IMG/VR virus record: IMGVR_UViG_3300023115_000024
Coordinates: 1-57,755 of that record
Strand: one strand, 5' to 3'
Origin: a virus
Lineage: Duplodnaviria > Caudoviricetes
Length of the DNA stretch: 57,755 nucleotides
The notes under the pieces were generated by a model. That model saw nothing but the letters and a program-made list of their open reading frames with translations, made no database searches and had not been told where the DNA came from. This document shows, one piece after another, positions 1-57,755 of this stretch. The first letter of the stretch is position 1. Every line of letters starts with the position of its first letter. The translations under genes were made by a program, and so were the position numbers.

Positions 1-20
1 ATTGTTACAATTGATTACAA

Positions 21-185
21 TTACTCTGCTTTCCAGATAGTCCAAGCACCATACGCAATGGCACCGTAAGCTACTAGAGCAGCAATTGGCTTGAAGATAA
101 GGAACGCAATGCCTGCGCCTACTAGTACAGCACCGTCCATTGTTGTACGTTCTTTGAGTCTTGCATTAATCCATTTTTGAACCAT
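21..185 (-). CDS. small membrane protein (54 aa, possibly holin-like)
   Basis: Hand-translated MVQKWINARLKERTTMDGAVLVGAGIAFLIFKPIAALVAYGAIAYGAWTIWKAE; SD AAGGAG upstream; two hydrophobic segments. Below the ORF-track size cutoff. Confidence 0.65.
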   Translation of the reverse strand: MVQKWINARLKERTTMDGAVLVGAGIAFLIFKPIAALVAYGAIAYGAWTIWKAE

Positions 186-243
186 TTCTGTTCTCCTTCT
201 GTAAAATATTTATTAAATAATAGTTCCTTAAGGAGGAAAAATT

Positions 244-558
244 ATGACTATTGAATTAGTAATTGGTGCTGTAATTGTTGCAGTCGTGGTTGCTTTCTTT
301 CTATTCAGGCAACCCGCCCAGGAAAATCCTGTAGTTGAAGCAGTTAATGCCGTTACCGCAGAACCTGAGCCCACAAAAGTAGAAACAGTTGTTGAAGTCG
401 ACGCAAAGACTGTTAAAGTTACTAAGGCGAGTTTGTCAAAACTAACCAAGCAAGGTTTGGAAGATTTTGCAAAAGCGAACTACGGTGTGGACATTGACAA
501 GCGTAAAAAGAAAGACGTGCTAGTTAAAGAAGTTCTAGCTATTTCTAAGAAGGCTTAA
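244..558 (+). CDS. membrane-anchored protein with C-terminal HeH/Rho-N-like helical motif
   Basis: SD AGGAGG; N-terminal TM helix; C-terminal LSKLTKQGLEDFAK...DKRKKKDVLVKEV pattern. Confidence 0.6.
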   Translation: MTIELVIGAVIVAVVVAFFLFRQPAQENPVVEAVNAVTAEPEPTKVETVVEVDAKTVKVTKASLSKLTKQGLEDFAKANYGVDIDKRKKKDVLVKEVLAISKKA

Positions 559-832
559 TAAGGCCTTTCAACTGCTCAATAGCAGTCTCACAGCGAGTTA
601 GCTTTCTTTCTAAAACACTGATAGCTGCTCGCTGTTTTCTTGATTGTTCTTCCAACGAGCGTACATATTCTACAGTGGGAATTTCTTGCTGAGAACCATC
701 TTCTGACATCATAACAAACTTATCAACACCTTGTGCTTTCAGTCCGCCAGTTACTCTGTTAGGATTTTTGTTAGATGATGATTGGGTCTGGGCCGGTGAC
801 TTCCTGCCGTACATCTGATTCAAATAGCTCAT
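545..832 (-). CDS. hypothetical coiled-coil protein
   Basis: Start MSYLNQ has SD GGAGG; C-terminal heptad pattern; overlaps the uvdE 3' end. Confidence 0.6.
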   Translation of the reverse strand: MSYLNQMYGRKSPAQTQSSSNKNPNRVTGGLKAQGVDKFVMMSEDGSQQEIPTVEYVRSLEEQSRKQRAAISVLERKLTRCETAIEQLKGLIKPS

Positions 833-1898
833 TGTCGTCCTCCATACTGTATTTATATAGTGCAATACTTGCAAGATTTTTTGCCTTAGACTCGACCATA
901 ATGTCTGCATAAGGTAAAAACTCTAGTGCCCAGTCGTTAACAGCATCGTTCCACATAAAGTCTGAGTGAGCTCTTAGTTTTGCTTTTTTGTATCCTTGCT
1001 CAAGGAGCGTTTGGAAATCGGGTCGAACATCTCGTGGTAGGTGTCCGATATGCTCTTCCCTTGACACCGAATAGTGTATAACAGGACGTACACCACGCCA
1101 GCTGTCAATAATGCGATTAAAACGCTCATCAGTAGGTTCAATATATTCTCCTCCGCTATTACACCAATGATGATGTATATCTAGGACCAAAGCGAGATCG
1201 TCTGCAAGCTCAAGCGATGCGTCGATTCCCCATTTGTTTTCGTCGTTTTCGATTGTAATACAGTTTCGTGCCTCAGGCGTGAGGCGTTTAAGCGCGGCTT
1301 TAATACCGGCTGGACCTTGTCTACCTGAGATGTGGACGTTGCACTTGAAGTCTTGGAACTGTTTACCGTAGCCCATCCACCTCGCGACATTGATGTGATA
1401 CTCAAACTCATCTACTGATCTTTCGACGATTTCTGGACTATCTGAAGCAAGGACTGTAAATTGGCCTGGGTGCATTGAGAGCCTAACATCAAGTTCTCTG
1501 GCTCGTTCTCCAACTTTTGCGAATTCTTGTTCACAGTACGCAACCACATCAGGACGGCGCCAAAAATAACACCAAGTAGGCTCGGTATAAACAGGAAGTA
1601 CATCACTACCCAGTCTGACCATTCTAAGGCTAGGGGGAAGATTTCCAACATACTCTATAAGTCTCCCATAGGACGCTATGTTATGGACCATAATATCCCA
1701 CAAGCGTTCTTCAGCAACATCTACAGTTTGACGGTTAAGCCACTGCACTGTTGTTGCTCTAGTATTTAGCGGTCGTTGTATCTCTTCTAACAGCTTCTTT
1801 TTTTGTGTTTGGTCTGGATGCATGTACTTGCAAGCAAAACCAATACGCCCTTGTGTAGTTTTCATATAATCACCACATGTAGTAAATTTTAAGTCCAT
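771..1898 (-). CDS. uvsE: UV damage endonuclease UvdE/UvsE
   Basis: Motifs RIGFAC, RLSMHPGQF, IENDE, LVLDIHHH, RAHSD, DIMVESKAK. Confidence 0.92.
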   Translation of the reverse strand: MDLKFTTCGDYMKTTQGRIGFACKYMHPDQTQKKKLLEEIQRPLNTRATTVQWLNRQTVDVAEERLWDIMVHNIASYGRLIEYVGNLPPSLRMVRLGSDVLPVYTEPTWCYFWRRPDVVAYCEQEFAKVGERARELDVRLSMHPGQFTVLASDSPEIVERSVDEFEYHINVARWMGYGKQFQDFKCNVHISGRQGPAGIKAALKRLTPEARNCITIENDENKWGIDASLELADDLALVLDIHHHWCNSGGEYIEPTDERFNRIIDSWRGVRPVIHYSVSREEHIGHLPRDVRPDFQTLLEQGYKKAKLRAHSDFMWNDAVNDWALEFLPYADIMVESKAKNLASIALYKYSMEDDNELFESDVRQEVTGPDPIII

Positions 1899-1914
1899 AG
1901 TTTATTATAACACC

Positions 1915-2790
1915 TTATTGCCAATTGTCAATCACCCATTTATCTTTACAGTTATGTGGATTTGGATCTCCGTGGAATACTGCTATAGCAGTTTTCTCCT
2001 TTATAATAGGATCGCCATTGATGGCAAAATCTCGTTTGCCTCGTGGTTTTTTGTCAAATGCAGGTTTGCCCCGCATCTCCCACTTGTAACTTTGTATCCA
2101 CTCGTCGGGCCAATAGTTAAAATTTTGAGTAACACACACTCTAATCCAGTCCTGATCACCGTGATACCTTTTCATTATACTATCAGCGTTTGCTATAAAG
2201 TTTCTCCATACTTCTGAATGTTGTCCTGTGTTAATACGAAACACACTACTATTGAATTTGCTATAGTCTTTGATAGCATATCTGTTAAAGTCACGTATAA
2301 TATAAAATTGATTCGGATCGTGTGTAAAAAGATTATCTATGTTTCTAAAAATAATCATATCTAAATCTAAAAATAATATAGTGCCTTTAAGGGGTAGATT
2401 AGGATCAAAAAAGTAAGGTTTGAACCACCAACCGGATAATGCGTGTGAAGGTAGGGGTTCTATGCGTATGTTATCATCGATACCGTTTGAATCTTCTGTA
2501 AAGCAAACAAATTCATAATCTATAGTTAAATTACGCTTAACCATATTGTATAATTTGTTTACATAGTCAGCAGAATATTTGTCACCGTACTTAAGGCATA
2601 CTACATAATTTTTATGCGCAGGCCTATACACTCTAGTAGAAGGTGCTGCCTCTATATTTTGTACCTTAACGGGCTCAACACTTTTTTGCGGCAGAATTTC
2701 CACAGCGTCTACAGTTTTCTGCGCCTTCTCTATAGCCTTACGAGCTTTCCGCTGTTCTTTAGTTTCGCCTGGTATGTACTTCTTGGCCAA
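1915..2790 (-). CDS. glycosyltransferase-like protein (GT-A fold)
   Basis: VCLKYGDKYSADYVNKL, LFLDLD (DxD), FNSS, GDQDW and VFHGDPNP motifs. Confidence 0.75.
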   Translation of the reverse strand: MAKKYIPGETKEQRKARKAIEKAQKTVDAVEILPQKSVEPVKVQNIEAAPSTRVYRPAHKNYVVCLKYGDKYSADYVNKLYNMVKRNLTIDYEFVCFTEDSNGIDDNIRIEPLPSHALSGWWFKPYFFDPNLPLKGTILFLDLDMIIFRNIDNLFTHDPNQFYIIRDFNRYAIKDYSKFNSSVFRINTGQHSEVWRNFIANADSIMKRYHGDQDWIRVCVTQNFNYWPDEWIQSYKWEMRGKPAFDKKPRGKRDFAINGDPIIKEKTAIAVFHGDPNPHNCKDKWVIDNWQ

Positions 2791-2792
2791 AA

Positions 2793-3242
2793 TTACGCCT
2801 CATAAATAGCTGAGTTTGCTCCATGTTCTGCACACTCTACCCGTACAACATAACAGCGATTTTCTGTTTTTTCTCTAATTAGTTTATCTGCAAAATTAAA
2901 TGCATGTTCCGCAAACTTCTCTGCACCTACACCATCAAAAACACGAACTTCTGCAAGTCCTTTATCTTGTAAATCAAACAAGTCCATCAGATGAGGATCT
3001 TTGTTGTCTGCACAAACTTTGTGATCAAACATATCTTCTAGCCAAGCTTTCAAAGGTTTTAGTCCTCCAAAGTCTACGGCCCAGTTTTTGTTGTCTAGAT
3101 GATCACAACCAAATGTAAACGTAAATGCTAGACTGTATCCGTGTAGCAAATGACAGTGTGAATGATCTGCGTTGGGTTGACGAAACACTGCTGATAAGCC
3201 AATGTTGTGTCCGTAATGTTTTGTTGAATAGTGTTTTGCCAT
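2793..3242 (-). CDS. queD: 6-carboxy-5,6,7,8-tetrahydropterin synthase (QueD/PTPS family)
   Basis: CHLLHGYS, VDFGGLK, FDH and terminal E.GANSA motifs. Confidence 0.85.
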   Translation of the reverse strand: MAKHYSTKHYGHNIGLSAVFRQPNADHSHCHLLHGYSLAFTFTFGCDHLDNKNWAVDFGGLKPLKAWLEDMFDHKVCADNKDPHLMDLFDLQDKGLAEVRVFDGVGAEKFAEHAFNFADKLIREKTENRCYVVRVECAEHGANSAIYEA

Positions 3243-3309
3243 AATTATCTCCTGTATAATATAGCGGCAGAATTAGAAGGGATGACGCCAAGTCCTGTTA
3301 TTAATATGT

Positions 3310-3338
3310 ATTATATTATATGTTTGTAAGGTTGTCAA
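3310..3338 (-). promoter_or_regulatory. sigma70-type promoter of queD
   Basis: TTGACA-17 bp-TATAAT on the minus strand. Confidence 0.8.
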
Positions 3339-3897
3339 CCTTTACATTAGACTTTTTCCATGCTTTAGGACATTGCCATCCTTGCAACTGATAGATTGTA
3401 AATTGTATTTTTGTGTAGTTCTCAAAGACTTTACCTATTTGATAAATCCAGTATCTAGGATCAACAGCACTTTTTTCACTTACAGAATAATTAGGTGTAT
3501 CTTTATATACGTTGTTTACTTTTCCATCTACTCCATACAAATCAAAACCTAACAACCCTACTTTGTTGTTTTTAGTAAGAGTAGCAGCTAATAGCACAGC
3601 ATACGGACCACTACCCCAGTGCTGTGGTAGATCGGGTCTTTCAAACCCTGCATACGGAAGACTAGGAACAATTCTTAATCTTTTGGCCTGAAATGCTGTG
3701 AAAAGATTTTCTCTTGTGTATACTAAACTGTTGTAGTTTGCGCCAGAGTCTAATGCCTCAGATATCATACGATTATCAACGCAAACCAAATGTTCTATGT
3801 CATAGTCTCTGTATATTGCATTACAGCCTACTTTTGACTGGTCAATAGAATCTATATCTATAGCCTTGCGGCTTTCCCCATTTCCTATTGCAATCAT
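3316..3897 (-). CDS. DUF115/MptE-like Rossmann protein (possible glycosyltransferase-related)
   Basis: IGNGESR, GCNAIYRD, SGPYA and LLGFD motifs. Confidence 0.6.
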   Translation of the reverse strand: MIAIGNGESRKAIDIDSIDQSKVGCNAIYRDYDIEHLVCVDNRMISEALDSGANYNSLVYTRENLFTAFQAKRLRIVPSLPYAGFERPDLPQHWGSGPYAVLLAATLTKNNKVGLLGFDLYGVDGKVNNVYKDTPNYSVSEKSAVDPRYWIYQIGKVFENYTKIQFTIYQLQGWQCPKAWKKSNVKVDNLTNI

Positions 3898-4196
3898 AGG
3901 CTTTCTTTTACTTCTTTTTTGATTTCTTTTAGATCTGAATCTACTTTTTCGATCTTATCTACAGTTTGTCCTAAAACCCCTGTAACTTTTGCTATAGTAT
4001 ACAAAGTCCACCACCACCAAACTACAGCAATCATAAACATAAATGAAGATAAAATTATGATAGCAATATCATAATATGTGTCCGTCCCTATAAAATTTAT
4101 AAGGAATAGTGTTACCAGAGCAGTAGGTGGCATTACAGTTGCGGCCCATGCCCACCATTTGATTTCTAACAGTGCCTTTTTGTGAAAATTTTTCAT
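3894..4196 (-). CDS. two-TM membrane protein
   Basis: Two hydrophobic helices and a C-terminal coiled coil. Confidence 0.6.
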   Translation of the reverse strand: MKNFHKKALLEIKWWAWAATVMPPTALVTLFLINFIGTDTYYDIAIIILSSFMFMIAVVWWWWTLYTIAKVTGVLGQTVDKIEKVDSDLKEIKKEVKESL

Positions 4197-4250
4197 AGCC
4201 TATCTCCTTGCCTTTGCAAATTATTTATTAGTGCAATTCTAAGAATTAAG

Positions 4251-5114
4251 TTATGATTTTATTTGACCAAAAGGTTTCCATTCGCCTGGAGTACCTGATT
4301 GTACACAAATCCAACCTACATAACCTGTTGGTTTTGGATCTGTATTCCATACAATAGCACCTTTCTTATATGTGCCTGCATCAGGTGCATCTGTTCCAGA
4401 TGACATTTTTGTTTGTTGGAAACTTATTGGTCCTCTTACAGCAAGATCTACATCTTCAGGAACATTATTGACGTTGATTCCAAGTTTTGCTGTAACAGTA
4501 GTATCGTTGTGTAATACTGTATGACCGCTGGCGCTTATTGTGATTCTAGGTGAATTATCAGTTACAATAGATAAATTTGAATAACTGTAATTACCTAATT
4601 TAGTACCTTCTTCGTCAGAATCAATAACAAAGTCACTATCGTAAGAAACAATGTTTATTGTACCTTTCGGACTTTCTGTGCCAATACCGATGCTTTGACT
4701 ATCTGAATTGTAAAAGATAGTTTCATCTAAATTAAGATTACCTTGTGTTCTAAGATTTTGAAGCACACCAACTTTGACAAGATTAGATGTTCTAACGGTT
4801 TTACCAAGTTCTTCTGCAGAAAGAACAGGAACGTTCCCAATCATATATGATTGTTCTTGATCAATATCAATGCTTTCTGTTGACCAAAGACGATCAGGAT
4901 TTCCTCTGTAAATAAACTGTCTTGCACGGTTTTCAGCTGTCCAAACAAGGCCCTTGCCATAGATGCTTTGTTCATTTTCGCTGTTAAAATTAATTGATAC
5001 AAGACTCTGCATCCGAACATCGTTATTCGTAATTGCATCGTTTAAAATGTTTTTTAATGAGTCTGCAATATTTTCTACCGCAGCATCTAATTGTTTAGTG
5101 TCAATGTTCTTCAT
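4251..5114 (-). CDS. putative virion structural/tail-fibre-like protein
   Basis: IGIGTESP repeat-type motif and C-terminal GWICVQSGTPGEWKPFG typical of tail fibre/spike ends; start placed after a TAAATA box. Confidence 0.55.
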   Translation of the reverse strand: MKNIDTKQLDAAVENIADSLKNILNDAITNNDVRMQSLVSINFNSENEQSIYGKGLVWTAENRARQFIYRGNPDRLWSTESIDIDQEQSYMIGNVPVLSAEELGKTVRTSNLVKVGVLQNLRTQGNLNLDETIFYNSDSQSIGIGTESPKGTINIVSYDSDFVIDSDEEGTKLGNYSYSNLSIVTDNSPRITISASGHTVLHNDTTVTAKLGINVNNVPEDVDLAVRGPISFQQTKMSSGTDAPDAGTYKKGAIVWNTDPKPTGYVGWICVQSGTPGEWKPFGQIKS

Positions 5115-5125
5115 ACAATTATTTA

Positions 5126-6388
5126 TCAAGAAACCTTGAGAAGCACTGTATCTAGATTAATTCTACCATTAAGTTTTGTGTCTGTAGTGTTTATATTATC
5201 TAAAAATTTACGTAATGCAACTTTTCCTGCTGCTTTGAACTCTTTCAATTGTTCATCAGGTTTGCGTAGTGTTTTTTGTAGGCTTAGATTTTCGTCAAAA
5301 CCTTGAATAGTTGTGCCTTTAACACTAAATCCTGTTCCTTCTCTGTTCATTCCTTTAGGATCAATATTGCTTGCTATATATTTGCCAAGTTTTCGTGTTT
5401 TAACATTAAATACCCATAACTCGTTAGCACCTATCAAGGAAGCAGGATCAACACTTGCTAGTGAGTACTTAGGATCAGCTTTACAGAACTTCAATTTTTC
5501 TACCTGCTTAGATGCTGAACGCACCTTAGGCTTGCGCGGCTTACGTGTAGCCTTTGCTTTTTCAATAATAAAATCTAATTCAGTCATTAAACTATCGATT
5601 GCTGTGCGGTATTTCTTGATATCTGCCTTTTTTAGATGTGCATAACCTTCTTTTAGTTGTTCCCACAAATCTGCTTCTTGTTCATCCATCTTTGCCAACT
5701 GTCCTTTTGTTGGCATGCGCTCAAGTTCATCAAAATCACTTAATGCAGTTTCGTAAAGTGTTTTCATTTTACGTGCATGAGCTTGGCTAGGCTGTTGTTT
5801 GGCAAAATGGCGTTGTATGTCAAACCCTTTTGGGTCAAAGGCACTAGGATCTTCTGTCCATTTGTCTAACCATTCATCTACATCTTCTAGCATATCGTAC
5901 GCTTGGTCACGTATACGTTCTTGTATAGACGGAACATACTTTTTCTTTGCAGGTTGTTCTTCCTCATTAACTTCTTCAACAACCTTTTCACCTTTAGCGA
6001 TACATTCTTCTGCCCACGTGTGTAGATAGTGCGAATGCGGTTTCATCTCTCCGCCTGTGCCAGGTAGTGATTCCCAATATTCCTTATATGCAGGGTTTAT
6101 ATCAGGACAACCATCTTGGAGTATTCTAGCATATGTACCAAAGTTAGGGCGAGGATTACCTTTTTTAGCAGCCGCAATTTGATCTTTTGTATAACCATTA
6201 TCTTTCATCCAACTAAAGAAATAAGGAATAAGATCCGCAGGCTTATATTCTTGGTAGTAAAAATCTACAGCAATTCTCTGTAATCTTCCAAAGGCATCTG
6301 GCGACAGTTTTTCCCAGCCATCAAAGCTAGGTCCTGCTAGTTTGCCGCCACGGCGCCGAGGTGCTGCTTTTACTTTTTTACGTGCCAT
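5126..6388 (-). CDS. conserved hypothetical phage protein (420 aa)
   Basis: Long ORF with SD GGAG and its own sigma70 promoter (6417-6445). Confidence 0.7.
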   Translation of the reverse strand: MARKKVKAAPRRRGGKLAGPSFDGWEKLSPDAFGRLQRIAVDFYYQEYKPADLIPYFFSWMKDNGYTKDQIAAAKKGNPRPNFGTYARILQDGCPDINPAYKEYWESLPGTGGEMKPHSHYLHTWAEECIAKGEKVVEEVNEEEQPAKKKYVPSIQERIRDQAYDMLEDVDEWLDKWTEDPSAFDPKGFDIQRHFAKQQPSQAHARKMKTLYETALSDFDELERMPTKGQLAKMDEQEADLWEQLKEGYAHLKKADIKKYRTAIDSLMTELDFIIEKAKATRKPRKPKVRSASKQVEKLKFCKADPKYSLASVDPASLIGANELWVFNVKTRKLGKYIASNIDPKGMNREGTGFSVKGTTIQGFDENLSLQKTLRKPDEQLKEFKAAGKVALRKFLDNINTTDTKLNGRINLDTVLLKVS

Positions 6389-6416
6389 AAAGATACTCTC
6401 CTAACAATGTTTTGCT

Positions 6417-6445
6417 AGTATATATGTTTGTTTACAAAATGTCAA
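6417..6445 (-). promoter_or_regulatory. sigma70-type promoter
   Basis: TTGACA-17 bp-TATACT. Confidence 0.7.
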
Positions 6446-6839
6446 GTATTTTTTCTGAATCTTCTGTCCAGTATACTTTTGTAATACCGTAATTCTCGAT
6501 TACATTTGCACAGCCTTCACAAGGTTTAGCAAGCCCATGTACCCACGTCTTAGACCATGTATAAGGTCGTTTAACACGTACTATGTGTAGCTCGCACTGT
6601 TTGAGCTGCTCTGCTGTAATCAAGCGTAGTGCGCTTCGTATTGCGTCTACTTCAGCGTGTCTAAAACGCTGATCGTTACGATAACCTTGTGTAAGCATTA
6701 AAGGGTGTGTTTTAGGCTGGTTTACACCTGTTGCAATAAGATGTCGCTTGTACACAATACCAGCAGCCATAGGAACACGTTGTCCCCATCCTCCTGATTC
6801 AATCGCAAGACGAGTCAACATTTGCGTGATTCTAGACAT
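6432..6839 (-). CDS. cytidine/dCMP deaminase-superfamily zinc enzyme
   Basis: HAE and PCEGC zinc-binding motifs. Confidence 0.8.
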   Translation of the reverse strand: MSRITQMLTRLAIESGGWGQRVPMAAGIVYKRHLIATGVNQPKTHPLMLTQGYRNDQRFRHAEVDAIRSALRLITAEQLKQCELHIVRVKRPYTWSKTWVHGLAKPCEGCANVIENYGITKVYWTEDSEKILDIL

Positions 6840-7255
6840 TAGTCCCAAAGACCTTCGTAGTATTTTCCAAATAGCTTAAAACCGTTTGAGATACGTTCTT
6901 GTTCTTTTTGCATTGCGTCTCTTTCTGTTGCTATATCGAAACGCATATATACTTCTTCTTTGGTAACTTTAGAATCAAATGCGTATATCATTTCGTCTAA
7001 CACCCAATCCCAACGCTTGTGCCAATTGTCGTCAGTGTCCCACTCATTCTCTTTGGCAGGAGCAGAAGTTGAACGTAGTTCTTCTGGTACATCTTCATCA
7101 TCTACACTAGGAGAACCGTGTTTTGTTTTTTGTAATTGCTGAAGCATAGGTAACACAATCATAGCAAGTGTATAATCCATACTCCAAGTGTCAAACGGCT
7201 CTATTTCAATCCGTTCTGCTCTGTTCTTTCTATATGGGCCAATTCTAACCTTCAC
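6839..7255 (-). CDS. hypothetical phage protein
   Basis: DTWSMDYTLA...WDWVLDEMIYAF...GLWD pattern resembles proteins common in T4-like phages. Confidence 0.7.
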   Translation of the reverse strand: MKVRIGPYRKNRAERIEIEPFDTWSMDYTLAMIVLPMLQQLQKTKHGSPSVDDEDVPEELRSTSAPAKENEWDTDDNWHKRWDWVLDEMIYAFDSKVTKEEVYMRFDIATERDAMQKEQERISNGFKLFGKYYEGLWD

Positions 7256-7290
7256 GTTCTAAATCCCAGATACAGCGTGGGTTTTCATAC

Positions 7291-8598
7291 TTATAACTTT
7301 TCGTGTACCGCGAATCCTCTAAAGGTTTTAAATCGAGGAAACCGTAACGAATAAGTACCGTCTTGATTTTGTGTAATAGCATCTGCTCTTACCTCTACTA
7401 AATTTCCGATAATGCTGTTGCGACTATTCCAGAAATCATCACGATTAGCATCAGTGAAACCACTACCGACATTAACAGTAATTTGTCTGTCATCGTCGAC
7501 TCCTTCGCATACAAACGCCCCAAGGCGCCCTTCGTTGCGACCAGTACCTTCTTCAATTTCTTTTACCTCCAATGTCACTTCAATAAACGGCTTTGCTTTT
7601 AGCCAAGCGTGTGTACGCTTACATTCGTACGGTGCATCTGGATCTTTGATCATTACACCCTCGTATCCACCGTCTACAGCCGCTTTATTAAGCTCTGTAA
7701 AGCGTGTTTGTCCTTCAGGAGTGTCTAAGTCTACATCTTCCCAATCCAGTGCTTGTACGTGCTCTAAGACGTCTTTATTTTGCTCTACCCATACGCTAAC
7801 ATATTGACTTCTAACGTGTTGTGGTTTGTCCCATACACCTTGTTGAAAGTTTTCTAGAGGAACTATATCAAACAAATGTAGTACAGCATCATTTGCTTCT
7901 ACATTCTCTTTGCGATGCACTTGCTTCATAAGATCTTGGAAGTTAGCACTCATTACTTCGCCATCTAGAACAAGATCATACGGAACAGGTTTCTTAGCAA
8001 TTACTTGTTCAATCTCTGCAATGATGTGTCCAAAGTTGTGAAACTGTTTTCCGTTACGGCTAAACATTTCTACTTTGTTGCCTTGAATAACTGTAATAAC
8101 ACGAACACCATCTAGTTTAATTTCAATCTGCTTTTGACCTACCATTTTCTTTTCGTGCTTGGCTGAGTCGTGTGCAAGAGCGCAAGTGAACACAGGAACA
8201 GTACCTGGTGCTACTTTGTTTACAGTTTTTTCGCTTACACCACAACGTAGGTCTTTGATAAGTATTCTGCGGTACCAACCGTTCCATTGTTCAGTTGTAG
8301 CAACACTCATTGCTAGTTCAATAGCATCACGAGCGGCGTGTCCTGTTAGTTCGCGATTTTGTAGTTTTTCTGCAAGTTCTTTAAACACAGGCCACGCAAG
8401 TCCTTGTCCAGTTAGCACGTCTGAGCGTTCTGGTACTTGCTTTACACCAAATGTTACAAGCGGATCAAGTGCCATCGTAAGACCTTCAAAGAACTCTGGA
8501 AGTCCTTCGTCCATTGCTTCTAGCAATAGTGCTTCTTTAGCTAGACGACTATTGTCTGCTTCTAGTTTAGCGATAATATTTTGTGGTTGTGTTCTCAT
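7291..8598 (-). CDS. lig: ATP-dependent DNA ligase
   Basis: KLDGVR (motif I), LDGE, EGVMIK, WLKAK, OB-fold VGSGF and SLRFPRF. Confidence 0.95.
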   Translation of the reverse strand: MRTQPQNIIAKLEADNSRLAKEALLLEAMDEGLPEFFEGLTMALDPLVTFGVKQVPERSDVLTGQGLAWPVFKELAEKLQNRELTGHAARDAIELAMSVATTEQWNGWYRRILIKDLRCGVSEKTVNKVAPGTVPVFTCALAHDSAKHEKKMVGQKQIEIKLDGVRVITVIQGNKVEMFSRNGKQFHNFGHIIAEIEQVIAKKPVPYDLVLDGEVMSANFQDLMKQVHRKENVEANDAVLHLFDIVPLENFQQGVWDKPQHVRSQYVSVWVEQNKDVLEHVQALDWEDVDLDTPEGQTRFTELNKAAVDGGYEGVMIKDPDAPYECKRTHAWLKAKPFIEVTLEVKEIEEGTGRNEGRLGAFVCEGVDDDRQITVNVGSGFTDANRDDFWNSRNSIIGNLVEVRADAITQNQDGTYSLRFPRFKTFRGFAVHEKL

Positions 8599-8816
8599 TG
8601 CATTGCCCTTTCTACTTGTTTCAAAACTGCTTTTGAATGTTTACAATAACCGTGATAACCAAATCCCATACACTCGCACTCAAAACCTTTGTTAGTGAGT
8701 TCGACACCGTATGTTTTGCCTTTGGATCCCTCCATTGGCCATACGGTGCCTACCATCCAATGTCCTTCTGGATTGAACGCCGAGGGCTTCAAGTATTTTG
8801 CTTTGTATTTGCTCAT
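8595..8816 (-). CDS. SWIM zinc-finger protein
   Basis: CECxxxxxxxxCKH motif. Confidence 0.75.
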   Translation of the reverse strand: MSKYKAKYLKPSAFNPEGHWMVGTVWPMEGSKGKTYGVELTNKGFECECMGFGYHGYCKHSKAVLKQVERAMQ

Positions 8817-9328
8817 GCCATCAACTCCTCAACATTAATTGGTGTAAAGTTTATTTGCTCTACACAAACACATTTGTAAGGACCTTCTGGAGAAGGATTA
8901 CTGTGAACGTGTCCGTGCACGTTTATCACACTTTGTCCACCCCACCTTTTGGTTTCGCCTAATGTTTGAGCGTGTAATGGAGTGTGTGACAAAACCATAC
9001 CAGGTAAATCAATCCACAACTGCATGTCCTTAAAGAACGGCGCAAGGAATTTAAGATTATCGTGATTACCTACAACTAATCTTTTTTTTCCTGGCAACTT
9101 TGCAAAGTTAGCTTCTAACCATTCTACTTTGTTGTGGCCGAAAAGGACGTCACCGCAATGTATAACAGTATCTTGTGGCTTCACGGTGTCTGCCCAGTTG
9201 TCTAACATGCACTCGTTCATTTGCTCAACAGAATCAAACAGTCTAGGCGGTTTACCGCTAAGATCAGTGAATGAAAGTATGGCTTCGTGATTAAAGTGCG
9301 TATCACTTATTAAAAATGTGTTAGCCAT
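8813..9328 (-). CDS. calcineurin-like metallophosphoesterase
   Basis: SDTH, GD, GNHD and HGHVH motifs. Confidence 0.88.
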   Translation of the reverse strand: MANTFLISDTHFNHEAILSFTDLSGKPPRLFDSVEQMNECMLDNWADTVKPQDTVIHCGDVLFGHNKVEWLEANFAKLPGKKRLVVGNHDNLKFLAPFFKDMQLWIDLPGMVLSHTPLHAQTLGETKRWGGQSVINVHGHVHSNPSPEGPYKCVCVEQINFTPINVEELMA

Positions 9329-9364
9329 TGTGTGCCTCTGTATGTTTGCCTAATTAATGTATAT

Positions 9365-9393
9365 ATTATAGCAATAGATAGTGTATATGTCAA
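9365..9393 (-). promoter_or_regulatory. sigma70-type promoter
   Basis: TTGACA-17 bp-TATAAT. Confidence 0.8.
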
Positions 9394-9442
9394 CCATTAT
9401 TTGTCAAAAAGACACCAAAAGAAACATAAGACAATCAATGAC

Positions 9443-10063
9443 TTAGCTCTTTTGATATCTTTCTTTATAATATTGCTTGATAATTGAATAATCTCTAGCG
9501 TAAAACTTCTTTATTTTTTGTCTAAAAGCAGGATTTTTAGACACATAATTCTTAAGCCATTTTGTAGGAGCATGTTTTGCTTTTATTTCTTTTGCTTCGT
9601 TAGCATTCTCTATGTTCCCAGATTTTATATTATAATTTTCATATATTTCTTGAATGCCATTATCTTCTAAAACATAAAAGTCGCATTTATCAGGGTTAAT
9701 AAAATAACAATGTTCAAATTGCGGTACTGTATGTTCGTCAAAAATCATCTTGTCTAAATCTAAAGTTCTGATATCCTTATTATTTCTAACGCAGTATTCA
9801 ACAACACCACTTACCCAGCGCCTTAGAGGATCACGTAATAAAACAACGTAATTTATAATATGGCTATCATGGTTGTGCCTAGTAAATTCTCGCCTCCATG
9901 CATCTGAACAATTTCTACTTATAGTTTGTGACGCATTCTTAGGTATCAACAATATTGCTATACGACCTTTGCTTTTAGGTCTAGGACGATTACCTAGCCA
10001 ATGTCCGTGACACAAATCAGCTCTATATGTAGCAAATATTTTGGGATCTAATTTTAATTTCAT
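9443..10063 (-). CDS. sulfotransferase-family (Sulfotransfer_2-like) protein
   Basis: IPKNASQT (5'-PSB-like), LRDPLRRWVSG (3'-PB), HTVPQ and terminal YARDY. Confidence 0.65.
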   Translation of the reverse strand: MKLKLDPKIFATYRADLCHGHWLGNRPRPKSKGRIAILLIPKNASQTISRNCSDAWRREFTRHNHDSHIINYVVLLRDPLRRWVSGVVEYCVRNNKDIRTLDLDKMIFDEHTVPQFEHCYFINPDKCDFYVLEDNGIQEIYENYNIKSGNIENANEAKEIKAKHAPTKWLKNYVSKNPAFRQKIKKFYARDYSIIKQYYKERYQKS

Positions 10064-10085
10064 GCGTAAGTATTTACAAAAAAAG

Positions 10086-10160
10086 TGGAGTGAGCGACAG
10101 GATTTGAACCTGCATAAAACGGATTTGCAATCCGTTGCCTAACCTTTCGACCACGCTCAC
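10086..10160 (-). tRNA. tRNA-Cys(GCA)
   Basis: Cloverleaf; anticodon loop UUGCAAA; U73; encoded CCA. Confidence 0.92.
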
Positions 10161-10165
10161 ATGTT

Positions 10166-10249
10166 TGGTGGGGAAGGGAGGAATTCGCACCTCCACAGCT
10201 TTCGCGCCGAATTTACAGTCCGGTGGGCTCACTCGTGCCCAGCCTCCCC
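10166..10249 (-). tRNA. tRNA-Tyr(GUA), non-canonical D/T loops
   Basis: Acceptor GGGGAGG/CUUCCCC, A73, CCA; anticodon loop CUGUAAA; long variable arm. Confidence 0.85.
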
Positions 10250-10253
10250 AAAT

Positions 10254-10330
10254 TGGTCGGAGTAGTAGGATTCGAACCTACGACCTCTGCATCCCAAATG
10301 CAGCGCACTACCAGGCTGTGCTATACTCCG
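10254..10330 (-). tRNA. tRNA-Pro(UGG)
   Basis: CGGAGUA acceptor, loop UUUGGGA, GUUCGAAUC, CCA. Confidence 0.95.
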
Positions 10331-10404
10331 TGGCAGGCGAGTAGGGATTTGAACCCCAACGAACGGTTTTGGAGACCGCCATGCTACCATTACATCACTC
10401 ACCC
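10331..10404 (-). tRNA. tRNA-Trp(CCA)
   Basis: Anticodon loop CUCCAAA, GUUCAAAUC, G73, CCA. Confidence 0.92.
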
Positions 10405-10406
10405 AT

Positions 10407-10445
10407 AAAAAAAGCCCCCAAACAAATCAATGCTTAGGGGCTTTT
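10407..10445 (-). terminator. intrinsic terminator (attenuator 3:4 hairpin) immediately upstream of tRNA-Trp
   Basis: AAAAGCCCCUAAGCA...UGUUUGGGGGC followed by U7, ending 2 nt before the tRNA-Trp 5' end. Confidence 0.85.
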
Positions 10446-10464
10446 AACGTACTAAAAAGTCACG

Positions 10465-10527
10465 TCAAGACAAACCCCTACCTCCTGGCGGGCACCAATA
10501 CAAATAATTTGTTGCTGTCTTGAACAT
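10465..10527 (-). CDS. attenuator leader peptide MFKTATNYLYWCPPGGRGLS
   Basis: SD AAGGA upstream; TAT-TTG-TAT-TGG-TGC-CCG-CCA cluster matches the downstream tRNAs; overlaps the antiterminator arm. Confidence 0.85.
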   Translation of the reverse strand: MFKTATNYLYWCPPGGRGLS

Positions 10528-10554
10528 GTTAATATTCCTTCTAAGTATGTATAT

Positions 10555-10583
10555 ACTATAACTTCTTTGTATTTATTTGTCAA
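10555..10583 (-). promoter_or_regulatory. sigma70-type promoter driving the leader peptide-tRNA operon
   Basis: TTGACA-17 bp-TATAGT, about 28 nt upstream of the leader ATG. Confidence 0.85.
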
Positions 10584-10737
10584 CCACTTTTTCACATTTT
10601 GCTTTAGTTCCGCAATGTGGACAATGGAAGGTTGCTCTATCTATACAATATTTGTCTTCCATCGTTGCAAAAGTAAAGTAGCCTTTGCAACTGCTGCAAG
10701 TTAAGTGCCAAATAATTTCCTTGACTGCTTTAAACAT
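10573..10737 (-). CDS. small zinc-ribbon protein (54 aa)
   Basis: Hand-translated MFKAVKEIIWHLTCSSCKG...FHCPHCGTKAKCEKVVDK; two CxxC; TAAATA box 7 nt upstream. Confidence 0.7.
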   Translation of the reverse strand: MFKAVKEIIWHLTCSSCKGYFTFATMEDKYCIDRATFHCPHCGTKAKCEKVVDK

Positions 10738-10747
10738 TGTAAAGTAT

Positions 10748-11131
10748 TTATTTACTGTGTTTGTCTTTGTAATCTTTTACGGCCGCTTTGATTGCATCTT
10801 CTGCTAAAACTGAACAATGTATTTTTACTGGGGGTAAGGAGAGCTCTCTAGCAATGTCGGTGTTCTTAATCTCAGTGGCATCGTCAAGAGTTTTGCCCTT
10901 GACCCATTCTGTAAGGAGACTAGAACTAGCAATAGCACTGCCGCAACCATAGGTTTTAAATTTTGCATCTTCAATAACACCGTCGTCATTTACCTTGATT
11001 TGTAATCTCATTACATCACCGCAAGCTGGAGCACCGACCATGCCAGTGCCTACACCGTCAGTATCTGGATCCCACTTTCCTACATTTCTAGGATTTTCGT
11101 AATGATCAAGAACTTTCTTGGAGTATGCCAT
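10748..11131 (-). CDS. iscU: Fe-S cluster scaffold IscU
   Basis: YSKKVLDHYENPRNVG, GAPACGDVM, YGCGSAIAS, LPPVKIHCS. Confidence 0.96.
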   Translation of the reverse strand: MAYSKKVLDHYENPRNVGKWDPDTDGVGTGMVGAPACGDVMRLQIKVNDDGVIEDAKFKTYGCGSAIASSSLLTEWVKGKTLDDATEIKNTDIARELSLPPVKIHCSVLAEDAIKAAVKDYKDKHSK

Positions 11132-11300
11132 AGACTGCTTCTCTAAAAGCAGGATCTTGGCCAAACTGAGATGCTGCTTCTGCTCTTCTCTTAGCTAGTA
11201 CTAAGGGCGAGTTTGGCTTGCGCTTTTCACGGTATGCCCCGTGAGAGCTCATTTTAGCTCTTTTGCGCACTCGTCCACTAGTTTTCATTGTCTTCGCCAT
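11106..11300 (-). CDS. small basic hypothetical protein
   Basis: SD GGAG; Lys/Arg-rich; overlaps the iscU start. Confidence 0.5.
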   Translation of the reverse strand: MAKTMKTSGRVRKRAKMSSHGAYREKRKPNSPLVLAKRRAEAASQFGQDPAFREAVYGILQESS

Positions 11301-11305
11301 AGCGA

Positions 11306-11479
11306 TTATTCTCCGTCAGTCTTTATTTCTATAATGGTACTTTTTAATACATCCTCGTATTTACCATCTTCAGTTTTTACCACAATTCTTTCACTTTCCG
11401 GCCGAACGTTATCTAGTATAACGCCCTTTACAGAGAGTGTTTTATCTTTTTTCCAATGTTTGTAAATTACTTCAACCAT
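11306..11479 (-). CDS. small hypothetical protein (SH3/Sm-like)
   Basis: Start MVEVIY just downstream of tRNA-Ala; the longer track ORF runs through the tRNA. Confidence 0.55.
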   Translation of the reverse strand: MVEVIYKHWKKDKTLSVKGVILDNVRPESERIVVKTEDGKYEDVLKSTIIEIKTDGE

Positions 11480-11489
11480 ATAAACCTTG

Positions 11490-11562
11490 TGGAGCCGGAG
11501 GGAATCGAACCCACGACCTTCTGGATGCAAACCAGACGCTCTCCCTACTGAGCTACGGCCCC
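11490..11562 (-). tRNA. tRNA-Ala(UGC)
   Basis: G3:U70 pair, loop UUUGCAU, GUUCGAUUC; followed by CAA rather than CCA. Confidence 0.92.
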
Positions 11563-11568
11563 TACAAA

Positions 11569-11644
11569 TGGTGCCGGATGCAAGAATCGAACTCGCGACC
11601 TTCTCATTACAAGTGAGCTGCTCTACCTGCTGAGCTAAACCGGC
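11569..11644 (-). tRNA. tRNA-Thr(UGU)
   Basis: GCCGGUU acceptor, loop CUUGUAA, GUUCGAUUC, CCA. Confidence 0.92.
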
Positions 11645-11650
11645 TAAATT

Positions 11651-11725
11651 TTATCTTCTAACTTTACAGTTAGGGCACCAATCGTTGTGCCCTAGTTCTG
11701 TTTTACATTCTGGACATTGTTTCAC
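11651..11725 (-). CDS. 24-aa zinc-ribbon micropeptide MKQCPECKTELGHNDWCPNCKVRR
   Basis: GTG start 4 nt after a TATAAATA box; two CPxC motifs. Confidence 0.5.
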   Translation of the reverse strand: MKQCPECKTELGHNDWCPNCKVRR

Positions 11726-11744
11726 AGAATATTTATACGATTTT

Positions 11745-11960
11745 TCAATGCTTGAAAATATTTTTGATCATATATTCAGCTTGTGGATAAGAATCCATAT
11801 AATTTACTCGACGGTCAACTTCGTCCCATCTTGCTAATTCTTGCCTTGTCTTGATTTCTTGTTTAGACATAGATGGTGTAAAATTATTGATATAATTTGA
11901 TGTCGTATAGGACTGTGTCCAACTGTGTTGGATACCTTTTGTGTAACGCTTGTTTGACAT
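11745..11960 (-). CDS. hypothetical protein
   Basis: ORF in tight gene packing. Confidence 0.5.
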   Translation of the reverse strand: MSNKRYTKGIQHSWTQSYTTSNYINNFTPSMSKQEIKTRQELARWDEVDRRVNYMDSYPQAEYMIKNIFKH

Positions 11961-11969
11961 TATTTTACC

Positions 11970-12515
11970 CTATCGTGCGTTGATTGAAATTGTAACCGGA
12001 ATTTGATCGCCTACACTGTATTGATTGTATGTATAGCTACGGCCTTGAACACCGTTCCATTCATACCAAATTGTGTAATTTTTAATTTCCGTTTTTTGTT
12101 CACGCACTATTGTTTCGGTACATTGCTGTTGCAAGCGATATCCTGTGATAACTTGCTGATTTCTTGCTCTTTTGTTAGCAATGTCTGCTCCGACAATTGC
12201 GCCAAGAACAGTCATTGCATCTTTGCCTGATCCGCCGCCAACTTGATTACCGATCGCGCCACCGATTACAGCACCTAGCACAGTGTCGCCTGTGCTTGCT
12301 TGTCCACCTTGTACATTACCATAGATAGGTACTTCAACATCTCTACATTCTGTACGAGGAATGTTTTGATATACAGTTGTGTAATTAGGATCAATTCGTG
12401 TTACAGTTGCATATTGACTTTGTGCACTTGCAGACCCTGCAAATAGTAAGGAGCCAAGTACGGCTGATGTAGTTAATAATTTTTTCATTACAATCTCTCT
12501 AAAAGTTTCATTCAA
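11970..12515 (-). CDS. glycine-zipper 2TM outer-membrane/secreted protein (YcfJ-like)
   Basis: Signal peptide from MKKLL; GAVIGGAIGNQVGGGSG glycine zipper. Confidence 0.8.
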   Translation of the reverse strand: MNETFREIVMKKLLTTSAVLGSLLFAGSASAQSQYATVTRIDPNYTTVYQNIPRTECRDVEVPIYGNVQGGQASTGDTVLGAVIGGAIGNQVGGGSGKDAMTVLGAIVGADIANKRARNQQVITGYRLQQQCTETIVREQKTEIKNYTIWYEWNGVQGRSYTYNQYSVGDQIPVTISINAR

Positions 12516-12555
12516 ATTATAATACTATATTTATAGATCTTTGTCAACCGTTAAT

Positions 12556-12945
12556 TTAAATAAAATCGTTAGGAACTATTACTGTGGTTACCTTCACATC
12601 TGTAACACGATCATACCTAAAACTGCGAAATGCTTTACTCTCAATTGCCCAAACTGCAATTACTTTATCAGATATTTCACGAACTTTCTTTTGTGTTAAA
12701 GGATCGTCTTTTTTTGCAGGAGGCAACATACCTTCATATAGTGTACAGGGCATAACACGGGTATCACCGTTTAGTTTTGTAAAGGTTACTTCAACTACGC
12801 TTTTTTTTAGAAGAGCTATTAGTTCTTCCTTTGTCGGTATTCCCTTCAGACTTGCTACTGTCTCGCTTACCGAAGATACGTTCCCAACTTTCTCTGTATT
12901 TTGCATCGTCTGCACCTTTTCTTCGTCCACTACCTTTACCTCCAT
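12556..12945 (-). CDS. WYL_2/SH3-fold protein
   Basis: VEVTFTKLNGDTRVMPCTL...VW...AFRSFR pattern; true start uncertain. Confidence 0.65.
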   Translation of the reverse strand: MEVKVVDEEKVQTMQNTEKVGNVSSVSETVASLKGIPTKEELIALLKKSVVEVTFTKLNGDTRVMPCTLYEGMLPPAKKDDPLTQKKVREISDKVIAVWAIESKAFRSFRYDRVTDVKVTTVIVPNDFI

Positions 12946-12961
12946 GCCATTTAGTTGTCAT
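12791..12961 (-). CDS. small basic protein with HGGKGS motif (56 aa), overlapping frame
   Basis: Hand-translated MTTKWHGGKGSGRRKGADDAKYRESWERIFGK...; SD AGGA upstream. Confidence 0.55.
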   Translation of the reverse strand: MTTKWHGGKGSGRRKGADDAKYRESWERIFGKRDSSKSEGNTDKGRTNSSSKKKRS

Positions 12962-13066
12962 CGTTTCTTCCTATTTGAGAAAACACATAACTATAGTACA
13001 ACGTTAAACCTATACCTATAGGAGCAATCATCATTACTGCTCCTATACCAATTACGCCTGCTGACA

Positions 13067-13234
13067 TCATAGTTCTTCCCAAATTCCAATAAATTCAGCT
13101 ACAGCAAAAAACAATGCCAATAGCACTGCTGATCCTGTTGCGGCTGCTCCAAGACAACCAACTAAACGCACTGCACTCTTAACTAAACTAAGATAAAAAT
13201 GTTTTTTGCCAGGATCTTTAGTTGCTATTTCCAT
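13067..13234 (-). CDS. small membrane protein (55 aa)
   Basis: Hand-translated [24 protein letters not shown]...AEFIGIWEEL; start overlaps the clpP stop. Confidence 0.6.
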   Translation of the reverse strand: MEIATKDPGKKHFYLSLVKSAVRLVGCLGAAATGSAVLLALFFAVAEFIGIWEEL

Positions 13235-13851
13235 TATCTCTTCTCCACTACTTTATCTGCAAATCCGTTATCAACTGCTTCTTGTGCTGACAAAAATGTA
13301 TCAAACTTCATGGTTTCGAACAATTCATCAAATGTTTTGCCTGCGCTATTGTGTTTAACATACAATTCTGTGAGGCGTTCATTTAATCGCTTGCTTTCTT
13401 GTAAGTGGCGAATGTTATCTTCCATTTCAAGCTCTTGTACATGCACACTGCCACCTGTGCCGCGGGTGCCTGAGCTTACACGGTGAATCATTGTACGACT
13501 CTCTGGCAACACAATACGTTTACCTGCTGCACCTGCTTGTGCTAAAAATGAACCCATACTTGCTGCCTGGCCGCTTACAATAGTGCGCACATCACATTTG
13601 ATATATTGCATAGTGTCGTAAATAGCAAGACCAGATGTTACTGAACCTCCAGGGGAGTTAATGTACAAATTAATATCCTTGTCAGGATTTTCACTTTCTA
13701 GATACAACATCTGTGCCATAATAACATTTGCCATTGTATCTTCTACTGGACCGTTTAACATAATGATGCGATCCTTCATCAAACGTGAATAAATATCCCA
13801 CGAACGTTCGCCGCGTGATTCTTGTTCAACTACCATAGGAATTAGTGGCAT
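13234..13851 (-). CDS. clpP: ATP-dependent Clp protease proteolytic subunit
   Basis: [21 protein letters not shown] (catalytic Ser), MIH. Confidence 0.96.
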
Positions 13852-14033
13852 TATTTTATCTCCGGTAAAGGTTTTGTGCTGATAGTATCATGATAGTCAC
13901 CGTCTGCACTATAGTCTCTTGATGCAATTTCTTTTACCATCATTCCGTTTTTGTAACGGTACGTGGTTATTTCTCTACGTACCACACCATCTATGTCAGC
14001 GTCAAAAGCTGATTTAAAAGGCCCATCAGTCAT
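13851..14033 (-). CDS. hypothetical protein
   Basis: Translationally coupled ORF. Confidence 0.55.
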
Positions 14034-14257
14034 TAGCGTCCTTCCTTGATATATTTTACTTCAGGACCGGCTGAAGTAAATTCCATGCCATGAGCATTAC
14101 CAACATATGTGCGTCCATTCCAACGCATTGGAATTTTGTTAGTTGCAAGAAATGCATCAAACGATACATTTTCTTTAAAATTATCTGCTTCAGCTTCTGC
14201 ACTTACTCCGCTATTTGTGTTTGTAAGAGTTGCTTTATTATCTACAATAGTTCTCAT
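14033..14257 (-). CDS. hypothetical protein
   Basis: Translationally coupled ORF. Confidence 0.55.
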   Translation of the reverse strand: MRTIVDNKATLTNTNSGVSAEAEADNFKENVSFDAFLATNKIPMRWNGRTYVGNAHGMEFTSAGPEVKYIKEGR

Positions 14258-14496
14258 TTCTTTCCTAGTAATTTTAAGTTTAAAACAAAATTTTCTACAA
14301 GTAGTTTAACAATAATTGCGCCATCTGTCAAGCTATTTCTTTCCATTTCAAGAACGTGTGCTGCCATCATTACATATGCTTGATCTTCTGAAATATTTAA
14401 ATCTCCCCAATCTATGGGATCAAATTCTGCTCCTTCTTTTGCAAGTATTACAAGATTACGAACAGCTTCATTATCTATATCAAACATATCACTCAT
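14254..14496 (-). CDS. hypothetical protein, paralog of 14489-14770
   Basis: Shares the KLLVENF motif and helical layout with its neighbour. Confidence 0.65.
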   Translation of the reverse strand: MSDMFDIDNEAVRNLVILAKEGAEFDPIDWGDLNISEDQAYVMMAAHVLEMERNSLTDGAIIVKLLVENFVLNLKLLGKK

Positions 14497-14770
14497 TAGT
14501 TTGTTTATCTAACTCCTGTTTTAGTGTATATCCTAAACAAAAATTTTCAACTAATAATTTTGACATACTAGCCATTGCTACAGCAGCTCTTTGATTTTCT
14601 GGCAAATTATCTAATTGCTCAAATACGTTCTTTGCCATTGCTGTATAAATTTCATCTTTGTTCATGCCAGCTTTTTGAAAATCAAAATCAATTGACAATT
14701 CAGCGTCTCTTGCTAATTTTGCTATCTCGTTGATAGCTTGGTTTTTTTCTGTAGTTTCGTCCATACTCAC
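14489..14770 (-). CDS. hypothetical protein, paralog of 14254-14496
   Basis: KLLVENF motif. Confidence 0.65.
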   Translation of the reverse strand: MSMDETTEKNQAINEIAKLARDAELSIDFDFQKAGMNKDEIYTAMAKNVFEQLDNLPENQRAAVAMASMSKLLVENFCLGYTLKQELDKQTNE

Positions 14771-14772
14771 TC

Positions 14773-15027
14773 CTAGTGTATAGTGCCATTATATAATGAA
14801 TCATCATTAGGGTCAATACCCCAGTGTTCTTTGATTAATTCAACAATTGCTTCTGGCACTTCTTCGTCATCGCTGCCTTTAGGAATCCAAATTCCTTTCA
14901 AATTTCCATCTTTATCTAGTATGAAGCCATAGTCTGACTCATCTAATGTATCTTCAAAACCTAAATAATCATGATCCATTTGGCCGCATTCCTTTTCTAG
15001 TAAATTCTTTTGCTCTTTTTGTAACAT
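14773..15027 (-). CDS. acidic hypothetical protein
   Basis: ORF; start possibly at MDHDY. Confidence 0.55.
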   Translation of the reverse strand: MLQKEQKNLLEKECGQMDHDYLGFEDTLDESDYGFILDKDGNLKGIWIPKGSDDEEVPEAIVELIKEHWGIDPNDDSLYNGTIH

Positions 15028-15104
15028 CTTTGTTACTCAGTCTAGATTGCGAAAGATACTCTTTCCATTCTTTGACTAATTTTTTATTTTCCTTTTTGTT
15101 AAGC

Positions 15105-15545
15105 TCATTCTTTTGCAACGAACTTTCCGTCCTTAATTACAAAAACACCGTCGAGGCCAGTAGATCTAATATACTGTCTACCGCCATCAATCATTTTGCC
15201 ATCGACAAAAATACAGTCATGATGACTACACGAATAGTACCAATGATTGTCTTTGTCTTTGATCATACCAAATTTAAAGTCTTCAACAATGTCTGCATTA
15301 CAAATCATCATACGATCATTCATTCTATCGTTGTACAATCCAAAGTAACGATTTCCAAACTCAGGATGTGGTGTAGCTCTGTAGTAAACATCTACAGGCA
15401 CATCGCTTGCTTTCAAGTCAGTAGTACACACATACTTAACAGGAACGCCATCTTTTTCAGTGTAATGTGATTCTATTTTTTCTCTGTCAAATTGATAAGG
15501 GTGTTTAATATCCATTAATCTTCCTCTCCTTTGATAATAAACCAA
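15105..15545 (-). CDS. hypothetical phage protein
   Basis: YSCSHHDC...IDGGRQY motif resembling small phage proteins. Confidence 0.6.
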   Translation of the reverse strand: MVYYQRRGRLMDIKHPYQFDREKIESHYTEKDGVPVKYVCTTDLKASDVPVDVYYRATPHPEFGNRYFGLYNDRMNDRMMICNADIVEDFKFGMIKDKDNHWYYSCSHHDCIFVDGKMIDGGRQYIRSTGLDGVFVIKDGKFVAKE

Positions 15546-15584
15546 AGCATCATTAAAGTAACAAATCCTATTCCTAGTAAAAAC

Positions 15585-16196
15585 TCAAGTAATGTAATCA
15601 TCTTTCACTTTCTTTGCAATAGTTTTGTGAATACCAGGATTTACTTTTAGTACATGTGGCATCATTTCGTGTCTAATATAGTTTCTAGTATAACACGTAT
15701 CTGCGTTGCTGTCATCCTCTAAATAAGGCACATTGTGCATTGCAGCCCAAAGTTCTAAATCACGTTTACGAGTACCACGAAAAGGACGAATGACACCATT
15801 TCGACGATAAGGAATAATTTTGCCTGTTCCGTGCATTGAGCTCCATACCCAAGTTTCTACACAATCATCTAAATGATGGCAAGTAATCACTGGCAAGTGA
15901 TGCTGTGAAAACAAGTCCATCCATTTGTAGCGTTCGTCACGCCACCACTCTTCTTTGCTCATTCTTTTAGGCTTTGTACCTTGAGCAATACCACGAATTT
16001 GAAACGGCAAGTCGTATTTCATAATATAACGTCTTACTAGGTCTTCTGCTCTTTCGCCATATTCTGTTCCGTGATTAAAATAGTAGACTTCCACTTCATG
16101 ATTGCGGCGAAGAAAATCTAATGCTGCCATTGAGTCAACTCCTCCGCTAACAGCAATCATTACTTGCCTTGGAATTTTACCTTGAATTTTAATCAT
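15585..16196 (-). CDS. tilS: TilS-like PP-loop ATPase (tRNA(Ile)-lysidine synthetase N-terminal domain only)
   Basis: AVSGGVDS, HHLDD.VET, IRPF, EDDSN and TRNYIRH; only 203 aa. Confidence 0.82.
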   Translation of the reverse strand: MIKIQGKIPRQVMIAVSGGVDSMAALDFLRRNHEVEVYYFNHGTEYGERAEDLVRRYIMKYDLPFQIRGIAQGTKPKRMSKEEWWRDERYKWMDLFSQHHLPVITCHHLDDCVETWVWSSMHGTGKIIPYRRNGVIRPFRGTRKRDLELWAAMHNVPYLEDDSNADTCYTRNYIRHEMMPHVLKVNPGIHKTIAKKVKDDYIT

Positions 16197-16483
16197 TGTG
16201 ATAACAGTCTAGCGAGTGCTACACTATCAATAGAAACTAATAGCATGTAATTTGCTAACATACCTGTGCTCCTTCTTGTAAACGCTGCCCATGCAAAAAT
16301 TACACATTGAGTAATAAACAACGGATATAACAAAAGAAACGGAGGATTAGGCACTGTAAACATCATAGTGACTGCGCAAAATATACTTAAAAACCACGCA
16401 ACAATTTCTAATATACATCGTGTAGGATTTTCTTGCCAATCTTCTTTAATCCAACTAATTATACCATAAATTATATTTTTCAT
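16193..16483 (-). CDS. membrane protein
   Basis: Three hydrophobic helices. Confidence 0.6.
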   Translation of the reverse strand: MKNIIYGIISWIKEDWQENPTRCILEIVAWFLSIFCAVTMMFTVPNPPFLLLYPLFITQCVIFAWAAFTRRSTGMLANYMLLVSIDSVALARLLSQ

Positions 16484-16683
16484 ACGTCACTATTGTCGTT
16501 CCATTTTAAAATTTCAACTTCTCCGTCTGCATTTTTACGATGACGTAGAAAACCATTTTCAATTAGTGTGTCAATAGTTTTACCGCTTGCATCAATGTAA
16601 GTAGACTTCAACATCAAAAAATACGTTGCAGCTGATCCTGCAAAATATGCTCCAAACAACCACATTACATTTTCTGTAAACAT
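16480..16683 (-). CDS. small membrane protein
   Basis: SD GGAGG before MFTEN. Confidence 0.55.
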   Translation of the reverse strand: MFTENVMWLFGAYFAGSAATYFLMLKSTYIDASGKTIDTLIENGFLRHRKNADGEVEILKWNDNSDV

Positions 16684-16684
16684 T

Positions 16685-16852
16685 TTAACCTCCAAAAAAC
16701 CAAATAAGTGCTGAAATTAAAACAATCCAGCCTGCATATTTCCAACCTAATCTAATTGCACCAAAGATAATTGCTAATACTACTCCAACACTAAATCCCC
16801 AAACAATTAAAGGTTGTATTACATACCAGGCTAATTCTAAATCACCACCCAT
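16685..16852 (-). CDS. small membrane protein (55 aa)
   Basis: Hand-translated MGGDLELAWYVIQPLIVWGF...; fills the gap with stop/start coupling. Confidence 0.55.
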   Translation of the reverse strand: MGGDLELAWYVIQPLIVWGFSVGVVLAIIFGAIRLGWKYAGWIVLISALIWFFGG

Positions 16853-17028
16853 TATGCTATCTCCGCAACAAAATTATTTCTACCCCAGCCTGTATATTTA
16901 CTTGCATTTCCGTATTTCATATAAACTTGCTGTTCAGCTGTACTTTCACTGACACACTTTACAAGATCAATATGTTTGACTTTTTTGCCGTTAGCATCTA
17001 CAAGATATACGTTATAATAATTAAACAT
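16852..17028 (-). CDS. hypothetical protein (58 aa)
   Basis: Hand-translated MFNYYNVYLVDANGKKV...; coupled to neighbours. Confidence 0.5.
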   Translation of the reverse strand: MFNYYNVYLVDANGKKVKHIDLVKCVSESTAEQQVYMKYGNASKYTGWGRNNFVAEIA

Positions 17029-17029
17029 A

Positions 17030-17791
17030 TTACACCTTATATAGTTTTACATAGTTTAGACGAGTTTCGTTTGCATCAAACAAACGATTTTTAGTTTGTG
17101 CCTTTACTTTGGCTTTGATGCGTTTGCTATCACCAATTGCATGATCATACTTGTTCATAAACGACACAAGGTTACCGTCTGTAGTAACTGCGGTGTAGTT
17201 ATATGACTCCCACTGTGCGCTGTATCTCTTGTCAAGGATTTTAATCACTGCTTCTACATTGTCTTTATCTTGTCCAAGGTGCGCACTGTCACGATATTCT
17301 ACACGGATCTCTTTCTTAAGGCCGTTTTCGTGAATGTCACGTTTGATAAATTCTGGAGCAAACGCAATGCGACCCATGCCTGCAACTTTTACTTCATCTT
17401 GTGAAAGCTCTCTAATCATATCCTGTTTGAAACTATCAAGATCGGCAAGTCCAAGCATAACATACCGCTTCATCCACTTGAGGGCTTCTTGTACAGAATT
17501 ATAATCTTGTGCATTAGGTTCGAACATTTCAAAATCATCAGGGACATAACCACCACGTTTCTTCTCATAATAAAAACGCACAAGATCTTTATTTGGAAAA
17601 TGTGTTGGATTGTTGTCGTCTGAAAAACGACGAAGGTCTTTGTTATAAGTTTCGCCGTTGATACGATAGGCTGCATATGCAACAGCTAATGCATCTGTCA
17701 ATTTAACAGTTTTCATAGGTAAAACTTCAGGTTTTGCAGGAATCTTGGTTGCCCAACCAATTGCGCCAGAATAATTTGTATGTGCTGTCAT
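17030..17791 (-). CDS. hypothetical protein with C-terminal OB-fold-like region
   Basis: Own promoter and AGGC leader; beta-rich C-terminus ending TRLNYVK. Confidence 0.6.
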   Translation of the reverse strand: MTAHTNYSGAIGWATKIPAKPEVLPMKTVKLTDALAVAYAAYRINGETYNKDLRRFSDDNNPTHFPNKDLVRFYYEKKRGGYVPDDFEMFEPNAQDYNSVQEALKWMKRYVMLGLADLDSFKQDMIRELSQDEVKVAGMGRIAFAPEFIKRDIHENGLKKEIRVEYRDSAHLGQDKDNVEAVIKILDKRYSAQWESYNYTAVTTDGNLVSFMNKYDHAIGDSKRIKAKVKAQTKNRLFDANETRLNYVKLYKV

Positions 17792-17827
17792 TGTGTGCCT
17801 CTGTGTGTTTGCCTAACTATTAATAAT

Positions 17828-17856
17828 AGTATAGTACCAAAGGCACACATTGTCAA
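17828..17856 (-). promoter_or_regulatory. sigma70-type promoter
   Basis: TTGACA-17 bp-TATACT. Confidence 0.75.
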
Positions 17857-17859
17857 CCA

Positions 17860-18888
17860 TTATTCAAACAATTCTTCAAAAATTTCTTCATTTATTTGGG
17901 GTTTTTCCATGCCTGGATGGCGAACTTTTGACAAATCTTTTGGTATCTTTTGGTATATTTCCTCAGGAACAAAGAATCGATCCATAACACCTTTAATTCT
18001 CTGCCAATCAGATCCTAGATCATTTCCTTGGAAATCTGTGGTTACATAGTTACCAACTTGCTTATGAAACAAGTCAAACATATCCTGCGGAGTATAACCA
18101 AATTTCTTACACTGCGCTTCTACTATTTCTAGTTGCACCACAGGGCGACAACGTTGAATAGTTTGTAAAGCACCTTTGAGAATTGGATATTCATATCCTT
18201 CGCAATCTACTTTGATTGCATCAACATCTTCAAAGTTATAACTGTCTAATGTGTTAACTGTAACATCATAAACTTCGTATTTTGTCTTTTGTTTACGTTC
18301 TTCTGTAAGAATACAGTTGTGTCCTACATTATTAGGATGATCTTCCATTTGAAAACTGCCAGCAACATCACCTAGTCCTACATTGTGCAAATGTACATCA
18401 GCACTCATTGTCAGACTTGCAAATGTTTTGTCAGGAAATTTATACCAGCCATCTGCATGATCAGGATCATGTTCGCTCATTACCTTTTGACTGTTGTAGT
18501 AACGTCCTTTAAGCTCTACGTGTTGATTAAGTTCTACGTTAGCTTCTGCTAGTGCGAATGTGCTAGGTGTAGGTTCAAAGCCGTGAACTGTTTGAGCCCA
18601 TGTAGCATACTCCATTGTGTTGTTAGCAACGTTCATACCTACGTCAACAATAGTACGTGCATCAGGAACACACTTGCGTAACCATTTTAAATTTCTGCCT
18701 TGGTATGGGCCGTTTTCTCTTGCAAAGCGTTGCACGTATAGCGCATCATCTTTCCATACCCAATACAACCGACCCATGCGATTGTGTATTAGTTCTTTAG
18801 TTGTGTCTGCCTGTAATTGAGGATATAGTGTTTTGAAATGATTTATATCCCATTCTTGCCATTTATAATTTTTCATGCCTTTTTCCAT
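17860..18888 (-). CDS. FkbM-family SAM-dependent methyltransferase
   Basis: VDVGMN, GFEP, TLDS and IKVDCEGYE..ILKGA motifs. Confidence 0.85.
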   Translation of the reverse strand: MEKGMKNYKWQEWDINHFKTLYPQLQADTTKELIHNRMGRLYWVWKDDALYVQRFARENGPYQGRNLKWLRKCVPDARTIVDVGMNVANNTMEYATWAQTVHGFEPTPSTFALAEANVELNQHVELKGRYYNSQKVMSEHDPDHADGWYKFPDKTFASLTMSADVHLHNVGLGDVAGSFQMEDHPNNVGHNCILTEERKQKTKYEVYDVTVNTLDSYNFEDVDAIKVDCEGYEYPILKGALQTIQRCRPVVQLEIVEAQCKKFGYTPQDMFDLFHKQVGNYVTTDFQGNDLGSDWQRIKGVMDRFFVPEEIYQKIPKDLSKVRHPGMEKPQINEEIFEELFE

Positions 18889-19790
18889 CTGTCTTTAAAC
18901 TTGTCAGGATAAAAGTTAGTAGCAATTTCTGCTGCATCATTCCTAACAAGAATATCTAAGTTCGTATCATTTAGAACTGGGCTTGTACTGCTCTTAGGTT
19001 CTTTGTTATACGTACTATTATATATTTCTTCTTTGAAAGTGTCAAGTTGAATCCGGCTTATGTTTTCTAACTTAGCTCTAAATTCTTGGAAGTAAGCATT
19101 TCGATTCCAGCGGTTACTGTTGACTTCTTGTATTGTGCAGTTTGTAACTTCTTCAAAACCGTCGTCTGTAAACTGTAGGACATTTGCACCTACATTAGCA
19201 TAACGCCAAAAAGGAGCAATGTTGTTGTTTAGATTATCGCCACCATCTTTGCGCTCTGTATTATGTACAGTCACAACAAGACTATGGTCTACTACAAAAC
19301 GCACCATACTTAACGGATCGATCTTATTGTTGCTAAGAATTTTATTTAAAAGAAGTGTTTTAATATGATTCACTTGAAAGTTGTGTTCGCAGTGAAAACC
19401 ACCTTCTTTAGTATGAAACTCTTTTGTAGTTAAACCACCTAATCCTAACTTTTGCATTTCTAACAATGCTTTACCTGTAATTAAGTCAGCACCACTGTTA
19501 CCTGTCTTCTGTGTTGTGTTAAGCACATCGCTTTGTGTTTCACGAATACAAAATCCTAGTGCATTATAGTTTTCATTACTGGCTGTTTTATATCCTTCTC
19601 CTGCACTTGATCCGCCCATAAAGTGATGCTTGAACCAATGATATTCGTTTAGTTCATTTGCATCTTTCGTACCTACTGCATTTGCAAAAGAACGTAAGTC
19701 GCTCGCAAGAAAGTGTAAGCGGAGCCCCCACTTACATGCTTTCTCAATCTGTTTGTTTACGTCTTGATCAAAGAATTTCTTAAGGTTCAT
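18873..19790 (-). CDS. hypothetical protein (possible nuclease, HCEH motif)
   Basis: 305-aa ORF with its own promoter (19824-19852). Confidence 0.55.
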   Translation of the reverse strand: MNLKKFFDQDVNKQIEKACKWGLRLHFLASDLRSFANAVGTKDANELNEYHWFKHHFMGGSSAGEGYKTASNENYNALGFCIRETQSDVLNTTQKTGNSGADLITGKALLEMQKLGLGGLTTKEFHTKEGGFHCEHNFQVNHIKTLLLNKILSNNKIDPLSMVRFVVDHSLVVTVHNTERKDGGDNLNNNIAPFWRYANVGANVLQFTDDGFEEVTNCTIQEVNSNRWNRNAYFQEFRAKLENISRIQLDTFKEEIYNSTYNKEPKSSTSPVLNDTNLDILVRNDAAEIATNFYPDKFKDRWKKA

Positions 19791-19819
19791 TGTAGCCTCT
19801 GATTTTGCCTAACTATTGT

Positions 19820-20302
19820 TTATAGTGTAGCATCAGTAGGATGTTCTGTCAAGTTTTTTCCGCCCAAATAATCTTTGTCTCGATAAGTTTTAATCATATG
19901 ACACCGAACGCACAATGTTCTAATGTTATCTGCTGTATCTTCTCCACCTTCGCTTTTTAGAATTTGATGATCTCCGTGCATTACACCGCGGATAACTCGC
20001 ATACGATCATAGTCATCTTCAATACAACTAATCTGAGGATCTTCTCTAGGATCGTAGCTACATTCTTCGCATACAAAGCCTCTATGAAAAGTATGCAAGC
20101 GATCTAAACGTCCTGGTCCGCCATACTCACGTAGTTGTACTTGATGTTCTCTACACAGGACATCTTGGCCAGGTCCCTTGCGCTCAGTGATAAAATTGTC
20201 ACAATCCTTATGCACACATGTTTTCTGTTCTTTAAAAATGATGCGCATTTGCGCATCACTCTTAAATTCATCGTGCTTTGGATTACGGAATGGCATTACC
20301 AA
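19820..20302 (-). CDS. HNH endonuclease-like protein
   Basis: CEEC...DHQILKSEGG...NIRTLCVRCH. Confidence 0.8.
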   Translation of the reverse strand: MVMPFRNPKHDEFKSDAQMRIIFKEQKTCVHKDCDNFITERKGPGQDVLCREHQVQLREYGGPGRLDRLHTFHRGFVCEECSYDPREDPQISCIEDDYDRMRVIRGVMHGDHQILKSEGGEDTADNIRTLCVRCHMIKTYRDKDYLGGKNLTEHPTDATL

Positions 20303-21456
20303 AGGTCCTTGTTAAGTACACGGAATTCTGTAGAACCATAGTAACGTGGCACAGGATGTTCCAAACTCTTACGTAGCTGTGCAGTTAGATAGGTTGCACC
20401 ATGTGGAATTTCTTTACGTGGTTGAGGTTCTGGACGATACATTTCGTCCCAGCTTGCATAATGATCTTTGTGCCAGCTGTAGTATGTGCTGTACACTTTG
20501 CCCCAGAATGTTCCTTCTGGACTAAAGTCTGCATCAAACAGGTCTTTCATTACAAGTGCAAGATCCTGAATATATTCGTCAGTTACAACAACATCTTGAT
20601 CTTTACACGCACTAAAGTACCAATACATCATTACAATTTCTTTTGGCTCTGTTGCACGTTCTTGTCCTACGGCAGCAAAGTATTTTGCAAACCATTGTGT
20701 TACAATAGGATCATGTTTAACAAGCTCGTTCAAACGACTAATAGCACCTGCTTCTTCGTGGTCGCCAAACTTTTCGTTTGTTGCAAAGAGTTCATACGCT
20801 TCTAAATATTGCTGTTTAAGTTCTGCATCAATCCAAGCTGGGTTAGTACTACCGTCTACACGAACACCGTAGATCATTTGCATGAACAAATCAATTTCGT
20901 CAAGTCCTAGTTTATCATCACCATTAAGACCAATAAAGTTTTCGCGGATTTCTGCTTTCTTGCTCATAGGGTACACAACAATAGGTACCATACAATCTGC
21001 AAGTTTATCACCAAATACTTTACTAATAATAGTATAAAGTGCAATAGCAGTATGCTGACCATCCCATGCAATGTAATATCCAGGTTTGTCTGGATCTTCA
21101 TATACTTGAATAGCCATTACTTTGCTTTCAAGAAAGCGACTGATAATTTTCATTACCCAACGGAAGTTGAGTGGTCGTTGCATAGTAGTATCAATAAGAA
21201 TCTTATCAATAGAAACTTCTAACGCTTTACAAAGTTTAAGATCGCTAAACTTATTCCATTGTGGGTTGTTTGCTACAAACTCTTTAACTGCGGCTTCTAA
21301 ACGATAACTGTTGAACTCGTCTAGTTGCTCGTTCAAACGTTCTTTTAGTGTCACAAAGTGACTGTCTTGTTTGTGATATCGTGAGTTAATCTTACGTGCA
21401 TAAGATTCAATTGCTCGTCGTTGTTGACGGTTAGGTTTGATCATAAATTGTTCCAT
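20296..21456 (-). CDS. ParB/Srx-like DGQH-motif protein
   Basis: IDTTMQRPL and WDGQHT motifs, followed by F..LN. Confidence 0.7.
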   Translation of the reverse strand: MEQFMIKPNRQQRRAIESYARKINSRYHKQDSHFVTLKERLNEQLDEFNSYRLEAAVKEFVANNPQWNKFSDLKLCKALEVSIDKILIDTTMQRPLNFRWVMKIISRFLESKVMAIQVYEDPDKPGYYIAWDGQHTAIALYTIISKVFGDKLADCMVPIVVYPMSKKAEIRENFIGLNGDDKLGLDEIDLFMQMIYGVRVDGSTNPAWIDAELKQQYLEAYELFATNEKFGDHEEAGAISRLNELVKHDPIVTQWFAKYFAAVGQERATEPKEIVMMYWYFSACKDQDVVVTDEYIQDLALVMKDLFDADFSPEGTFWGKVYSTYYSWHKDHYASWDEMYRPEPQPRKEIPHGATYLTAQLRKSLEHPVPRYYGSTEFRVLNKDLW

Positions 21457-21513
21457 AGCATTTGCCTTTTCTTGTTTGCCTATGTGTAAGTAAAACATCT
21501 TTTTATTTTGATG

Positions 21514-21993
21514 TCAACCATTAATATCATATGTCCATTTGTATTGCCCGAGATCATTGGCTTCGCAATATTGAATAAACAATCCTGCTTCTCTACCATG
21601 AGCTTCAATCTCCCACGGACTATCCCAATAGTTGAGATTATCGCTCATCCACTTGCCTTGCCAGCGATGTTTTGCATTTCGTGCACCTACATAAAGTTCA
21701 CCTCTAGCATATTGTTTTACATGAACCATTTCGTGAGCAAGTACTTCTAGTAATCTACGAAGTTTAAGTCCTCTATGCAATTCAATTTCAAACGTTCGAG
21801 GACGATCGTGCCATTGTTCTTCATTAGACAAACAATAACCGTAAGCATCTTCTAGTTTAGTTAATTTTACATGGATGTAAAGATCTTTCATTCTAGGCAA
21901 TAGTTTTTTTACGCAAAACTCTGTCATCGCCCGAACGTGTCTCTTTTGACTTGCTGACCCACCAGTAATCTTAATTTGCATAGCTACTCTCAC
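21514..21993 (-). CDS. zinc metallopeptidase-like protein (HEXXH)
   Basis: LAHEMVHVKQ and PWEIEA. Confidence 0.75.
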   Translation of the reverse strand: MRVAMQIKITGGSASQKRHVRAMTEFCVKKLLPRMKDLYIHVKLTKLEDAYGYCLSNEEQWHDRPRTFEIELHRGLKLRRLLEVLAHEMVHVKQYARGELYVGARNAKHRWQGKWMSDNLNYWDSPWEIEAHGREAGLFIQYCEANDLGQYKWTYDING

Positions 21994-22013
21994 AAGTGTT
22001 TATTTGTACAACT

Positions 22014-22042
22014 ATTATAGCAAGAATAGCTATGCTTGTCAA
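22014..22042 (-). promoter_or_regulatory. sigma70-type promoter
   Basis: TTGACA-17 bp-TATAAT. Confidence 0.75.
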
Positions 22043-22070
22043 GCATATTAAGATTAACTAAATCAACAAC

Positions 22071-22412
22071 TTATAAATCTTCTTGTTCTAATTCATCGTC
22101 AACTGTTGGAGTTTGATAGCCTTTGAGAGCAGAATCATCTGTGATATTTCCTAATCTAATGCTTTTGCTTGTTTTTACATATTCTCGTAATTTGGCTACA
22201 GATCCAGGACCCTCCCAAACACTATTAAGTTCTGCGTTGATCTCTTCTAACGGAATAGAAGATAGCGTATGTCCTCTCCCTAACCATTTGCTATCAATCC
22301 TATCATAAAACTTTTCAAAAAGATATTCTGATAATGGTTCAGCAATCAGGGAGTGATCAGAGATGTTAAAAGTGCCAGAGAAAGTATCTAGCGTACTAGT
22401 AAAGTTTGACAT
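22071..22412 (-). CDS. hypothetical protein
   Basis: SD GAGG. Confidence 0.55.
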   Translation of the reverse strand: MSNFTSTLDTFSGTFNISDHSLIAEPLSEYLFEKFYDRIDSKWLGRGHTLSSIPLEEINAELNSVWEGPGSVAKLREYVKTSKSIRLGNITDDSALKGYQTPTVDDELEQEDL

Positions 22413-22421
22413 AATGTCCTC

Positions 22422-22640
22422 TTATAGTCTGTAAGTGATCCGGCCCTTGTTAAGATCGTATGGTGACATTTCAACTCTTACTCTATCGCCCATTACTAAT
22501 CTTATCCTATGCTGTCTTAACTTGCCGCCGGTATAACAAGTTATGACATGTTCATTTGCAAGTTTTACCTTGAACATCTGACTTGGAAGTACATCAATAA
22601 TTTCGCCTTCCAATTCTATAATGTCATCGTTCTTTGCCAT
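22422..22640 (-). CDS. infA: translation initiation factor IF-1
   Basis: IELEG.I...LP..MFKVKL.N.H....GK...IR...[20 protein letters not shown]. Confidence 0.95.
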
Positions 22641-22818
22641 TTGTCTCCTTCTTTGATATGGTGATGCGTCCTTCTTCTGAATTTATAAGCAATGTGTCGC
22701 CTTCAACCCATCCCATCTGTTCTAAAATTTCTGGGGGTATATTCATTAGAACATTTTCGTCGTCCCCTTCAATATCTTCAAATATATCTTCTACTTTGTA
22801 TGTTATTACTTTTGACAT
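22624..22818 (-). CDS. AbrB/MazE-like small DNA-binding protein
   Basis: [17 protein letters not shown] motif. Confidence 0.65.
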
Positions 22819-22825
22819 ATGGTAT

Positions 22826-23014
22826 TTATTCGTAGCTTACAACTACTACATTCTCCTCTTTGTCTGGAATTTCAAAAGATCTAGCATGCTCAAGAGCATC
22901 ATGTATGTCGTCAAACAACAGAGGTTCAAGATCAAAACAATGATCAGTTTGCTTTGTTACGTAAATCCAATCATCTTCTTGCTTATTGAAACAAATCATT
23001 ATTGCATATTTCAT
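22826..23014 (-). CDS. hypothetical protein
   Basis: Coupled ORF. Confidence 0.5.
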   Translation of the reverse strand: MKYAIMICFNKQEDDWIYVTKQTDHCFDLEPLLFDDIHDALEHARSFEIPDKEENVVVVSYE

Positions 23015-23250
23015 TGGTTGGCATATCTCCCCATTTCCATTTCAAAGTTTTGGGCTGCATAAATGTTTTCAAAATGAAAAGTATGTTCATAGACATTTGT
23101 CCAAGTAGTGCAACTCCATTCATACTTTTCGCACTGTCTTTTACACCATGTTTTTCCTTTGTCAACTACATCACTATGAAGTCTAACTGTATAACCTGGT
23201 AGCCAGCTCTGTTTGTATTCAAATATTTGTTGTGGGGTCATTTTAGTCAC
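23011..23250 (-). CDS. hypothetical protein
   Basis: Coupled ORF. Confidence 0.55.
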   Translation of the reverse strand: MTKMTPQQIFEYKQSWLPGYTVRLHSDVVDKGKTWCKRQCEKYEWSCTTWTNVYEHTFHFENIYAAQNFEMEMGRYANQ

Positions 23251-23809
23251 AAAGATTAAACGCCATAGTTGATCTGATTGCTCCAGGTTTACTAGGTTCT
23301 ACTGCATGACTTAACCATGCTGGAAATAAAACAACTGTTCCTTTTTTTGGAGGAAGTGCAAATAATCCGTGAGTAACATCTGTTTCTCTATGTCGTTTTG
23401 CAATTGATGTGTAAGGATTAGGAGATTCAAACACTGTCATTCCTGCATGTTCATTTGCTCTTATCCAGTAGATTCCGCTCACGCCATGTATACCGTGTTT
23501 ATGGACAGGATGATAATCTGCTGTTTCGCAATAATCCTGTGTCCAAGCATTAAATTTCATTTGAGGATCTACAGAAATACCTGTCATATCACAAAAACTT
23601 TCTATATTTTTATAGAAAGCTTCCTTTAAATCTGGTAAGTCTTTATCAATGTCTATTATCTTTTTTTCCTCGTGAAAGTCTGAACTATGAATAGAATGTC
23701 TAGGAAGTTTTTCTAATCTGTCAAGGAACATTTCCTCTACTTTATCTGCTAATTGACTATCTATTTCGTTCCAGTATATCGGAGTAGGGAATAAAGGTCT
23801 TAGTTCCAT
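23243..23809 (-). CDS. 2OG-Fe(II) oxygenase-like protein
   Basis: LFPTPI, HPVHKH, SGIYW, LFPAWLSHAV, RSTMAFN. Confidence 0.85.
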   Translation of the reverse strand: MELRPLFPTPIYWNEIDSQLADKVEEMFLDRLEKLPRHSIHSSDFHEEKKIIDIDKDLPDLKEAFYKNIESFCDMTGISVDPQMKFNAWTQDYCETADYHPVHKHGIHGVSGIYWIRANEHAGMTVFESPNPYTSIAKRHRETDVTHGLFALPPKKGTVVLFPAWLSHAVEPSKPGAIRSTMAFNLCD

Positions 23810-24363
23810 TAGAAATCCAAATCTGCTGCTACTACAAATCTATCTTTAAATGATTGCAAAACTCCAGGTCGATGATAGATTTTACCTGGATAAATCATCC
23901 AATTTGCTGTGCGCCAGTCTGCAAAAAATTTTGTATTGTCTTCTGCCAAAGGGCCTTCTGGCGCCATTTCTGTTCCTGCTTTTTCTAAATCTTTTACATC
24001 GTCGGGTAACTGCAAATAAAATACACCACTTATTGTTTCATTCTCACTGACGGCGTGATGATGCCAAAGTTTTTCTGGTTCTTCTACTAGTTTTAAGGAA
24101 GTTTGAACTCCCCAGCTTCCTACTTTTTTAATTTGTACTTCTTTGCCTAAATAAGCAAACACACTCCAAATAAAAGCCATTTTGAGTTTGCTCCAGTGTT
24201 CGCCTTTGTGCCCAAAAATATTAATATTGGTTTGAAACTTAGGACTATTTTCCCAATACTGTCCTCTGTCAATTAGAGAAAAAATATCTTTAACAAGTAG
24301 TTTTCGATCTTCTTCTGTAATCAAGTTTGACCAATCATAATGTGTGTATAGATTGTTTTGCAT
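23809..24363 (-). CDS. 2OG-Fe(II) oxygenase-like protein
   Basis: WHHH, SGVFYL, IYPGKIYHRP, RFVVAAD. Confidence 0.7.
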   Translation of the reverse strand: MQNNLYTHYDWSNLITEEDRKLLVKDIFSLIDRGQYWENSPKFQTNINIFGHKGEHWSKLKMAFIWSVFAYLGKEVQIKKVGSWGVQTSLKLVEEPEKLWHHHAVSENETISGVFYLQLPDDVKDLEKAGTEMAPEGPLAEDNTKFFADWRTANWMIYPGKIYHRPGVLQSFKDRFVVAADLDF

Positions 24364-24419
24364 AGATACCTTTCTAAGTTTTATACTATAATAGCAGATA
24401 ACTTAGAGTTTGTCAAGTG

Positions 24420-25817
24420 TTAATTGCCACGAACTTTGGTAAGTTTTTTGAGAAGTGCGCCTTTTTCTATTAGATTGTTCATCTTATCTGCTCCATACTT
24501 TGCACGTATGCGGATAAGTTCTTCTTTTGGATTTTCTCTATTGTAGAAGATCAAACTAGGCCAACCTGGAGTACCGTCTTTTGGTTTACTAACAGTCATT
24601 TTTATATCAAGATCAAGTTGATCTCTATCTAGTAGTCTATCTAATTTTTGAAAGTCTAGCACATAATATTTGTTTCTTTCAAACTGGGCTAGTTGTACAG
24701 CTGGATCATTGTAGGTTCCGTGTTCTTTGATATTGTTTACAAATTGTTTCAACCATTTCTTTTCTGCGTCATCATCGGAGCCAGCCAACTCTTTGTGGAA
24801 TTCGTCTCCTGCCTTTTTGTAAACAGCCATTACAGCATCTCTTAAATTTTCTGCACCTAAATATTGATTACCAACTGCTGATACATCTACGCCAAAATCT
24901 GCAAAGATTTTTTTGTATGCTTCCCAGCCATACTCGCCATGAGCTTTCTTTTTACTGCGCACTGATGTGCCGCCTGCTGCCGCCTGCCCAAATTGGCTAG
25001 TAGTGCCTGCCTTCAAACTTAAATCAAAACGCTGTTTTCTTTCTTTGCCTTCTTCGTCTATATATAACATATAGATATCAGTTTTGCGGCCTGTCATGTC
25101 TGATACACCATCAGCAATAACATGAACTGTATCAGGACGCTTATTGTTTTCAAAGAATCTTGCAAATCTATCAACAATTGCTGCATCATTTACATAATTA
25201 ATACAATTGTTTATATAGCCTAGCATTTCTTTGTCAGCAGTCATAAACTCCCAGTCTACAAAATCTACATAATTTTTCATTGGTAGTTTTACTGTAAGTT
25301 TAAAATTATCTGTAATGTCTTCTGCTTTCGCAGGGAATGTAATTTCGCCGCCGCCAGACTTTAGTGTAGGGTCCGGAGCCTGTGTGTTTGCAAATCTATT
25401 AATTATTGCTTTTACATCATCTGCAGATACATCTCTGCCAGGACGAGTTGCCAATCTAGCTACAGTGGCAGCACCCAACACACCTTCCATAGTGTTACCA
25501 CGATTTGCCATTTTGCGCTCACCAGTTTCTGATTCACCAGTTGCACCAAATTCGCCAGTTTTTTCTAACTTAGACATTGTTAAAGTTTCGCCTTCAGTAG
25601 ACTGAAACTTTAATGTTCTAGTTTGTCCAGAACGGATAGCATTTACAATTTTATCTTTTTCTGCAGGATCAATTTTTACAGTGCCTGTATTTCCTACACG
25701 CACAAAGTCTTCACCGCGATCTATTTTTGCTAAAAATGTGTTTAAACGATCGTCGCCGTGTTTAACTAAATCATTAGCGGAAAGTTGTCTTTCAGATAAA
25801 ATTTCACTGTAACGCAT
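24420..25817 (-). CDS. hypothetical protein, probable head-internal protein (possible nuclease fold)
   Basis: N-terminus MRYSEILSE; TAAA(T/C)A boxes upstream; KTDI...LSLK PD-(D/E)XK-like spacing. Confidence 0.55.
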   Translation of the reverse strand: MRYSEILSERQLSANDLVKHGDDRLNTFLAKIDRGEDFVRVGNTGTVKIDPAEKDKIVNAIRSGQTRTLKFQSTEGETLTMSKLEKTGEFGATGESETGERKMANRGNTMEGVLGAATVARLATRPGRDVSADDVKAIINRFANTQAPDPTLKSGGGEITFPAKAEDITDNFKLTVKLPMKNYVDFVDWEFMTADKEMLGYINNCINYVNDAAIVDRFARFFENNKRPDTVHVIADGVSDMTGRKTDIYMLYIDEEGKERKQRFDLSLKAGTTSQFGQAAAGGTSVRSKKKAHGEYGWEAYKKIFADFGVDVSAVGNQYLGAENLRDAVMAVYKKAGDEFHKELAGSDDDAEKKWLKQFVNNIKEHGTYNDPAVQLAQFERNKYYVLDFQKLDRLLDRDQLDLDIKMTVSKPKDGTPGWPSLIFYNRENPKEELIRIRAKYGADKMNNLIEKGALLKKLTKVRGN

Positions 25818-25842
25818 TGCTTGTTTCCCATGTTTAGTGTAT

Positions 25843-26535
25843 TTATACGATTTTAGGAAACAACATATCTCTACAGAACACTTCTACCTCATCTTCAGGT
25901 AGGCCTAGACTTTTCATTACATTGGGCGTATGTGGATTTTGTTGCTGATTATGACAATAGTAATTTTGAGATGCAATTACTTCGTCTCTATTTCCAGCAC
26001 CATTAAAAGCTGGTACTTCTTCAAACCATGCACGTAAATTGTCTAGCGCAATTTTAATAATTGCAACGGCTTCTTCTTCTGTTTTTACATTGCTGGCAGC
26101 AAGCATTTTATCTGTAAAAATGTTGCGAGCCCATTCAGGCAGTTCTCTTTTTTTACTAGGAACAAATTCTTCTACACTTTCTTTGTAACCGTCAATCATT
26201 GGATGGTCAAATGTGGCACTTGGTGAATAATCATGAAAGGCTCCAGTCATTTTATTTTTACCTGCAATTACATCAAAGCCGTATATAGGTGCATCATTAT
26301 TAAGTATTGGGAAGCAACATACGTGCATCATCCAAAGACCTTTTGTGTCTCTAGCATCTACAACATCAATATGAGCACGACGAACGCTATCATTACTCCA
26401 TACCCTATTAATCCAGCCGTTATCTGGTTGATTGAATGCTGCAAGTCCTGGCTCTTCAATTTCTGTAGCATGTTCATCAAAAATATTAATGATTTCATCT
26501 TGGCATTCTATTAGTTTATCCCAAATAGCACTCAT
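25843..26535 (-). CDS. pcyX: ferredoxin-dependent bilin reductase, PcyX/PcyA family
   Basis: RRAHIDVVD, WMMHVCCFP, YGFDVIAG, PEWA..IF and QQQNPHT; Asp at the PcyA-Glu position; adjacent to heme oxygenase. Confidence 0.8.
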   Translation of the reverse strand: MSAIWDKLIECQDEIINIFDEHATEIEEPGLAAFNQPDNGWINRVWSNDSVRRAHIDVVDARDTKGLWMMHVCCFPILNNDAPIYGFDVIAGKNKMTGAFHDYSPSATFDHPMIDGYKESVEEFVPSKKRELPEWARNIFTDKMLAASNVKTEEEAVAIIKIALDNLRAWFEEVPAFNGAGNRDEVIASQNYYCHNQQQNPHTPNVMKSLGLPEDEVEVFCRDMLFPKIV

Positions 26536-27074
26536 AAAATTTCTTCCATTTGTTGAAATGCCTTAGTAGCAAAATCAAAACATATTTTAGCTTCTTCGGC
26601 CATGGCATCTGTTGTTTGAGATCTGATATGTTCTTTAATTGTATCAACATCTCCTTCAAATTGATACATTTTACCTGAGCCCGGAACACGCTTTGCTATC
26701 ATCTGCCCTCCACTTAAATCTCCCATATGTCGCACATAAACATGAGCCATTAACTTGTCAGCATCGTGCTTGATAGACATGATATGATCCATGTATTCTT
26801 TGACAACGGGTAGTAAAGGAGGTTGATCAGGATTGCCAACTCCCCATAGCTCTTGATAGTCTGCATGTATCAAAGGAGCTCTTCTTATGCCGGGCAAATT
26901 ATCAAAAATGCCTTCTGCCATTGCAAACATCTCTAATATATTATATTGCGGATGCTGATTAAATAAAAAGGTAGCATATCTTTCTTCAGATATACCACCT
27001 AAAAGTTCTTTAACAAAAGCCTGCCTTTCAGCATTTTTGTGATGTTCCCAAGTAAGCTCTTTCAGATTGCTCAT
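26532..27074 (-). CDS. hemO: heme oxygenase
   Basis: LKELTWEHHKNAE and AHVYVRHMGDLSGGQ. Confidence 0.92.
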   Translation of the reverse strand: MSNLKELTWEHHKNAERQAFVKELLGGISEERYATFLFNQHPQYNILEMFAMAEGIFDNLPGIRRAPLIHADYQELWGVGNPDQPPLLPVVKEYMDHIMSIKHDADKLMAHVYVRHMGDLSGGQMIAKRVPGSGKMYQFEGDVDTIKEHIRSQTTDAMAEEAKICFDFATKAFQQMEEIL

Positions 27075-27379
27075 TATGCCTCTTCTAATTTTGTCTGTAA
27101 AGGGAATCCGTTAGCTCTACTTAGATTAACCACCTCTACACTTTTCATCTCTGCTACTTCGTAATTATATGTTCCTACAACTGCTGCACCTTCATTGTGA
27201 ATTTGCATAGTTATAGCTTCGCTAGATTGCTGTGAGTGTTTAAAAATTTGTTGCAATATTTGTATAACAAAATTAATCGGTGTATGCTGATCGTTCAACA
27301 TAATTATGTTGTACTTACCAGGTAAGCTTTCTTTGATAACTATTTTTTCGTCAATGATTACTTCTGTATCTACGCTCAT
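27074..27379 (-). CDS. clpS: N-end rule adaptor ClpS
   Basis: YNIIMLNDQHTP..FV, IHNEG.A.VG, FPL. Confidence 0.9.
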   Translation of the reverse strand: MSVDTEVIIDEKIVIKESLPGKYNIIMLNDQHTPINFVIQILQQIFKHSQQSSEAITMQIHNEGAAVVGTYNYEVAEMKSVEVVNLSRANGFPLQTKLEEA

Positions 27380-27400
27380 TAATATCTCCTAGGTATAAGT

Positions 27401-27420
27401 GGGGGAGACAGTGCTCCCCC
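27401..27420 (-). terminator. GC-rich hairpin between hsp20 and clpS
   Basis: GGGGGAG...CUCCCCC; no clear U-tract, so it may be a stabiliser rather than a terminator. Confidence 0.45.
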
Positions 27421-27427
27421 TAGACAA

Positions 27428-27889
27428 TTACTTGCTGTCTAATTCGCCTTCAATATAAGAATTATCGTTGATCTTAATTCTTTTAGGCTGTAGTTCTTCT
27501 GGAACTTCACGTTTCAAGTGAATGTTGAGCATGCCTAGTTCAAGGCCTGCACTTTCTACTTCTACGTGATCAGCAAGTGTAAACTCTCTACGGAAATTGC
27601 GTCCACCAATTCCCTTGTGTAGGTAGTTTACGTTTTCATCACCTTTCGGAGATGTACCTTCAATAATGAGCACATTTTTATCTTTGGTAATTTCTAAGTT
27701 ATCCATACCAAACCCAGCAACGGCAAGAGAGATCATATACTCGTCTTCGTTAATCTGTGAAATGTTATATGGGGGATAACCGTTACTTTTGCTATTTGCG
27801 AATTGTCTTTCCATTTCATCAAATAGTCTATCAAAGCCAATAGTTGCTCTGTGAAAGTGTGGTAAGTCTAGAGTTGTTAGTCTTGTCAT
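27428..27889 (-). CDS. ibpA: small heat-shock protein Hsp20 (IbpA-like)
   Basis: IGFDRLF, YPPYNI, LAVAGF, YLHKGI, PEE..P..I.I. Confidence 0.93.
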   Translation of the reverse strand: MTRLTTLDLPHFHRATIGFDRLFDEMERQFANSKSNGYPPYNISQINEDEYMISLAVAGFGMDNLEITKDKNVLIIEGTSPKGDENVNYLHKGIGGRNFRREFTLADHVEVESAGLELGMLNIHLKREVPEELQPKRIKINDNSYIEGELDSK

Positions 27890-27945
27890 TTTATTTCTCC
27901 TTTTATATAAGCAAGATTAATGTATGAACCCTTTCGGCGTTCAAG
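27890..27945 (-). promoter_or_regulatory. ROSE-like RNA thermometer in the hsp20 5' UTR
   Basis: 5' GAAA-tetraloop hairpin, then UCUUGCUU pairing with the SD AAGGAGA with a bulged G. Confidence 0.7.
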
Positions 27946-27953
27946 TTTATTTA

Positions 27954-29108
27954 TCATTTGCCAATCGTACTCGATTCATAAATTGCATTATGAGTTTGGG
28001 TACAACGAACAAATGTTGTACACTTTGACAAGTGCTTCAATCGCACTGCCCCAGCGTATGTGCAGGTGGATCTAACACCCCCTAAGATCTCTTGTACTGT
28101 ATCAGCTACGGATCCTTTGTAAGGTACTAGAACCGTCCTGCCTTCTGATGAACGATAATCTTTAAGTCCACCAAAATGCTTTTCGTTTGCGCTTTTACTA
28201 CTCATACCGTAGAATTGCACAAACTTCTTTTCTTCTACTACTGGAGTATATTCAGGAAATGAAATTGTATTGTCTGTTCTTATCATTTCATTAGTCTGAT
28301 ATAATTTTGTAATTACTTCACCACCGCCTTCATCGTGTCCAGCAAGCATACCACCTAGCATTACAAAGTCTGCGCCGGCAGCAAAAGCCTTAGCCACGTC
28401 ACCAGGGCAGGTACAGCCGCCATCAGCAATAATATGTCCACCGAGACCATGAGCCGCATCTGCACATTCGATAACTGCCGAAAGTTGGGGATACCCCACG
28501 CCAGTCTGAATGCGAGTAGTGCATACACTACCAGGGCCAATTCCCACTTTAATGATATCTGCTCCAGCAAGAATCAATTCCTCCGTCATTTCGCCTGTGA
28601 CAACATTACCTGCGATAATTACAATGTGCGGATGCTCTTGTCTAAATTTTCTAACAAACTCTGCAAATCGTTCTGAGTATCCGTTTGCCACATCAATGCA
28701 TACGTATTTTAGGTTGCCGTCGCACATTTTATATACATTTTGAAACTTGCAATAATCACTATCTGTAATGCCTATACTCATAGCAACATAGTTAGTACGA
28801 TTGTAGTCATCAGTATCAAAGAAGTCTATAAGTTCATTGTCAGTATAAGTTTTAACTAGACAAGTAAAAATACCTTCTCTAGCAAGACTGTCAGCCATTT
28901 CAAATGTACCAACACCGTCCATATTACTTGCCATAATAGGAACACCTCGCCAATGACGATGTTCTACATTATCTGGAAAGTCTGGTTCGTAGTTACGAAA
29001 TGTGTAACCACGTTGCAAATCTACTTCTTTGCGACTGCCAAGTGTTGAACGCTTAGGCCGTATAAGAACGTCCTTGTAGTCTAGTTTTACATCTTCTTCA
29101 AGACGCAT
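27954..29108 (-). CDS. guaC: GMP reductase
   Basis: [39 protein letters not shown]. Confidence 0.95.
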
Positions 29109-29111
29109 ATA

Positions 29112-29381
29112 TTACTTCCTTCTCATTTTGGCAATGTCAACATGTTCTAGTTCCATTTTAGACAACTTTTTAATCCATCTGGAACGAGCTGCTGCTTTTG
29201 CTTTCTTGCGCCTTTCGCTTGGCTTTGTGTAATATTCGCGCTCACGCAGTTCTTGCAAGATACCTGCTTCTTGCACTTTCTTCTTAAACTTGCGTAGCGC
29301 AAAGTTAAAGTCGCCATTACGTACTTCTACATGCAATCCTTTTACTGGATTAGAATCGTTATTGTAATTACGGCGTTTCAT
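29112..29381 (-). CDS. rpsU: ribosomal protein bS21
   Basis: ALRKFKKKV...[20 protein letters not shown]; SD AAGGAG before MKRR. Confidence 0.88.
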
Positions 29382-29423
29382 ATTGTCTCCTTTGTTTATT
29401 ATATAATACACGCAATAGTGTTG

Positions 29424-29810
29424 CTAGTCAACCTCTTTTTGAGGAAGAAATGATAAGTCATAAACTTGTTTAGAACTTATATGTTTATAGATTGATTGTT
29501 CGCTGTTAGAGAACCAATAGGTATTTGACTTAGATATCAAAAAAGATATCATTGGTCGAAAAAAATCTATCGTATTATCTATGTCTAATATTGTATAGTT
29601 AGAAGATGCACAAAGTTGGAGTATATAATTTACGTGCTCTTTTTCGTATGTGGTTTGATCATATAGGTATAAATTAACATCTTCCTCAAAATGCTTTAGA
29701 AAGTTGTCTTGAAGTTCTTGAAGTATTGTTTGGCTAGGATATAAGAGGACTATGTTAAGAGCATCACCGTGAATAATATCAGGGTAAGTTATTATATTAA
29801 TTTTGTTCAC
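29424..29810 (-). CDS. hypothetical protein
   Basis: ORF. Confidence 0.55.
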   Translation of the reverse strand: MNKINIITYPDIIHGDALNIVLLYPSQTILQELQDNFLKHFEEDVNLYLYDQTTYEKEHVNYILQLCASSNYTILDIDNTIDFFRPMISFLISKSNTYWFSNSEQSIYKHISSKQVYDLSFLPQKEVD

Positions 29811-29817
29811 ATAAAAC

Positions 29818-32019
29818 CTATTTCTTTAACTTGTTGAAAAGACTATTTTCGTTTTGTTCTTCATTTTGTGTATATGTTTGGTCTTTTTCTTCCCAAGGTA
29901 ATTTTTCAATGTACCCATTTATATATAAGGCTTTGTAGTGTTTTAATGTCTCTTCTGGATTTGCAGCTTTCCATGCTTCTTTAGCACTTTTAAAGGTTGC
30001 ATCTGCTTCCTTTTTAACATACTCTTCTTCGCGAGCTTTTTGCTCAGGACTTAGATTTGTTTTTTGTTTCTTCTGTTCAATTTCTCTTTCCCAATTGAAC
30101 GGATTTCTAGTGTCTGCTATTTCTTTAGCATCTTTTTCATCAGCTTGTACTTCTGACTGTTCCAATTCTGTATCCACTGCATCTGCCACGGTAGTATCTG
30201 CTTCTGATACCATGTCTCCCAAATCTGCATCTGGTGTACTAATATTGTGTGTAACATCTTCATGTCTTTCTTCTTCTACTGCCTTTTCAGCAGCCTCAAT
30301 CATTTTATTCCATTCTTCAACTGGATCTTCTAAGAATTCCTCTTTTTCGTTGGCCAAAGCCAATTCTTGGGAAGTGTCTCTTCTCTTATCGTCGGCTCCA
30401 ATGGAATATTGCACAGAAGATCCTTCAGCTTCTGCTCCTCTGTCATCTACTTTCTCCTCTTCCGCAGGCGGCGTAGAATCGTCAATATTAAAACCAGGGT
30501 TGTCATTGATTTTCTGCGCTCTTAGTCTTTCATATTCTGACCAATCGAGCCGATGTCCCTCCTTCTGATCGTCTTTACGCTTGCGATGTAGTTCAAACGT
30601 ATATTGACTTGCGATCAAAAGTAACACGGCCAATGGGTCAAACACAAAGATGATAACCAATATCACCCAGCGGACTGCTTCTTCTAGTAGGTCTTGGTCT
30701 GCTTTTTCTCCGTAAACAAATTCAGCCAAATATTTAACTGGACCTACTTCTGCTTCAAGTTTACGGTACTCTGCTTCAAGAGCGTATTTTTCTTCTGTAA
30801 GTGTGTCAATTTCCGTATTAGCATTTCTAATACGAGAATTCTGTTCATCGATTGCTGTTTCTATATCAGCAGCTTTATCTTCTTGTGCTAATTGTTGTCT
30901 TAAACGTTCAATTAGTTCTTGTGATTGTGCCACCTGCGATTCTGCACTTTCACGTAATCTTTGTATTTCGTCTCTTGCTGTTTGGATTGCAGGGGATTCT
31001 GTGCCTCGCACATTGTCTATTTGTGCAAGAATATCTAGCTGGCGTTGCTTAACTGAATCTGTTTGTTCGCCTCTAATCCTTTGTACTAACATACCAAGGC
31101 GGTCACGCTCTTGTGCAACTGTATCCTGTGCTGTTTGACGAAGTTCGCTTATTTGAACGTTAATTGCAGAAACACGCTGTCTTTGTTGTTCTATCCATTC
31201 GTTTACTGCGGCTCTGGTTCTTGGACCTACTGAGCCGTCTGCATTCGCTCCTATAGTTCTCTGGGCCTGCTGTACTTGTTCACGTTCTCCGCTGGCAATT
31301 TGTCCTTGTACTTTTACAATAGTATCTTCTATTTGTGCAATTTGTGCAAGCAAAGGTTCAACTGCACTGTTGTCTACACTTAACGAACTTATGCGTTCTT
31401 CATACTCTCTTGCTTGTTGATCTAATCTACCAAGTTCTGCATCTAAACTGGCAAGTTGATCTTCATAAGGTTTTGTACGTGTAGCATCGCTCGCTCTTGC
31501 ATCTGCTATTATTTCATTTTGTTGTGCAATAGCAGGTTGTATACGATCAAATGCACGGTCAATACGTTCTTGTTCTTTGTCTATTTGTGATTGTATGTTT
31601 GCATCTGCTCCTACACCGTTTGATTGTAAGTCTTCTATACGCTGTTGTGCTCTAGCTACAATGCCTTCTTGACGAGCAATCTCTGTTGTAAGTCGTTCAA
31701 CTTGTGCTACGCTTTCCTGACTTGCACTTGTTTGTTCAATGTGTGCCTTAGACAAGAAGCCAAAAATACCCATAGAGGTAATAAACATAAGCACAATAAC
31801 TGCTATACTTAAATACGATTTCAGCCACCACGTTGCTTGTTGCCAATATCTATGTAACCACACAGCAGTAACGAGCTTGCCTACTTCAAGTACGCCGCCC
31901 ATAATCATTATAGGTAACGCAGCCGCGGCAAAAATAGCCACAAGTCCTGCTACAGAATAATAAATTGCAACGGCACTAATGCTTAATGCCGTTAGCATTG
32001 TCAATAAAGCAAATATCAT
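29818..32019 (-). CDS. membrane protein with long coiled coil and peptidoglycan-binding-like motif
   Basis: Three N-terminal TMs, long heptad region containing QRTIGANADGSVGPRTRAA, fourth TM (FVFDPLA), acidic tail. Confidence 0.7.
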   Translation of the reverse strand: MIFALLTMLTALSISAVAIYYSVAGLVAIFAAAALPIMIMGGVLEVGKLVTAVWLHRYWQQATWWLKSYLSIAVIVLMFITSMGIFGFLSKAHIEQTSASQESVAQVERLTTEIARQEGIVARAQQRIEDLQSNGVGADANIQSQIDKEQERIDRAFDRIQPAIAQQNEIIADARASDATRTKPYEDQLASLDAELGRLDQQAREYEERISSLSVDNSAVEPLLAQIAQIEDTIVKVQGQIASGEREQVQQAQRTIGANADGSVGPRTRAAVNEWIEQQRQRVSAINVQISELRQTAQDTVAQERDRLGMLVQRIRGEQTDSVKQRQLDILAQIDNVRGTESPAIQTARDEIQRLRESAESQVAQSQELIERLRQQLAQEDKAADIETAIDEQNSRIRNANTEIDTLTEEKYALEAEYRKLEAEVGPVKYLAEFVYGEKADQDLLEEAVRWVILVIIFVFDPLAVLLLIASQYTFELHRKRKDDQKEGHRLDWSEYERLRAQKINDNPGFNIDDSTPPAEEEKVDDRGAEAEGSSVQYSIGADDKRRDTSQELALANEKEEFLEDPVEEWNKMIEAAEKAVEEERHEDVTHNISTPDADLGDMVSEADTTVADAVDTELEQSEVQADEKDAKEIADTRNPFNWEREIEQKKQKTNLSPEQKAREEEYVKKEADATFKSAKEAWKAANPEETLKHYKALYINGYIEKLPWEEKDQTYTQNEEQNENSLFNKLKK

Positions 32020-32067
32020 AGTTAAATATTTAACCCCATATGATCTCCGAATAAAACTGTAACTTAA

Positions 32068-32574
32068 TCATTTCCAGCGATAAAAGATATGATCTCCGAT
32101 ACGACCAATTAGTTGAAAGTCACGAGCCCAACTAGGACTTACATAGTTTGCATGATAGTGAGTGGCGCCTTCTGTAATGCCGCGAAAGTCGCCATAATTC
32201 ATCATCATGTATGCTGATTGTTGTGCTTTACGCCATGAATCTGTGTCTTTAGGATCGTCTGATTTGCCATCACAATACCAACTAAATTGACATTGATTAC
32301 GAATAGGAACAGGTGACCCGTCTTTCCAACTAGGTTTGTGTCGTCCGTCATAGACTACATTACATACTGAATTAGGATACCTAGAGTCATCTACACGATT
32401 GAGAACAACGTCTGCTACTGCTAACTGATCTGCAAAATTAGATCCTCTTGCTTCGTGATAGATATTAAGTGCTAAACAAAATTCTTCCGGATGTGCCTCT
32501 TTTGCAAAAAGTTCTTGTGATTCTGCTGCTGACGAGAATATCAGCATGATTGCTGCCATAATATAAAACTTCAT
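32068..32574 (-). CDS. cell wall hydrolase, SleB/Hydrolase_2 family
   Basis: CLALNIYHEARG, VLNRV, CQFSW, GATHYHA, IGDHIFY; signal peptide from MKFY. Confidence 0.9.
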   Translation of the reverse strand: MKFYIMAAIMLIFSSAAESQELFAKEAHPEEFCLALNIYHEARGSNFADQLAVADVVLNRVDDSRYPNSVCNVVYDGRHKPSWKDGSPVPIRNQCQFSWYCDGKSDDPKDTDSWRKAQQSAYMMMNYGDFRGITEGATHYHANYVSPSWARDFQLIGRIGDHIFYRWK

Positions 32575-32590
32575 GATTACTGCCTCTTGT

Positions 32591-33025
32591 TTACCTACGC
32601 ATTTTTGCGATGTCTTTAGCTTCATTAGTGCCACGCATAACTGGCACTGCGTTTGACTTGTGCATTGTAGCAATACCTACAATTAAGTCGCCTGTATATT
32701 TTTGACTTTCTTTTTTAGTTGCTACACCAACACCGTCTCCATGACTAGGAATGTGTGCTGTAGAACGATACATAGGATTTGTGTGCGGTTGATATGAAGA
32801 CTTATCTGTAGTTCTTTGTTTTGTTTTGTGTTGACCTCGAGTATAGGCTATATAGTCTTCAAGTGTATCAAATTGTGAAGAATGACAATATGTTTGTCTC
32901 ATACGTTTGTTATATGCTCGCCATTCTTGTTCTAGTTCCTGCCGCTGATTTTTTGTTAGTTCCTTAGGCTTACGCTTCTTGTAGTTTGTTGTGGTCATAT
33001 AAGGACCTACGAGATGCATAGTCAT
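32591..33025 (-). CDS. hypothetical phage protein
   Basis: C-terminal GIATMHKSNAVPV motif resembles T4-like phage proteins; own promoter at 33061-33089. Confidence 0.7.
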   Translation of the reverse strand: MTMHLVGPYMTTTNYKKRKPKELTKNQRQELEQEWRAYNKRMRQTYCHSSQFDTLEDYIAYTRGQHKTKQRTTDKSSYQPHTNPMYRSTAHIPSHGDGVGVATKKESQKYTGDLIVGIATMHKSNAVPVMRGTNEAKDIAKMRR

Positions 33026-33060
33026 AAAAAAACTCCTGCTATTTTGTTAATAGTGTTACT

Positions 33061-33089
33061 ATTATAGCAGGAGTTTTCTAGATTGTCAA
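33061..33089 (-). promoter_or_regulatory. sigma70-type promoter overlapped by an inverted repeat
   Basis: TTGACA-17 bp-TATAAT; arms 33029-33041 and 33065-33077. Confidence 0.75.
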
Positions 33090-33093
33090 CCGT

Positions 33094-33426
33094 TTAATTT
33101 TGCAATAAATCTAGCAAATGTTCTGTAGTAAAGGGACTTTTTACTGTGTGAGTAACTTTAGAAAGTATCTCTTCGCTAGGCTCATGATTATTTGTAATTA
33201 ATATACTTTTCGCTAATGAACTTTTATTAATATAATCAATAGCAGCTTGTGTATTGGATTTAGAAACCAGCATATCCCAATCTGCTACAAAAAAATTGCA
33301 AGAAATTCCTCCCGATATAATCTTTCGCAAAAGACTTACAGGAACTACTTCTATACCTTTTTTTCTGCATTCGTCTGATATTTCATAAAACTTATCAGTA
33401 TCTTCAATTAAGACTAGTGCTTTCAT
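33094..33426 (-). CDS. response-regulator receiver-like protein
   Basis: VLIED, VAD, ILIT and VKSPF...L match the REC fold pattern. Confidence 0.5.
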   Translation of the reverse strand: MKALVLIEDTDKFYEISDECRKKGIEVVPVSLLRKIISGGISCNFFVADWDMLVSKSNTQAAIDYINKSSLAKSILITNNHEPSEEILSKVTHTVKSPFTTEHLLDLLQN

Positions 33427-33442
33427 ATTAATCCCCTATACT

Positions 33443-33928
33443 TTATTTATCTTCCATAAGTTTTACTGCTGCATCGTAATCCTCTTGTTTTACTATACCT
33501 TCACGTAGCAATTTCATTCTGTTTGCCATATGCTTGGTTTGGATTTCTTCTTTAGAACCTCCAAAGTATGCAACACAGTGTCCTTCTTCGATCAAAATAT
33601 CTGTAACACGTTCACGTTGTCCTTCGTAACGCTCTACATAAAAGTCACCTAAGATACGTCCGAACTTGCCTTTCATATCTTCACCGTGCTTGTTTTCTGT
33701 AGTGATTAGTTTGCCGCCTTCGCTAAGAAGTTCTTTTAGTCTATTTTTAGCGGCTGTTCCGAATAGTTTTTCTACTTTGTCGCTTGTGCGTGACTCTGGT
33801 GTGTCAATGCCCATAATGCGTACTCGTTCGTCTTTCAACCATACGCCAAAGCCTAGATCAATATCTACGTCTACTGTATCTCCGTCTACACATTTCAGTA
33901 GAATAACATCATATTCGTTTTGTTGCAT
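33443..33928 (-). CDS. thermonuclease (SNase-like)
   Basis: VDGDT, RIMGIDTPE, GKFGRIL. Confidence 0.88.
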   Translation of the reverse strand: MQQNEYDVILLKCVDGDTVDVDIDLGFGVWLKDERVRIMGIDTPESRTSDKVEKLFGTAAKNRLKELLSEGGKLITTENKHGEDMKGKFGRILGDFYVERYEGQRERVTDILIEEGHCVAYFGGSKEEIQTKHMANRMKLLREGIVKQEDYDAAVKLMEDK

Positions 33929-33949
33929 TTTAGCCCTCCGTTTAAATGC

Positions 33950-34291
33950 TTATTGTTGTGGGGTTTTCATTCCCCATTTGCGTTCGTATGTATCATCTGT
34001 TCCATACGTATCTGCCCATTTGTTTTCTGTAAACTTTGCAAAGTCAATTAACATTAAAATTTCTTCGTAGTTTTCAGATATCCATTGTTCGTGTTCTGCA
34101 AGTTGTTCTTTCATATCTTTCATGTCACGTGCCATATTGATTTCATCTTCAACTGCCATACGACTTGTTAGTTCACTTACTTCGCCCTTGAGTGTGTCGA
34201 TTGTTTGTGCCTGTTGTGCTGTCCACCATACAAATGCACTTACTTGCATAACGATTGCTATAACAACACCTATTCCAAATTTTGCGTTCAT
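33950..34291 (-). CDS. membrane-anchored coiled-coil protein
   Basis: N-terminal TM followed by heptads. Confidence 0.55.
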   Translation of the reverse strand: MNAKFGIGVVIAIVMQVSAFVWWTAQQAQTIDTLKGEVSELTSRMAVEDEINMARDMKDMKEQLAEHEQWISENYEEILMLIDFAKFTENKWADTYGTDDTYERKWGMKTPQQ

Positions 34292-34335
34292 AGGAATTCC
34301 TTTACAGTTATATACTACGTTATTTAGTCAAGACT

Positions 34336-34362
34336 AAAGGGCGATGTTGCCACCGCCCTTTT
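34336..34362 (-). terminator. hairpin terminator downstream of the porin gene
   Basis: AAAGGGCG...CGCCCUUU inverted repeat. Confidence 0.6.
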
Positions 34363-34387
34363 ACACTGCTTCTTCTATGTGTTTTTC

Positions 34388-35164
34388 TTAGAAACTAAAA
34401 CCAACTGTTACACTTGGAGTAAACTCTTCTGAGTCTAGGTTGTAGTTTAGTTCTGTACCTAGATCCAATCCTGCAACTGTACGACCGTATGAAGCACCTA
34501 CGTTTTGTAGTGTGTCTGTGTCATCACCATTTAGATATGCTGTAACATTCATCATAGTGCCGTCAACTTCATATGCAATTTTTTCGTCTGCTGAACCGTA
34601 TGTTAGTGTTGAACCTAGCATAATATTTGCAACTTCAACACCACTTGCACGACCACCTAGCATATACTCTTCTGAGTCTAGATTATAGTCGCCACTTGCT
34701 GTGATTGATGCAAAGCCTGCACCTACAGTATAAGCACCTTGAACATTTGAAATGTCTGTAATGTCTGCGTTCCAATCTGTTAAGCCTACTGCAACTTGTG
34801 CATCGCCTACAGATACTTTAAGTGATTCTTCCATTGCTGGCGCTGCTAGTGTTGCACCGTTTTCGCCTTCAACAAATACACCATCTTGATTACCAAATGA
34901 TACTGTTGCTCCTGCAACGTCTGCACCAATTTGCCATTGGTCTAGTGTAAAAGAACCACCGTCTACTGATTCAACATTGAATGAACCAAATGCTAGATCA
35001 CCTGCACTTAGGCCTGCACCTAGTGTAAGTGTTGCTTCTTTGTCGCTGTTAACTTCAACTTCCATTGAGCCAGTAAGCATTGCACCTGCTGGGTTAACAG
35101 TATCTGCGTTTGCTACAGTCGCGGCCATTGCTGCGGCTGCTGCTAAAATAAATACATTGCGCAT
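34388..35164 (-). CDS. outer-membrane porin-like beta-barrel
   Basis: Signal peptide, amphipathic beta strands, C-terminal VGFSF. Confidence 0.75.
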   Translation of the reverse strand: MRNVFILAAAAAMAATVANADTVNPAGAMLTGSMEVEVNSDKEATLTLGAGLSAGDLAFGSFNVESVDGGSFTLDQWQIGADVAGATVSFGNQDGVFVEGENGATLAAPAMEESLKVSVGDAQVAVGLTDWNADITDISNVQGAYTVGAGFASITASGDYNLDSEEYMLGGRASGVEVANIMLGSTLTYGSADEKIAYEVDGTMMNVTAYLNGDDTDTLQNVGASYGRTVAGLDLGTELNYNLDSEEFTPSVTVGFSF

Positions 35165-35327
35165 TAATTTTATACCTTTCTTATTATTTTTATTATTGCG
35201 TAGAAAAGGGCAAGTTTACGGCTTGCCCTTTTGACTTTTTATTTAAACATATCTTATGCTGCAATGCAACAAATAAGAATAATTCTTACGTAGAAAGTTA
35301 TTAGGTGTTACATCTAAGCAACACTTT

Positions 35328-35546
35328 TTACCCTCCTACATAAACTCCTTGTTGAGGTCTATACCAATTTTTTTGATTGTGTATGCGTCCTAATAGATCC
35401 CTAATTTCTGCTGCTTCAGTTGTTAGGATTTCAGGATCTTCTCCTTCAAGTATCCGCTGGCTTCTGCGGGCTACTTTGTTGTTAAGTGCTTCTTCAATAA
35501 TCTTAATATCTTTTACACTTAGTTCAAATGTTGTATTGGGTTTCAT
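35328..35546 (-). CDS. hypothetical protein
   Basis: FELSVKD...IEEAL and LLGRIHNQKNWYRP; SD AGGA. Confidence 0.65.
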   Translation of the reverse strand: MKPNTTFELSVKDIKIIEEALNNKVARRSQRILEGEDPEILTTEAAEIRDLLGRIHNQKNWYRPQQGVYVGG

Positions 35547-35559
35547 GTGTGTCCTTTGT

Positions 35560-35765
35560 GTGTAGCAGCCCGTTCTGTTGCTAGGTGGGCTAGACCCCCT
35601 GTGGTTACGCTGCTAGAGCGAACTCAGATGGTGCAAAGTTATCGTTTGCATTTGTGTTTTGTAAACTTGCCTACCTGTCGAAACCTATTTCGCCCCCTTA
35701 GTGTGTTTATGGTGGAGGCGTCCGGTACCGCCCCGGAGTCCAAATACGCTTTGTAACGTCTACAG
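35560..35765 (-). ncRNA. ssrA: circularly permuted two-piece tmRNA, tag ANDNFAPSEFALAA
   Basis: Acceptor piece ending CGCCUCCACCA (35710-35720) precedes a coding piece starting GGGGGCG (35697) with G3:U70; tag ORF at 35605-35649; TATAAATA box upstream. Outer ends approximate. Confidence 0.92.
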
Positions 35766-35775
35766 TTTATTTATA

Positions 35776-35988
35776 CTACCAATGAGCTACTTTTGTCAAC
35801 CGTTTTTGTGAACGGATTGCATCCATTAGACGAAGCAATCTTTTTTTATGATCACTTTTGCGTTCATAATGATTTTTTGCTTTCCATAAGCTATCTGCAT
35901 CTATTTCTGCAGCTAATTTTTCACCTAGTAATTTTTCTAGGTATGATAAATCTTCACTACTCAGATCTTCAATCTTCCGTGAAACCAT
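35776..35988 (-). CDS. hypothetical protein
   Basis: Likely start MVSRKIEDL. Confidence 0.5.
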   Translation of the reverse strand: MVSRKIEDLSSEDLSYLEKLLGEKLAAEIDADSLWKAKNHYERKSDHKKRLLRLMDAIRSQKRLTKVAHW

Positions 35989-36178
35989 TCTGTCTGTGTC
36001 TCCATGCTTGTTCAAACTGTTCGTCATAGTCATACAAAGGTGCGCCATTACATCCGTCATACCATAGACGTTTGAAATAACCATCTGCACTTGCTACTAC
36101 TGTTTTGGGATCTGCGTCAAGGTGGCCCTTGACCATGTAAAATAATCTATATTGTTCTTTAAGATCATTTCTTAACAT
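35969..36178 (-). CDS. hypothetical protein
   Basis: ATG 4 nt after a TAAATA box. Confidence 0.55.
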   Translation of the reverse strand: MLRNDLKEQYRLFYMVKGHLDADPKTVVASADGYFKRLWYDGCNGAPLYDYDEQFEQAWRHRQNGFTED

Positions 36179-36236
36179 AACGTATTTACAAACTTGTTAC
36201 AATGTAGGCGCTAACATAGGCCTTTTATTAAGTCGT

Positions 36237-36262
36237 AAAAAAAGGCTGTAAACACAGCCTTT
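36237..36262 (-). terminator. intrinsic terminator
   Basis: AAAGGCUG...CAGCC followed by U7. Confidence 0.7.
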
Positions 36263-36266
36263 AATT

Positions 36267-36443
36267 TTACATAGCGTTCTTTTTTTCTTGAATCTCTGCT
36301 CTTCGATTTTTGGTTAGCTTACCTAAATCACCGAGTGCTTTACGAGCACGGGTTGCAGCAGCTTTTACACCCTTTTCGTCAAAGGTCTCTGCTTCCTTTA
36401 AATAATTGTTGAACGCTTGTACAATTTCTTCGTGTAATGTCAT
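36267..36443 (-). CDS. histone H1-like Hc1 family protein
   Basis: F.EKGVKAAATRARKAL.DL....K..R motif; SD AGGAG. Confidence 0.75.
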   Translation of the reverse strand: MTLHEEIVQAFNNYLKEAETFDEKGVKAAATRARKALGDLGKLTKNRRAEIQEKKNAM

Positions 36444-37024
36444 ACATTTTCTCCTATAATTAAATTGTATATTTCTTTCCAATTGTTAACTTGCACAGCA
36501 TGTCCATTATAATCTTTATTATGTTCATGATTTACAAGTATTCCTGAAAGTCCAAACTTGATGCCAGTATCAACATTAAGTGGCTTATCTTCAATCCAGT
36601 AGCAACCACTACTTTCATATACAGCTAATTCTTCGTCCTTGTCAGCACCAGTATCTAGATAAACATATTTTTCAAATACAGTGTCTCCAAATAGTTCACG
36701 CAAATTTTTCGTCCGCAAGTGTTGTGAATAATCATCATTGCTTAAACTTGTTATTGCATGAAATATATATCCATGTTCGGTATGTAGCTTCTTTACAAAA
36801 TGGATTGCATCACGTAGTGGGGGTAGTTTACGTATCCATGCACTTTCATTGAACATACGAACCAAACGTTTTGTTTCTTTTGGATCTAGTTCATACTTAA
36901 TATCCATATTGTAGCAACCTGGGTTTACAATACTGTATCCATGTCGCTTCATCCATTGATCAAAACTATATTCCCAATCTAATAACACACCGTCACAGTC
37001 TGTCAAAATTACTTTATCTTTCAT
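36440..37024 (-). CDS. HAD-family 5'-nucleotidase-like protein
   Basis: DCDGVL, ITS and WIEDK motifs. Confidence 0.8.
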   Translation of the reverse strand: MKDKVILTDCDGVLLDWEYSFDQWMKRHGYSIVNPGCYNMDIKYELDPKETKRLVRMFNESAWIRKLPPLRDAIHFVKKLHTEHGYIFHAITSLSNDDYSQHLRTKNLRELFGDTVFEKYVYLDTGADKDEELAVYESSGCYWIEDKPLNVDTGIKFGLSGILVNHEHNKDYNGHAVQVNNWKEIYNLIIGENV

Positions 37025-37059
37025 AGTGCCTCTCTTAGCCTAAATTAACATTATGACTA

Positions 37060-37088
37060 AGTGTAACACCATTAATAGTGTTTGTCAA
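37060..37088 (-). promoter_or_regulatory. sigma70-type promoter
   Basis: TTGACA-17 bp-TACACT. Confidence 0.65.
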
Positions 37089-37089
37089 C

Positions 37090-37407
37090 CTATTCGTTGT
37101 GTTCTGTGTCGTCTGATCCTGCAATTATTCTTGCTTTATATATGCCGTCGCGGCCAACTTGGTCATCTACTCTTGCTTCTAATTTGCCATTTACTTCAAC
37201 AGTGCCACTGCCTGTAATTATATAATCTTTGTGTCCGCACTCTGTTTCTACACAATCACCTACCCTAGCTACTAGTCTACCATTTATTTCTGTATCAGGA
37301 CTTCCAGTGATAATTCTGCCTTTTGTATTTGGACGTTCGCCGTGGTCTGGATGGTAACAAGTACCTTCTGTTTGATCATTTACTCGTGCGCTGGGTTTGC
37401 CGCTCAT
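37090..37407 (-). CDS. PAAR-repeat spike-tip protein
   Basis: PSARVND, VARVGD and EARVDD repeats; ITGS; C/H zinc ligands. Confidence 0.85.
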   Translation of the reverse strand: MSGKPSARVNDQTEGTCYHPDHGERPNTKGRIITGSPDTEINGRLVARVGDCVETECGHKDYIITGSGTVEVNGKLEARVDDQVGRDGIYKARIIAGSDDTEHNE

Positions 37408-40400
37408 TATAGATATCCGCCTGTGCGGTCAATACCATCGCTGCTATATGTGCGTGGAGAAATTCTAGCACCACTTGTAATATCAGGCGAAGGATCTGAT
37501 AAAATTGGTGGTTCTTGTCTAGCTATCAGTGCTTCTAACTGGGGGAATGCTACGGCACAAGTGCTTATTATTGCAGCTCTTGCATTTTCTAACAACGGTG
37601 TAGCAGCATTTGCTAGAGATTTAGCTGAATTGGCTGCGTTTTTTGCAACACCGCTGAGCATGTTGGCCGTAACTTTAACAAAATCAAATTTTGCTTCTTC
37701 AGCAGCCTTTTCAGCAACCGCTACAAGCTTTTTAACATCTGTTTCAACAGCGATAGCATTTTTCTTATCCTGAATTTTAGTCGCATCAAACCCACCTAAG
37801 CCTGCTGTTGCAGCAGCAGCCTCTTTACGCAAAACTTCAACAGAATCTGCAAAGGGTGCAATAGAGGCATAATGTTCTTTGGTTGCTCTTTCATTTGCGT
37901 CTGCACCACTAATCAAATCAGTGGTAGGATTCATAGGACCTAATACTATTGTTCTATCACCTACAACCAAAGTCTTTGATTTACTGGGTTCTGTAAAAGA
38001 AGGAATACCCGCTGGAACTAAATCTGTTGTGTCAATAGGCGGAGGTCTTACGCCTTGCACATTGTTAACGACATTAAACTGATCTTCTACATCTACTCCT
38101 GTGCCAGTTCGTTCTCTCCAAGCTTCTTCCCATTCGTTGACAGGCAGCCAGTTTGTTCCTGCAACAATGAATAATTCTCCGAATTCTACATCTTCGCTGC
38201 GTCTAAAGTTATTAATTCGCACTAACCTTTCATTAGGATATATCCCTGCCCTGAAATCAGCTGTTGCTCTTTCAGAAGTGTTATAGGTTAAAACACCGTC
38301 AAGAGCTACAAATGGTTGTGGGCCTTCACCGGGATCACCTGCATTGAGCAATGCAATTTCTGCTGCTAATTCTTCTGCGGTTTTTTCTTGACCTATAGTA
38401 ACAGTTGTGTCTCCGTTTATTCGTCCGGTAAAGGCTGTATTATCTCCGTCAGAATTTCTTTCAAAAAATATCCTATAAGCATCTTGACCTGCAAATTTTA
38501 CATATTGTATAGAATTGGGTTTTAGATAATCTAAGTGATAGTCGCTTGCAACTTGTATACCTGTAGACTTTGAAATTAATATATCGGTTTCATCATAAAT
38601 AGTGTTCATTTCTACAGTTTTTTGCCACGCTCCGTTGTTTTTTGCATCTTGCCATGGAATGTATTCAACTCCTTCAATATCTGATGCATCAAAATAGCCA
38701 AAATACCAGTTGAATGGATCATAAATTGTAGAAGGACCAAAAGAACTGTTTGCTTCAATTGTTTCGCTGGCAGGATATCCTTGATCTTGAGCATGATTAA
38801 TAATAAGTCTATAATATACTTCTCCGGTTTCGTCCCATGTAAACTTATCGTTTTGATTAATGATCCCTCCGTTATTACCAGGATCATATATGTCGCCGCC
38901 TATCACTCTAAACTTATATTCTATAGGAGTACTAGTGCCCGTTTGATATGTGGGTAGGAAGCGACTTGTACCTGTAAATCTATCGTCATTTACATCTAAA
39001 TATTTTAAATAAAACTCTGCCGCGGCTTCGTACCAACCTGCAGGAAGACCAAAATATGTTACTAGTTCTTGTTCTGTAACACGTACAATAGTAAAAACAT
39101 TATTTCCGTCTATACTAATAGGACAACCAGCAGGTTGTTCTACTGCTTCTAATTGCCCAATCTCCGCATCAAATCTAATGTTATTGAAAGAGCCTGTGTT
39201 GTTTGCACCCTTTATAATTCTTTCATTTTTAAATCTATTTACTGCGCCGCGCCCTTCGTCCCATTCACTTAGAGTAAATATTCCTATCACACCTCCTAGT
39301 GCAAGTTCGTTTTGTGCGCTAAATTCAAATTCATTTTCGACGGTTGTTTCTGCGGCAGCATTATCGCCTTCATCTATAATTCTTTGCGCCCAATAATTCA
39401 GACCTCCTTTCTCGGCAGGTCTGTTGAGAGTTGATGTATACCATCCGTTAATAAGTGTTGCCCTTGCAGTTTTTGTAGTTTTTACTAGTTTTAAACCTTC
39501 GGACACTGTTCCATCTGCATATTGAATTACCATTCCATCCTGATATACTGCAAGTGCATCTTCTACATCTGCTGGATCTCCTGAAGTTGTGGCTGGTTCT
39601 ACTGTAATGCGATTTCTTTCCACATACTCATTGAAAGTTTCATAGTCGGGATTTCTACGGTCAGATGATTCAAGTACAATTGATCTCTTCATATTAGAGT
39701 TTAGATCTGCTGCCACACTAGGCCAACGTGATAGATCACTAAAATCATTATCATAACCTAAAAGCAATGGATCAATAGTAACAAGTTCGTCGGTAGTAGG
39801 TGCTCTTCCTCGTTCTTCTAATGTAAGTGCAAGAAAACCGTCTACAAGAGCCCAGTTCATGAAGTATGATCTTGAAACAATCGGAAAAAACGGATAGTTC
39901 TGGTTCTGGGGTACTAAATAATCGCCTTCTATATATTCAGAATATGGCGCTCTACCACTACTGACAGGATCATACCAAATTTTATCAGTCAAAGAATACC
40001 CTTGGCTCCATTCGATAATTCCTTCAACGTCACCAGGTGACTGTCGCACATACGGAATACCTTGTGTACCCAATCTTGGAGGACCGCCTGGAGTATCACT
40101 GTACCAAAATACCAAATTTAATTTATTTTGAGCAAGGCCAGATGGACTTTTGTCTGCTGGTGACGATCCAAAATATTGTATTCTCTCTCTGCCAACAATA
40201 TATTCATTATCAAATTTCAACTCGTAGGAAAAAATCTCTCCGTCACAGGGAATAGGTATTTTAAACCTGTTGTACACATCTCTCGGCTCGCCAAATTGGA
40301 AGCCGTGTGTTTTCAGCTCATTTACAGCCTTGTTGTATGTTTGGGGTATAAGCCGTGTGTTACTAGGAACTGATTGTCCGTCCCATTCAACTCCTAAGAA

Positions 40401-41249
40401 CTTTTCTGTATCTTTTGCACCTCTGAAACTTATGTTACCTTCAAATACAAAAACAGGCGGCTCATCTACAGGTGCCATTATATTAGAATTTTCTGCAATA
40501 TCGCCTATAGCTTGAGTAACTGCTTTTCCAGCCGTTTTTGAAATATTTTTTGCAATGTCGGCTGCTGTATCTAGCATTGTGTTTTTACCACTAGCAATGT
40601 TAGAATTTGATGTTTCTATGGCAGTCCTTGCCTGTGAAAAGGCAGCTCTCACAGGTGCCATAATAGTATTAAATGTGTTAATAATGTTATCTACTACAGC
40701 TTGATGATAAGCTCTTTGTTCTTCCCAATCTGTAGCGTAAGGACCGGTTAGTATATCTAATTCTTCATTATAGTCATCTATTAGATTGTTGGCTGCATCA
40801 ATAATGCTTTGTTGCGCTGCTACATCATCATCGTAAGTTTCTGATTCTGTATCTAAACCATCTATTACAGATTGGGCATCGCTTGCTATTTGATTTTGCT
40901 CACTAATTGCATTAGAATACCAGCCATTTGAGCTTGCAATTTGGTTCTGTTCTTCTTCTGCTCTTGATACTTTTTCTTCGTAAGGTCTTAATTTAGCATT
41001 AACCCTACTAACAATATTGTTAAGTTCAGCAACAATAGGATTGATAACTTGTGTGAGATCACCTAACGCTTTAAACGTTTCACTAGCCGCATCAATAGCA
41101 TCTAATTGTGCAAGATAAGAAGGCCCGTCAGTCTGTGCGCCAGTGCTTTTACCTGTATTAGAAATATCACCCGTATCGAGATTCATAGTATCGCATGAAT
41201 CGATAGCGAGCTGTTGAGTTTCTAATATTGCTGGTATGCTAACTGGCAT
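37407..41249 (-). CDS. large putative virion protein (1280 aa) with helical N-terminus and DUF4214-like segment
   Basis: Coupled to the PAAR gene; WYTSTLNRPAEKGGLNYW motif. Confidence 0.55.
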   Translation of the reverse strand: MPVSIPAILETQQLAIDSCDTMNLDTGDISNTGKSTGAQTDGPSYLAQLDAIDAASETFKALGDLTQVINPIVAELNNIVSRVNAKLRPYEEKVSRAEEEQNQIASSNGWYSNAISEQNQIASDAQSVIDGLDTESETYDDDVAAQQSIIDAANNLIDDYNEELDILTGPYATDWEEQRAYHQAVVDNIINTFNTIMAPVRAAFSQARTAIETSNSNIASGKNTMLDTAADIAKNISKTAGKAVTQAIGDIAENSNIMAPVDEPPVFVFEGNISFRGAKDTEKFLGVEWDGQSVPSNTRLIPQTYNKAVNELKTHGFQFGEPRDVYNRFKIPIPCDGEIFSYELKFDNEYIVGRERIQYFGSSPADKSPSGLAQNKLNLVFWYSDTPGGPPRLGTQGIPYVRQSPGDVEGIIEWSQGYSLTDKIWYDPVSSGRAPYSEYIEGDYLVPQNQNYPFFPIVSRSYFMNWALVDGFLALTLEERGRAPTTDELVTIDPLLLGYDNDFSDLSRWPSVAADLNSNMKRSIVLESSDRRNPDYETFNEYVERNRITVEPATTSGDPADVEDALAVYQDGMVIQYADGTVSEGLKLVKTTKTARATLINGWYTSTLNRPAEKGGLNYWAQRIIDEGDNAAAETTVENEFEFSAQNELALGGVIGIFTLSEWDEGRGAVNRFKNERIIKGANNTGSFNNIRFDAEIGQLEAVEQPAGCPISIDGNNVFTIVRVTEQELVTYFGLPAGWYEAAAEFYLKYLDVNDDRFTGTSRFLPTYQTGTSTPIEYKFRVIGGDIYDPGNNGGIINQNDKFTWDETGEVYYRLIINHAQDQGYPASETIEANSSFGPSTIYDPFNWYFGYFDASDIEGVEYIPWQDAKNNGAWQKTVEMNTIYDETDILISKSTGIQVASDYHLDYLKPNSIQYVKFAGQDAYRIFFERNSDGDNTAFTGRINGDTTVTIGQEKTAEELAAEIALLNAGDPGEGPQPFVALDGVLTYNTSERATADFRAGIYPNERLVRINNFRRSEDVEFGELFIVAGTNWLPVNEWEEAWRERTGTGVDVEDQFNVVNNVQGVRPPPIDTTDLVPAGIPSFTEPSKSKTLVVGDRTIVLGPMNPTTDLISGADANERATKEHYASIAPFADSVEVLRKEAAAATAGLGGFDATKIQDKKNAIAVETDVKKLVAVAEKAAEEAKFDFVKVTANMLSGVAKNAANSAKSLANAATPLLENARAAIISTCAVAFPQLEALIARQEPPILSDPSPDITSGARISPRTYSSDGIDRTGGYL

Positions 41250-41258
41250 TTCATTCCT

Positions 41259-41546
41259 TTACAATTGTATCCCTGTTGTGCTGCTCACGTACTGTTTTGC
41301 CATTTCGGCATCAGTTTTATGAACAACCAACACTGCACTTTTATTTATTTTCACTCGTGCATCAGGATTTATCGTAAAGGAAAATGGGCCTAGGCCAATG
41401 CCTTGTTGTGTGGCCATAATGGCCATAGGTTTTTCAACAGTAATTGATTTGTCATCTTCTTCAACAAAGCGAGAAACAACTTCTTCTCCACCTGTGGTTT
41501 TGATAGTAACTGTGTCTGTTGCTTTGTATGGTGTTTCAATTATCAT
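41259..41546 (-). CDS. Sm-like hypothetical phage protein
   Basis: TIKTTGGEEVV...EKP...YVSSTTGI pattern. Confidence 0.6.
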   Translation of the reverse strand: MIIETPYKATDTVTIKTTGGEEVVSRFVEEDDKSITVEKPMAIMATQQGIGLGPFSFTINPDARVKINKSAVLVVHKTDAEMAKQYVSSTTGIQL

Positions 41547-41794
41547 AAAGAGTGTCCTGTTCCTGTATAACCTGTATCTTCAATGTATTTGGTAAACTGT
41601 TCGTAGCCGCCAATCTTTTGTCCGTTAACAACAATCTGCGGGAATGTACGTGCTTCTGGAAATTCTGTGAGAACTGCATCTCTATCAAAATCTTTGCCTA
41701 GTTCTAGATATTCAAATTGATAGCCACGCTGTTCGCATAGTGCTTTTGCTTTTGTGCATGACGGACATGCTGGTTTACCCCATATGTGTATCAT
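41543..41794 (-). CDS. nrdC: glutaredoxin
   Basis: CPSC, TFPQI, IGGY; downstream of nrdB. Confidence 0.88.
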   Translation of the reverse strand: MIHIWGKPACPSCTKAKALCEQRGYQFEYLELGKDFDRDAVLTEFPEARTFPQIVVNGQKIGGYEQFTKYIEDTGYTGTGHSL

Positions 41795-42894
41795 AATGAA
41801 AATCCTTTCAATGAATCTTTGTCAACATCTTGTTTGATACCGCCGATGATGTAGGATTCAACTTCTGTTTCTTGTGGTGCAACTTGCAATCCTGAACTTG
41901 ACAACCAGTGTGTAGTCCACGGTAGTGGATTTGTATTTACTGGCTGATCAAATATTGCTTGCATACCTAGTGCCTTTAGGCGACGGTTTGCAATGTATTC
42001 TACATACTGATGTAGTAATGTAGAGTTAAGACCAATCATAGAACCATCTTTAAACAAATATTCTGCCCAGTCCTTTTCTTCAGCAACACATTCACGCCAT
42101 AGATCATAAACTTCATCTTCACACTCTTTTGCAATAGCTGCCATTTCTGGATCGTCTTTGCCTTGTGCCCACAACTTCAATACGTGCGTACTCAGTGCCA
42201 AGTGCTGTGCTTCGTCACGAGCAATTAGTGAAATAATTTTTGCAGAGCCTTCCATTAGTTTTAGTTCGCCAAAACCAAATGTACATGCAAAACTTACATA
42301 GAAACGTAGTCCTTCTAGAATATTTACAGTCTGCATAGCTAGATACAGTTTCTTTTTGACATCACGCATATTGCCTTCACCACGATGCATAAACGCATCA
42401 GCCGCTTCGTTGAACTCGTCGTAATATTTGGTTACACTTTGCGCTCGTGCTAGAATTTTTTCGTCATCTAAGATTGTATCAAATACTTCACTTGGGTCTG
42501 CATATACATTTTTCATAATGTGTGTATAAGAGCGTGAGTGGATAGTTTCAAAGAAGTCCCAAGTAACAATACAGCCTTCTAGCTCAGGTAAACTTACGTG
42601 TGGCAAAAAGGCTAGGCATGGGCCACGCCCTTGTACACTGTCTAGTAGTGTTTGATACTTTAGGTTTGCTGTAAAGATGTGCTTCTGCTCTGGTCTAAAA
42701 TTTTGATAATCTGCGCGATCTTTTTGTAAACTAACCTCTTCTGGGCGCCAAAAATAACCCAGCATAGTCTGGTTAAGTTTGTCAAACACAGGGAACTTAA
42801 ATGTGTCATATCTCTGTGTGTTTTGGTCTGCTCCAAAGAACATTGGCTGTTTTGTGAAGTCGACTTTTTCTTTGTTAAAAACTGTCTTTGACAT
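41791..42894 (-). CDS. nrdB: ribonucleotide reductase class Ia beta subunit
   Basis: FWRPEEV, ETIHSRSY, EGLRFYVSFAC, DEAQH, VAPQETE. Confidence 0.97.
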   Translation of the reverse strand: MSKTVFNKEKVDFTKQPMFFGADQNTQRYDTFKFPVFDKLNQTMLGYFWRPEEVSLQKDRADYQNFRPEQKHIFTANLKYQTLLDSVQGRGPCLAFLPHVSLPELEGCIVTWDFFETIHSRSYTHIMKNVYADPSEVFDTILDDEKILARAQSVTKYYDEFNEAADAFMHRGEGNMRDVKKKLYLAMQTVNILEGLRFYVSFACTFGFGELKLMEGSAKIISLIARDEAQHLALSTHVLKLWAQGKDDPEMAAIAKECEDEVYDLWRECVAEEKDWAEYLFKDGSMIGLNSTLLHQYVEYIANRRLKALGMQAIFDQPVNTNPLPWTTHWLSSSGLQVAPQETEVESYIIGGIKQDVDKDSLKGFSL

Positions 42895-42953
42895 TCTATA
42901 TCCTATAATTTGTTTATTAATCTATTGTAAACTCATTGTCGAAACTTGTCAAG

Positions 42954-45260
42954 TTAAATCGCACAAGCTTCACATGCTTCTTCTTCATCTAAACTATCAA
43001 CAGCAGGCAGAAGAGTCTCTTGTGTTTTTTCTTCTTCTATCTCACTTGGATCAGTCTTATAATCATAGGTATTCTGATAATAAGAAGTCTTCCAACCATA
43101 CTTGTACGTATTTAACAAGTCTTGAATCATTACACTCATAGGCACTTCATTATTTTCATAATTAGTTGGATTATAGCTCCAGTTACCTGATATAGCTTGG
43201 TCAAAGAATTTCTGCATTACTGCAACTACATTGATATAACCTTCGTTTGATGGCATATCCCACAATAACGTATAATAGTTTTTCAAACTTTGATACTGTG
43301 GAACAATCTGCTTAAGAGGCCCTTTCTTCGACTTCTTAACGGACAGGTAGCCGCGGGGTGGTTCAATTCCGTTGGTAGCGTTTGACACAACAGAACTGCT
43401 CTCCGATGGCATCTGTGCGGACAAAGTCGAATGTCTGAGCCCGTGTTCTCTAATAGCATTGCGTAAACCACCCCAATCATAACTTAATTTGTTTTCTACA
43501 ATCGTGTCTACATCCTTTTTATATGTGTCAATAGGAAGGATGCCTTCAGCGTATTTAGTGCGCTCAAAATACTCACAAGCACCTCTTTCCTGCGCTAATT
43601 TGTTGCTGGCCTTTAATAGATAGTACTGGAATGCTTCTGTAAGATCATGCACCAATTTCCATGCTTGACTATCTGCATAGTTTACTCTATGTTTTGCTAG
43701 ATAATGTGCGAGTCCGATATAGCCTATGCCCAACGAACGTCTTGCTTTAGTAGATTTTTCTGCTGCCGCAATAGGGTAACGCTGATAATCAATAATTTCT
43801 TCTAATGCTCTTACAGCAAGATCGCACAACTCTTCTAAATCATCTAAATGCTTAATTACACCTACATTAATAGCAGACAAAATACACAGTGCTATTTCGC
43901 CATCTGGATCATCTATGTGTTGCAAGGGCTTTGTAGGAAGTGTAATCTCTTGACACAAATTACTCATATAAACTGTATCTTTAAATGAACTGTGTGTATT
44001 ACAATGATCTACATTCATAATATAGATACGTCCTGTCTCTGCCCGTTCTTTGATTAGATCTGAAAACAATTCCATAGCATCAATTTTCTTTTTCTTGATA
44101 CTGGTTTTGCGTTCATACATTTCATACATCTCTTTAAACTTGTCAGCATCACCAAAATATGCTTCGTACAAACCTGGAACATCGTGCGGCGAGAAAAGAG
44201 TAATTTCTCCTCCAGATAACAAACGTTCATACATTGTTTTATTAAGTTGAATTGAATAGTCTAGCTTACGCACACGATTGTCTTCTGTACCTTTGTTGTT
44301 CTTTAGCACAAGAATGTCTTCAATCTCTTGATGCCAAAACGGAAAATGCACAGTAGCTGAACCACCACGTACACCATTTTGTGTGCAACAACGAACAGTT
44401 GATTCAAACTTCTTTAGGAAAGGAATGATACCTGTATGTGCTACTTCACCGCCACGTATCTTTGAGTTTACACCCCGTATTCTTCCAGAATTGATACCAA
44501 TCCCTGCACGTTGCGCTGTGTAACGGCCAATAGCCATGTCACTAGCAAAAATGGAGTCAAGAGTATCATCACTGTCAACCAGGACACAACTAGCAAACTG
44601 ACGAACAGGGGTACGGACACCAGCCATAACGGGTGTAGGTATGTTGATTCTAAAAAGTGAGGTCGCATCGTAGTATCTCCTTACATAGTGCATTCTGTCT
44701 TCTTTAGGATAATTTGCAAATAGTGTTGCTGCAATCATCATGTACATAAACTGCGGAGTCTCAAAAATTTCTCCTGATGATCTATCCTGACAAAGATACT
44801 TATCTACAACTTGGCGCAAGCCTGCATATGTAAAGTTTTCGTCACGCTTGTGATGTATATAGCTATCTAAACGGTCAATTTCTTCAGCAGAATATTTTTC
44901 TAATATTTCTTTGTCATATACGCCACGTTCAATATTTTTTTCGATCATTTGATACAAGGAAATGGGTTCATATTCACCAAAAACCTGTTTGTTTGTTCCA
45001 TAAGATAATAATCTCGCGGCAGCATATTGATAGTTAGGAGCATCTAAAGAGATAAGATCATTTGCACTGCGTACAAGCACTTCTTGTATTTCTGCTGTGC
45101 TCATGCCATCATAAAATTGTAAATTTGCATTCATTTCAATTTGACTTGCACTAACACCTGCTAAACCTTCACAGGCATGCATTACTACCTTGTGGATTTT
45201 ATCAATGTTAATGTGTTCCTTGCCGCCGTCACGCTTGACGATCATAATCCCGTTAGACAT
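42954..45260 (-). CDS. nrdA: ribonucleotide reductase class Ia alpha subunit
   Basis: ATP cone, PTPVMAG, SNLCQEI, C-terminal CEAC; uninterrupted. Confidence 0.97.
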   Translation of the reverse strand: MSNGIMIVKRDGGKEHINIDKIHKVVMHACEGLAGVSASQIEMNANLQFYDGMSTAEIQEVLVRSANDLISLDAPNYQYAAARLLSYGTNKQVFGEYEPISLYQMIEKNIERGVYDKEILEKYSAEEIDRLDSYIHHKRDENFTYAGLRQVVDKYLCQDRSSGEIFETPQFMYMMIAATLFANYPKEDRMHYVRRYYDATSLFRINIPTPVMAGVRTPVRQFASCVLVDSDDTLDSIFASDMAIGRYTAQRAGIGINSGRIRGVNSKIRGGEVAHTGIIPFLKKFESTVRCCTQNGVRGGSATVHFPFWHQEIEDILVLKNNKGTEDNRVRKLDYSIQLNKTMYERLLSGGEITLFSPHDVPGLYEAYFGDADKFKEMYEMYERKTSIKKKKIDAMELFSDLIKERAETGRIYIMNVDHCNTHSSFKDTVYMSNLCQEITLPTKPLQHIDDPDGEIALCILSAINVGVIKHLDDLEELCDLAVRALEEIIDYQRYPIAAAEKSTKARRSLGIGYIGLAHYLAKHRVNYADSQAWKLVHDLTEAFQYYLLKASNKLAQERGACEYFERTKYAEGILPIDTYKKDVDTIVENKLSYDWGGLRNAIREHGLRHSTLSAQMPSESSSVVSNATNGIEPPRGYLSVKKSKKGPLKQIVPQYQSLKNYYTLLWDMPSNEGYINVVAVMQKFFDQAISGNWSYNPTNYENNEVPMSVMIQDLLNTYKYGWKTSYYQNTYDYKTDPSEIEEEKTQETLLPAVDSLDEEEACEACAI

Positions 45261-45285
45261 TTTTTCTCCTTATTCAATGAAATAT

Positions 45286-45711
45286 TTATTGTAGTCTTGG
45301 TAGGGTATGCTCACATTGCGAATGCAGATTTGATGGTAATTCATCAATATGAACATGTGTGTCTCCCTTGTATCCAACCACACGGTTGTTGATGTATAAT
45401 AGATAATATGTTGCAGAATTCTCTCGATCCTGTACAATATGTATCATGTACGATGCTTGGGATAAAACGTCTGTTAATTGTAAGGTGTAACAAATCGCTA
45501 ATATCTTTACGAAGGGACAATAATTATTTTCCTCTAAAAGTTCCCAAGGGTCAGGCCATGTGCTAGGTGTAAAAGGATCCGCTGCAATTTTGCATAAAGG
45601 AGCAGAATTATAAAAGTCAATAGTCTGTTGTATAGGGTCTTGTGATGTTTCGAGTTTGGTTCGAAATTCTCTCCAAGAGACTAATCGGTCTTCGTATGTT
45701 TGGTTGAACAT
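45286..45711 (-). CDS. hypothetical phage protein
   Basis: RL..WR.FR and WPDPWELL motifs. Confidence 0.65.
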   Translation of the reverse strand: MFNQTYEDRLVSWREFRTKLETSQDPIQQTIDFYNSAPLCKIAADPFTPSTWPDPWELLEENNYCPFVKILAICYTLQLTDVLSQASYMIHIVQDRENSATYYLLYINNRVVGYKGDTHVHIDELPSNLHSQCEHTLPRLQ

Positions 45712-47324
45712 TAGGATTTTATCTTAACTCTGTATTCCAATTGTGCGTTATCGTTTTGAGTTAAGTTTAACACATTTAGGTCCAATGTGTCAAGTAAAGA
45801 ATCTGAATTATTATCAACTAATGCTACAGAAAATTCTAATTTCTCTGTATCTAATGCAGATCCTCCAATAAAGTCAAAGTCGTCTGTAATTTGTGATAAA
45901 TTGTATGCTGGATTAATTGTAATGTGCAATGTTCCTGTTCGTGTTGCTACGATAGTTTCACTTTTATATACGTATTCAACTTCGATAGTTTTTTCTCTGT
46001 CTGCTGCAAAGCCTAATAACTTAGTAGGCACAGGCACTTCATTAATAGGAATAGTCTTTGTAAACTCTATTTCAGTTATACTGTTTCCTTCAACTTCAGG
46101 AATATAAACTGCGGTGCTATACCTACTGTCAAAGCCTAGTTCTTCTGTACGTGCAAACCAATCGCCTATTGATTGATTGTTTGCTGTATCAAACTTGATC
46201 ACAGGCCAGGCTGCATTTTCTGGGCTGCCGCCATTATTGCCTACACTAAAGAATTTATTAGACTCGCTAGTGTTAGAAGTTCCTGTTATCACACTAATTG
46301 CCATGCGTTTTATTTGGTCAAATGTACAATTGTTAATCTTGGTATGTCTAGGGCCATAACTTTGCCCAGGCGATCCTAATATAGTGTAGGCTCCTAGCTT
46401 TACCCCTTCAAATAATTCATAAAATTTACAGTGTTCAAATGTGTTGTTGATAACATCATCATCTGCAACTAATCCAAGATTTTTGCCTTTAACGGAAATA
46501 TTTCTAAAAATGTTATTTGAAGATGTAACAGCTTGACTGAGAGCTTTAATTTCAATGGCAATATCACTTGCACTAAAATTACTGTTAATTAATTCAAATG
46601 ATCCTAAAAACTTAATATTTTCAAAAACACTATCTGCACAGCAATCTACGATTAACGATTTTTGATTGTTGCTTTGGATAGTCATTCCAGATACTAAGAT
46701 GTTTCTTGGCTGATTGAGACTTGTTGTAGTAGATCTACTTGCTGGAACGCCAGGAGTGCCTTCTAAATTCTGAGTAACAAACATCTCGTTTGAGAAATCT
46801 GATGATGCTCTAAATATAGTTTTATCTTCGCCTGCACCTACAATAGTTGCGTAAGGCGGAATGTGTATTGTTTGTGAAATTTCGTAAACACCTGGATCTA
46901 TAAATAATTTTACTCTTGATACTTCATTATTTTTTGTAGAGGGCCCTAAGAATAATTCATCTAGTGCTCTTTGAATAGCAGCAGTTTGATCTGTGCCATC
47001 TCCTGTTGCGCCAAAAGAACGTATACTTACAATATCATCTAATCTTTCTTGTAGTGTTCTTTCTATAGGTGAATTTGCAGTGTCGCCTGTTTGTATTGTA
47101 CTGTTAACTTTATATGTATATGTGTTAGCGAGTTGAAAAAGATCATCGTGCTCTGTAAGAAGTTTTGTATTTCCTACGTAAGGTGCACCTTCTGATACTG
47201 CACCATTGCCTATATAAAGTTCTTGTGAATCAACTGCCCACCCGAACTCGCCAGATGCTAGTTGGGGTAAATCTGTTCTTCTTCCTCTACGGATCTGTAT
47301 TCGTGATATTGATACGACAGCCAC
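45711..47324 (-). CDS. virion protein with pectate-lyase-like beta-helix (tail spike-like)
   Basis: RIQIRRG...LASGEFGWA N-terminus; SFGATGDGTDQTAAIQRA; beta-helix repeats. Confidence 0.75.
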   Translation of the reverse strand: MAVVSISRIQIRRGRRTDLPQLASGEFGWAVDSQELYIGNGAVSEGAPYVGNTKLLTEHDDLFQLANTYTYKVNSTIQTGDTANSPIERTLQERLDDIVSIRSFGATGDGTDQTAAIQRALDELFLGPSTKNNEVSRVKLFIDPGVYEISQTIHIPPYATIVGAGEDKTIFRASSDFSNEMFVTQNLEGTPGVPASRSTTTSLNQPRNILVSGMTIQSNNQKSLIVDCCADSVFENIKFLGSFELINSNFSASDIAIEIKALSQAVTSSNNIFRNISVKGKNLGLVADDDVINNTFEHCKFYELFEGVKLGAYTILGSPGQSYGPRHTKINNCTFDQIKRMAISVITGTSNTSESNKFFSVGNNGGSPENAAWPVIKFDTANNQSIGDWFARTEELGFDSRYSTAVYIPEVEGNSITEIEFTKTIPINEVPVPTKLLGFAADREKTIEVEYVYKSETIVATRTGTLHITINPAYNLSQITDDFDFIGGSALDTEKLEFSVALVDNNSDSLLDTLDLNVLNLTQNDNAQLEYRVKIKS

Positions 47325-47376
47325 TTGTGTCTCCTACATATTAATTATATGTATTTATTCAATTATTCAAGTTGTC

Positions 47377-48801
47377 TTAGTCAATTACTTCAAAGTCATC
47401 ATAACTGTATGGTTCAAGTCTTTGCCTTTGTGCTGTTCTATCAACATAATCATTTTCAGGATGAATTAAAGAAACGTTGTATCTTATTCTGTTTAGTGTG
47501 TATGCTGTATCAGAAAAATCTTTACTTCCTGCAAGGACTCCTTCATATATATTTGGAAATATCTCATCACAATATAAAGCAGAATTTGAATGATAATACC
47601 CTTCATGTCCGTAAGACATTAGATCATCTTTTGTTCCACAAATATCGTTCCACCCGTGACCAAAATCTGGAAAGATGTATCCGCTTGCCGGATAGCCTTG
47701 ATTTTCTGGACCGTGTGCAAGACCTACACTATGACCCATCTCGTGTAGGTCTACATATTTACCACAATTGCTCATAGATGCAGGTACTTGGCCTGTTCTA
47801 AATGTCGTTTTAACGTTGGCAACACCACAAGTATTTGGATAAGTTGTGCCGCGTCCTAGTACAATATCGACTGGCAAGTTTCTTGCTAAATTTATGATTT
47901 CAGTTGTTGAGTGCCAATGCACTAGATAAAGCCTTGTGAGTTTATATCTGACATGTACTCCTGATCTTTCATAAACTTCATTGTAAGTTTTTACTTTCTT
48001 TTCGTACCTTGCCCACTGTTCATTTGTTTCATCCCATTCCTCTAATATTTCTATTGGTTGATCGTTACCGTACTTAGAATGAGATGCATACACAAAAATT
48101 CCAAGTTCCCAAGTAACAATAGTGTCATCGTCTTCACCGTAATAAATGTATTCTTGACTTGGTCTTTGATAATAACCTACACAATCTATTCTGTCTTCTA
48201 CTGTGCAGACAGGCTCAGGATCAATACGAAACTGTATTTCCTTTGTGCCTAAAGTAAGAACGCCATCGCCAGTACGACCGTCTCCGTAGATTAGAATGTA
48301 GTCTCCGTCACGTTCTAAAGATCCAATAGTTGTTGAAGCATGTTCTATACCCCACGGCTCTTTTTCTCCTAAAAAGTCTGTGTAATTGACATAAACAACA
48401 GCAGGATAAAATCTATCACCTTCTGCTTTTTCTAGTTCTAATACAAGAGTAGGCGGTTCCCATCCGCACTCTGCTGACTGATTGTCTTTTTCAGAATATG
48501 TCCCCCCATTGCCATCTGCATATTGGAACCATTTTACTCCTGGATAGTCTTTTGAACATCCTTCACGTAACAGTGTACCTGCTTCTGGAACAGGAGGTGT
48601 GTACCCGCACTGTTTTGAACTGCCAGTCACACTTGTTATAACGCCGCCATTTCCGTCAGCAATTTTTTCAATTAGGGTTGTGCCATTGCAAGACCATTTA
48701 ATAACTGTGCCTTGTTCTGGATGTGTTGGCGGCTCAAGGCCACAATAAGTTGATATAAATCCGTAAAGGAAAAGGGTGTTACACAGGTTAGTAAAAAACA
48801 T
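47377..48801 (-). CDS. secreted zinc metallopeptidase (metzincin)
   Basis: HEMGHSVGLAH plus Met-turn LMSY; two N-terminal ADGNGG-containing Cys repeats. Confidence 0.8.
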   Translation of the reverse strand: MFFTNLCNTLFLYGFISTYCGLEPPTHPEQGTVIKWSCNGTTLIEKIADGNGGVITSVTGSSKQCGYTPPVPEAGTLLREGCSKDYPGVKWFQYADGNGGTYSEKDNQSAECGWEPPTLVLELEKAEGDRFYPAVVYVNYTDFLGEKEPWGIEHASTTIGSLERDGDYILIYGDGRTGDGVLTLGTKEIQFRIDPEPVCTVEDRIDCVGYYQRPSQEYIYYGEDDDTIVTWELGIFVYASHSKYGNDQPIEILEEWDETNEQWARYEKKVKTYNEVYERSGVHVRYKLTRLYLVHWHSTTEIINLARNLPVDIVLGRGTTYPNTCGVANVKTTFRTGQVPASMSNCGKYVDLHEMGHSVGLAHGPENQGYPASGYIFPDFGHGWNDICGTKDDLMSYGHEGYYHSNSALYCDEIFPNIYEGVLAGSKDFSDTAYTLNRIRYNVSLIHPENDYVDRTAQRQRLEPYSYDDFEVID

Positions 48802-48865
48802 AGCAGACTCCTTACTTGCGTATGTCAGCACATGATACCACCGTAAGTCTACTGATGTATTTTAT

Positions 48866-49546
48866 TTAAGAAAAATTTTCGTAGTAATTATAAACTCTGG
48901 ACCACCACTCGTTCTTCCATTCGTCGAACTCGTCTGGCCAAATGTCAAACTGTTGATACTCACCTGCACGACTGCACATGAATACATGACCTTCACGGAT
49001 GTCTGTGCCGTGAACTTCGTTATGAGCTATCGCATATGCTGTCAATTGTAGGAAGTAATCAACTACCCATTCTTCTTTCTTGGGTTTATTTGTTTGCTTA
49101 AAATCCATTATACAGGGCTGACCTTTGTATACACCTACAAGATCAGTTGTACCTGCGTAAATGCCTGGAACATAAAGTGGAACTTCACTTCCCCATATTT
49201 CGTCCACATCTGTCATGGCTTTTTCTTTAATCTGTGTAGCCATCATGTGTGCTTGTTGAGCATAAGGATTACTTCCTGGTTCAGGCCATTCACCTGTATC
49301 TATATAATCTTCTAGATACTTGTGCATACGTGTGCCTACACCAGCTGCTTCAGTTACAATTTCTTGTGCTTTCTTTTCGCCTACACGTTTCTTCCAAGCG
49401 ATGAGATGTGTTTTGTCTTTAGTTGCATCAAGTATAGTTGTTACACTAGCAACTGGAGAGGATCCTGGGGCTGCATATCTTCTTTTGCCGTCTACTTCAA
49501 CCCGCTTTAATTTTTCGTAGACGTACTTTTCTGTGATTAAGCTCAT
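48866..49546 (-). CDS. PD-(D/E)XK exonuclease (Cas4-like)
   Basis: SVTTIL, GT..H, AGTTD, DFK and QLTAYA motifs. Confidence 0.85.
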   Translation of the reverse strand: MSLITEKYVYEKLKRVEVDGKRRYAAPGSSPVASVTTILDATKDKTHLIAWKKRVGEKKAQEIVTEAAGVGTRMHKYLEDYIDTGEWPEPGSNPYAQQAHMMATQIKEKAMTDVDEIWGSEVPLYVPGIYAGTTDLVGVYKGQPCIMDFKQTNKPKKEEWVVDYFLQLTAYAIAHNEVHGTDIREGHVFMCSRAGEYQQFDIWPDEFDEWKNEWWSRVYNYYENFS

Positions 49547-49561
49547 TAATTAATAATAACA

Positions 49562-49915
49562 TCAAAGATCTTTTAAGTCAACCGCATTTTTAGCCATTTT
49601 GCCGACTGTGTCACTGGGACGACCTGGATTGCCTTTAAGATTCTTAACATCGTCTACTTCACTTGATTTAAACTCAATCTTTTCTTGATCAAAGTTTGTA
49701 ACAAGTTGCTGAAGTTTTGGATCAGCATCATATGCTGCTTTAAAAACTTCGTAATTAAACTGGCCACGGCCTTGGTTTTGCATAAACTTATCTAGTTTAT
49801 TCATAGATAAAGCGGCAATGCCTGCCGCTTTTTGTTGTCTTAAGACATTGTAAAGAAAGTCGCTATCTACAGCTTCACTTACTTTTTTTTTGAACTCTCG
49901 TTCATGTTTTCCCAT
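49562..49915 (-). CDS. hypothetical phage protein
   Basis: ORF; C-terminal V.KMAK.A. Confidence 0.55.
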   Translation of the reverse strand: MGKHEREFKKKVSEAVDSDFLYNVLRQQKAAGIAALSMNKLDKFMQNQGRGQFNYEVFKAAYDADPKLQQLVTNFDQEKIEFKSSEVDDVKNLKGNPGRPSDTVGKMAKNAVDLKDL

Positions 49916-50748
49916 GTTCCAGCATTTTCTTTGCCGTACTTCTTAATAAAAGCCGCTTTGCTCATTTTTTCAGCATCGGCCATCATTGCATTTTTAGTAG
50001 CGCCTTCTTTGATACGCTTGCCTTTAGGTGTAGCTGACTCACGCTTTTCACGGCCTAATTCTTCGTCGCCGCCTGCGGCTGCATCACTAGCTTCAAAATC
50101 GTCTTCGCCGCCTAGTGCAATTTCATCTTCGTCGTCTGGCTCTTCCATGTCCATATCCATGTCCATGTCATCGTCGCCCATTGTATCCATTGGCTCTGCT
50201 TCACCTGTAAGCATACCAACACCTTGAGTTAAACTATTACGAGTTGATTCCATTGCTGCATACATTGATTCAAGTGCAGGCTTAATTGCAGATGTAAATG
50301 CTTCTGACTTTTCTGAGCCCATTTCGTCGCGTATAGCATCAGCAAGTTCTAGCATTGATTCTGTTTGCATCTCTGCTGTGTCTTCCATCCAGCCTGTAAC
50401 ACGGTCAACCATGTCCTTTGCAGCCATTACTAGTTCTGCTTCGTCTTCTGCGCCTTCAGTAACCTGCTCAACTGCTTCGTCAATTGCGTCAATGATAGTG
50501 TCGTCACGTTCTGAAATTGCTGCATTCAAAACATCTAGGAAAAGTTTATTTTTTTGATAATCTTCTTTTTGAACGCTGTCAAAGCTTTCAGTAGTTTCTA
50601 CATTGAATACTTTAGTTCTTAACTTATTACGGGCATCAAGTAGTTGCTCAGTAGTAAACTGGTCAACATCGATCCTTGTGCCAAACTTTTGAGCTAGGCT
50701 TTCATTAAGCTTCTTAGCTGTTACTTTTGTAAATTCTCTTAGGTTCAT
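49879..50748 (-). CDS. acidic prohead core/scaffold-like protein
   Basis: Many L/I-x-E sites, helical, acidic low-complexity tail. Confidence 0.55.
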   Translation of the reverse strand: MNLREFTKVTAKKLNESLAQKFGTRIDVDQFTTEQLLDARNKLRTKVFNVETTESFDSVQKEDYQKNKLFLDVLNAAISERDDTIIDAIDEAVEQVTEGAEDEAELVMAAKDMVDRVTGWMEDTAEMQTESMLELADAIRDEMGSEKSEAFTSAIKPALESMYAAMESTRNSLTQGVGMLTGEAEPMDTMGDDDMDMDMDMEEPDDEDEIALGGEDDFEASDAAAGGDEELGREKRESATPKGKRIKEGATKNAMMADAEKMSKAAFIKKYGKENAGTWENMNESSKKK

Positions 50749-50781
50749 TGCACTCTTTCCTAGTTTGATTAATAATATTTA

Positions 50782-51204
50782 TCAAAGATTAAAAATATAC
50801 TTATCTAATTTTTTCTGTATAAAGCTGGTTTCTTGAATTGCAATATCTAATCTATTCTGTCTTGCCTCAATATACTTATAATCTTTACTATTTTTTATAG
50901 AATTTTTATAAAACACTGCATCATTATAATGTTTTAAAAGGTCTTTGTCAAGTTCTAAAATATCTTTGTAACTACGCTTCTTAATAAAGTTTTTTACAAG
51001 TGCGATAGCAGTGTATTTGAAATTAGTAACAGCAACACTTTTGTTTTCTTTTATATCGAAAACAATATATTGTCCATGTTTGGTTTTTCTAATCACACAA
51101 TTTTTGATGCGGATAGATTTAGGAGTGACTTGAGGTACATCTAGATCGATCACACTTTGATCAATGATGTCTTCTAGGTCCTTTAGGATTTTATCAGAAA
51201 TCAT
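50782..51204 (-). CDS. hypothetical protein
   Basis: ORF. Confidence 0.55.
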   Translation of the reverse strand: MISDKILKDLEDIIDQSVIDLDVPQVTPKSIRIKNCVIRKTKHGQYIVFDIKENKSVAVTNFKYTAIALVKNFIKKRSYKDILELDKDLLKHYNDAVFYKNSIKNSKDYKYIEARQNRLDIAIQETSFIQKKLDKYIFNL

Positions 51205-51397
51205 TTTTAACCACCATGACGCTATTGTTGTACAGTACTTTACTTAGTATACTTTTTCTAATTAGTTCGTTAATTATGACTTGCTGTCTTTCATCAAAAC
51301 TTGACATTGGCACTAGGCCGTTAATATCTTCCAATAACTCTTTTTGTTCATTGGTTGTATAGATTTCAAAATCTGATATCAAGTTACTAATTTTCAT
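51194..51397 (-). CDS. hypothetical protein
   Basis: Coupled ORF. Confidence 0.55.
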   Translation of the reverse strand: MKISNLISDFEIYTTNEQKELLEDINGLVPMSSFDERQQVIINELIRKSILSKVLYNNSVMVVKNDF

Positions 51398-51714
51398 ATT
51401 CTAGATCTTCTTGCACCACGTCTTTTATGGGGTTTTATTCTTCTTCTTCCTATGTTAAGTCTTTTTAATTTTTGACTTGCTGGATTTGTTCTTTTGGTTC
51501 TGCTTCTTTTAATATCAAGTGTTTTACCTTTTGATCTTCTTGTTTTTTTAAGTGTGACACTTGCTTTTACGTTTTTAGGCGCATTACACGTTGCTGCCTT
51601 TGCAACAATACGGCCTTTTCTAGGTCCGCTTGTGCATCTATATTTTCTAACTGTTTTATTACCCTTTTTACCAAATACTGTAGTAATACCTTCAAGGAGT
51701 TCTCTTACAAACAC
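51394..51714 (-). CDS. highly basic protein, paralog of 51714-52010
   Basis: VRKYRCTSGPRKGRIV...C.AP...RTKRTNPAS. Confidence 0.75.
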   Translation of the reverse strand: MFVRELLEGITTVFGKKGNKTVRKYRCTSGPRKGRIVAKAATCNAPKNVKASVTLKKTRRSKGKTLDIKRSRTKRTNPASQKLKRLNIGRRRIKPHKRRGARRSRI

Positions 51715-52010
51715 TAGCGTCTCCTTTTGTTCATTGCCTGTATTCTACGACTGGCTGGATTTACTCTCTTGGTACGCTTTGCTTTACGTGCCATCCTTTT
51801 TCCTAAACGTGCTTTTGTTCTTTTAAGTGTAGCTCGTTTCTTAGGATCAGGCGCTGCAAAACATGCAGAGATTTTTGAAACTATTCTATTTTTACGTGGA
51901 CCAGACGAACAACGATACTTGCGTACCACTTTCTTTCCAGAACGTGCCCAAGTCTGACCTTCATCTAGGTCATCGATATTATCGTCATAAAAAAACTCAC
52001 GTACTAACAT
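51714..52010 (-). CDS. highly basic protein, paralog of 51394-51714
   Basis: VRKYRCSSGPRKNRIV...C.A.P...RTKRVNPAS. Confidence 0.75.
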   Translation of the reverse strand: MLVREFFYDDNIDDLDEGQTWARSGKKVVRKYRCSSGPRKNRIVSKISACFAAPDPKKRATLKRTKARLGKRMARKAKRTKRVNPASRRIQAMNKRRR

Positions 52011-52032
52011 ATAGTTATTTATCGTGAGCGGT

Positions 52033-52278
52033 TTAGAAGTTTATTAAAATTATAACAATAGTAGATAGTAAACCTGCTACCACTGTTCCAGCTGTGCCAA
52101 TAAGCACTCTTGTCATTGAGCTTTGGCCATCTTTGAGATCTTTGTGTATATCTCTTAATGTGTTTTCAACCGTTGATAGTCTATTGTCAAGATTACGATA
52201 GCGTAACGCACATAAATCAACGTGCGCTTCTAAACTTGATTTTTCTAATTCGGTTGTATCGCCCATTTCACCAGACAT
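52033..52278 (-). CDS. coiled-coil protein with C-terminal TM (holin/hemolysin-like)
   Basis: LEAHVDLCALRY, heptads, terminal TM helix. Confidence 0.6.
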   Translation of the reverse strand: MSGEMGDTTELEKSSLEAHVDLCALRYRNLDNRLSTVENTLRDIHKDLKDGQSSMTRVLIGTAGTVVAGLLSTIVIILINF

Positions 52279-52362
52279 TAAAATAATGTTCTCCCATAAA
52301 GTAAACTCGTAGTTGGCCTTTAGATGTTGTATTATTGTGCCTGGTTACTCAATGTAACACTT

Positions 52363-52758
52363 TTATTTATCAGTTTTTTTGAAAATAATGTTCTTACTTG
52401 CTGAATTTTGAGAAGAAAACACAGCATTTTTAAATTGAACACTTTCGTCTAATCCTGTAATAATTGGGATTAAGTCAAAGTCTTTGTGCAATGTTTCTAT
52501 ATCTATCGCATCTTCATATTCTATATCAAAAGTATATTCCCAAATATTTTGCTTATTTTTATAATCTTTACCAAAACTATACTTGCCCGGCATGTCTTTT
52601 TTACACTCTGGTGCACCAATATAAGTAGGATTAACACGAAGACCAATAGTCTGTAGAACGGTTAGAAAATTTTGCTGTTGCTTAAACAGTTTAGGATCTT
52701 CTCCTCTACGAGCTCCTGTTTCTGTGATGTCTACTAATGTGTAAAGTGTAAATCTCAT
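52363..52758 (-). CDS. hypothetical phage protein
   Basis: TLVDIT.TG and QQQNF.T..Q...LR motifs; TAAATA box upstream. Confidence 0.6.
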   Translation of the reverse strand: MRFTLYTLVDITETGARRGEDPKLFKQQQNFLTVLQTIGLRVNPTYIGAPECKKDMPGKYSFGKDYKNKQNIWEYTFDIEYEDAIDIETLHKDFDLIPIITGLDESVQFKNAVFSSQNSASKNIIFKKTDK

Positions 52759-52775
52759 AACGTATTTACAGACAT

Positions 52776-52807
52776 AAAAAAAGAGCCCACATAAATGTGA
52801 GCTCTTT
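52776..52807 (-). terminator. intrinsic terminator
   Basis: AAAGAGCUCACAU...AUGUGGGCUC followed by U7. Confidence 0.8.
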
Positions 52808-52845
52808 GGTGTGCCTAAGCACGGTCCCTAAGGTAGTGGGATTTT

Positions 52846-53139
52846 TTACATGCCTAAGATTGAAGCAGGCTGTGCGCAAGTTGTTGAAGCAATGATTTCT
52901 GATGCACGAGCTGCAATGTCATCAGTGTCAGTGTTGTGACCGTCCATTACCATTACGATTTTTGTACCGTCTGCTTCCATGATCATTGGGTTGAACTCTT
53001 GTGCGATTGCTTCTAGTGTTCCGCCAATGCCTGCTGATGGTGTTGAACCAGCTGTTAGTACAAATGTTGTTACATTTGCTGTTTCATACTTAGTTGCGTC
53101 TGCGTGACCTACGCCGTGTACTCTTGTTACCTCTGCCAT
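52846..53139 (-). CDS. abundant small virion protein (putative)
   Basis: TAAATA box, 5' hairpin, strong SD AGGAG, own terminator; TRVHG motif. Confidence 0.6.
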   Translation of the reverse strand: MAEVTRVHGVGHADATKYETANVTTFVLTAGSTPSAGIGGTLEAIAQEFNPMIMEADGTKIVMVMDGHNTDTDDIAARASEIIASTTCAQPASILGM

Positions 53140-53250
53140 TTTATTTCTCCTATTTCTCTAATGGCAAGTTCACTTTCTATGAACTTGTATAATATTATTT
53201 AGCAAAATGTATAAAAAATAGGCTTTTTAGGGCAAAAACGAGGAAAAAAT

Positions 53251-54111
53251 TTATTTTTTTGCTCTCTTTTGTAGTGCACGTAGTTGTTGTACAAAGGCGG
53301 GGCCTGCTTGAACAATATCATCAAGCATTTCGATTGCTGGCAAGTATGCCTGCACCATGCTAGAACTTGCAGCTTTTCCGTCTTTAGCTGCTTCTAAAAA
53401 CTTCTTAGTTAAGGCAAGATTACGATCGCCGACTAGATATCTGTAAAGTGCTAAGTCACCCGGACGGGTTGCAATGTCAGGACGGCTAACAGTTGGTTCT
53501 GGATCAATTACACTTGCTTTCTCTAGATCTTTTATTTGGGCAAACTTTTCAAAGTCTTCAATTATATCAGAACTACGAAGCTTTGCTCTTACAGCAAAAA
53601 TAAGTCTAGTTGACAATAAACGCTTTTCTGCTTTTGTAAGTTTACTAAAATTTACAAGATTTCTACGTATAGCTTTGTAATCTGAATTTGTAATATTCAA
53701 TCCGCTTTCTAGCTTCATAAACATATTAGAAATTTGCAAAGGCTTTCTACCTTGTGCAATATATTGAATATATCTGTTTACGTCTGCAACAGGTATATTA
53801 GTAGTTTTTTTTAATTTCTTTGCAGCACCCGGATCTTTAAGTTTATCTTGGGCACTGTCATCTCCTACAAGGAAATAGATAAAATTATATAGGTCAGTGC
53901 CCATTATGCGATAAAATTTGTATAATTCAAAACCAGATGTTTTTTTACAGTAGCGTTGTACATATCCTCTAAAATCAGGATATTGACGCATAGTTTCCAA
54001 AGCCAACAGAGTCAAGTAAGCTCTTTCACCACAGTCAGTATATGTCAGCTTTTTTGAGCTGCCATTGTCTTTGGTCATCCTTGACTCGTGTAGGTCTTTA
54101 ATAAAATCCAT
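53251..54111 (-). CDS. hypothetical phage protein (putative head-internal)
   Basis: N-terminus MDFIKDLHESR. Confidence 0.6.
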   Translation of the reverse strand: MDFIKDLHESRMTKDNGSSKKLTYTDCGERAYLTLLALETMRQYPDFRGYVQRYCKKTSGFELYKFYRIMGTDLYNFIYFLVGDDSAQDKLKDPGAAKKLKKTTNIPVADVNRYIQYIAQGRKPLQISNMFMKLESGLNITNSDYKAIRRNLVNFSKLTKAEKRLLSTRLIFAVRAKLRSSDIIEDFEKFAQIKDLEKASVIDPEPTVSRPDIATRPGDLALYRYLVGDRNLALTKKFLEAAKDGKAASSSMVQAYLPAIEMLDDIVQAGPAFVQQLRALQKRAKK

Positions 54112-54518
54112 TAACGACCTCTAGCTACCATATCTGCTTGACGAGCTATTTCGTCATCGTCTGGTGCTGTATCCATATCGTCTTCTGGTTCGTCTTCGGG
54201 CTCAGGGTCTGCTACTTTAGGTGCTACACCTTTTGCTACCAACTTCTCGCCAAATGCCATAAACTTCTCAATTGTTTTCGAATTCATACCACTTTCTTTT
54301 TCGAGATCTTGCACACTTCTTGGTCCAAATGTAGTACCAAATTTTGTAAGCGCATTACCTAAGACTGACATTTTGTTAAACATGTCAATTTCTGCATCTG
54401 ACTTACCTTTCATCGAAGCTGTTTCACTGTGCCTCATCAATGCTCTACCAATGTTAGCCAGTATCTTGTGATTAGGATCTGTTTCCATTCCTGCTTCTGT
54501 TACTTCGTTTATTTTCAT
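54111..54518 (-). CDS. hypothetical phage protein (putative head-internal)
   Basis: N-terminus MKINEVTE. Confidence 0.6.
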   Translation of the reverse strand: MKINEVTEAGMETDPNHKILANIGRALMRHSETASMKGKSDAEIDMFNKMSVLGNALTKFGTTFGPRSVQDLEKESGMNSKTIEKFMAFGEKLVAKGVAPKVADPEPEDEPEDDMDTAPDDDEIARQADMVARGR

Positions 54519-54528
54519 ATCTATTTCC

Positions 54529-55680
54529 TTAATTTGGTGTCCATCTATTACGTGGAACTAATTTAGTTTTACTTCCGAGAGCAACGTAACCTTCGCCACC
54601 CTTTTCGCCTTTTGTTGTTGCCTTAACGTCTGCGTCAGCATCGTCTAATTGATCTATGATATGATCCTTTACAGACATAATTTGTTTTACAAGTCCTAGT
54701 ATTGCTGTTAAGCCACCAGTTTGTTCTTCTAATGCTGCTAGTTTTGCTTGCTGTCCTTGACTTACTTTACTTTGCTTTAACCAATTAAAAAAGTTTGATT
54801 CTAATTGACTTAGGTTCTTAGCCTTTCCCATTTGGTTTAGATAAGTGTAGATAATTTGTCCAGGGTTACTTAATCCTTGTGTACCCTTTAGAAATGCATC
54901 TACTGCTTTTGCACTACTTTGCACTCTTTTTCTTATGCTGTCAACCTCTTTTGTGTCTACTGTGGGCTGATGTGTTACATAAGTTTGTCCTAGCACTACA
55001 GCGTCTTGAGAATTAAGTTCTTTTACATCTTTAATAGGTGTGCCAGACTTGCTGCCCCATTCATCAAATTTTGTGTGAACTACTACACCAACTTTTGAAT
55101 TCGCTATGCGTCCGCCGAGTTGGCTCTTCGTATCTACTGTGTATTTGACATTATTGGGTTCAAATTCTACTGCTCCGTCAGTAGTGCTAAACGGTTTACG
55201 TGGACTGTATAATAAATCTCCGTATACATATCCGCGGAAGTTTGGAGGTGTAGCTGCTTTCATGATATTGAACACCTCTGCCATTTCAGCACCAAAGTCT
55301 GCTCTCCATGGTTCTTCTTCTACACCTTTGCCTGAATTTTGGATAAAACGACTTAGGTCTTCTGCTGAAGTTGATTTGTTTCTGCCCCAGCCGTTCTTGC
55401 CTACAAGAACAAATTGTCCATCTGGCTCACGTCCCCAATAGATAGTAGGGTTGCCGTCCCATTTGATAGCAACATCTCCTGAGTCTGAGCCAAGCTTTTC
55501 TAATATATCTGCTGCCTCCATTCCACCTTGTGATCCTTTTACAAACACAAGATCCTCTAGGTGTTGGTATTCTCTACCCACCTTTGCTGCTTCTGAGAGA
55601 CTTTCGCAAACACAGGGTTCTGCATTGCATTTGCCGCATACCCAATCCTCTTTTAAAATACGAAATTCTGTAAATCTCAT
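54529..55680 (-). CDS. ligase-fold (KWDG) protein, DUF6267-like
   Basis: HLEDL, KWDG, GDLLY, GEGYV and KLVPR nucleotidyltransferase-like motifs. Confidence 0.7.
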   Translation of the reverse strand: MRFTEFRILKEDWVCGKCNAEPCVCESLSEAAKVGREYQHLEDLVFVKGSQGGMEAADILEKLGSDSGDVAIKWDGNPTIYWGREPDGQFVLVGKNGWGRNKSTSAEDLSRFIQNSGKGVEEEPWRADFGAEMAEVFNIMKAATPPNFRGYVYGDLLYSPRKPFSTTDGAVEFEPNNVKYTVDTKSQLGGRIANSKVGVVVHTKFDEWGSKSGTPIKDVKELNSQDAVVLGQTYVTHQPTVDTKEVDSIRKRVQSSAKAVDAFLKGTQGLSNPGQIIYTYLNQMGKAKNLSQLESNFFNWLKQSKVSQGQQAKLAALEEQTGGLTAILGLVKQIMSVKDHIIDQLDDADADVKATTKGEKGGEGYVALGSKTKLVPRNRWTPN

Positions 55681-56486
55681 CTAGTTAGTGCCTTCATTAG
55701 TTCAACTACACGATCGTGATTGCGGTCAGCAAGTGTTTCAGGTACTGACTTACCTTCTTTTTCCATTGCTTCTTTCCAAGGAGCAATTAGTTCTTGATAG
55801 TTAGGATCACCTTTAATCTTTGCAAGCATACTTTCTACAGTATGCGTGTCTGCCTCAGTAGCACCTTTGCCTAATAGGACAACTGCAATATCGTTCCAGT
55901 TATCTGCAACTACTTCGTCGCCTTTGTTTGGATCAACTACACCAAATTTAGGACTAAACTTGTAGCCTCTACCTCTTGCAATACTAGACAATAGTATAGC
56001 TCTGTCCTTACCTGAGTATTGTTCTGTGCCGCCACGCTTGGCTCCACGTTGCAAGTCTGGATTAGTTGTCATCATAAAGTCTGTTTGCACATAGCCTTCG
56101 CCGCCTTGGATAGGCATACGGAAGTGTACTTGGTCACCAGCATTGTGTATCCAGCCGCCCGTAAACTTACGACCTTGATTCATTATTTCATCTTCTGGGA
56201 TACCTTGCTTCTTGCACCATGCAGTAAGTTTTGCAATTAACTCGTCTTTGCTTATCTTGTTTAGGTCAGTGTTTAAATCCAAGTCGCCTGAACTATTCTT
56301 TTCAAATGTTCCGTCTGGATCTGACTTTTTGCCTGTGGTTCCTAGTAGATCGTCATCAACAAATTCTAAACCTGTAATCTTTTCAATTGCATCAACAGTA
56401 GGTCTTACAGCTGGCGTAGGAATACGCTGTGTAAGTGGACCTTGCTCTGTTTTGAAAACATTACCGCCTTCATTAAGTTTCTTCAT
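55677..56486 (-). CDS. Pol-beta-type nucleotidyltransferase-like protein
   Basis: EGGNVF, LGTTGKK, SGDLD and VQTDFM. Confidence 0.65.
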   Translation of the reverse strand: MKKLNEGGNVFKTEQGPLTQRIPTPAVRPTVDAIEKITGLEFVDDDLLGTTGKKSDPDGTFEKNSSGDLDLNTDLNKISKDELIAKLTAWCKKQGIPEDEIMNQGRKFTGGWIHNAGDQVHFRMPIQGGEGYVQTDFMMTTNPDLQRGAKRGGTEQYSGKDRAILLSSIARGRGYKFSPKFGVVDPNKGDEVVADNWNDIAVVLLGKGATEADTHTVESMLAKIKGDPNYQELIAPWKEAMEKEGKSVPETLADRNHDRVVELMKALTR

Positions 56487-56739
56487 CTAACTTCTTACTC
56501 TCTATAACTTTTTGTATTGAACGCTTGAATTTACGTGGATCACCGTTCTTTATACTACTAAGAAATCTACGCTCAAGTTCATAGGCAGTTTCGTCTTCGT
56601 ATAGATGATGAATACGGCTGAGCAAATTGATTGCACTTTCAATAATATTATTTGCAGTAGAGTCTATAAAGTAATCGGTATCTTTTTTACCGTGTACATT
56701 ATTCAACTCTTCAAGTATAGATCTTGTTCGTTTTTTCAT
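56473..56739 (-). CDS. hypothetical phage protein
   Basis: TRSILEEL...IIESAINLL...D.RKF.R. Confidence 0.65.
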   Translation of the reverse strand: MKKRTRSILEELNNVHGKKDTDYFIDSTANNIIESAINLLSRIHHLYEDETAYELERRFLSSIKNGDPRKFKRSIQKVIESKKLDEET

Positions 56740-56809
56740 TGTTCAATTTCCTGTTAATGTATTTAGTGCATTTACCTTATAAATATTACAAACATTGGAG
56801 GGTGGTATA

Positions 56810-57589
56810 TTGACAATTTCTAAATTACGTTTCGAGGAACGTTCTCTATTATTTGCACAACTAGCAAAGATAGCATATAATAACATCAAAAAAGCAAAAA
56901 CACAAGCAAAAAAATTAGGGTTTACAGAAGTAGAATTTTACAACAAAGATGGCGCACAGGCATATCGTTTTGCAAATGAAACAGATATGGTAATTGCGTG
57001 TCGCGGTACACAACCTACTGAGTTTAACGACATTAAAGCAGATCTAAAAGCAATGCCTGTAGTAGCAGAGACCATAAGCCGTGTGCATCAAGGATTTAAA
57101 GCAGAAGTAGACGAGTTATGGCCAATGGTAATGGCAGACTTAATGAGTAAGCAACCAAAACAAAAACTATGGTTCTGTGGACATTCACTAGGTGCAGCAA
57201 TGGCAACTATTATGGCAAGCCGTTGTTTGTACAATAAAAAAGTTCCTAATCCTCAAGAACTATATACCTACGGTTCACCAAGAGTAGGCTGGAAGAAATA
57301 CTGTGTGCATCTTGGCGTTGTACATCACCGTTGGGTTAACAACAATGACATAGTCACAACTGTACCCCTACGTATTATGGGGTATACACACCATGGCACA
57401 GAACACTATCTAAATGCTTATGGCAATGTACGCAAGATGACAGGTATGCAAAGATTCAAAGATCGCATGCGTGGACTATGGATGGGTCTAAAACAAGGTG
57501 GTGTAGATAGTTTCTCAGATCATTCTATTGACAACTATGTAAACTATCTGGAGTTTTACGCTAAAGGCAAAGAAAACTCACAACACTAA
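56810..57589 (+). CDS. class 3 lipase (alpha/beta hydrolase)
   Basis: RGT, GHSLG, YGSPRVG, NDIV..VP, DH; TATAAATA box and SD GGAGG before a TTG start. Confidence 0.9.
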   Translation: MTISKLRFEERSLLFAQLAKIAYNNIKKAKTQAKKLGFTEVEFYNKDGAQAYRFANETDMVIACRGTQPTEFNDIKADLKAMPVVAETISRVHQGFKAEVDELWPMVMADLMSKQPKQKLWFCGHSLGAAMATIMASRCLYNKKVPNPQELYTYGSPRVGWKKYCVHLGVVHHRWVNNNDIVTTVPLRIMGYTHHGTEHYLNAYGNVRKMTGMQRFKDRMRGLWMGLKQGGVDSFSDHSIDNYVNYLEFYAKGKENSQH

Positions 57590-57755
57590 GACTTACGAAT
57601 ACTACGATTGTATTCTAATGCTTCTTGCAATATTGACAGCTCAACGTTATCTCGTTGGGCTGTTCTTATGAGTGCTTCTACATCTTTAGGAAAGCAATGT
57701 CCTCCAAAGCCACGTTCTTCAGTTACAACACTATGACTGTCGCCTATGCGTGGAT
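57586..57755 (-). CDS. UDP-glucose/GDP-mannose dehydrogenase family, C-terminal fragment (runs off the window)
   Basis: Hand-translated PRIGDSH...GFGGHCFPKD. Confidence 0.8.
   Translation of the reverse strand, partial: PRIGDSHSVVTEERGFGGHCFPKDVEALIRTAQRDNVELSILQEALEYNRSIRKS

What the first reader, a model, noticed from the sequence alone, without database searches (positions are those of the whole stretch)
10086..10583. Ribosome-dependent attenuator that gates a phage tRNA array and senses the same four tRNAs
Seen, on the minus strand: a promoter TTGACA-17-TATAGT (10583-10555), SD AAGGA, and a 20-codon ORF MFKTATNYLYWCPPGGRGLS (10527-10465). An intrinsic terminator (10445-10407) follows and ends 2 nt before tRNA-Trp(CCA), tRNA-Pro(UGG), tRNA-Tyr(GUA) and tRNA-Cys(GCA). 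The leader's central codons TAT, TAT, TGG, TGC, CCG, CCA are exactly those decoded by these four tRNAs. Three mutually exclusive helices are present. 1:2 is UCAAGACA (10523-10516) with UGUCUUGA (10472-10465), extendable over the AUG. The 2:3 antiterminator is UAGGGGUUU with AAGCCCCUA plus UUGACGU with ACGUUAA, and it sequesters the terminator's 5' arm. 3:4 is the terminator. Established: this is the trp/his/pheST attenuator layout, where stalling on control codons frees segment 2 and allows readthrough. Inference: the phage makes these tRNAs on demand when host Tyr/Trp/Cys/Pro decoding fails, through starvation or tRNA-destroying anti-phage effectors such as anticodon nucleases or the retron PtuAB tRNA-Tyr nuclease. 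The tRNAs would then switch off their own synthesis. I know of no described leader-peptide attenuator controlling tRNA genes in a phage, but I could not check the literature.
Basis: partly seen in the sequence, partly recalled or inferred. Interest (0 to 1): 0.96.

Follow-up and report, generated by a model that had tools for sequence, protein, structure and literature searches.

The report
Codon-programmed attenuator before phage tRNA genes
A short translated leader with a built-in terminator sits in front of this phage's tRNA genes, and in dozens of related uncultured phages its codons change in step with the tRNA genes behind it, which suggests that the phage makes these tRNAs only when their decoding is slow.

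Summary
On the minus strand there is a sigma-70-type promoter, an SD, a 20-codon ORF, three mutually exclusive helices, and an intrinsic terminator that ends 2 nt before tRNA-Trp/Pro/Tyr/Cys.

I found 73 distinct homologous leaders (59 distinct peptides) in uncultured viral contigs. I found none in 185,579 prokaryotic genomes or 50,697 phage records.

- **Conserved features:** every leader whose 5' end is held keeps a 17-22 codon frame with one UGG. tRNA-Trp(CCA) is the first gene behind all 72 leaders with readable downstream sequence.
- **Helices:** helix 1:2 and the terminator show compensatory changes. The antiterminator is predicted in 61 of 64 leaders with a ribosome held at UGG, and in 0 of 64 with a ribosome at the stop codon.
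- **Codon tracking:** codons just upstream of UGG track the array's anticodons (Cys, Tyr, AUA-Ile, Ser, Gln, Gly). Observed cognate codons were 185, against 118 ± 7 when arrays were shuffled among leaders. The signal appears only in the ORF's frame and only at the positions where a stall would allow readthrough.
- **Exception:** Pro codons do not track tRNA-Pro. They pair with region 2, so they are structural.

Best reading: a translation-coupled attenuator that autoregulates tRNA genes. All evidence is computational. Six literature searches found no description of such a system.

The parts
10555..10583 (-). Sigma-70-type promoter TTGACA-17-TATAGT. It overlaps the 3' end of the upstream 54-aa zinc-finger ORF.
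   Evidence: 11 of 12. [quoted passage not shown] In leaderless relatives L092, L093, L094 and L097 the same promoter abuts tRNA-Trp.
10536..10540 (-). Shine-Dalgarno AAGGA, 8 nt before the ATG.
   Evidence: An SD-like motif is present in 63 of 70 leaders.
10465..10527 (-). Leader ORF of 20 codons plus TGA: MFKTATNYLYWCPPGGRGLS.
   Evidence: The frame is kept in 71 of 71 leaders whose 5' end is held, across six lengths (17-22 codons). Starts are only ATG or GTG, stops only TGA or TAA, and each has exactly one UGG before the tail.
10516..10529 (-). Region 1a (ACAUGUUCAAGACA, includes the start codon), the 5' strand of helix 1:2.
   Evidence: Covariation: the pair holding the first base of the start codon is AU in 54, GC in 17 and unpaired in 0 of 71 leaders.
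10492..10506 (-). Control codons TAT TTG TAT TGG TGC (Tyr, Leu, Tyr, Trp, Cys).
   Evidence: The excess of codons cognate to the leader's own array lies at positions -7 to -1 and +2 relative to UGG only. Stalls at -4 to 0 permit the antiterminator in 61-63 of 64 leaders.
10487..10492 (-). Region 1b (CCCGCC, spanning the Pro codons). It pairs with the GGGG of region 2.
   Evidence: helix 3: pair types CG 65 / UG 6, then CG 66, then CG 59 / UG 8. There is no co-variation with tRNA-Pro.
10461..10480 (-). Region 2 (UAGGGGUUUGUCUUGACGUG, covering the last codons and the stop). It pairs either with regions 1a and 1b or with region 3.
   Evidence: Two leaders have U changed to C at alignment column 87, and both of its partners changed with it: column 32 A to G, and column 123 A to G.
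10435..10450 (-). Region 3 (ACGUUAAAAGCCCCUA). It is the 3' strand of the antiterminator and overlaps the terminator's 5' arm.
   Evidence: window: -20.5 kcal/mol with UGG in the A site. Across the family, 89.9% of cells are paired against 44-58% when the partner is slid.
10407..10445 (-). Intrinsic terminator: 15-bp stem, 6-nt loop and a run of 7 U's, ending 2 nt before tRNA-Trp.
   Evidence: Across the family 94.8% of cells are paired and 6 pairs carry changes on both sides.
10086..10404 (-). tRNA array: Trp(CCA), Pro(UGG), Tyr(GUA), Cys(GCA).

Best explanation
This is a translation-coupled (leader-peptide) transcription attenuator that controls phage tRNA genes.

**Proposed mechanism (inferred from sequence).**
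1. A sigma-70-type promoter starts a leader of about 140 nt, and a ribosome translates its 17-22 codon ORF.
2. If decoding is fast, the ribosome reaches the last codons and the stop. It then covers region 2 (GGGGUNUGUCUUGA...), the terminator hairpin forms, and RNA polymerase stops 0-11 nt before tRNA-Trp.
3. If decoding of the single UGG, or of the few codons just upstream of it, is slow, the ribosome stalls there. It melts helix 1a:2 and covers the CCNCC that otherwise sequesters GGGG.
4. Region 2 is then free to pair with region 3, which includes the terminator's 5' arm. Polymerase reads on into the tRNA array.
5. The new tRNAs speed up decoding of the leader and shut the array off again. 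This is direct negative feedback on tRNA supply.

The codons next to UGG are rewritten over evolution to match the tRNA genes that sit behind tRNA-Trp.

**Shown here:** the anatomy, its conservation, structural covariation, and frame- and position-specific codon-anticodon co-variation.

**Inferred:** that termination, translation and stalling actually occur, and the direction of the response.
For: **Family.** A 20-nt motif scan gave 115 viral stretches. Together with loci already held and the window, these made 129 records and 74 distinct leader regions. One of the 74 (L183) is a chance match, leaving 73 leaders and 59 distinct peptides.

**ORF.** 71 of 71 leaders whose 5' end is held keep the frame at six lengths. 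Starts are ATG (53) or GTG (18), and each has one UGG. An SD is present in 63 of 70 and a promoter in 61 of 70.

**Link to tRNA-Trp.** ARAGORN calls tRNA-Trp as the first downstream gene in 71 of 72. The 72nd (L168) has a CCA anticodon loop by eye. Among array-leading tRNAs in all held loci, a hairpin plus T6 lies within 35 nt upstream of 55 of 76 Trp-led arrays and 0 of 122 arrays led by other tRNAs.

**Structure.**
- Terminator-state structure: 88.9% paired, 16 pairs with double changes, covariation score 0.156 against at most 0.055 when slid, and 0 of 500 shuffles reaching the observed value on four of five measures; on 'further standard pair types' 10 of 500 did.
- The AUG-to-GUG change always co-varies with its partner in region 2 (71 of 71).
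- Ribosome masking on transcripts cut before the terminator's 3' arm gives the antiterminator in 61 of 64 with UGG in the A site and 0 of 64 with the ribosome at the stop. Mean energy is -20.0 kcal/mol, against -18.4 for the terminator.
- The antiterminator is lost progressively at +1 to +4 codons past UGG.

**Codon-anticodon co-variation (65 complete arrays).**
- 185 cognate codons against 118.3 ± 7.4 when arrays are shuffled, 0 of 10,000 shuffles as high.
- Cys, Tyr, Ile(UAU), CAU/AUA, Ser(UGA) and Gln are each individually significant.
- On a tree built from non-control columns, independent pairs go the same way 16.3 times and the opposite way 0.08 times, summed over six tRNA types.
- The excess lies only at -7 to -1 and +2 relative to UGG.
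- It appears only in frame 0 (z = 9.0), not in frame +1 (z = -2.3) or frame +2 (z = -0.2).
- Near-identical leaders L215 (..SIICWPS; array Trp Pro Cys Ser Ile) and L114 (..SIIGWPS; array Trp Pro Gly Ser Met Ile) differ at TGT vs GGT just as their arrays differ in Cys vs Gly.

**Natural control.** L092, L093, L094 and L097 have the same promoter directly before tRNA-Trp with no leader.

**Weak support.** Contigs from two RNA libraries bridge the leader, terminator and tRNAs: X15 at 10052-10576 and X16 at 10097-10475.
Against: - There is no experiment, and the host is unknown.
- There is only one Trp codon, whereas the classical attenuators I recall use runs of control codons.
- Pro codons do not co-vary with tRNA-Pro.
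- 17 of 65 complete arrays are tRNA-Trp alone, yet their leaders still carry Cys, Tyr and Pro codons beside UGG.
- Thermodynamics alone does not give the switch. In the full-length RNA the terminator is the MFE even with the UGG mask (61 of 64). The untranslated truncated leader also prefers the antiterminator (54 of 64). The decision would therefore have to be kinetic.
- Antiterminator covariation is modest: 4 pairs with double changes, 7 of 500 shuffles as high, and it rests largely on 2-4 sequences.
- Members were retrieved by a motif inside region 2, so region 2 is constant by ascertainment and divergent members are under-sampled.
- The tree behind rests on about 200 nt. Each tRNA type alone has too few pairs for significance, and pooling across types is not strictly independent.
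- The RNA-library contigs may be DNA carry-over, and they carry no strand or end information.
- A weak promoter-like match (9 of 12) lies inside the leader at 10532-10504.
Confidence: 0.78

Rival explanations
1. It is a real translated attenuator, but it senses only Trp decoding or the general translation rate. The other matching codons would then simply reflect genome-wide codon usage that has adapted to each phage's own tRNA set, and would not be sensing.
For: UGG and tRNA-Trp are the only invariant pair. 17 of 65 arrays are Trp alone. That phage tRNA sets tend to match phage codon usage is my recollection and comes from no call.
Against: The excess is confined to -7 to -1 and +2 around UGG and is absent elsewhere in the ORF. 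Effects are large: all 6 Ile(UAU) arrays have 2-3 AUA codons, with a mean of 2.67 against 0.42. Single-codon swaps occur between near-identical leaders (L215 and L114). The zone of co-variation coincides with the stall positions that permit the antiterminator.
Confidence: 0.1
2. It is an arrest-peptide sensor. The conserved C-W-P-P or W-C-P-P core would stall the ribosome through the nascent peptide, in the manner of TnaC or poly-proline, in response to a small molecule or to EF-P status rather than to tRNA supply.
For: The W plus Pro core is nearly invariant whatever the array holds. That W/P-rich arrest motifs exist is my recollection and comes from no call.
Against: CCNCC has a structural explanation, since it pairs with GGGG. 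The second Pro is replaced by L, S, T or other residues in many leaders. This reading does not explain the frame-specific co-variation of the upstream codons with anticodons.
Confidence: 0.05
3. It is not a switch. The unit would be a small RNA or micropeptide gene with its own terminator, and the tRNAs would be made by constitutive leak-through or from another start.
For: The terminator is strong and is the MFE in all states of the full-length RNA. There is a weak internal promoter-like site of 9 of 12. Terminated attenuator RNAs can act in trans: the abstracts on rnTrpL listed say so, and I read only those abstracts.
Against: There are only 0-11 nt between the U-run and tRNA-Trp in most leaders. 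A conserved alternative helix overlaps the terminator arm. A terminator lies before 55 of 76 Trp-led arrays and before 0 of 122 other arrays. The codons co-vary with the array.
Confidence: 0.05
4. It is a ribosome-independent sensor. Uncharged or charged tRNAs would pair directly with the leader's codons, as in a T-box, to set the antiterminator.
For: The leader triplets match the anticodons.
Against: No T-box or any other Rfam family matched at E of 1 or below. An SD, a start codon, a stop codon and a preserved frame are present in all leaders. No T-loop-binding or discriminator-like element was seen.
Confidence: 0.02

Closest known systems
E. coli trp operon attenuator (trpL leader peptide). 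Recalled from my own knowledge.
   Same: A promoter-proximal short ORF with Trp control codon(s). Regions 1 to 4 with 1:2, 2:3 and 3:4 alternatives. An intrinsic terminator. A stall frees region 2, and a ribosome at the stop covers it.
   Different: It regulates tRNA genes rather than biosynthetic enzymes, so the sensed molecule is itself the product. It has one UGG rather than two. Region 1 is split into a start-codon segment and a CCNCC segment. It lies in phage genomes. There is no Rfam Trp_leader match.
Multivalent attenuators (the ilvGMEDA and thr leaders, which sense several amino acids). Recalled from my own knowledge.
   Same: One leader carries codons for several different amino acids, so that several aa-tRNA pools are integrated.
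   Different: Here the set of codons is rewritten between relatives to follow which tRNA genes are present downstream. The targets are tRNAs.
pheST (pheM) and other attenuators or T-boxes of aminoacyl-tRNA synthetase genes. Recalled from my own knowledge.
   Same: Control of a component of the translation apparatus by the availability of charged tRNA.
   Different: They control synthetases, not tRNA genes. T-boxes bind tRNA directly, and no T-box match was found.
Constitutive phage tRNA clusters, such as the other arrays in these same contigs.
   Same: The same phages, and the same kind of tandem tRNA genes that encode their CCA ends.
   Different: 0 of 122 arrays led by other tRNAs have a hairpin plus U-run within 35 nt upstream, against 55 of 76 Trp-led arrays.

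Membership tests
Ribosome-mediated (leader-peptide) transcription attenuators | A short ORF with an SD and a start codon directly behind a promoter | tested here: met
   Across the family: promoter in 61 of 70, SD in 63 of 70, and the frame kept in 71 of 71.
Ribosome-mediated (leader-peptide) transcription attenuators | An intrinsic terminator between the leader ORF and the regulated genes | tested here: met
   A 15-bp stem plus U7. 94.8% paired, with 6 pairs carrying double changes. Termination activity itself was not tested.
Ribosome-mediated (leader-peptide) transcription attenuators | An antiterminator that shares a strand with the terminator and with the 3' end of the ORF | tested here: met
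   Predicted in 61 of 64 with a ribosome at UGG and 0 of 64 with a ribosome at the stop. 89.9% paired against 44-58% when slid. Covariation is modest.
Ribosome-mediated (leader-peptide) transcription attenuators | An anti-antiterminator (1:2) hairpin | tested here: met
   Helix 1 has 4 pairs with double changes, and AUG/GUG co-varies in 71 of 71.
Ribosome-mediated (leader-peptide) transcription attenuators | Control codons cognate to what is regulated | tested here: met
   An invariant UGG with an invariant tRNA-Trp. Frame- and position-specific co-variation for Cys, Tyr, AUA, Ser, Gln and Gly. Not met for Pro.
Ribosome-mediated (leader-peptide) transcription attenuators | Readthrough depends on leader translation and on the supply of charged tRNA | not testable with these tools
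   This needs reporter, in vitro or Term-seq experiments.
Ribosome-mediated (leader-peptide) transcription attenuators | The regulated genes are amino-acid biosynthesis, transport or synthetase genes (all described members I recall) | tested here: not met
   The downstream genes are tRNAs. This is the respect in which the element is new.
Curated Rfam leader or T-box families | A match to a covariance model | tested here: not met
   Scanning 9000-12500 at E of 1 or below gave only tRNA above the gathering score, and no leader, T-box or riboswitch family.

The most novel reading that the evidence does not exclude
This would be a modular 'tRNA-stat'. A portable cassette of promoter, leader, terminator and tRNA-Trp measures decoding speed codon by codon. 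Its sensor codons are re-programmed by evolution each time a tRNA gene is gained or lost behind it. The phage would then top up exactly those tRNAs whose decoding is limiting in the infected cell, for example after loss or cleavage of host tRNAs. That would be direct autoregulation of tRNA genes by ribosome-mediated attenuation, a kind of control I could not find described for any tRNA gene.
Probability: 0.6. Interest if true: 0.92.

Novelty: new variant of a known kind. Interest (0 to 1): 0.86.

Why it matters
Bacterial and phage tRNA genes are generally treated as constitutively or growth-rate controlled. I found no description of a tRNA gene switched by its own decoding.

If this reading is right, these phages carry a closed feedback loop in which the product (a tRNA) is also the signal. 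It would also offer a natural, compact and re-programmable sensor of the availability of individual tRNAs.

It bears on an open question: why do phages carry tRNAs, and when do they need them? The question becomes directly testable, because the leader states which codons the phage 'watches'.

The roughly 140-nt element could also serve as a reporter of codon-specific decoding speed.

Tried and rejected
**Searches that found no relatives or no match**
- Nearest cultured relatives: blastn of 9400-11700 against 50,697 phage records gave only IscU (about 71% identity) and tRNA hits. A typical leader (L114:133-360) gave no match. The DNA ligase gave at most 35% identity, so the lineage and host remain unknown.
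- The 206-aa downstream protein found no viral relatives.
- PHROGs named only RNR subunits and a tail protein among the 10 proteins scanned.
- The genome contigs motif scan gave 6 hits. All are chance matches with no ORF, terminator or tRNA.
- L183 from the viral scan is also a chance match.

**Analyses that were uninformative or gave weak results**
- RNAalifold on the MAFFT alignment recovered only the terminator, a small hairpin and CCNCC:GGGG. Indels in the ORF blur helix 1:2, so I derived consensus structures from per-sequence folds instead.
- On the first alignment (A1) the antiterminator showed no covariation, with 1 pair carrying double changes and 389 of 500 shuffles as high. Region 2 was fixed by the search motif. 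A relaxed motif added 10 leaders and gave the modest signal.
- Thermodynamic folding of the full-length leader with a stalled ribosome does not switch to the antiterminator (3 of 64).
- RNA-library contigs cannot show starts, ends, strand or level. The parts without cover mean nothing.
- Whether the CAU-anticodon tRNAs are Met or lysidine-type Ile could not be decided from sequence. Their association with AUA codons (8 of 8 against 13 of 57) is only a hint.

**Literature**
- Six full-text searches found no paper on leader-peptide attenuation of tRNA genes.
- I read passages of PMC3890552, PMC5784534 and PMC3082878. They concern amino-acid operon leaders only.
- Subscription journals and supplementary files were not searched.

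**Not done**
- I considered and did not run a metagenome-contig scan, a covariance-model search, or protein structure or complex prediction. None would have changed the verdict.
Full report
**What is in the window.**
The window is the whole 57.7-kb contig. It is phage-like, with RNR subunits and a tail protein, about 38% G+C, and genes almost all on the minus strand.

Reading the minus strand, an IscU gene (11164-10748) and a 54-aa zinc-finger ORF (10737-10573) come first. They are followed by:
- a TTGACA-17-TATAGT promoter at 10583-10555 (11 of 12);
- an AAGGA SD;
- a 20-codon ORF, MFKTATNYLYWCPPGGRGLS, at 10527-10465;
- a 15-bp hairpin with a U7 run at 10445-10407;
- two bases later, tRNA-Trp(CCA), Pro(UGG), Tyr(GUA) and Cys(GCA).

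The leader folds far better than shuffles (-47.1 kcal/mol, z = -3.85, 0 of 200). Rfam has no family for it. A run of six cognate codons in seven has P of about 1e-4 under the window's own codon usage.

**It is a family.**
The IscU and zinc-finger proteins led to related uncultured viral contigs. These carry the same promoter-leader-terminator unit but different tRNA arrays.

A 20-nt motif from region 2 then found 115 viral stretches. Together with the loci already held and the window, these gave 129 records and 74 distinct leader regions. One of the 74 is a chance hit, which leaves 73 leaders and 59 distinct peptides. The same motif in one genome for each of 185,579 prokaryotic species gave six hits, all chance. 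Nothing like the leader is in 50,697 phage records.

Every leader whose 5' end is held (71 of 71) has:
- an ORF of 17, 18, 19, 20, 21 or 22 codons;
- an ATG or GTG start and a TGA or TAA stop;
- exactly one UGG before the tail.

61 of 70 have a promoter matching at least 10 of 12, placed 24-38 nt upstream, and 63 of 70 have an SD.

The first gene behind the terminator is tRNA-Trp in 71 of 72 by ARAGORN. In the 72nd it is a tRNA with a CCA anticodon loop that I read by eye. Most often 0-11 nt separate the U-run from the tRNA.

Four relatives have the same promoter directly in front of tRNA-Trp with no leader. That shows what the promoter is for. It also shows that the terminator is not simply the end of the upstream gene.

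Across all held loci, a strong hairpin plus T6 lies within 35 nt upstream of 55 of 76 Trp-led arrays, and of none of 122 arrays led by other tRNAs. The loci were collected through this leader, so only the zero is informative.

**RNA structure.**
On alignments of 64 and 71 leaders, the terminator-state structure is 88.9% paired. It has 16 pairs changed on both sides and a covariation score of 0.156, against at most 0.055 for slid partners. No shuffle of 500 reached the observed value on four of five measures; on 'further standard pair types' 10 of 500 did.

The pair that holds the first base of the start codon is A-U in 54 leaders and G-C in 17, and is never broken. So AUG-to-GUG changes are always compensated in region 2.

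The CCNCC of the Pro codons pairs with the GGGG of region 2. Region 1 is therefore split into a start-codon segment and a Pro-codon segment.

The antiterminator (region 2 with ...AGAUAAGCCCC) is 89.9% paired, against 44-58% when slid. Its covariation is modest, with four pairs carrying double changes and 7 of 500 shuffles as high. In the first alignment, where region 2 was fixed by the search motif, it showed none. In the two leaders where region 2 has C for U at column 87, both alternative partners changed with it: column 32 in region 1a and column 123 in region 3.

**Does the anatomy switch?**
I folded each leader with the bases covered by a ribosome forced to be unpaired.

On transcripts cut before the terminator's 3' arm, the antiterminator forms in:
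- 61 of 64 leaders with UGG in the A site (mean -20.0 kcal/mol, against -18.4 for the terminator);
- 0 of 64 with the ribosome at the stop codon.

Moving the stall codon by codon, the antiterminator is allowed at -4 to 0 (61-63 of 64 at a 9-12 nt reach) and is lost over +1 to +4. UGG is therefore the last codon at which a stall is productive in all leaders.

Two results go against a simple equilibrium switch:
- With the whole transcript present, the terminator wins even under the UGG mask (61 of 64).
- The untranslated truncated leader also prefers the antiterminator (54 of 64).

As I recall for the trp attenuator, the decision would have to be kinetic.

**Do the codons follow the tRNAs?**
I used the 65 leaders whose arrays are complete in the held sequence. 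I dropped the start codon and the three motif-fixed last codons.

The leaders hold 185 codons cognate to the non-Trp tRNAs of their own array. When arrays are shuffled among leaders the figure is 118.3 ± 7.4, and 0 of 10,000 shuffles reach 185.

| tRNA (anticodon) | Mean cognate codons, tRNA present vs absent | P (one-sided) |
|---|---|---|
| Cys | 1.29 vs 0.78 | 3e-4 |
| Tyr | 1.67 vs 0.47 | 1e-4 |
| Ile (UAU) | 2.67 vs 0.42 (AUA codons) | 7e-6 |
| CAU | 2.38 vs 0.39 (AUA codons) | 1e-6 |
| Ser (UGA) | 2.36 vs 1.04 | 1e-3 |
| Gln | 2.75 vs 1.05 | 2e-4 |
| Gly (n = 3) | not significant | - |
| Pro | 1.62 vs 1.58, no association | - |

Three controls argue against shared ancestry or base composition as the cause:
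1. I built a tree from the non-control columns and took phylogenetically independent pairs. The cognate codon goes the same way as the tRNA 16.3 times and the opposite way 0.08 times, summed over Cys, Tyr, UAU/CAU, Ser, Gln and Gly. Each type alone has too few pairs for significance, and the sum is not strictly independent.
2. The excess is confined to positions -7 to -1 and +2 relative to UGG, and is absent at -9, -8 and +3 to +8. This is the zone where says stalls are productive.
3. The signal exists only in the ORF's frame: z = 9.0, against -2.3 and -0.2 in the other two frames.

Examples:
- L087, ..ICIICW.., has three AUA codons and an array of Trp, Cys, Met(CAU), Ile(UAU).
- L119 has CGT-TGG-TGC-CCG-GAA and an array of Trp, Pro, Cys, Glu, Arg(ACG).
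- L215 and L114 are near-identical leaders that differ in TGT vs GGT, as their arrays differ in Cys vs Gly.
- L089 has four AUA codons and an array containing CAU and UAU tRNAs.

Against a strict one-to-one reading, 17 of 65 arrays are Trp alone while their leaders keep Cys or Tyr codons. Some YW leaders also lack tRNA-Tyr. I could not see whether such tRNAs lie elsewhere in those genomes.

**Best reading.**
This is a leader-peptide attenuator placed in front of tRNA genes. Slow decoding of UGG, or of the programmed codons before it, leaves region 2 free. The antiterminator then forms and the array is transcribed. Fast decoding takes the ribosome onto region 2 and the terminator forms. Because the products are the sensed molecules, this is direct negative feedback.

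The Pro codons are there mainly as RNA.

Whether the trigger in nature is a codon-usage mismatch with the host, loss of host tRNAs during infection, or tRNA-cleaving defences cannot be told from sequence.

Contigs from two RNA libraries bridge the leader, terminator and tRNAs. They may be DNA, and they carry no end or strand information.

**Comparison with the known.**
By anatomy the element meets every structural criterion of the trp/his/thr/ilv class. My knowledge of that class is recalled, not tested here. It matches none of that class's curated models.

It differs in four ways: its target (tRNA genes), its single Trp codon, its split region 1, and the evolutionary re-programming of its codons.

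Six full-text searches found no description of a leader-peptide attenuator of tRNA genes in phages or bacteria. Subscription journals and supplements were not covered.

I file it as a new variant of a known kind of mechanism.

**Verdict.**
Confidence in the attenuator reading is about 0.78, and interest is high.

Noticed in passing
L105, L212, L219, L222, L132, L137, L164, L191, L200 and others, between the leader's U-run and tRNA-Trp (for example 88 nt following L105:2802): Seventeen of the leaders listed carry a conserved insert of 76-95 nt. It has a closing stem of about 10 bp (ACUACACUA...UAGUGUAGU) and two or three internal hairpins, at about -20 to -27 kcal/mol, followed by UUUUAAAAAAA. 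It could be a tRNA-like or processing element, a second terminator, or a small mobile insert.
   Followed up: partly
L087, L141, L154, L169 (identical copies), L114, L215, L089: the last or next-to-last gene of the array: The tRNA called Ile(UAU) is 92-94 nt long and has a long variable arm. That is unusual for an Ile tRNA, so its amino-acid identity is uncertain. Arrays that hold it have leaders with 2-4 AUA codons.
   Followed up: partly
L091, L105, L203, L212, L114, L134, L164, L087 (tRNA with CAU anticodon): All 8 arrays with a CAU-anticodon tRNA have AUA codons in the leader, against 13 of 57 without one. This hints that these 'Met' tRNAs are lysidine-type AUA decoders.
   Followed up: partly
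window about 11725-11651, minus strand, just upstream of tRNA-Thr (11644): A 24-codon zinc-ribbon-like mini-ORF (VKQCPECKTELGHNDWCPNCKVRR) contains a hairpin and ends 6 nt before tRNA-Thr/Ala. It has no U-run and does not look like an attenuator.
   Followed up: no
L092:2662-2695, L093, L094, L097: Leaderless relatives. The conserved TTGACA promoter at the end of the zinc-finger ORF lies about 10 nt before an unusually long tRNA-Trp (77-85 nt, anticodon at position 36).
   Followed up: partly
L237:10639-10790 (-), L244:8793-8944 (-), L234:3240-3383: These are leader variants in which a 1-nt length change moves the stop codon. In L237 and L244 it falls at TAA in the small hairpin downstream of region 2 (24 codons). 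In L234 it falls at TGA in the GUGAC at the 3' edge of region 2 (21 codons). A terminating ribosome would still cover region 2.
   Followed up: no
window 10748-11164 and 10573-10737, minus strand: The phage encodes an IscU/NifU-type Fe-S scaffold, followed by a conserved 54-aa four-cysteine protein with no PHROG match. The pair is syntenic with the tRNA cassette in many relatives.
   Followed up: partly
window 9900-11200: The stretch is held almost complete (0.93-0.98 of sampled words) in 14 runs labelled salt marsh metagenome, each from a different coded study, and in part in 6 metatranscriptome runs. One of the 14 may be the source sample.
   Followed up: partly
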